Source: an uncultured Nitrospirales bacterium
GTDB lineage: Bacteria; Hydrogenedentota; Hydrogenedentia; Hydrogenedentales; CAILVY01
NCBI GenBank assembly: GCA_964559065.1
Contig: CAZLII010000001.1
Location: 1-27,168, forward strand
DNA length: 27,168 nt
Reading direction: 5' to 3'
In this document: positions 1 through 27,168 of the stretch, in pieces
How the letters are laid out: each line of letters begins with the position of its first letter
Position numbering within the stretch: the first letter of the stretch is position 1
Position numbers and translations under genes: made by a program
The notes under the pieces: generated by a model
The model's database searches: none
The model's input: only the letters and a program-made list of their open reading frames with translations
What the model was told of the DNA's origin: nothing

Positions 1-1
1 A

Positions 2-811
2 CAGCTAACGCCGGACATCTGCGTTTTGGCCATAATGCTCCGGGGGGTGACGGGTTATGAGAGTTGCAGGCGTTTTCGCAAGGACCCGGAATTGTATCGG
101 ATGGCAGTATTGATTCTTACCGCGTTGGGCGAAGAGCCTGAGATTTTACACGGGCTGGAACAAGGCGCGGATGATTATCTTGTAAAGCCGTTCAAATTGG
201 AACGGCTGATGGACAAGATTGCGTCGCTTAATGCGCTTCTTGGGGCGATTGACACCCGAAATCGGGTGACCAATCTGCCGGGCACGGACGCCATCAAGCG
301 GGAAATCAACCACCAGTTGGCCCGGGGGAATGCCATCGCCACGATCTATGTGGACATGGTCGGGTTCAAGCCGCTTTGCGCTGCGCGCGGTCCGGACGGT
401 CAGCGACAGGCGCTGGAATTCATGTCCAAGTTGCTGGTCAGCCTGACGCGCGACATGGGGATATATGAGTGTTTTGTGGCGCATATGGGGGGCGAGCATT
501 TCGTCGTGCTGTTGAAACTGGAAGACCATGAACGCTTCACTTCGAGCCTGATTCAGACTTTCGACCAGCGGGTGCGCGAACTTTACACGCGCCAGGAACG
601 GGATCAGGGATACCTTATCGCCAAGGACCGTCAGGGCAAGGAGGTGCGGTGCCCGTTCATGGCGTTGTCAATCGGCGTGGCGCACACGCAATACCGGCAG
701 TTCAAAAGCGCCAAGAAGATGTTCGAGGTGCTGGCGCAGGTGCGCCAGAAGGCGCAGCCGACATCGGGAAAGAGCGTTGTGTTTGTGGACCGGCGCCGCA
801 CGGACCGCTGA
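2..811 (+). CDS. 5'-truncated response-regulator receiver + degenerate GGDEF-domain protein
   Basis: Frame is open from base 2 (QLTPDICVLAIMLRG...). Receiver motifs ILTAL and GADDYLVKPF are present, followed by a GGDEF-like region (RVTNLPG, IYVDMVGFK, VAHMGGEHF, LSIGVA). The phosphoacceptor position reads Ala and the GGDEF motif reads GGEHF. Confidence 0.8.
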   Translation, partial: QLTPDICVLAIMLRGVTGYESCRRFRKDPELYRMAVLILTALGEEPEILHGLEQGADDYLVKPFKLERLMDKIASLNALLGAIDTRNRVTNLPGTDAIKREINHQLARGNAIATIYVDMVGFKPLCAARGPDGQRQALEFMSKLLVSLTRDMGIYECFVAHMGGEHFVVLLKLEDHERFTSSLIQTFDQRVRELYTRQERDQGYLIAKDRQGKEVRCPFMALSIGVAHTQYRQFKSAKKMFEVLAQVRQKAQPTSGKSVVFVDRRRTDR

Positions 812-829
812 ACCGCCTGGAGGACCGGC

Positions 830-1309
830 ATGCGCCGGATCATCGTTGGAGCATTGGCGCTATTGCTCGTGCTGATTATTGTGGCGATCGCCCAGATTGG
901 GGCATACGATGTTCCTCCGGAGGAGGTCGCGCGCCGTTGTCGCGAAGCGACACCAGCCTGGCAAAGTTATTCGGAAGACATCAAGGGGCAGATCGGGGCG
1001 CGGCCTGTCGCATTGTGGCGCGGCGAAATGGCGCATGCCCGGCAGGAGGACAGTTCCGTAAGCATTCTTTTTCGCATTGAGGAGCCTTGGTCCGGGTGGG
1101 AGGCGGCCATGCCGGTATTGGTGCGTGACCCGACGGGCGCAGTGTGTCTTGGGGTGGCCGAAGATCAGATTGGTCCCGAACGCCGCTATCGGTTTGCGCT
1201 CTCGGCAGACGATGATATTGCGCCGTTGCCCTGGATTGAAGTCCAGTACCCCCATGCGCAAGTCCGCATTACGTTCAACGCACAAGGTGAGTGGCGCAAA
1301 TCCCCCTGA
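830..1309 (+). CDS. Hypothetical exported or membrane-anchored protein (159 aa)
   Basis: GGAGGA RBS at 819-824; N-terminal basic + hydrophobic segment (MRRIIVGALALLLVLIIVAIA); follows the upstream gene by 18 nt. Confidence 0.72.
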   Translation: MRRIIVGALALLLVLIIVAIAQIGAYDVPPEEVARRCREATPAWQSYSEDIKGQIGARPVALWRGEMAHARQEDSSVSILFRIEEPWSGWEAAMPVLVRDPTGAVCLGVAEDQIGPERRYRFALSADDDIAPLPWIEVQYPHAQVRITFNAQGEWRKSP

Positions 1310-1327
1310 TTGGAAAAGCGCGATTCG

Positions 1328-1762
1328 CTATTCCCTGTCAAGTTCGAGCCTTTTCGTTCCGCACGACGTCTCAACCGAAGGGGCCGTTTCGGGGCGATAG
1401 GTGTTGATGCGCACAAGGTGAATGGTGACCCCCGTCGCAATGGCCACCAGCATTGCGCGGACCCACCACAGGGGCACAAAGAACATGACCGACAGGCCGA
1501 TGGTCAGCCAAAGCAGGGTGAGGGTGTATATTTTCTGGCGCAGCAGCATGCCCCGGCCTTCGCGGTAATTACGAATATACTCGCCGAACCAGCGGTTGGT
1601 CAGCAGCCAGCGGTGGAAGCGCTCTGAACTGCGCTCGTAGCATATCGCCGCAAGCAGCAGAAAGGGCGTGGTGGGCATCACCGGAAGGAACATGCCCAGC
1701 ACACCGAGGGCGACCGACAGGGTGCCCACGGCAATCAGCGTTATCTTGACGGCGCGTCGCAT
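1328..1762 (-). CDS. ybaN: YbaN/DUF454 family inner-membrane protein (144 aa)
   Basis: Signature LGVLGMFLPVMPTTPFLLLAAICYERSSERFHRWLL...FGEYIRNY...G; start reassigned to ATG at 1762 (MRRAVK). Confidence 0.86.
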   Translation of the reverse strand: MRRAVKITLIAVGTLSVALGVLGMFLPVMPTTPFLLLAAICYERSSERFHRWLLTNRWFGEYIRNYREGRGMLLRQKIYTLTLLWLTIGLSVMFFVPLWWVRAMLVAIATGVTIHLVRINTYRPETAPSVETSCGTKRLELDRE

Positions 1763-1768
1763 CGTGCG

Positions 1769-1777
1769 ATTATAGCA
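1769..1777 (-). promoter_or_regulatory. Extended -10 element (TGcTATAAT) 6 nt upstream of the ybaN ATG; candidate leaderless promoter
   Basis: Minus strand reads ...ccc TGC TATAAT cgcacg ATG; no Shine-Dalgarno is possible in the 6-nt gap. Confidence 0.55.
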
Positions 1778-1820
1778 GGGATTGGATTCGAAAATAAAGG
1801 ACAACGATGTCCAACATTGT

Positions 1821-3692
1821 TCAACCCTTCCATTCTCCACGGGCCAGCAAAGATTTGATGCGATCCAACAGCCGGTCCTCTACGGCGGCATATCGGACAA
1901 GGCCCTGTTTGTCAAGCAACACAATATGCGGGATGCTTCGTATGTGGTATTTTGAGAAGGTGATTGAGGGTTCAGCATCGAGTCCCACCGGAAATTCGAT
2001 GTTCATGCGGCGGATAAACGTGGAAACCTCGTCGGGATCAGCGGCGTCATCATGGATGCCGAGAAAAACCAGTTCCGGATTCCCCAGAAAGGCAGCATGT
2101 ATGACGCGGGTTTCCTCGATGCGATTGACGCCGTCCGGGCTGTCATCGAATCCGCCCCAGAATAACAACAGCACGATTTTGCCCTGCATGTCGGCGAGGG
2201 AAAGGGGTGTGGAATTGAACCAGTGTGCGCATTCGATGTCCGGGGCCGGCTGGTTCACCAGCCCGGCGGCTTCGGCGCTTTGCGGCGGCTCCGGGAAAGG
2301 TTCTGGTTTGTAATCACGCAGGCGGAGCCGCAACGGCCGATTTCTTTTCAAATCTACGGTGAATTCCCGGCTTAGGAATTCTGTGGGGTGTTCTGCGACA
2401 AAGCCTATCTTGTCCGTATCAGGCGGGTAGGTCAATTGGATGCCGAAACGTCCGTCCTCATCGCTGAGCGTCCACAGCGGATGGGGCAAATTTCGGGAAG
2501 CGATAACGACGCGGGCTGCAGGTCTGCCGTCCGGCATGGAGAGCGTGCCGGTGATTTGCGGCAGGGGCAGCAGGCGCACGGCGTCGAGGCGGGCGTGTCG
2601 GGTCTCCCCCATATTGACAGGGATTTCCGGCAGGGCATCTGTCATGTATCCGGGCGGGGCGATAATGCGGAGGATTCCCTGGGGCGATGGGGCCAGGAGC
2701 GCAAACCGGCCTTCGGCGTCGGAGTGTACGGCTGCGGCTGGTTGGCCCTGTGTGGAATACTCGACCCACACCCCCGGGGCTGGAGATTGATCATCGAGCA
2801 GGATGCGCCCTTCGATGCGATGAGGACGGATCATATCAAGGTTAAGAATATTGTCCTCCTTTTCTCGTGAAACCAGGACGGATTTCGGTTCGGGGGAGGC
2901 GTATTCGGGATGGCGCGCCACGAGATAGTACTCGCCATCGGGCAGATAAACCGAGTAAAAGCCTTCGGGATCAGATATCGTTTCCGAGCAGACCTGGCGC
3001 CCGCCCGCGCCGGCGATCAGCACGGTGATGTGTGCGTTCGCAATGGGCGTCTCGTCGTTCATGATGCGGCCGCCCAGGCGGACGCCGGACTGCAGGATGA
3101 TGTCCTGGCGTTTGCCGCCGACGGGCAGGTAGGCGACACTGGTGTCGGCGTAACGGTAATGAGCGATCAACAGTTGCACGAAGGCGTTCTTGGGCAGAAA
3201 GGGTACGGCGATGATGCCGTTGTCATCCGCGCGCAGACGGGGAAAACCGTGGTCGAGGAGGCTGTCCACGGAAACGCGAAATGCGTCGCGCACCAACATG
3301 AACTTGATGCGCGCGCCGGGCACGGGGAACAAGTTCTGGTTGATCACGCGGAACGACAGTTCCTGGGATTCTTCCAAGACGATGCGCATGTCGGCGTCAT
3401 TGACAAGAAATGCGCTGAATCCGCCGATGGCCAGTCCTTCCTTGTAGGCGACCACTTCGCACGCGCCCACGGGAGTATTTTCAAACAGGAACGCGCCCTC
3501 TTCCCCACTCCGGGTTTTCCGGACCTCCGTTTCGGTGCGGAGCCAGACATCCGCACCTGAGACGGGCGCATCCTGCGTATCCACCAAGATGCCCCGGAGA
3601 CTCAGGGCATGCGCACTGAATACGGCACATGCGACAAGCATTGCAATGGGTGCAACGCGCCAAAATGCTGCGATGGAATGCGGGCACATCAT
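1821..3692 (-). CDS. Exported protein with about 5 carboxypeptidase-regulatory-like (CarboxypepD_reg) beta-sandwich repeats and a C-terminal TlpA/redoxin-like domain lacking CxxC (623 aa)
   Basis: Signal peptide (...MLVACAVFSAHA); repeats GILVDTQDAPVSGADV, GRIMNDETPIANAHI, GRILLDDQSPAPGVWV, GTLSMPDGRPAARVVI; C-terminus APDIE..WFNS.PLSLADMQGKIVLLLFW...YHIRSIPHIVLLDKQGLVRY. Confidence 0.8.
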   Translation of the reverse strand: MMCPHSIAAFWRVAPIAMLVACAVFSAHALSLRGILVDTQDAPVSGADVWLRTETEVRKTRSGEEGAFLFENTPVGACEVVAYKEGLAIGGFSAFLVNDADMRIVLEESQELSFRVINQNLFPVPGARIKFMLVRDAFRVSVDSLLDHGFPRLRADDNGIIAVPFLPKNAFVQLLIAHYRYADTSVAYLPVGGKRQDIILQSGVRLGGRIMNDETPIANAHITVLIAGAGGRQVCSETISDPEGFYSVYLPDGEYYLVARHPEYASPEPKSVLVSREKEDNILNLDMIRPHRIEGRILLDDQSPAPGVWVEYSTQGQPAAAVHSDAEGRFALLAPSPQGILRIIAPPGYMTDALPEIPVNMGETRHARLDAVRLLPLPQITGTLSMPDGRPAARVVIASRNLPHPLWTLSDEDGRFGIQLTYPPDTDKIGFVAEHPTEFLSREFTVDLKRNRPLRLRLRDYKPEPFPEPPQSAEAAGLVNQPAPDIECAHWFNSTPLSLADMQGKIVLLLFWGGFDDSPDGVNRIEETRVIHAAFLGNPELVFLGIHDDAADPDEVSTFIRRMNIEFPVGLDAEPSITFSKYHIRSIPHIVLLDKQGLVRYAAVEDRLLDRIKSLLARGEWKG

Positions 3693-5713
3693 GGCATGGT
3701 TTCAGAATGGAGTTTTCGCAGCGCGATCAGGGGAGGCAGACCGATGGTCTCCAGGACCGCGCGACCGGAGGCGTCCAAAAGAAACGTGGTCGCGGCATTG
3801 GGCGGGACGCCGTTGAACACGGGGATCGGCGTCTCCTGCGGCGCAAAATGGCCGTTAATCACCAGCGCGATTTGAAGATTCGGATTGCCGAGGATGTCAG
3901 ACATGACACCCAAGCCTTCCAGAACAATTTCCGCCTGTTCCTCGTCGCAATAGACAACCATGGCGGGCCGATTCTCTGATGCGCGCCTGTCAACAGGCGG
4001 GCCGCCGACCTGGGGCAGGTCCCGCCAGCGCAGCGGTTTTCCCGCGAGACTGGATGCGCTCTTGCCGTCACGCAGCACGACATTGCCGACATCCTGCGCC
4101 TCGCCCGGTGCGGGATTCAAAATCATGGATTCCGTGGATGTGTTGTCGCTGGCGATGGCCACACAGCGCTGGGGCGCGCCGGGAACAATGGCATCCCATG
4201 AAAAATGGCCGTCCTTTTCCGTCAGCCGCTGCCACAACAGCAGATCATGGTCAATCAGTTCGCCGGGGAAAATGCCGCCGACCAAGAGGCCCTCCAGCCC
4301 GCGCCCGCGCGCATTGACCACGCGCCCGCGGACGCTGCCGAGCCGCAACAATTGCACCCGCGCGCCCTGCACGTCATCCAGATGCAGGGCAAACAGCGCG
4401 CCCAGCGGCTCGCGCGGGTCTTCCACCATCCCGATGATGCGGCGGTCTTCGGGCAGATTCGCGACACGGATTTCGACCAGCCCCATCGCGTCGGCAACCC
4501 GCCAGCCGAATTGGCGCGGGCGCAAGAGCGTGATAACGGCGCCCGGACGCGGCGTGTCGCCATCCTCATCGAGAACATAGAGCATGTACGTGGGGATGGG
4601 ACGCAGCCACATGCCGGGCAGTTCCATTTCGGCGCCGCCGGCCACGTGAAAGCGTGTCGCGGGGTCGGTGGGCGGCAAGTAACCCGGCGCGGATTCAAGG
4701 CGTATGAGACTCTCACCCTCGGCGATGGTCGCGCGAAACGCGCCGGTAGGCCCTGTGCGCAGGAGCGCCGCCTTGGACCCGTTGCTCTCAATTTCCAGAC
4801 GCGCGCCCTGGATGGGCGCACCGCTGACGGCGTCACGCACGACGCCATGAACCACGCCTGTGGCGGCGACGGTCAAGCGCAGCGGCGCCACTTCGCGGGC
4901 GGCGGTGATTTCGAGGCGTTCCCAGCCTGGGCTGAGGCGGCCGATGCCCGCCGCCTGATAGAGGTACTCGCCCGGCTTCAGTCGGACCATGAACGTCCCC
5001 TGATAGTCGGTGGTGGCGATGACGGTGTCGTGGGGCGGTTGCGTGCTGCGGAAAAGAATCGAAGCGCCGGTCACCGGCGACTTGCCGTCGCGGGAAAGCG
5101 CATTGCCGTTTACAAGGACGCCGGGGTCCATTGTAATGCGCAGGTTGCTCTCCCCCACGCTGACCTCGGAGATTGCCTCCTGTGCGTATTGGGGATGCCC
5201 CGCTTTGATCGCCACTTTTGCGCCACGCGGCAGGTTGGGGATGGTGAATTGGCCGCGATCGTTGCTCACCGGCTCTTCATATCCAAAGGCCGTCAACTTG
5301 GCCAGCGGAATACCGACCTTGCTGTCGTCGAGAACAGCGATGCGGGTAATCCGCGCCCCTTCCAGGGCCGCGCCCTTGTGGTTGGTGATACGCCCGGTGA
5401 TGCTGTCGGCGGGCCGCAGCACGATGGCGACGTTGAGAATCTCATCGGCCACCGCGACATTCAGGTGTGTGCCGCCGAAACCGTGGCCCGGCGCGATGGC
5501 GAAGATCCCGACGCCGTCTGCCGGTACGTTGTCAAACCGGAATGCGCCGTCCGCAGTCGGGATGGCCTCGCGCAGCGCGCCGCCGATGCCTGGTTCCATG
5601 AAGACGCGGGACCCCGCAATCGGCTGGCCGGAGGCGTCGGTGACACGCCCGGCAATGACGCTCATTCCCACGCAAAGAAACGACATCGCGCTCATCAACG
5701 CCGCGCTCATCAT
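3689..5713 (-). CDS. Exported protein with about 5 CarboxypepD_reg-like repeats and a degenerate thioredoxin-like C-terminus (674 aa)
   Basis: RBS AGAGGAG upstream; repeats GRVTDASGQPIAGSRV, GRITNHKGAALEGARI, GVVRDAVSGAPIQGARL, GRVVNARGRGLEGLLV; C-terminal TTFLLDASGRAV. Overlaps the next gene by 4 nt (ATGA). Confidence 0.8.
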   Translation of the reverse strand: MMSAALMSAMSFLCVGMSVIAGRVTDASGQPIAGSRVFMEPGIGGALREAIPTADGAFRFDNVPADGVGIFAIAPGHGFGGTHLNVAVADEILNVAIVLRPADSITGRITNHKGAALEGARITRIAVLDDSKVGIPLAKLTAFGYEEPVSNDRGQFTIPNLPRGAKVAIKAGHPQYAQEAISEVSVGESNLRITMDPGVLVNGNALSRDGKSPVTGASILFRSTQPPHDTVIATTDYQGTFMVRLKPGEYLYQAAGIGRLSPGWERLEITAAREVAPLRLTVAATGVVHGVVRDAVSGAPIQGARLEIESNGSKAALLRTGPTGAFRATIAEGESLIRLESAPGYLPPTDPATRFHVAGGAEMELPGMWLRPIPTYMLYVLDEDGDTPRPGAVITLLRPRQFGWRVADAMGLVEIRVANLPEDRRIIGMVEDPREPLGALFALHLDDVQGARVQLLRLGSVRGRVVNARGRGLEGLLVGGIFPGELIDHDLLLWQRLTEKDGHFSWDAIVPGAPQRCVAIASDNTSTESMILNPAPGEAQDVGNVVLRDGKSASSLAGKPLRWRDLPQVGGPPVDRRASENRPAMVVYCDEEQAEIVLEGLGVMSDILGNPNLQIALVINGHFAPQETPIPVFNGVPPNAATTFLLDASGRAVLETIGLPPLIALRKLHSETMP

Positions 5714-5729
5714 GGCGGTCTATCTCCTC

Positions 5730-5830
5730 TGTTGCGGCCGGTCTCAAGACCATTGTTGTGGCTGGTCTCAAGACCATTGTTGCGGCTGGTCTCCTTATCG
5801 TTGTTGTGGCCGGTCTCCTGACCGTGCCAC
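5730..5830. repeat. Four tandem 24-bp units TGTTGYGGCYGGTCTC(N8); the last extends into a full REP-like hairpin
   Basis: Units start at 5730, 5754, 5778 and 5802. Hairpin GTGGCCGGTC-TCCT-GACCGTGCCAC at 5806-5830. Confidence 0.88.
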
Positions 5831-5880
5831 CTATACGACCGCAGGTCTCCATCATATGTCAAAATACCGGTTTAATACCT

Positions 5881-5950
5881 TCTGGAGACCTTCGGTCGGT
5901 GCTGTGGCGCGGTCTGGAGACCGGCCACAGCGGACCTTCTGGAGACCGGG
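5881..5950. repeat. Inverted REP-like copies of the same GGTCTC/GAGACC family
   Basis: Hairpin GCTGTGGC-GCGGTC-TGGA-GACCG-GCCACAGC at 5901-5931, flanked by TCTGGAGACC half-copies at 5881 and 5938. Confidence 0.8.
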
Positions 5951-5974
5951 CACAAACGACAAAAATATTATGTG

Positions 5975-6397
5975 CTACAGTACCGCTTCCATGCCGGTGA
6001 TCAGCCATACTCCGTCACGCTTTTCTGCATGGAAGGTGGCGCTGATATAGCCGAAATATCCGCTGATTTCCACGGGATCAGTTGTGGCTTTGTCACCCTG
6101 GATAACAGTTGTCGCGTTTGCGAAGTTTAATTCCACGTCATCCAGAAATCCCATGCTCTTCGCGTCTTCCAGAAATGCGCGCATCTTTTCCTTGTCCCCA
6201 ATGGGTTCGCAATAGAAATCTTCGGAATAACACGCGAGCAACCCGTCAATGTCCTGCTCGGAGACCCGTTCCGTGCACTTCTGTTTCAGCGCGTCGAGCA
6301 GGTCCTCATCCGAAACGGCTTTTCCTGTGGTCGCGCATCCCGCCATGACGGCGAGCAACGCCGCAATCCCCATCATACAAAGTGCATTTCGATTCAT
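5975..6397 (-). CDS. Lipoprotein with NTF2/SnoaL-like (DUF4440-like) domain (140 aa)
   Basis: Lipobox AVMAG-C; DIDGLLACYSEDF, GDKATT and C-terminal FHAEKRDGVWLITG are typical of NTF2-fold proteins. Confidence 0.75.
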   Translation of the reverse strand: MNRNALCMMGIAALLAVMAGCATTGKAVSDEDLLDALKQKCTERVSEQDIDGLLACYSEDFYCEPIGDKEKMRAFLEDAKSMGFLDDVELNFANATTVIQGDKATTDPVEISGYFGYISATFHAEKRDGVWLITGMEAVL

Positions 6398-6620
6398 TCT
6401 GTCGCCCTCCCTGTTTTTATTCTTAACTTTGCATGCCGACGACGTCCGACAGGGACGCCTCGCATGGTATGCAGGACTTTAGCATACCGCCCAAGCGGCA
6501 TGCACTCCGGGTACCTTGCCAAATCTGTGGCACATCAGAGCAGAGAAGTTCGGGAACGATACAGGTCATTTTTTGCCGCGTGCTTACACTGCTTTCAGCG
6601 GGGCAATGAGAACGCGGGCA

Positions 6621-7871
6621 TCAGCGCAAGGCGGCGGCCACTTCTTCTTCGAGACGCAGATAGGTGCGGCGAAAGATTTTCTGGAGGGCTTGTTCCGGGG
6701 TGGCGCCGGCGGCGAGTTCGGCGAGGAACTGGTTGATGCGCTGCTGGCCAAATCGGGACCAGAGTTGGCCGATGGCGGCGTGGGCCTGGGCATAGGCGAG
6801 GCGGAGGGCTTCGGGCCGAAGGGCCTTGAGTTGGTGGGCTTCGAGGTCGGCAAGGCGAAATTCAACCCCTTGTTCCAGTGCGCGGCGCAGAAGGTCGGCG
6901 TCGAGGGGGTCCGGACCCCGCGAGAGGGTTTCCGCAAGCCCCTCGTTGACCCACCAGGGGGCCTTCTCATCCAGCAGGTGCCGGACAATGACATGGACGT
7001 ATTCATGGGTGAGCCGGCGTTTGATTTCGTCGTCGGGCAGAAACTGTCCGGTTGCATCCGTGAGCGGGATGCGGATTTTACCATCGTACACCGCGCCGAC
7101 GTGGCCTTCGAGTTGGGTCGCCTCGGAGAACTGATCGGCTTCGTACACAATCACCTGGATGGGTGCGGGCGGATAGGCCCCTCCGAATTTACGGCCGAGG
7201 TCCCAGTAGGCGGATTCCAAGATGTTAAGTACGCGGGACCGAATGGGATAGGGCATATTTCGGGGATAACTGATCCTGAAATGGCGGGACCCTGCCCGGT
7301 TGAAATCGTATTCGACCGATTCCTCACGAAAGGCTTTTTCGTAGCGTTCTCGCAGGTCCTTTCGGACGGGGTCCATTTCCAGCACATAATCCCACTGTGC
7401 GCGGGCTGAAGGAATGTCGTTGTCGCGGTAGTAGGCTTCGCCCAGCAACTCATGGGCGTTCAGGTCGCCGGGTTTGATCTCTATGGCCTCTTCCAGGCGG
7501 AAGATGGCATCCTGAACCATGTTCATGCGCAGGTAGTAGGAGCCGAGTTGGATGAGCGGCGACGGGTTATCGGGGTCAATGCCGATGGCGAGGTTGAGGT
7601 GCCTGGCCGCCTCGATGAGGTTGTTTTCCTGGGCGAGGTCGTTGGCGCGGGCCTGGTGGGCGTTGCAAAGGTTTCTGCGGACCGTGACGTTGTCCCGCGC
7701 ACCTTCATAGGATTTCTCGAAATAGGAAATTGCCTCGGCATGCCTACCCGCGTTGTAGGCTTGTATCCCCCGGTTGTTGTATTCCACCGCAGAGGGCGCC
7801 TGGGCTTGGACGGCAAGCGCCGCAAGCCCCCCCACTCACAGGATGATAAGCGCAAAAAACCGATACCGCAT
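6621..7871 (-). CDS. TPR-repeat + Peptidase_MA-like gluzincin zinc metalloprotease; in-frame TGA at codon 12 (7836-7838)
   Basis: TPR helices (YNNRGIQAYNAG..., LIQLGSYY..., AHELLGEAYY...); HEYVH and WWVNEGLAE motifs. ATG at 7871 with GGGAAG RBS is in frame with the 6621-7835 ORF but separated from it by one TGA. Confidence 0.85.
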
Positions 7872-7884
7872 TGGTCTTCCCGTG

Positions 7885-8274
7885 TTATGCCGAGGGCAGC
7901 AGGGCGATGGCTTCCACTTCGATTTGGATGTCCGCCGGCAGACGACCCGCCTGAATGCAGGTGCGCGCAGGGAAATCCTTGGGGAAGTATTCTTTGTAAA
8001 TGCCGTTAAGTGTGGCGAACTGGTTCATGTCGGCGAGAAAGACCGTAACCTTCAGCACGTGGTCCATTCCGGAACCACAATCCTCCAACACGGCGCCGAG
8101 ATTATCGAAGGTTCTGCGGGCTTCCTCTTCAAAGGTTCCGCGCACGGGGCCGCTGCCATCGCGGGCGAAGGGGCCTTGCCCGGAGACAAACAGGAGATTC
8201 CCCGCCGCAACGGCATGGGAATAGGGCCCGGCTGCGGGCGGCCCGCTTTGGGAAAAGAGGCATTGTTTTTTCAT
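7885..8274 (-). CDS. ridA: RidA/YjgF/UK114 reactive-intermediate imine deaminase (129 aa)
   Basis: GPYSHAV, LFVSGQ, VLKVTVFLADMNQF, FPARTC (catalytic Arg retained), QIEVEAIA. Confidence 0.92.
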   Translation of the reverse strand: MKKQCLFSQSGPPAAGPYSHAVAAGNLLFVSGQGPFARDGSGPVRGTFEEEARRTFDNLGAVLEDCGSGMDHVLKVTVFLADMNQFATLNGIYKEYFPKDFPARTCIQAGRLPADIQIEVEAIALLPSA

Positions 8275-8524
8275 GATTAATCCTCACCATCCGTCCTGCA
8301 CGGATTGGTAAACGCTGTGTCAGTTTTGATTTATTCCGATCGTATCCGGCACGGACGGCATATATAAGAACCGTACCATGCTTGGGTAAAATGCGTCAAA
8401 TTGGCGGGAGACGGCATTTGCAAAAGGGGCATTTTTGATGTCAGCATCATCGAAAATCCAGGATATCGCCCATTTGTATGTGAAGGAACAGCCCATTTCG
8501 CAAATGCCTGATGGCGTTATTTAC

Positions 8525-8554
8525 TTGCATCGGCCCTGCTTCAGCGGCGATACT
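8525..8554 (+). promoter_or_regulatory. Possible sigma70 promoter for ilvE (TTGCAT-N18-GATACT)
   Basis: Hexamers at 8525-8530 and 8549-8554, about 105 nt upstream of the ilvE start; imperfect match. Confidence 0.35.
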
Positions 8555-8660
8555 AAGCGACCGGCGCGTCGCCGGCGGCCGACTGTGCCGGATGATGCGC
8601 ATGAATGCCGGTGAGATTGAGCGGCGCGGAATCATTCCCTAACCCGATGGAGATGAAGAG

Positions 8661-9590
8661 ATGGCGGAAATGCACCCAGGCAAGACGGCGTATTTTGAAG
8701 GGAAATACATTCCGATTGAGGAAGCCCGGATCAGCGTGATGACGCATGCGTTCAATTATGGTACGGGCCTTTTTGAGGGCATTCGGGGTTATTACAGCGC
8801 CGAGGAGGACAACATCCTCATCTTCCGGCTGAAGGAACATATTGACCGCTTTGTCAGGAACTTCCGTATTCTGTGCATGGAAATCCCGGAATCGTTCGAG
8901 GAAATCGAGCGGATTTGCATTGAACTGGTGCGGCGCAGCGGATTCCGGGAAGGGGTCTATATCCGCCCGGTCTGCTACAAAAGTGAGTTATCGCTGGGGC
9001 CGACGTTGAAGGGGGTCAAGAGCAGTCTTTGCTGCTATGTGATCAAACTCGGCGACTACTGCGACACGCAGGCCGGGCTGGACGTGGCGGTGAGTTCGTG
9101 GCGGCGTCTTTCGGACAACGCCATACCGAGCCGCGTCAAGTCCACCGGCAGTTATCTCAACAGTTCCCTGGCCGCCACGGAGGCGAAGCAGGCGGGATTC
9201 CACGAGGCGATTTTTCTGCGCGAAGACGGCACGGTCGCCGAGGGCAGCGCCATGAACATGTTTATGGTGCATGACGGAAAGTTGTTCACCACACCGCCGA
9301 CGGCGGACATCCTGGTGGGGATCACGCGGAATACCGTTATACAAATCGCGAAAGAACAACTGGATCTGGAAGTGATTGAGCGGCCCATCGCGCGCACGGA
9401 GTTGTATGTGTGCGACGAGTTGTTTTTCTGCGGCACGGGCGCGCAGGTGGCCCCGGTGCGTTCAGTGGACCGCCGCATGCTGCGCAATGGGGAGCCTGGC
9501 CCGATCACGCGCCGCCTGCAGGAAGTCTATTTTGATGTCGTCCAAGGCAAAGTGCCGCAATACCGGCACTGGTGCACGCCGGTTTTTTGA
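8661..9590 (+). CDS. ilvE: Branched-chain amino acid aminotransferase (PLP fold type IV, 309 aa)
   Basis: HAFNYGTGLFEGIRGY, IFRLKEHIDR, YIRP, RVKSTGSY (PLP lysine), VAEGSAMN, ILVGITR, DELFFCGTGAQVAPV. Confidence 0.93.
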   Translation: MAEMHPGKTAYFEGKYIPIEEARISVMTHAFNYGTGLFEGIRGYYSAEEDNILIFRLKEHIDRFVRNFRILCMEIPESFEEIERICIELVRRSGFREGVYIRPVCYKSELSLGPTLKGVKSSLCCYVIKLGDYCDTQAGLDVAVSSWRRLSDNAIPSRVKSTGSYLNSSLAATEAKQAGFHEAIFLREDGTVAEGSAMNMFMVHDGKLFTTPPTADILVGITRNTVIQIAKEQLDLEVIERPIARTELYVCDELFFCGTGAQVAPVRSVDRRMLRNGEPGPITRRLQEVYFDVVQGKVPQYRHWCTPVF

Positions 9591-9643
9591 GTCAAAAGCA
9601 TCTTTTCTTCTGAATCTTCCGGGAATAAGCAGGAGCGCGCGGT

Positions 9644-9991
9644 ATGGTGGACACTGAAGAACGCCGCCGTATCCATTTTCGGGATGTATTGTCGGCGCGT
9701 TTTTGGGTGAATTATGCCGCCATTTTGGTATTGACCTCCTGGGTGCCCATGCTGACGCGCAAGAGCATTCTTCAGAACGAGGCGGGCGAAGTGATTCAGG
9801 AGAACGTCTCATCACTGCGCGTGTATGAATGCTATCTGGGCTTCCTCAGGCGGCCGGACCGCTGGTACTTCACCGCGATCTTCTTACACCTGTTCCTGTG
9901 TTTCTTCGTGTCGTTCTGGGTCTGGTACATCGTTATGCGCTTCCGCGAAGGTGGCCAGCGCGTCGCGCATCATGGAAGCGACGAAGATTGA
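9644..9991 (+). CDS. Hypothetical two-TM membrane protein (115 aa)
   Basis: AGGAG RBS; two hydrophobic segments (FWVNYAAILVLTSWVPML and YFTAIFLHLFLCFFVSFWVWYIV). Confidence 0.68.
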   Translation: MVDTEERRRIHFRDVLSARFWVNYAAILVLTSWVPMLTRKSILQNEAGEVIQENVSSLRVYECYLGFLRRPDRWYFTAIFLHLFLCFFVSFWVWYIVMRFREGGQRVAHHGSDED

Positions 9992-10050
9992 CCGGTTCAG
10001 ACGTAGCGGCTTCAATTACAGGTAAGGCGCCATGAGGGGCGCGCACAAGA

Positions 10051-11001
10051 TCAATGCAGTTGGCGCACAATTTCCGGTCCCCGCATCCAAAGCCACCAGA
10101 CGTGTTCCAGGACTGCGGTCAGCCGGTCATAGGTGACCACTGCCGCAGGCTGAAAGGCCGCTTCCCAGGTGGCGCGCTGGGCGCCGCTGTCGCAGCCGGC
10201 CAGATATACGAACTGTAATACGGGATTCTTCTCCATTTCCTGCACGTGTTCCGGTTCAATAAACCCTTCTTTCATAATGATTCCCTGGGCGGTGCCATGG
10301 GAGCCGATGAATACGAAGCGTCCTTCGCGCAGTGCACGTCGCAGCGAGTCTTCGGATAATTTCAGCATGACCACGCTGTCTTCACCCCATTTTTCGCGGG
10401 CGGCGGCGGCTACGCGGTAGAAACCAAGTGATAGCAGGCGGCGCGGAAACAGGTCATTGTCCTCAAAGAGAAGATAAGCCTCACCCGGGCGGGGATCATC
10501 CCGGACCATGCGGTCGGCCTGCCAGGCCAGAAACGCCCCCATCCCCCCCATTGCGTACAGCGCCCATGCCGACACGGCAGCCCCCGTGACGAGGCGCTTC
10601 CGCGCACCCAGCCAGTGAATCAAGAGCACCGGCCGACATGAGCCAAGCAGGGCGAGCGCGATGGAAAAAACCGTGATGGTGGCCCACACGATAAAGAGTT
10701 TTCGCATAAAACTTCGCAGCAGCGCTTCGGGATGGAATGCATCATAGGCCGGGCGAAAATGGACCATCATGTAGGATATGCCCGAGATCAACAGGATGAT
10801 GACCAGAAGAAACAGCAAGCCCACCAGAATAAGCCCCATGGCCTGGTTGTAGTGATGATGGAGAAACGGCTTGGCGCGGAATTTTCTTGCGCATACGAAG
10901 AGGGGCGCAATGCCGAGATACAGCGTGGCCGCCAGTGCGCGGCGCGACACGGCAACCGCCGTAGATTGAGGGGACGCATGATGTTGTGTTGTTTTGGACA
11001 T
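10051..11001 (-). CDS. Membrane protein (DUF4870/Tic20-like N-terminus, about 4 TM) fused to a caspase/CHAT-fold (clan CD) protease-like domain (316 aa)
   Basis: N-terminal LAATLYLGIAPL...PFLHHHYNQAMGL; C-terminal FVFIGSHG (His235) and FVYLAGCDSG (Cys270). Start taken at ATG 11001; the ORF is open to 11049. CDS confidence is high, domain call moderate. Confidence 0.75.
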   Translation of the reverse strand: MSKTTQHHASPQSTAVAVSRRALAATLYLGIAPLFVCARKFRAKPFLHHHYNQAMGLILVGLLFLLVIILLISGISYMMVHFRPAYDAFHPEALLRSFMRKLFIVWATITVFSIALALLGSCRPVLLIHWLGARKRLVTGAAVSAWALYAMGGMGAFLAWQADRMVRDDPRPGEAYLLFEDNDLFPRRLLSLGFYRVAAAAREKWGEDSVVMLKLSEDSLRRALREGRFVFIGSHGTAQGIIMKEGFIEPEHVQEMEKNPVLQFVYLAGCDSGAQRATWEAAFQPAAVVTYDRLTAVLEHVWWLWMRGPEIVRQLH

Positions 11002-11193
11002 ACAGGACAGAGTTATAACATCAGAGATGTTCCGGAGCAAAAAGGACACCCGATATGCATCCCGAAAGGAATTTGTTCAGGACCGCAAGTTTTTGACACA
11101 ACAATAAGCATTCCGGTGGGGAGTGCCGAGGATTCTCCATAATCAATGAAGGCTTGACCGGCCGTTGCGCAAATGCCTGGGATTACTGTCCTG

Positions 11194-11222
11194 TTGAATG
11201 TTGACAAGATGTTGGTTATCAT
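11194..11222 (+). promoter_or_regulatory. Sigma70-type promoter TTGAAT-N17-TATCAT
   Basis: Hexamers at 11194-11199 and 11217-11222 with a 17-nt spacer, 32 nt before the ATG at 11255; an additional TTGACA lies at 11201-11206. Confidence 0.55.
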
Positions 11223-11254
11223 CATTGTAGTGTAGAAAAGAGGGGAATAGGTTC

Positions 11255-12337
11255 ATGCCGCAGGATTCGATGGAGCAGGATGCATTGCGGCCCTGTCCGA
11301 TATGCCGTACACCTATTAGCGTGCTGGCGGTACGGTGTCGGCATTGCGGCGCGGAAGTGGGCCGCCCGCGCAAAGAAGCGGAGACCCTCACGATTCGCGA
11401 CCTTGGGGGGGAATCGGAAACGACGTATACAGTCTCGGGTAATGTGCTGGATGCCTTGGAGATTTTCCGGGCGGAGGAACTTTCCGCACAAGAGCAACAG
11501 CGGCGCGCCCGTGAGGCCGGTCATTCATCGTGGTTTCGTCGTCGTCAACCGGAAGAGGAAATCAAGGACAACCGGTCCGCGTCCAATTTGCCGCAATTGG
11601 ATGCCAAGCACCGGGACCTGGCGATGCTGGGCGCGGAATCGCAATCCACCAGCAGGCCGAGGCCTGCGCCCTCGGCGCGGTTGGAATTTGTCCGACGGTG
11701 TCTCATAGGTGGGGGCGTCATCATCGGGCTTCTTGTGCTCTATTTTGTGGGGGATTTTGCCTGGAAACGTGTTTCGGCGTATATGAACCGGTCGGGCATG
11801 TCGGACGAGTTTATGTACGTGAACCGCGCCCTGCAATGGCTGGAAGAGGGGCGTCCAGCCATTGAGGCGCTGGAAGAGGCCCTGGAGGCGCTCAAGTTCA
11901 ATAATACCCCTGAGAACCGCCGGATCGCGGATGAAGTGCGGGAGCGGTTTGTCGCAGAGATAGAAGACCTGCTCACCGAGTATCCCTGGCGTCGAAACAG
12001 CCTCGACCGCGCTTCCGCGCTGGTAAATCGGGCCGCGCAGAAAGACTCGCACAAAAGCATCCGCGAAATGCTGGATAGCGTCCAGGCGGAGGTGGCGGCT
12101 TTCAAACTGGTGCTCATGTCGGTTGATGCGCGGGAAGGCACGGCCACTTTCCGCCTGCATGATCCGAATTTCCCCCTGACGGAACAGACGGTTCGTGAAG
12201 GCGACTATGTCCAGGATCGTTTTCTGGTGAAGCGGATCACGGCCTCGAACGTCCGCCTCGAGGATGCAAAAGTGCAGACGCCGCGGGGATTCCGGACGGT
12301 TCTGGCGCGCCTGAGAACGCCTGTTGTGGGTGAGTGA
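11255..12337 (+). CDS. Zinc-ribbon, single-TM protein with a C-terminal GspC/PilP-like beta domain (360 aa)
   Basis: CPICRTPISVLAVRCRHCG (CxxC-x11-CxxC); TM LIGGGVIIGLLVLYFVG; C-terminus LVLMSVDAREGTATFRL...EQTVREGDYVQDRFLVKRITASNVRL. Confidence 0.78.
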   Translation: MPQDSMEQDALRPCPICRTPISVLAVRCRHCGAEVGRPRKEAETLTIRDLGGESETTYTVSGNVLDALEIFRAEELSAQEQQRRAREAGHSSWFRRRQPEEEIKDNRSASNLPQLDAKHRDLAMLGAESQSTSRPRPAPSARLEFVRRCLIGGGVIIGLLVLYFVGDFAWKRVSAYMNRSGMSDEFMYVNRALQWLEEGRPAIEALEEALEALKFNNTPENRRIADEVRERFVAEIEDLLTEYPWRRNSLDRASALVNRAAQKDSHKSIREMLDSVQAEVAAFKLVLMSVDAREGTATFRLHDPNFPLTEQTVREGDYVQDRFLVKRITASNVRLEDAKVQTPRGFRTVLARLRTPVVGE

Positions 12338-12380
12338 ATGCCTGGTGGCCGGGCGATGTTCCTGATTGATGCGGCGATTA

Positions 12381-12389
12381 TGCTATGAT
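12381..12389 (+). promoter_or_regulatory. Extended -10 element TGcTATGAT
   Basis: Lies in the 123-nt gap upstream of the lipoprotein gene; no convincing -35. Confidence 0.4.
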
Positions 12390-12460
12390 AAAGCGTGTTT
12401 GCCGTGCTTCAGGATTCTCGCGTCCCATTTCACATCAGATCATTGTAAGGAACACGCATT

Positions 12461-13075
12461 ATGCCGCATAAAGTGGCCATAGGGTTGTTGATTGTTTTGA
12501 CGGGGGTTATGGGGATGTCCTGCGCCGCCAAGCGGGAGAAAAGCCCTGCGCTTGACCTGTCGTCTCCGCAGTCCGCAGCGGAGTACGAAGCGCAACTGCG
12601 CGAGGTGGTTAACCGACATGTGGCGCACGCCGGCCGTGAGGAAGATATGACACGGGCGCCGCTCATCCGGCGCAGGCCGTATTACCTCAAGGAGTTTGTC
12701 CTTTATCCGTCGGACGCATCCGAGGCGCAGGTCACGTTGCAGCACCGGGAATCGCGCACCCGGCCCTACATTGCAGATGTGAAAGTGGAAAAGCGCAGGT
12801 ACTATACGGAGCCGCAGAAGAAGCGAAAGGCGGCGCAGCAGGATTTGAAATTTTACCGCGACACAGGCCACGAAACACTGACCTATGAGTACCGCGACAA
12901 CCGCTGGTGGCGGGTGGGCAGCCTCTTTGTTCCGGAGAAATCGGAGGAATATATCAACGGGGAGTGGTTGCCCCGCCAGGAAGAGGTCAGGGTTTTTGTG
13001 GAACCGGAAGATCGCGGCGGCTTTTGGCTCACCCGCAAGTTCAGGCAATGGTTCGGCAGGGACAAGGAAGAGTGA
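12461..13075 (+). CDS. Hypothetical lipoprotein (204 aa)
   Basis: AAGGA RBS; signal MPHKVAIGLLIVLTGVMGMS-C; polar, beta-rich mature region. Confidence 0.78.
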   Translation: MPHKVAIGLLIVLTGVMGMSCAAKREKSPALDLSSPQSAAEYEAQLREVVNRHVAHAGREEDMTRAPLIRRRPYYLKEFVLYPSDASEAQVTLQHRESRTRPYIADVKVEKRRYYTEPQKKRKAAQQDLKFYRDTGHETLTYEYRDNRWWRVGSLFVPEKSEEYINGEWLPRQEEVRVFVEPEDRGGFWLTRKFRQWFGRDKEE

Positions 13076-13104
13076 ACTCCACGACGCAGGGATTCGGGAG
13101 CGGG

Positions 13105-14403
13105 ATGGAGCAGCAAGAAACGTTGAATATCAAGACTGTCTGGATGGAAGCGGCCGTGATAGTTGTGGCTGTTGCGTTGGCCGCCTTGGGCGTGCGCCAT
13201 GTGATTGCGGGAGAGACGGTCAACAGCCGTATGGCCACGGTGTGGAGCCTGACCAAGCATGGCACGTGGTGCCTGGATCGCCCGGTGGACGAACCGCGAA
13301 ATCCGTTTGAAGCAATTACGGTGGACAAGGTTGCCGTCCGCGGGCGTCTGATCTCCAGCAAACCACCGATGATCCCACTGATTATGACGGGGGAATATCT
13401 GCTTCTACGGGGCCTTTTCGGGTGGGACTTGGAAAATCGGGATCATCTCAAGTCCATCCTGCAGGTTATGAACCTGACGCTGGTGGTCTTTGCGTACGCC
13501 ATCGCCCTGATTTTCTTTGCAAAGATATTGCGCCTTTTCGTCGAGAACCCATGGCGGCGATTGTTCTGGGTGGCGGCGATGGCCTTCTGCACACAGGTTT
13601 TTGGTTATTCCTCACAACTCAACAACCATGTACCGGCTGTCGGCATGCTCATGCCGATGCTGTATTTCGGCATCGGGCTGTCTTCCGGGAAATTGACGGC
13701 AAGGCCCTGGCGCTTCTTTATGTTCGGCCTGTGCGGGGCGCTCGTCTTCACCTTTGACTTGCCCATCACCATTTTCGTCGCATTGACGGGTCTCTATTTG
13801 CTGTATTGCCATCCCCGGAACACCCTGATTTGGACCACCCTGGGCGTCGCGGGACCGTTGTTGGTTCATTTCGCCATCATGACGGCAGTGACGGGAAGCC
13901 CCCTGCCGGTGCAACTAAACAAAGACTGTTATTTGTTCGAGTCTTCGATGTGGCGCAATCCCATGGGACTGGACAGCCTGAACGAGCCGAAACTGGTTTA
14001 CCTGTTCCATTTCACCTTCGGACGCCACGGGGTTTTTCTACTCTTCCCCATTCTCATCACCGGACTTCTGGGAGGCGTTCTGGCGTTGCTGCGTCGCGAT
14101 GTTCCCGGGCGCGGTTATGTACTGGGCGGCGCTATGGGCTTTCTGTTGATAAGTCTGTATTATTTGCTTAATACCCATGGATACGGCGGGGAAGCCTACG
14201 GGTTCCGGTGGTACATTGGGGCGATGCCCGTATTGCTTCTCATGGGCGCGTCGTTTCATGAGCGTGTGCACTCCCGATGGCTGTGGGGCGTGTTATTCGC
14301 TCTGGCGGTGGCGTCCGCCTATTCCGCCTGGGAATGCCATCAGAACCCGTGGGGCGCCGATCTCGAATGGACCGCGCGCCTGTTGTTCGGTCCAAGTCAT
14401 TAA
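13105..14403 (+). CDS. Polytopic membrane protein, GT-C-fold glycosyltransferase-like (432 aa)
   Basis: Start reassigned to ATG 13105 (GGGAG RBS; MEQQETL). First TM is followed by a loop SRMATVWSL..HGT...TVDK....GRLISSKPP, then about 10 TM segments including GYSSQLNNH and GFRWYIGAMP. Confidence 0.7.
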   Translation: MEQQETLNIKTVWMEAAVIVVAVALAALGVRHVIAGETVNSRMATVWSLTKHGTWCLDRPVDEPRNPFEAITVDKVAVRGRLISSKPPMIPLIMTGEYLLLRGLFGWDLENRDHLKSILQVMNLTLVVFAYAIALIFFAKILRLFVENPWRRLFWVAAMAFCTQVFGYSSQLNNHVPAVGMLMPMLYFGIGLSSGKLTARPWRFFMFGLCGALVFTFDLPITIFVALTGLYLLYCHPRNTLIWTTLGVAGPLLVHFAIMTAVTGSPLPVQLNKDCYLFESSMWRNPMGLDSLNEPKLVYLFHFTFGRHGVFLLFPILITGLLGGVLALLRRDVPGRGYVLGGAMGFLLISLYYLLNTHGYGGEAYGFRWYIGAMPVLLLMGASFHERVHSRWLWGVLFALAVASAYSAWECHQNPWGADLEWTARLLFGPSH

Positions 14404-15609
14404 TCAGGAAACGTCATTATTGCCGAGATACCGGATTGCCAGCGTGGCGAGCAGTTCGACAGCCAGGGGGATGGCGGCGTCATTGAAGTCAAAGCGCGGG
14501 TGGTGCAGGGAGAAGGGATTGCTGTTTTCCTTGTCGGTATTTCCCAGGAAGACATATGCGCCGGGGACTTTTTCGAGGTAGAAGGCGAAATCTTCGGAGG
14601 CCATGATGGGATGCTGCAATGTCACCAGAGATTCTTTGCCGAAGCAATCGGCAATGACGGTCCGGGCAAAGGAAGCCATTGCGGGGTCGTTACAGAGCGG
14701 CGGATAGCCGTCTTCATGAAGGGTGAAATGCGCTTGGGCGCGAAATCCTGCCGCAATCTGCGCCGCGATGCGCGGGATGGCTTCGATGATATGGTCGCGC
14801 ACGCGCGGTGACAAGGCGCGGAACCCGCCTTCCAGGCGGGCTTGCGCGGGAGTGACATTGGCGGCGGACCCCGCGTCCGCGCGCGTGACGGCAATCACCG
14901 CCGGTTCCCAAGGGCTTAACTCCCGGCTGACAATGCTCTGCAGCGCGGTGATAATGTGGGCTGCAACGAGGATCGGGTCCACGGTGTTGGCGGGGTCCGC
15001 CGCATGGCCTCCCCGTCCGATGATGTCTATGTGAAAACCGTCCATGCCGGCCATCACCGGCCCTTCACCGACAGCGGCCGCCCCCAAAGGCAGTGCGGGC
15101 CAGGCGTGCAGGGCAAATGCGGCGGAAACGCCGTCCAATACCCCCTCCTCCACGATTCTGCGGCCGCCCCCCGCCTGTTCCTCTGCGGGCTGGAATATCA
15201 GGCGCGCAGCGCCGCGCATGCGATGGCGATTGTTGGATAGTGTTTTCGCCGCGCCGCACAGACAGGCGATATGCCCGTCGTGCCCGCAGGCGTGCATGCG
15301 CCCGGGCGTCCTTGATGCGTAGGGCAGACCGGTTTCTTCCTGGATTTCCAGCGCATCCATGTCGGCGCGAAGCGCGACGATTTTTTGTTCAGATGGTTTT
15401 TCACCTTCGATGTCAGCGACAATCCCCGTGCCGCCGGCATGGCCTCTGGTAAACGGGATGTCGTTTTCTTCCAGGAACTGCGCGATCCGGTCTGAAGTCC
15501 AGTGTTCTTCAAAGCGGATTTCCGGGTGTTGATGGAGTTCATGGCGCAGCGCGACGATTTCAGGAAGAAGGGCGGCGGTCGCTTTTCGGATGGGGTTGTG
15601 CGTCACCAT
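14404..15609 (-). CDS. M20D family amidohydrolase (hippurate hydrolase/aminoacylase-like, 401 aa)
   Basis: RHELHQHPE, ALRADMDAL, MHACGHDGH, IFQPAEE, GRGGHAA.P, SEDFAFY, LHHPRFDF. Confidence 0.92.
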   Translation of the reverse strand: MVTHNPIRKATAALLPEIVALRHELHQHPEIRFEEHWTSDRIAQFLEENDIPFTRGHAGGTGIVADIEGEKPSEQKIVALRADMDALEIQEETGLPYASRTPGRMHACGHDGHIACLCGAAKTLSNNRHRMRGAARLIFQPAEEQAGGGRRIVEEGVLDGVSAAFALHAWPALPLGAAAVGEGPVMAGMDGFHIDIIGRGGHAADPANTVDPILVAAHIITALQSIVSRELSPWEPAVIAVTRADAGSAANVTPAQARLEGGFRALSPRVRDHIIEAIPRIAAQIAAGFRAQAHFTLHEDGYPPLCNDPAMASFARTVIADCFGKESLVTLQHPIMASEDFAFYLEKVPGAYVFLGNTDKENSNPFSLHHPRFDFNDAAIPLAVELLATLAIRYLGNNDVS

Positions 15610-15660
15610 TGACTGCGCTTTCGATAGTTGTTTTTAGGGACCCTGACCGTTTGGGCGGTG

Positions 15661-18600
15661 TCAGATTCGGATGCGGGTGCCCGGAAACGCGGTGATACTG
15701 AACTCGATATTGAAATCCGTGCCGCGCTCGCGATTTCGGATGCGCAGGGCGGTCTCCCAGCAATGGAGTGAACGCCGAATTTCGTAGGTCTGGATTCTCA
15801 AGTCGCCCCGGCTGATATCAACGATATGCTCAAACCACAGCCCCCAGTGATCGCCCAGTTTGCAGCCCAAACTGTAGAGAATATCGCGGTTGTACACCCG
15901 GCTTGCGGTTTCGGTATAGATGAACCCCATGCGCCCGTTGAAATAGCCGCCCATGGGGATATCGTCATAGTAGAGATGGGTCAGCACGCGGTTGAAATCG
16001 CCCAGCATGGCCTGGTGCTCGAGTTCCGGATTCAATCGCCAGGGCTGCCGGAAGATCAGTTCATATGCCTGAAGGAATGTTTCGCTCTGATAGATGGGGA
16101 CTCGCGGCAGAATGTCCCGATTGACCTTGAAGCGCTCTGCCGCCAGTTGAAATCCCCACCAAGGCCGCGGTCTGAAGTCAATTTCCGCTTCATAGTTTTC
16201 AGACGCGCTGGTCTCATTCCAGAAGTCGTTTCCCTGATACAGGGTGAAGCGTCCCACTTGCCAGGCCTCGTTGGTATAAGCGTCGCGGCCGTAGAGCAAA
16301 TTGTCGAGTTTGGATTCGATGCGGGCGTGTCCATAGACGCTGTCCCATGCATCGTATCGGGGCGATTTTTCGATGCCAAGCGTTGACTTGGGCCGATAGG
16401 ACATGGTCACCGAGGGGACGACCAGGTGCTTGAATTCGGAGAATCCGAGGATGCCGGGATAGGTTTTGTGGAAGCGGCTTTGGGCCGTCACGCCAAGTTT
16501 GGTGGACAGCCGGGCTTGGGCGGTATCGTCATGGTCTTCAGTCAGATAAAAAGTGGCTTCGTTTTCCCAGTATGGCGTAAGGGTGAATCCTTCCACCGGC
16601 GCCCAGGCATAGGAAAGGCGTGCGATGTTGGCTTGGCGCCCGCCGGTATCGCCGTTCTGTTCGCGGTCGTTGTAGCCGACGAGGGCGTCATAGGTGAAAT
16701 AGAGATTGGGAGCGATCCGTCGTTCGATGAGGTGGAAGGTGGCTTCGGGCAGGTATTCCGTTTCATAGACCCAGCGATGCATGTTCAATCGCGCGGTGGA
16801 GGTGGCGATGTAGGAGGGTTGCCGATACGTGACGTTGACAAAGTCCCTTGGGGTGGTCCGATGCCGGTAGAGTTCCCTGTGGAAATCCCTGTAGACGTCT
16901 CGGTCCCGCCACATTTCGAGTTGTCCGCGCACCACCAGGTCTTCCGAATACTCATAGCGGTGATACCATTCGCCGTAGCCCCGGCTCTCTGTGGTCATCA
17001 GGCCGTGCGCTTCGCCTTTGCTTCGGAAGAACGGCGAGGCGGGATTGTCCATGAAATCATAGTTCACATCCAATCCGAATCCGACGCCTTCCTTCTCGGT
17101 GGGATAGAGCCGCGGCCCCATGGTGATATCGCGGTTCACTTCAAACTGCATGCCGAGATTGGCGTAGTATCCCAGTTCTGCGGAGCGGCCGCTGCGGAAG
17201 TCAATATTCCAGGGGTTTTCCTCCTGCATATCTGCGCGCCAGCGCGGGAGATATAGCGGTGTGGGCATTTTTCCGAATTGAAGGCGGGCATGCGAACCGC
17301 GAAGCACCTGATTTTCGTCCGCGCTGAAGGATTTCATGCGCAGCCGATAGTGGGGGTTTTCATGGTCGCATGTTGTTATCCAGACCTCTTCGCCGAATAC
17401 TTGTTGGGGTCCCCGGATATGCAGTTTTTCGGCGTGAAAATAATAGAGACCGGCGCGGCCCCTGACGTCTGTCAGTTCCCCCGTTTGATCGGCGAAGTCG
17501 TAGTGCACCTCGCTTGCTGTCATCTCGCGCGCAGGCTCGACGATATGCACATCCTTTGCATCGAGTTTGCCGACGCTGAGCCGCTGGCGGGCGCGCTCCT
17601 GCTCGTCCAGTTCGGCGGCCAACGGTGAGACCTCTTCGGGCGCCGTCTCCGGCGCTTCTTCCTCTTCCACCGGCAACTGGTAACGCATTTCGGATGCGGT
17701 AAGGCGGGAGGATTCCTGCTCCACCTGCACGTTTCCTTTGACGAATATTTCGCCGGTATCCTCGGAATGGGTGAGAGAATCGGCGCGGAATAGCATGTTG
17801 CCCATGCGCAAGCGGACATTGTTTTCGAGATGCAGCACGCCGGTCTGTAAGTCTCGGGTCATTTTTTCCGCCTCGACATCACGGAGCGGCTCTGTCCAGT
17901 CCGGAGGTTCAAATCCGGCCTCAAGCGAGCCGAATTCCGTCGGTTGTCGCAGGGCGTCTGTTATTGTGCGCTTGGCGACTTGGCGCGTAGGCGCGGCGGT
18001 CGGCTTTGCCACATATCTTTCGGAGGTCCGGAGCGGGTAGCGCTTGAAGATGCGCGCAAAGAGCGATTTTTTTCTGGGAACTTCGATTTCCGGCGATTCC
18101 GGGGCTTCCGGCATCAATTCCGGCGGCGGCTGTGCGATGGCTGTCGGCGGCGTTTCGGTCAACGGAAGCAGACGCCATTCACGGTCGCGCAAACTCAAGG
18201 CCAGCAGTGCGCCGGGAAATACCGAGATTCGTGTGGGCGTGAAATCCAACGGGATGCGCTCACGTTCGGCCAAACTGGAATCCAGACGCACCAGGGTGCG
18301 TTCAGACAAGACAAACACTTCATCGCGGTAAACGGCCATGGTCTCGACCGGGATTTCTTTTGCGCGGATGATACGCCGCGCAGCGGCGTCAACGAGCGAC
18401 AGTTGCGCGGCGCATCCCACGACAAAGCGGTCACCGGACACGGCGCCAAGGTGCTGGGGAATATCAGGCAGGGCAACCATGCTGCGCTCCGCCAGACGAT
18501 CGAGTCGAATGAGGGTCAACTGAGGTTCGATGCGGCCAATCACGCCCAGATAGCGGGCGGTCGTCACCGCGCCGGAGGGAAAACCGGGCGCCTTTTCCAG

Positions 18601-19065
18601 GGTGGTGGTAAGGACAGGCGGCCCTGGATCGAGAATTGTGACGCTTTCGGAAAAGGTGTTGGTGATGACGAAGCGCCCATCGGACATTGCCGCGAGCGTG
18701 GCGGGGCTTTCGCCGACAGGTATGGTTGCGAGGAGTGTTTCATCGGGCAGATGGATCAGGGAAACCGTATTGTCCAGACGGTTGACGCATGCCAGCGTGT
18801 GGCCGTCGGGCGCCAACGCCAAAGCCACAGGCCCCCGCCCCACGGGAATGGTGCTGATGCGTGATTGATTGTCGGCGTCAAAGACCCAAATCTCGTCGCG
18901 ATTGTTCACCGCAAAATAAAGCCGGTTCTGGTCGGGGAGCAGCAGGGCGTCGCGAAACTGCGCCTCCGCGTCATACGCATCAAATGGTGATGCCGAGGCG
19001 GACAGCGTCCACAGAACAGCCATGAGTCCGTATCCGATTGTCATATTGGACATAAGCACACCCAC
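15661..19065 (-). CDS. lptD: LptD-like LPS-assembly outer-membrane barrel with an extra N-terminal YVTN/YncE-type beta-propeller (1134 aa)
   Basis: Signal peptide; YVTN-like repeats (STIPVGRGPVALALAPDG..LACVNRLDNTVSLI; ATIPVGESP); Pro-rich linker; OstA/LptA-like jellyroll (LHLENNVRL...FRADSL...GEIFVKGNVQV; ITTCD..NPHYRL); aromatic-rich barrel ending RRSLHCWE...FNIEFSI. Confidence 0.78.
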   Translation of the reverse strand: MGVLMSNMTIGYGLMAVLWTLSASASPFDAYDAEAQFRDALLLPDQNRLYFAVNNRDEIWVFDADNQSRISTIPVGRGPVALALAPDGHTLACVNRLDNTVSLIHLPDETLLATIPVGESPATLAAMSDGRFVITNTFSESVTILDPGPPVLTTTLEKAPGFPSGAVTTARYLGVIGRIEPQLTLIRLDRLAERSMVALPDIPQHLGAVSGDRFVVGCAAQLSLVDAAARRIIRAKEIPVETMAVYRDEVFVLSERTLVRLDSSLAERERIPLDFTPTRISVFPGALLALSLRDREWRLLPLTETPPTAIAQPPPELMPEAPESPEIEVPRKKSLFARIFKRYPLRTSERYVAKPTAAPTRQVAKRTITDALRQPTEFGSLEAGFEPPDWTEPLRDVEAEKMTRDLQTGVLHLENNVRLRMGNMLFRADSLTHSEDTGEIFVKGNVQVEQESSRLTASEMRYQLPVEEEEAPETAPEEVSPLAAELDEQERARQRLSVGKLDAKDVHIVEPAREMTASEVHYDFADQTGELTDVRGRAGLYYFHAEKLHIRGPQQVFGEEVWITTCDHENPHYRLRMKSFSADENQVLRGSHARLQFGKMPTPLYLPRWRADMQEENPWNIDFRSGRSAELGYYANLGMQFEVNRDITMGPRLYPTEKEGVGFGLDVNYDFMDNPASPFFRSKGEAHGLMTTESRGYGEWYHRYEYSEDLVVRGQLEMWRDRDVYRDFHRELYRHRTTPRDFVNVTYRQPSYIATSTARLNMHRWVYETEYLPEATFHLIERRIAPNLYFTYDALVGYNDREQNGDTGGRQANIARLSYAWAPVEGFTLTPYWENEATFYLTEDHDDTAQARLSTKLGVTAQSRFHKTYPGILGFSEFKHLVVPSVTMSYRPKSTLGIEKSPRYDAWDSVYGHARIESKLDNLLYGRDAYTNEAWQVGRFTLYQGNDFWNETSASENYEAEIDFRPRPWWGFQLAAERFKVNRDILPRVPIYQSETFLQAYELIFRQPWRLNPELEHQAMLGDFNRVLTHLYYDDIPMGGYFNGRMGFIYTETASRVYNRDILYSLGCKLGDHWGLWFEHIVDISRGDLRIQTYEIRRSLHCWETALRIRNRERGTDFNIEFSITAFPGTRIRI

Positions 19066-19133
19066 GCCGGAAACGGCGTCATTGTCTGCATTTCAAGCCC
19101 TGTACATACGACACGAGAGCGCACTGATTTCAG

Positions 19134-19430
19134 TCAGCGCCCGGGGATGATGAACCAGAATGCGGCGACACGCTTGGACGGGCGTTCATCAGAACGCTGT
19201 ATTTCTGAGGGACGATGAATTTCCGGCTGTCTTTCTTGGTCCGCCTCAGATTCCGGCGCGGGGACGGTCGCCTGCGGCACAGGCGCGGATGGCGGCGCAT
19301 CGGTCGAGACATCGTCCGCAGCACTTACGGGCGGGGGCAGTTCACGTGTCTGCACCATTGTTTCCCCCTGCTCCGCCCATGCAACGCCTGCAATCAGCAC
19401 GAACAAGGCTGCCGGAAATATTTTCAACAT
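19134..19430 (-). CDS. Small secreted Pro/acidic-rich protein with a hydrophobic C-terminal motif (98 aa)
   Basis: Start reassigned to ATG 19430, overlapping the pfkB stop (ATGTTGA); signal MLKIFPAALFVLIAGVAWA; C-terminus KRVAAFWFIIPGR. Confidence 0.62.
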   Translation of the reverse strand: MLKIFPAALFVLIAGVAWAEQGETMVQTRELPPPVSAADDVSTDAPPSAPVPQATVPAPESEADQERQPEIHRPSEIQRSDERPSKRVAAFWFIIPGR

Positions 19431-20362
19431 GTTTTGCCCTCCATGAAACACACCGTGTCCTCCAACGATCGAATTGCCTCTGCGCCGCCCATCCGCTGCA
19501 CGGTCAAGCCGCCGACCGCGTTGGCGAGTTGGCCGCAGCGTTTCAAATCCCAACCGTTCAAATGGGCATACAGGAATCCGCCGCACGCTGCATCGCCTGC
19601 GCCCGTAGTGTCCACCACCTGCACCCGATGCGCGGGCATGTGGTGCTGCTCGCTGGCATTCTTGACGAACAATCCATCTGCGCCCATTTTTACGATGACG
19701 GTCTCCACACCGTAACTCCGGTAGAAATCCGCGATGGATTCCGGTTCTTGCCGCCCCGTGTAATGACGCGCTTCTTCAAGACTGGAGAACACAATATCCA
19801 AGTGGGGCAACGATGGTTCAATCAATGGAAGCCAGACGCCTTTGCCGTCGTAACAGGTGTCCATCGAGGTTTTTACACCGAGTTGATGCGCTTTTTCAAA
19901 TATGCGCCCCATTGGTTCTCCGTCCAGCATGGGCGTGATTGCCGGCCCCCCCCAATGCAGGATGCGCGCTCCGGATATCACCTCAAAATCCAGGTCGGCT
20001 TCGCACGTCTGTGCGGTGGTGCCCAAGTGATGCAGAAAAGTCCGCTCGCCGTCCGCGCTGATCAGCACAACAGTCGCCGACGAATGACAGTCATCCACCC
20101 GCTTCACCCCATCGGTATTCACGCCGGCCGCATGCAATGCGCCCATGATAAAATCGCCGAATCCGTCGTTGCCCAGCCGCCCCACGAAGGCGGCGCTGCC
20201 GCCCAGTTGCCGCATCACCACGGCGGTAACCGCTGCAAGACCGCCGAGGTGCATCTCGAGTTGCGGCACCAGGGAAAGCGTTCCCCGGGAGGGCAACTCC
20301 TCCACCGGGCGCACCATGACATCCGCGCATACCACGCCTACCGTGACCACATCCACCGACAT
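19424..20362 (-). CDS. PfkB/ribokinase-family carbohydrate kinase (312 aa)
   Basis: Start reassigned to ATG 20362 (AAAGGA RBS; MSVDVVTVG). GG.AA.TAV..RQLG, FVGRLGND.FGD, VIVKMGADG and VDTTGAGDA motifs. Confidence 0.9.
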   Translation of the reverse strand: MSVDVVTVGVVCADVMVRPVEELPSRGTLSLVPQLEMHLGGLAAVTAVVMRQLGGSAAFVGRLGNDGFGDFIMGALHAAGVNTDGVKRVDDCHSSATVVLISADGERTFLHHLGTTAQTCEADLDFEVISGARILHWGGPAITPMLDGEPMGRIFEKAHQLGVKTSMDTCYDGKGVWLPLIEPSLPHLDIVFSSLEEARHYTGRQEPESIADFYRSYGVETVIVKMGADGLFVKNASEQHHMPAHRVQVVDTTGAGDAACGGFLYAHLNGWDLKRCGQLANAVGGLTVQRMGGAEAIRSLEDTVCFMEGKTC

Positions 20363-20553
20363 GAATCCGTCCTTTGAGCCAGCCCATTTGTAACCAGGAA
20401 TCAACGCCCGCAGTATAGCAAGTGCATTTTCGTGTGCGCAAAGGAAGCAGGCGGGTTCGTCCGCAAGGGTTGATCCCCTTGTGCGGGACTGGCGTTGTGC
20501 GCCGGGCATGCCGTATCATGGCGCGTCTTTGTCCAGCGGAAGGAAACGCAGCC

Positions 20554-21285
20554 GTGCCGAAACGCAAAGAATCTTTGGAAAAGCAGCGCGCACGCGCTGT
20601 TGCCATCTATGATCGCCTCTATCAACGTTACCCCGACGTACGATGCACGTTGGACCGCAAGAATGCCTTTCAACTGCTGATTGCCACCATTCTCGCAGCG
20701 CAATGCACCGACGCCCGGGTCAATATCGTTACCAGGACGCTTTTCAAAAAGTACCGCAAGCCGCAAGACTACCTGAACGCCCCGGTGGAGGAATTGGAGC
20801 AGGACATTCGCAGCACCGGATTCTATCGCATGAAGGCGAAAAACATCCGGGGGCTTTGCCGGATGCTCGTGGACGAATACGGCGGCAAGGCGCCGAATAC
20901 GATGGATGCCCTGCTCAGGCTGCCAGGCGTCGGACGAAAGACCGCCAATGTGGTGCTGGGCGACTGTTTTGGCGTACAGGGCGTGGTGGTGGACACCCAT
21001 TGCGGGCGACTCGCGCGCCGCATGGGATTCACGGAAAACATTGACCCCAAGAAAGTTGAGCAGGATCTCATGCGCGTCTGGCCAGAAAATCGCTGGTCGC
21101 TGTTTGGGCACCTGATGGTCTTCCACGGCCGCGACGTATGCACCGCACGCAAACCGAGATGTGGCGAGTGCCCCATTACCGACCTGTGCCCTTATCCAGA
21201 TTCCATAAACCAAACCGTCAAAAACGGTCGCGGACAGGATGAAGAAATCATCGAGAAACACAAAGCAAAGAAACCAAAGGCCTGA
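20554..21285 (+). CDS. nth: Endonuclease III (HhH-GPD DNA glycosylase with 4Fe-4S cluster, 243 aa)
   Basis: GTG start at 20554 after AAGGA; LLIATILAAQCTDARVN, LPGVGRKTANVV, VVDTH, CTARKPRCGECPITDLC. Confidence 0.93.
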   Translation: MPKRKESLEKQRARAVAIYDRLYQRYPDVRCTLDRKNAFQLLIATILAAQCTDARVNIVTRTLFKKYRKPQDYLNAPVEELEQDIRSTGFYRMKAKNIRGLCRMLVDEYGGKAPNTMDALLRLPGVGRKTANVVLGDCFGVQGVVVDTHCGRLARRMGFTENIDPKKVEQDLMRVWPENRWSLFGHLMVFHGRDVCTARKPRCGECPITDLCPYPDSINQTVKNGRGQDEEIIEKHKAKKPKA

Positions 21286-22048
21286 TCAAAAACCGTCTGT
21301 TGCTTCCACAGCCGTCACGCCATCAATCGTCTCAGGGTGGAAATATTATTGGGTTGTGGTCTACGTGGTGTCAGTGCTTGCCGTGGATACCCTGGCCGTT
21401 TGGGGTATCAGATGGCCCTTCGATTGGACCTTTTTTTTGTGGGGATCACATCGTATTCAGGATTGGGCATTGCGCTGGGGTGCGCCCAAGGGTCTTGCCG
21501 ATCTTGTAACTTCCTGGCCGTTCGGCCAAGTGGACTATTTCAAACTGGTTTTCTGGTTTGTGGTCCCGTTTGTTATGTGTCTGCGCGGGACGGACTGGGG
21601 TGCGTTGGGAGTCAAACGCTGGCGGCGCATTGACTTGTATTTATTGGGCGGTCTCGCCTTGTTGGGGCTGGCTGCCGTGTTGGTCATTCCCTACATCCCC
21701 TCGTTGCGGGCCTATTATCCCGGTCAGCGCGGCATGCATGCCGTGCCGTGGGCGCAATTCCCTGTTCATTTGTGTTGGGTGTTGTCCTGGCTTTTGGGTT
21801 GGGAATTCATGCACCGCTATTTTCTATTGCGGCGGGTGTCGGCGCGGTGGCCGCATTGGGGTTGGTGCCTCGTGCCGCTTTTTGAAACGGTCTATCATCT
21901 GCAGAAGGCGGGACTGGAAGCCGCCGCAATGCTGGTGTTTTCGATCATTCTGACCCGGTGGAGCCTGCGCCGGAACAACGTGCTGCTGCCGTTCCTGGCG
22001 CATCTCATCGTGGAAATCGAACTGATCCTCTTTCTGCTGTTCCGATGA
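21239..22048 (+). CDS. CPBP (Abi/CAAX-protease-like) family intramembrane protein (269 aa)
   Basis: Multiple TM segments; motifs WEFMHRY, FETVYHLQK and PFLAHLIVE in CPBP order. Overlaps the nth 3' end by 47 nt, so the start is uncertain. Confidence 0.68.
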   Translation: MKKSSRNTKQRNQRPDQKPSVASTAVTPSIVSGWKYYWVVVYVVSVLAVDTLAVWGIRWPFDWTFFLWGSHRIQDWALRWGAPKGLADLVTSWPFGQVDYFKLVFWFVVPFVMCLRGTDWGALGVKRWRRIDLYLLGGLALLGLAAVLVIPYIPSLRAYYPGQRGMHAVPWAQFPVHLCWVLSWLLGWEFMHRYFLLRRVSARWPHWGWCLVPLFETVYHLQKAGLEAAAMLVFSIILTRWSLRRNNVLLPFLAHLIVEIELILFLLFR

Positions 22049-22158
22049 GGTCCGGGGCCGTGACGTTTCTCGAAATTCCCTTTCCACATTAGACTTTTTT
22101 GGCATGGTCTGCTCATGATAGGAATGTTTACGCGGATGCGATTGTTTTCGGCGTAAGA

Positions 22159-22187
22159 TTGGCTTTGGTCCGGGATTTTAGTATACT
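22159..22187 (+). promoter_or_regulatory. Sigma70-type promoter TTGGCT-N17-TATACT
   Basis: Hexamers at 22159-22164 and 22182-22187; GAGGTG RBS and ATG at 22220 follow. Confidence 0.6.
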
Positions 22188-22219
22188 GCCGTTGGTTTGG
22201 AAAACAGTGAGGTGATTCC

Positions 22220-22441
22220 ATGTCGGAAGTACAGGAAAAGCGGTTTCGTGCGGACATGCCGGTTGCGGAGGCCATGGCGGTGCATCCGCGCGTGGGCGAA
22301 GTGTTCGCGGCGTTTCATCTGGGGGGCTGCGCCCATTGCGGCATCAGTCATTACGAGACCATCGAGCAGGTCTGCATGGCGTATGGCGTGGATGTGGATG
22401 TGCTGCTGGAGGTCTTGGAAGGGCTTTTCGAATCCGCGTAA
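22220..22441 (+). CDS. DUF1858 domain small protein (73 aa)
   Basis: DMPVAEAMAVHPRVGEVF..FHLGGCAHC.....ETIEQVC..YGVDVDVLL matches the DUF1858/ScdA_N-like pattern; strong RBS. Confidence 0.83.
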   Translation: MSEVQEKRFRADMPVAEAMAVHPRVGEVFAAFHLGGCAHCGISHYETIEQVCMAYGVDVDVLLEVLEGLFESA

Positions 22442-22453
22442 CGTGCGGCCCTT

Positions 22454-23845
22454 CTATGGCGCGGGTTCCAGATCAATCCGCGCATAGGAAAGCGTGTTGC
22501 CGCCGCCAAGCCCAAGCATGTCAATGGTGAATGACGGCGTATTGCCGGCGCGCACGCTTGCCAGGCAGTACGAACCCATGGGCCGCTTGAGGGGAATGGG
22601 AATCGCTTGCGGCGTGTCGTTCTCAGGCAACAGACGCAGCAGCCGATTGCCCGCATTTCCGCTACTGCAGTAGGCCACAACATACAACTGCCCGTCCGGC
22701 GTGGGATGAAATCGCGCGTGCCCCGGCCATTCCAAGGCGGAGCCTTCAATCAGCACGCGGCGTTCTATGATCGCACCATTCTTCACCACGGCCAGATACA
22801 GGGAATTGATGACGGATCTGCCGGGAAAGAACCTGTCCCGCATTGATGGGTACTGCACCTCGCGTTCGGTGTACATTATCCACGCCGCGCCATCGGGCGC
22901 GATCCACAGGTCCTGGTTGCTGATATGCCCGCCGGTGGCGTCCACGTTCGCGATCTCAATGGGTGCTGCAAAGGACTGCGACGTAATGTCCGGCGTCCAG
23001 GTAAAGTAGAGGATACGAAATACATAGTCCCATTGGCGTTGGGTCTGTTCGAATTTGTATTCACGCCATTCCTTGACTGGCTCGACAATGTCCCCGATGG
23101 CCAGCACATAGGCCGCGCGGTCCACCAGCGCGACTTGCGGATAACAGGATCGAATTGGAAATTCGATGGAACCGGTCGCGAGGGTGTCGCCAGTGATGTT
23201 AAGCAGGCAGGCGTGTTGCACACCTGTCTTGGCGTCAATGTTCAACATAAGCAGTTCCCCGCGCGCGGGGTCCGCCGCGTATCCCCGATATGAGTGATCC
23301 GTGTAATACGGTTTTCCCGCCCATTGGGGACGCAATGCCGCGCGTTCCATCCCGCTTTCCTGCATCCGGAAATGGATGAGGTGTGGTTCACACGGGCCAT
23401 AGTGGGTTCCTGGCGGCTCAAGGGAATCGTTCACATAGAGGAACAGGTCTTGTTCGGAAGTTATCGCCACGGGACAAGGCTCGCGCTGGCGATAGGCGTC
23501 CGCCTCTGCGATCACGCGCCATGCGCCCTGCTCGCGGCGCAACAGGCGCCAGCGGGTGTTGCACAACGGCGGCACATCCACGCCGGTCTCCATCGCACTC
23601 ACAACAACCTGTCCGCCCATGCGCGCGATCTGAGTGCATCCATAGGACCAGAGAGGACCCGACCCATTGTCGGGATTCTTGAGGGTATAGACCTCTTCTT
23701 CTATGCGCACCACTGGATTCCGCAAGACGACCGTATCCGCCGTGGCGAGTTCGCTTACCAGGATGGACAGAATGCCGATGGCGACAATGCGGATTGGCAA
23801 CTCTTCAGCCGAATGCAGGAGGCGCGAAACGATTGTTCTCATCAT
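22454..23845 (-). CDS. Hypothetical exported protein, probably beta-propeller (463 aa)
   Basis: Long ORF; hydrophobic stretch IVAIGILSILVSELATA; beta-rich with blade-like segments (QDLWIAPDGAAWIMY, ARFHPTPDGQLYVVAY). Confidence 0.78.
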   Translation of the reverse strand: MMRTIVSRLLHSAEELPIRIVAIGILSILVSELATADTVVLRNPVVRIEEEVYTLKNPDNGSGPLWSYGCTQIARMGGQVVVSAMETGVDVPPLCNTRWRLLRREQGAWRVIAEADAYRQREPCPVAITSEQDLFLYVNDSLEPPGTHYGPCEPHLIHFRMQESGMERAALRPQWAGKPYYTDHSYRGYAADPARGELLMLNIDAKTGVQHACLLNITGDTLATGSIEFPIRSCYPQVALVDRAAYVLAIGDIVEPVKEWREYKFEQTQRQWDYVFRILYFTWTPDITSQSFAAPIEIANVDATGGHISNQDLWIAPDGAAWIMYTEREVQYPSMRDRFFPGRSVINSLYLAVVKNGAIIERRVLIEGSALEWPGHARFHPTPDGQLYVVAYCSSGNAGNRLLRLLPENDTPQAIPIPLKRPMGSYCLASVRAGNTPSFTIDMLGLGGGNTLSYARIDLEPAP

Positions 23846-23862
23846 CAGGACTTTCCGCCTTT

Positions 23863-23971
23863 CTTTGGAGTGCGGTGGCTTGCCACCGCTCTTACGCGTT
23901 CAGGCTTGCCTGGACCCTCCGGGCGGCAAGCCGCCCGGAGGAAAGCGGCGGCGAGCCACCGCAGTCCAAAG
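23863..23971. repeat. Inverted pair of REP-like palindromes enclosing two further hairpins
   Basis: CTTTGGAGTGCGGTGGCTTGCCACCGCT (23863-23890) vs AGCGGCGGCGAGCCACCGCAGTCCAAAG (23944-23971): 25/28 reverse-complement match. Internal CAGGCTTGCCTG and CTCCGGGCGGC-AA-GCCGCCCGGAG (23917-23940). Confidence 0.85.
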
Positions 23972-24068
23972 ACAAGCGCCATCTTTGTATCTGCTTCATG
24001 CGACTAAAGCGGTTCAGGAAGTGTTTTTTATGAACCCGGTTTCCTCGCCTGTTTTCTGGTTGATCCGC

Positions 24069-24077
24069 AGTATAGCA
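24069..24077 (-). promoter_or_regulatory. Extended -10 element TGcTATACT, candidate promoter for the 463-aa gene
   Basis: Plus strand AGTATAGCA at 24069-24077, about 225 nt upstream of the ATG at 23845. Confidence 0.4.
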
Positions 24078-24092
24078 GTCCACCCTCGAAAC

Positions 24093-24156
24093 AGAAAAGG
24101 CCGCCGCGCCGGGGAGGGTCGAAGGAGGGTCTGTGAACAGCGCGGCGGCGTAAAAC
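24093..24156 (-). terminator. Terminator-like stem (10-bp GC arms, 30-nt loop) with flanking U/A tracts
   Basis: GCCGCCGCGC (24100-24109) and GCGCGGCGGC (24140-24149); followed on the minus strand by CTTTTCTGTTT. The loop is unusually long. Confidence 0.38.
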
Positions 24157-24173
24157 AACGGCGCAGGGGGTGA

Positions 24174-24299
24174 CTACGCCTGTTGGTGGGGACTGGCAAA
24201 CCTTAGGCATACGAGCAGTAGAGAAAAGGCGGATTTGGTACGGGCGAGAAGATAGTCCACCACACTTTGAACCATATCATACACGCCCAGTCGAGCCAT
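24174..24299 (-). CDS. Candidate small ORF, 41 aa (MARLGVYDMVQSVVDYLLARTKSAFSLLLVCLRFASPHQQA)
   Basis: GAGGAGG RBS (24307-24313) 7 nt before the ATG; TAG stop followed by a terminator-like stem. Below the ORF-track length cutoff. Confidence 0.4.
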   Translation of the reverse strand: MARLGVYDMVQSVVDYLLARTKSAFSLLLVCLRFASPHQQA

Positions 24300-24451
24300 T
24301 GTGCGGCCTCCTCTTCTGTCAGAGACTACAAGTGAAACTGAAAACTGTTACGTTCTCCTGTGGCTGGCGGCTGGATTATTCCATGCCGCTTCCGTAGATT
24401 TGGACGCATAAAGGGGGATTTTATTCATTGGGGTGTTGGGGCCGGTGAGAG

Positions 24452-24487
24452 GCAGGGACGAAAGGGACGAAAGGGACAAGAGGGACG
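24452..24487. repeat. Four imperfect tandem 9-bp units (AAAGGGACG-like)
   Basis: gcagggacg-aaagggacg-aaagggaca-agagggacg. Confidence 0.75.
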
Positions 24488-24510
24488 GGAGGGGCGGGTA
24501 GGAAAAAGGG

Positions 24511-24698
24511 AACATTTTAGCCGACTGAAGTAATCACTATACATAACCTGTCATTGCAAGCGAAGCGTGGCAATCTGGATACCAAGTGCGCCTCAGATTG
24601 CTTCGCTCAGCGGCGCTGCGCGCCACTCCGCTCGCAATGACGAAAAGAAAGCGTTATGTGTGTTGATTCCAATGGTTATGCCAGTCGGCTGAAATGTT
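24511..24698. mobile_element. Nested MITE-like element: outer 17-bp inverted repeats enclosing a GTCATTGC...GCAATGAC palindromic element
   Basis: AACATTTTAGCCGACTG (24511-24527) and CAGTCGGCTGAAATGTT (24682-24698) match 16/17. Inner element 24549-24642 has GTCATTGC/GCAATGAC ends and GCAATCT/AGATTGC inner arms. No transposase encoded. Confidence 0.6.
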
Positions 24699-24741
24699 AC
24701 GTAAAAAGGGAATTGAAAAAAGTGCGGGTTTTTCACCTTCA

Positions 24742-24823
24742 CCCACAGGCTAAAGCCTGTACTCCAGAACTTTATCCCACAGGTTAAAGCCGGCACTCCG
24801 AACCTGGGCAGGCTGAAGCCTGC
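24742..24823. repeat. Three REP-like CAGGCTAAAGCCTG-family hairpins
   Basis: CCCACAGGCTAAAGCCTGTACTCC (24742-24765), CCCACAGGTTAAAGCCGGCACTCC (24776-24799), GCAGGCTGAAGCCTGC (24808-24823), directly after the J-domain gene stop. Confidence 0.78.
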
Positions 24824-25140
24824 TAGCGAATGCCGCGCGACTTCTTGATGAGATTGTAGGCTTCGTTCAGGGCGCGCATCGCATCTTCGTCGCCACCGCG
24901 GTCGGGATGGTGCACCTTGGCTTTGCGGCGATACGCCCGTTCGATTTCTTCCCATGGCGCGGAAGGCGACAAGCCCATGAGGCGGTAACTGAGTTCGAGG
25001 TCGGATTCGGTTGGCCGGGGGTCCTCGACATGCTCGCCGCGCAATTCGCGCAACCCGCGAATGACCACCGGCCAGAGGCCGGTCCAACTCAGGAGCACGA
25101 TGATGAGGATGATGATGATAAATTCCTGCATCCCAGGCAT
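24823..25140 (-). CDS. Small membrane-anchored J-domain (DnaJ-like) protein with a TatA-like N-terminus (105 aa)
   Basis: GAGAGG RBS; MPGMQEFIIIILIIVLLSWTGLWPVVIRGLRELRG then YRLMGLSPSAPWEEIERAYRRKAKVHHPDRGG (HPD motif intact). Confidence 0.88.
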   Translation of the reverse strand: MPGMQEFIIIILIIVLLSWTGLWPVVIRGLRELRGEHVEDPRPTESDLELSYRLMGLSPSAPWEEIERAYRRKAKVHHPDRGGDEDAMRALNEAYNLIKKSRGIR

Positions 25141-25161
25141 GGAATGTCCGCCTCTCAGGAT

Positions 25162-25944
25162 CTAATGCCGGTTCCTGTCCCTAAATTTGAATATATTATC
25201 CACCGCTTCACCGAGTTTGTCCATCTTGGGTTTCGGTTCGGAGGCGGACTGTGCGGCGCGGCGTTGTCGGCGCCAGGTATTGATAATCGGGATGCTTTTC
25301 ATGCAAAGATATCCCGCCGCCATGCCGCCGAAATGGGTCTCCACGGACACACTGCTTTCTCCCAGGCCGGAAATGATATTCATCACGACCACGATCACGA
25401 CCAGCCAGATGGCAGTGATGGGCACCGGCAGGGGAAACAAATAGAACTGGCGATGCGGATCAATCATCGCGAAGGCCACCAACACGCCCATGACGGCCCC
25501 GCTGGCGCCCATCACGGACGGCGCAACGGTGCGTCCGCCCGGAAGCAGGTATGGGGGGATTGTTGCGAGCACGGCCAGTGCGCCGCAGACCAGGTAGAAG
25601 CGGTAGAACTGCCGTGTGCCGAGGGTGCGCTCGACTTCCGGCCCGAAAAAGAAGAGCCAGAGCATGTTCATGAACAGGTGCAGCAATCCACTGTGCAGGA
25701 ATTGATAGGTAATCGGCTTGTAAAGGTGGCCGCGAAGGAACAGGTCCGGCTGAAAAGACAGCAATTCTTCCATGCTGCCGCGCAGAAACCAGCCGGAAAA
25801 CATGGCCAGAAACGCCTGCGCCGGCGCCGCGAGCAACTGCAGCGCAAACACGAGCACATTGATCAGGATCAGGCGTTGCACCGCCCAGGTGATCCTGGGC
25901 ATGGTGAACCTTCGATGTTCCTGATGATACTGATATTGAGACAT
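25162..25944 (-). CDS. Rhomboid family intramembrane serine protease (260 aa)
   Basis: ITYQFLHSGLLHLFMNM, FGPEVE, MGASGAVMG (catalytic Ser), ETHFGGMAAG (catalytic His). Confidence 0.92.
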   Translation of the reverse strand: MSQYQYHQEHRRFTMPRITWAVQRLILINVLVFALQLLAAPAQAFLAMFSGWFLRGSMEELLSFQPDLFLRGHLYKPITYQFLHSGLLHLFMNMLWLFFFGPEVERTLGTRQFYRFYLVCGALAVLATIPPYLLPGGRTVAPSVMGASGAVMGVLVAFAMIDPHRQFYLFPLPVPITAIWLVVIVVVMNIISGLGESSVSVETHFGGMAAGYLCMKSIPIINTWRRQRRAAQSASEPKPKMDKLGEAVDNIFKFRDRNRH

Positions 25945-26046
25945 GCGTTAACCTTTGGGCGGACGTCAAACCGCGCACACAGGACATTATGGTACCTGAA
26001 CGGATGAACACCATCCAAGCAATGCGCTGGGAAGCAATGAGGAGGT

Positions 26047-26658
26047 TTACTCCTCCGCGAGGTATTGCAGGGGATAAGAACGGATCACCCCCATGCGTTC
26101 ATATGGATAATACCGGAAACAGACACGCCCGACGATGTCCGCTACTGGTTCCGTGTTTAGCCGGACATGACTGTCTTCGCTGGCATTCCGATTGTCGCCC
26201 AAAACAAATACGCGGTTTTCTTCCACGACAATCGGCGGATCGATCAGATAGCGCATGGGTTCTGCGATATACGGCTCCGAGGCATATTGTCCATTGATGA
26301 ACAGCGCCCCCGCCTTGACGCTGATGACATCGCCGGCCACGCCTGCGATGCGCTTCACCACGTACTCGTCGTTCACACGGTCAAGATACACGATCATGTC
26401 GCCGCGCCGGTAGGCGCGTTCGCGCAGGGTGGCGATGTAATCGCCCCGCATCAGTGTTGGCTCCATGGAGGCCGATGGGACGAGGAAAAAGCGTGCGCCG
26501 CGAAACACGAAGAAGTACACCCCTATCAGGGAGAGGAGAAGAAGGGCTATCGTGCCGCCCTGGCGGCCAAGAATCACCGCGCCCATGCGTCGCGCAAAAC
26601 GTTGCTGCGCGGCGGTGTCATCTTGCATGGGTAACGATAGGTTGGGGGAACGCCTCAT
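26047..26658 (-). CDS. lepB: Signal peptidase I (S26, single-TM type, 203 aa)
   Basis: FLVPSASMEPTL (catalytic Ser), RGDMIVY, YVVKRIAGVAGD (catalytic Lys), VFVLGDNRNASEDS. Confidence 0.92.
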   Translation of the reverse strand: MRRSPNLSLPMQDDTAAQQRFARRMGAVILGRQGGTIALLLLSLIGVYFFVFRGARFFLVPSASMEPTLMRGDYIATLRERAYRRGDMIVYLDRVNDEYVVKRIAGVAGDVISVKAGALFINGQYASEPYIAEPMRYLIDPPIVVEENRVFVLGDNRNASEDSHVRLNTEPVADIVGRVCFRYYPYERMGVIRSYPLQYLAEE

Positions 26659-26686
26659 GGAAATTATCCTGGAAAGCCGGGCCAGG

Positions 26687-27168
26687 TCACTGGCTGACCG
26701 GGTCCGGTTGGCTGCGGGTTCTGGCCCGTTGCATCAGCGTCTTCGCCACTTCGCTGTCCGGGTGCATGCGAAGCGCCTCTTCAAGACATGCCTCGGCCTT
26801 TGTGTATTTTTTGCCGTAGAGCCATACCCGGCCCTCGTTAAGCCAGGTGTAGAAGCGCTCTACGTCGTTGCGGGCCATTTCTCGGGCCTTCTGCCAGGCG
26901 GCGGCCGCGCGTGACCAGCGGACATTCACGCCGAAGCGCTCGCCCGCATAGAAATTGACCGCATAATCAACCACCAGGTCGTAATCATCCGCCGCGTATT
27001 TCGCCGCCGCCCTGGACATGCGTATGGCCCGCCGGAATACCGCCTTCTTGCTGATGTTGCGTCGCGCCTGAATCTGCGGCCAATAAATCAGGTAAATCTG
27101 CGCCATGTTGAAGAGAAAGTCGGGATTCTTTTTCTCCAGGCGCAGCGCCTCCTCCATATGGTTCAATC
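26687..27168 (-). CDS. TPR-repeat protein, 5'-truncated by the window edge
   Basis: Frame is open to the window end; TPR-like helices (EEALRLEKKNPDFLFNMAQIY; WLNEGRVWLYGKKYTKAEACLEEALRMHPDSEVAK). Confidence 0.8.
   Translation of the reverse strand, partial: LNHMEEALRLEKKNPDFLFNMAQIYLIYWPQIQARRNISKKAVFRRAIRMSRAAAKYAADDYDLVVDYAVNFYAGERFGVNVRWSRAAAAWQKAREMARNDVERFYTWLNEGRVWLYGKKYTKAEACLEEALRMHPDSEVAKTLMQRARTRSQPDPVSQ

Follow-up and report, generated by a model that had tools for sequence, protein, structure and literature searches.

A probable LptD orthologue of Hydrogenedentota with an N-terminal YVTN beta-propeller fused through a proline-rich linker

The window analysed here, a 27,168-nucleotide stretch of DNA from an uncultured sludge bacterium of the phylum Hydrogenedentota, contains a single 1134-aa open reading frame (ORF) at 15661..19065 on the minus strand, whose first codon is GTG. 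The ORF is uninterrupted, as a first-pass annotation had noted, and profile, structural and AF2 evidence agrees with the way in which that annotation parsed the protein: a signal peptide, a YVTN propeller, a Pro-rich linker, an OstA/LptA-type jellyroll and an LptD-type barrel of ~26 strands, in that order. Translation probably starts at an ATG codon at 19053, which would give a protein of 1130 aa, because a 90% identical orthologue (P0001) begins there. Exact look-up of the protein from either start codon returned no record. The signal peptide (aa 1-25, 18991..19065, minus strand) can be read in the sequence as MSNMTIGYGLMAVLWTLSASA followed by SP, with predicted cleavage between ASA and SP, and AF2 places a helix at aa 6-20 within it.

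The gene is flanked by a conserved set of neighbours. Across the phylum, lptD is directly preceded by a gene for a PfkB-family sugar kinase (19424..20509, minus strand, in this window), whereas E. coli lptD adjoins surA. The kinase scored 61 bits against the LPS heptose kinase model HldA/RfaE (cutoff 345), below generic sugar-kinase models, and that assignment is not supported. Between the two genes is a co-transcribed 98-aa ORF (19134..19430, minus strand), whose start overlaps the PfkB stop and which encodes a small secreted protein with a signal peptide, an ELPPP motif, a low-complexity region and the C-terminal sequence KRVAAFWFIIPGR; it is a candidate LptD partner. Downstream on the same strand, after a gap of 51 nt, is an M20 amidohydrolase gene (14404..15609, minus strand), which is a frequent neighbour, and a GT-C-like membrane protein is also conserved at the locus. 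A 204-aa lipoprotein encoded on the plus strand (12461-13075) adjoins lptD in 22 loci. It has no Pfam or NCBIfam match even at an E-value of 10, and neither PF04390 nor the LptE fold of two helices packed on a small sheet was found in it. AF2 gives it an NTF2/SnoaL-like cone fold (pLDDT 78), with SnoaL/NTF2-like dehydratases as the top Foldseek matches (weak scores) and LptE absent from the top 50 PDB matches, so it was discarded as an LptE candidate.

The first-pass annotation had reported that no lptE, lptA or lptC is adjacent, and we found none of the three anywhere in the window. Across 61 related loci, each read over ~6-10 kb, there was no second OstA-like ORF within ~6 kb and no recognisable LptE nearby, and Lpt genes were not adjacent in the gene contexts of distant propeller-LptD relatives. 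In one of these distant relatives (L068), lptD is followed by a radical-SAM gene and then by a GT9 heptosyltransferase gene. We found nothing useful in the literature on the Hydrogenedentes envelope or LPS.

The first domain after the signal peptide is a seven-bladed YVTN beta-propeller (aa 37-301, 18163..18957, minus strand). By sequence, YVTN repeats are recognised at aa 44-146 only (TIGR02276, two stretches, 37.7 bits against a cutoff of 27.85). The propeller of a Methanosarcina surface-layer protein (PDB 1l0q) is a sequence match with an E-value of 4e-27, and Foldseek aligned the two folds with an E-value of 5e-14 and an rmsd of 2.8 A over 260 columns. AF2 models aa 37-301 as ~27 strands forming seven blades (pLDDT ~88). 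In the full-length AF2 model (pTM 0.44) no interdomain contacts are predicted. Outside the family, the nearest propeller match is P0016, in which a YVTN propeller is joined to a PMT/GT-C glycosyltransferase, while Pfam and NCBIfam-type profile searches detected no carbohydrate-binding family in the protein.

The propeller is joined to the rest of the protein by a disordered Pro-rich linker (aa 302-372, 17950..18162, minus strand) with an AF2 pLDDT of <50 and 17% Pro. Linker length varies from 70 to ~200 residues across the family, and the linker is weakly conserved (24% identity). Within it, PRKKSLFARIFKR (aa 330-342, nt 18040-18078) had been singled out in the first-pass annotation as amphipathic-looking; it is indeed amphipathic when modelled as a helix (muH 0.62), but it is kept only in relatives that are at least 77% identical. 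The region that leads into the jellyroll carries a family-wide motif, R..P......RAP.PS..P...DA...P...G....GF..PDW..PLRD..AD (aa 342-400, 17866..18042, minus strand), which is common to forms of the protein with and without the propeller and whose GF.PPDW..PL portion aligns with residues 31-42 of E. coli LptD.

The OstA/LptA-type beta-jellyroll (aa 394-600, 17266..17886, minus strand) was identified from its AF2 strands and from a match to Pfam LptD_N (PF03968) at aa 428-535 (E-value 1e-6, 29.4 bits against a gathering score of 20.4), which was also found in 13 of 16 relatives. It is followed by an LptD-type beta-barrel (aa 601-1134, 15664..17265, minus strand), for which DSSP counts 26 to 27 strands on the AF2 model (a count of strands alone). 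The Pfam barrel model PF04453 does not match the protein itself but matches six of 16 family members (best E-value 2.6e-11). A PDB search with the single sequence returned propellers only and a search with the family profile reached LptA/LptD weakly (E-values 9e-4 to 0.39), making a fold comparison necessary. With the AF2 model as query, the top 15 Foldseek matches in the PDB were all LptD chains of solved LptDE or LptDEM complexes (E-values 4e-24 to 1e-23, TMt 0.5-0.62, 10-12% identity), and hhalign in local mode aligned the family profile with E. coli LptD collinearly over residues 31-762 (E-value 1.5e-5). The fold and profile comparisons both establish a barrel of the LptD type. Furthermore, a distant propeller-bearing member is named LptD by NCBI.

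Two cysteines add to this identity. Cys566 in the jellyroll (nt 17368-17370, conserved in 16 of 16) aligns with E. coli C173 and Cys1102 in the barrel (nt 15760-15762, conserved in 14 of 15) aligns with C725, giving a putative interdomain disulfide equivalent to C173-C725. There is no counterpart of E. coli C31 or C724, and of the two disulfides of the E. coli protein just one could form here. In E. coli LptD, P231 and P246 in strands beta1 and beta2 loosen the lateral gate; two prolines that are invariant in the family (P603 and P607) lie at the jellyroll-barrel junction of our protein, where a low-confidence hhalign register puts them on neither P231 nor P246. The C-terminus (...FPGTRIRI) lacks a terminal aromatic residue, as had been remarked, but this is not an anomaly: the last residue of relatives is F (seven) or I or L (eight). 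The point is moot in any case, since E. coli LptD ends in Leu (...YQNTL). With jellyroll, barrel and cysteine pair all present, we identify the gene as the LptD orthologue of this bacterium. It is probably present as a single copy, although the genome scan relied on family-specific patterns, which could pass over a second, canonical LptD. LPS is assumed to be its cargo by homology.

The protein thus shares the OstA-type jellyroll and ~26-strand barrel with LptD of the LptDE and LptDEM complexes of Enterobacteriaceae, Neisseria and Pseudomonas (PDB 4q35, 5iv9, 8h1s, 9kn3, 7omm), and its transport core looks canonical. It differs from the solved structures by ~380 additional N-terminal residues (propeller, linker and conserved pre-jellyroll motif) and by a disordered acidic insert in the jellyroll (aa 469-487), and, in contrast to the LptDE and LptDEM systems, neither LptE nor LptM is recognisable nearby. 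The LptD homologues of spirochaetes, including Borrelia burgdorferi BB0838, are likewise >1000 aa long and have an extra N-terminal domain flexibly linked to the jellyroll, and LptE is undetectable in Borrelia or Treponema (bioRxiv 10.1101/2022.12.21.521298). There, however, the extra domain is a small cluster of four helices, and the main addition is a C-terminal extension with a barrel enlarged to 28-32 strands (bioRxiv 10.1101/2022.12.21.521298), whereas our protein has a seven-bladed propeller and a barrel of normal size. The seven-bladed YVTN fold itself is shared with the Methanosarcina surface-layer propeller and with YncE and PQQ-associated periplasmic propellers, but these are free-standing or S-layer modules rather than parts of a barrel protein. 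No fusion of a YVTN propeller to an outer-membrane barrel, or of a propeller to LptD, is described in the literature that we searched.

The fusion is not an artefact. Propeller, jellyroll and barrel are encoded in one ORF in ~30 of 61 Hydrogenedentota species genomes, all with the same order of PfkB kinase, small secreted ORF and lptD, and the family profile aligns almost end to end, including the propeller, with ~60 protein clusters (50% identity level). One or two propellers are also present in more distant relatives. Conservation of the fusion, which the first-pass annotation had proposed to check, therefore extends over ~30 species and beyond. The junction (nt 17164-18247) is also covered, without differences, by a Logan contig assembled independently from an activated-sludge run. 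A relative that encoded propeller and LptD as separate genes would have pointed to misassembly, or to loss of a stop codon joining two genes, and no relative with a separate propeller gene was found. The only observation in that direction is one relative (L026) whose propeller and LptD part lie in two frames that overlap; set against an architecture shared by ~30 independent MAGs, it leaves such an origin exceedingly improbable.

In about 22 other species of the phylum the orthologue is a short form of 850-972 aa that lacks the propeller. The 22 short forms lie at the same PfkB/small ORF/lptD locus, each with its own signal peptide, and no separate propeller gene occurs within 6 kb of lptD in these genomes. 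In neighbour-joining trees, the only kind constructed, the propeller was ancestral in 95 of 100 bootstraps with 5-7 state changes, indicating that it is old in the phylum and has been lost 5-7 times. It also evolves faster than the transport domains: its mean pairwise identity is 31.5%, while that of the jellyroll is 37.5% and that of the barrel 51.4%.

LptD is the outer-membrane translocon to which the periplasmic Lpt bridge delivers LPS and which places it in the outer leaflet; in E. coli, LptA docks at the N-terminal edge of the LptD jellyroll. As propeller and linker both precede the periplasmic jellyroll, they would lie in the periplasm. The propeller is probably an optional helper, being an old addition that was nevertheless lost several times. 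The short forms, the repeated losses and the faster evolution favour a dispensable, tethered docking module over a replacement for LptE or LptA. Such a module would hang beside the N-terminal edge of the jellyroll, at the position where LptA docks in E. coli, and may recruit or position an envelope partner and so help LptD assembly or placement, without carrying lipid itself. BamB, an eight-bladed propeller lipoprotein of the BAM complex, and TolB, a six-bladed propeller of Tol-Pal, are periplasmic docking platforms for outer-membrane machines, and BamB is dispensable. The propeller might act on LptD much as these two serve their own machines; the analogy is functional only, as BamB and TolB are separate polypeptides with other blade numbers, belong to other families and show no homology beyond the general propeller fold. 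Overall, an LptD orthologue with a canonical core and a non-essential docking propeller on a linker is the explanation that we hold, with moderate confidence, to be the best. Because about half of the lineages have kept the propeller, at ~31% identity, it is under selection, and its role may go beyond that of a helper.

Other roles for the propeller are less probable. The first-pass annotation had suggested that the propeller senses a glycolipid or glycan, or that it is a scaffold standing in for a bridge component. Neither proposal found support in our tests, and both are weakened by the propeller-less orthologues, the losses and the faster evolution. A sensor or cargo receptor that reads the sugars of the glycolipid before translocation would fit the glycosyltransferase fusion of P0016 and the sugar-related neighbours (PfkB kinase and GT-C-like protein), but it is unlikely, given that the propeller was lost while the transporter was kept, that no carbohydrate-binding family was detected and that a long floppy linker does not put the propeller on the transport path. 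We regard it as very unlikely that linker and propeller reach the inner membrane in place of the LptA bridge. A Pro-rich linker of 70-200 aa attached at the LptA-docking edge could span the periplasm, but a propeller lacks a continuous hydrophobic groove, the short forms function in its absence and the linker is poorly conserved.

The lack of a recognisable LptE nearby invites a different role, in which the propeller or N-terminal extension replaces LptE as lumen plug or assembly chaperone, or serves as a BamB-like handle in cis for BAM. The 61 loci without a recognisable LptE, a sole syntenic lipoprotein that is not LptE-like and the spirochaetal homologues that lack LptE and have extra domains (bioRxiv 10.1101/2022.12.21.521298) are all in keeping with it. 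However, the short forms need a plug too, sequence searches detect LptE poorly and its gene could lie elsewhere, and AF2 shows no docking of propeller and barrel, leaving the proposal only a slim chance. We give similarly little weight to a broader version, an LptE-independent Hydrogenedentota translocon in which the propeller, the RAP.PS...GF.PPDW segment and the translationally coupled small secreted protein (C-terminal motif ...AAFWF..P) would perform the plug, assembly and gate functions of LptE and LptM, with the small protein acting alone in propeller-less lineages. Surface lipoproteins are the proposed cargo of the Borrelia homologue (bioRxiv 10.1101/2022.12.21.521298), and the query itself lacks a match to the Pfam barrel model, so the protein might export something other than LPS with the propeller handling that cargo; the jellyroll and cysteine pair conserved as in LPS-transporting LptD, the barrel that is not enlarged and the heptosyltransferase gene near lptD in L068 make this distinctly unlikely.

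Most Gram-negative bacteria depend on LptD for viability, and the protein is a target of antibiotics and phages. Nearly all that is known of its structural diversity derives from Proteobacteria, with a few spirochaetes besides. Outside model organisms the set of LptD partners may differ, as suggested by the small co-transcribed protein that is conserved here and by the lack of a recognisable LptE. A propeller-fused LptD found across a phylum, alongside lineages that are natural knock-outs for the propeller, offers a ready-made comparative system for asking what accessory periplasmic modules add to the assembly or positioning of the translocon.

The gene at 15661-19065 on the reverse strand is a single uninterrupted ORF of 1134 aa with a GTG start; ORFs in the other frames over this interval do not exceed 306 aa. 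Its orthologue P0001 (90% identity) begins at the residue corresponding to Met5, which favours the ATG at 19053 over the GTG as the start. The N-terminus, as read from the sequence, resembles a Sec signal peptide (...LWTLSASA/SP). YVTN repeats were detected at aa 44-146 with TIGR02276 (37.7 bits against a cutoff of 27.85), and the archaeal YVTN propeller 1l0q matches the query by sequence (E 4e-27). The OstA jellyroll (Pfam LptD_N) was found at aa 428-535 (E 1e-6, exceeding the gathering score), and the Pfam barrel model PF04453 did not match the query even at E <= 1. The intact reading frame, signal peptide and YVTN repeats proposed in the first-pass annotation are therefore all present.

To model the protein, AlphaFold2 was run on an alignment of the query with 15 full-length homologues (mean pLDDT 73, pTM 0.44); at this low pTM, the model gives no prediction of how the domains are arranged relative to one another. 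The model comprises a propeller of seven blades and ~27 strands (aa 37-301, pLDDT ~88), a disordered linker (aa 304-368, 17% proline), a jellyroll (aa 394-600) and a barrel of 26-27 long strands (aa 601-1134). Foldseek searches against the PDB returned LptD chains of LptDE or LptDEM complexes as the top 15 matches (8h1s, 8h1r, 5iv9, 9kn3, 4q35, 7omm and others), with E-values of 4e-24 to 1e-18, target-normalised TM-scores of 0.5-0.62 and ~800-880 aligned columns; the propeller structure 1l0q came next (E 5e-14, rmsd 2.8 A). The LptD proteins of these solved complexes are the closest to the query in function and fold. The jellyroll has a disordered acidic insert (aa 469-487, nt ~17605-17661) that is present family-wide and is followed by a short helix at aa 488-496. 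The acidic insert is reminiscent of the one known in the N-terminal domain of Pseudomonas LptD.

The LptD identity is also evident across the family. PF04453 and PF19838 match 6 of the 16 aligned members (best 2.6e-11) and PF03968 matches 13. A 56-sequence family profile was compared with the E. coli K-12 lptD product (784 aa) using hhalign, giving a collinear match (E 1.5e-5, probability 80%) between family positions 9-754 (aa 383-1128 of the query) and E. coli residues 31-762. Only two cysteines outside the propeller are well conserved, Cys566 (16/16) and Cys1102 (14/15), and they align to E. coli C173 and C725, which form an interdomain disulfide that is sufficient for LptD function. The motif GF.PPDW..PL aligns to E. 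coli LptD residues 31-42, at the very start of the mature protein, and everything before ~aa 383 is therefore extra. The NCBI pipeline annotates one distant propeller-bearing member as LptD. Together with the jellyroll and fold matches, the profile alignment upholds the earlier assignment of a jellyroll and LptD barrel. The first-pass annotation had remarked that the usual terminal aromatic beta-signal residue is lacking, a moot point: the last residue is F, I or L in relatives, and the E. coli protein finishes with ...YQNTL.

The large protein database searched contains 15 relatives at 36-90% identity, two of them named, both as Candidatus Hydrogenedentes MAGs. With lengths of 1130-1217 aa, thirteen cover the propeller, including three whose best BLAST alignment spans only ~70% of the query; P0013 (884 aa) has a different start and no propeller, and P0015 (1070 aa) is partial according to NCBI and is cut at the C-terminus. 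When GTDB species were scanned, each represented by a single genome, 61 loci were recovered, one per genome. Their phylum labels, where given, are nearly always Hydrogenedentota, and the remainder look like placeholders or mis-binning. We built propeller, jellyroll and barrel HMMs and ran them on six-frame ORFs of all 61 loci. All three domains occur in a single ORF (1113-1351 aa) at ~30 loci, and 22 loci, including Ca. Hydrogenedens terephthalaticus, have a jellyroll and barrel ORF only (850-972 aa), in every case with an upstream stop codon and its own signal peptide. No separate propeller ORF was detected within 6 kb at any of the 61 loci. At locus L026 (3638-7248) the propeller and jellyroll-barrel parts are split over two frames that overlap. 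This resembles a frameshift and reflects either an error of sequencing or a gene that is losing its propeller.

Among 1.84 billion cluster representatives, ~60 clusters match almost the whole family profile, including its propeller part. Independently built Logan contigs from one activated-sludge run match the window at 100%, and one spans 17164-18247, reaching from the final blade of the propeller across the linker and into the barrel. The fusion is thus conserved in relatives and continuous in an independent assembly, which excludes misassembly or loss of a stop codon. More distant relatives returned by the profile search carry one propeller (P0086 at locus L071, P0090 at L070) or, in P0084 (1379 aa; L068, 6001-10140), two tandem YVTN/YncE-like propellers ahead of the LptD barrel.

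A PfkB-family kinase gene lies directly upstream of lptD in most loci of both forms, and downstream there is often an M20 amidohydrolase gene and then a convergent three-gene cluster. This shared locus indicates that long forms (with the propeller) and short forms (without it) are orthologues, not paralogues. In a neighbour-joining tree of the jellyroll and barrel columns, short forms occupy several separate positions among long forms. Fitch parsimony on 100 bootstrap replicates of the 49-member core family placed a propeller in the ancestor in 95 replicates, with 5-7 state changes required. These changes are losses, because it is implausible that lineages acquired an identical propeller independently at one and the same site. 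Mean pairwise identity among 27 long forms is 31.5% for the propeller, 24% for the linker, 37.5% for the jellyroll and 51.4% for the barrel. The protein is a canonical LptD transport core bearing, on a disordered linker, an ancestral N-terminal propeller that evolves faster and has been repeatedly lost. Both forms retain a segment of ~55 aa before the jellyroll (R..P......RAP.PS..P...DA...P...G....GF..PDW..PLRD..AD). The linker stretch immediately upstream of it, PRKKSLFARIFKR, is amphipathic as first described (muH 0.62); it is found only in relatives at >=77% identity and is not conserved family-wide.

A barrel with an even number of strands has both termini in the periplasm, where the jellyroll also lies, and E. 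coli LptA docks at the edge of the LptD jellyroll. The propeller should therefore be periplasmic and tethered by that edge; its display on the cell surface is a rival reading. We infer that the propeller is probably a dispensable docking module for some envelope partner, helping assembly or positioning, by analogy with BamB and TolB, which are propeller proteins in their own right. In less likely readings the propeller would be a glycan sensor, would stand in for LptE or serve as a handle for BAM, or would, with the linker, replace LptA; repeated loss in lineages that keep the transporter argues against any role essential to transport.

The nearest precedent for additional LptD domains is the spirochaetal group: in the AlphaFold model of BB0838 a flexible linker joins a small helical domain to the jellyroll that follows it, and LptE is missing from Borrelia and Treponema (bioRxiv 10.1101/2022.12.21.521298). 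Transport of a non-LPS cargo, as proposed for Borrelia BB0838, is another, less likely reading. Full-text literature searches returned no description of LptD fused to a beta-propeller or YVTN domain.

As first noted, lptA, lptC and lptE are not adjacent: no window ORF has a Pfam or NCBIfam match to their products, and the jellyroll HMM identified no further OstA-like ORF within ~6 kb at any of the 61 loci. The three-gene cluster (11255-14403, forward strand), which converges on the lptD operon and adjoins lptD in 22 loci, encodes a 360-aa Zn-ribbon/TM protein (11255-12337), a 204-aa lipoprotein (12461-13075) and a 432-aa polytopic GT-C-like membrane protein (13105-14403) that weakly matches a putative glycosyltransferase family, LA_3751/LA_3752. 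Because its gene keeps synteny with lptD in 22 loci, long and short forms alike, the lipoprotein was picked as an LptE candidate. Its AlphaFold2 model (pLDDT 78) shows a cone made of a helix plus a curved sheet, matching SnoaL/NTF2-like proteins best, though weakly; it was rejected as LptE, which is absent from the top 50 fold matches.

The PfkB-family sugar kinase gene (19424-20509, reverse strand) lies immediately upstream of lptD phylum-wide, in nearly all related loci. Its best NCBIfam matches are iolC- or ribokinase-like, every one below cutoff, and these scores do not mark it as the LPS heptose kinase. Between it and lptD, a small secreted protein is encoded at 19134-19430 (reverse strand), its ATG overlapping the kinase stop codon. 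It recurs phylum-wide with both LptD forms (L001 9676-9981, L004 9697-9996, L068 5509-5949 and ~30 more), is 64-149 aa long, and combines a signal peptide and an ELPPP-like motif with a middle part of low complexity and, at the C-terminus, a conserved motif ([RK][VI][AP][ATV]FW[FILVM]..P). It matched no family, and we speculate that it could act as a partner of LptD, in a role like that of LptM. The distant locus L068 retains the PfkB, small ORF and lptD order; there, lptD is followed by a radical-SAM gene and then a GT9 heptosyltransferase gene, a tenuous connection with LPS core synthesis. Elsewhere in the window, 1821-5713 (reverse strand) encodes two adjoining large proteins of CarboxypepD_reg-like repeats, one of which (1821-3692) has an AhpC/TSA thioredoxin-like domain at its C-terminal end.
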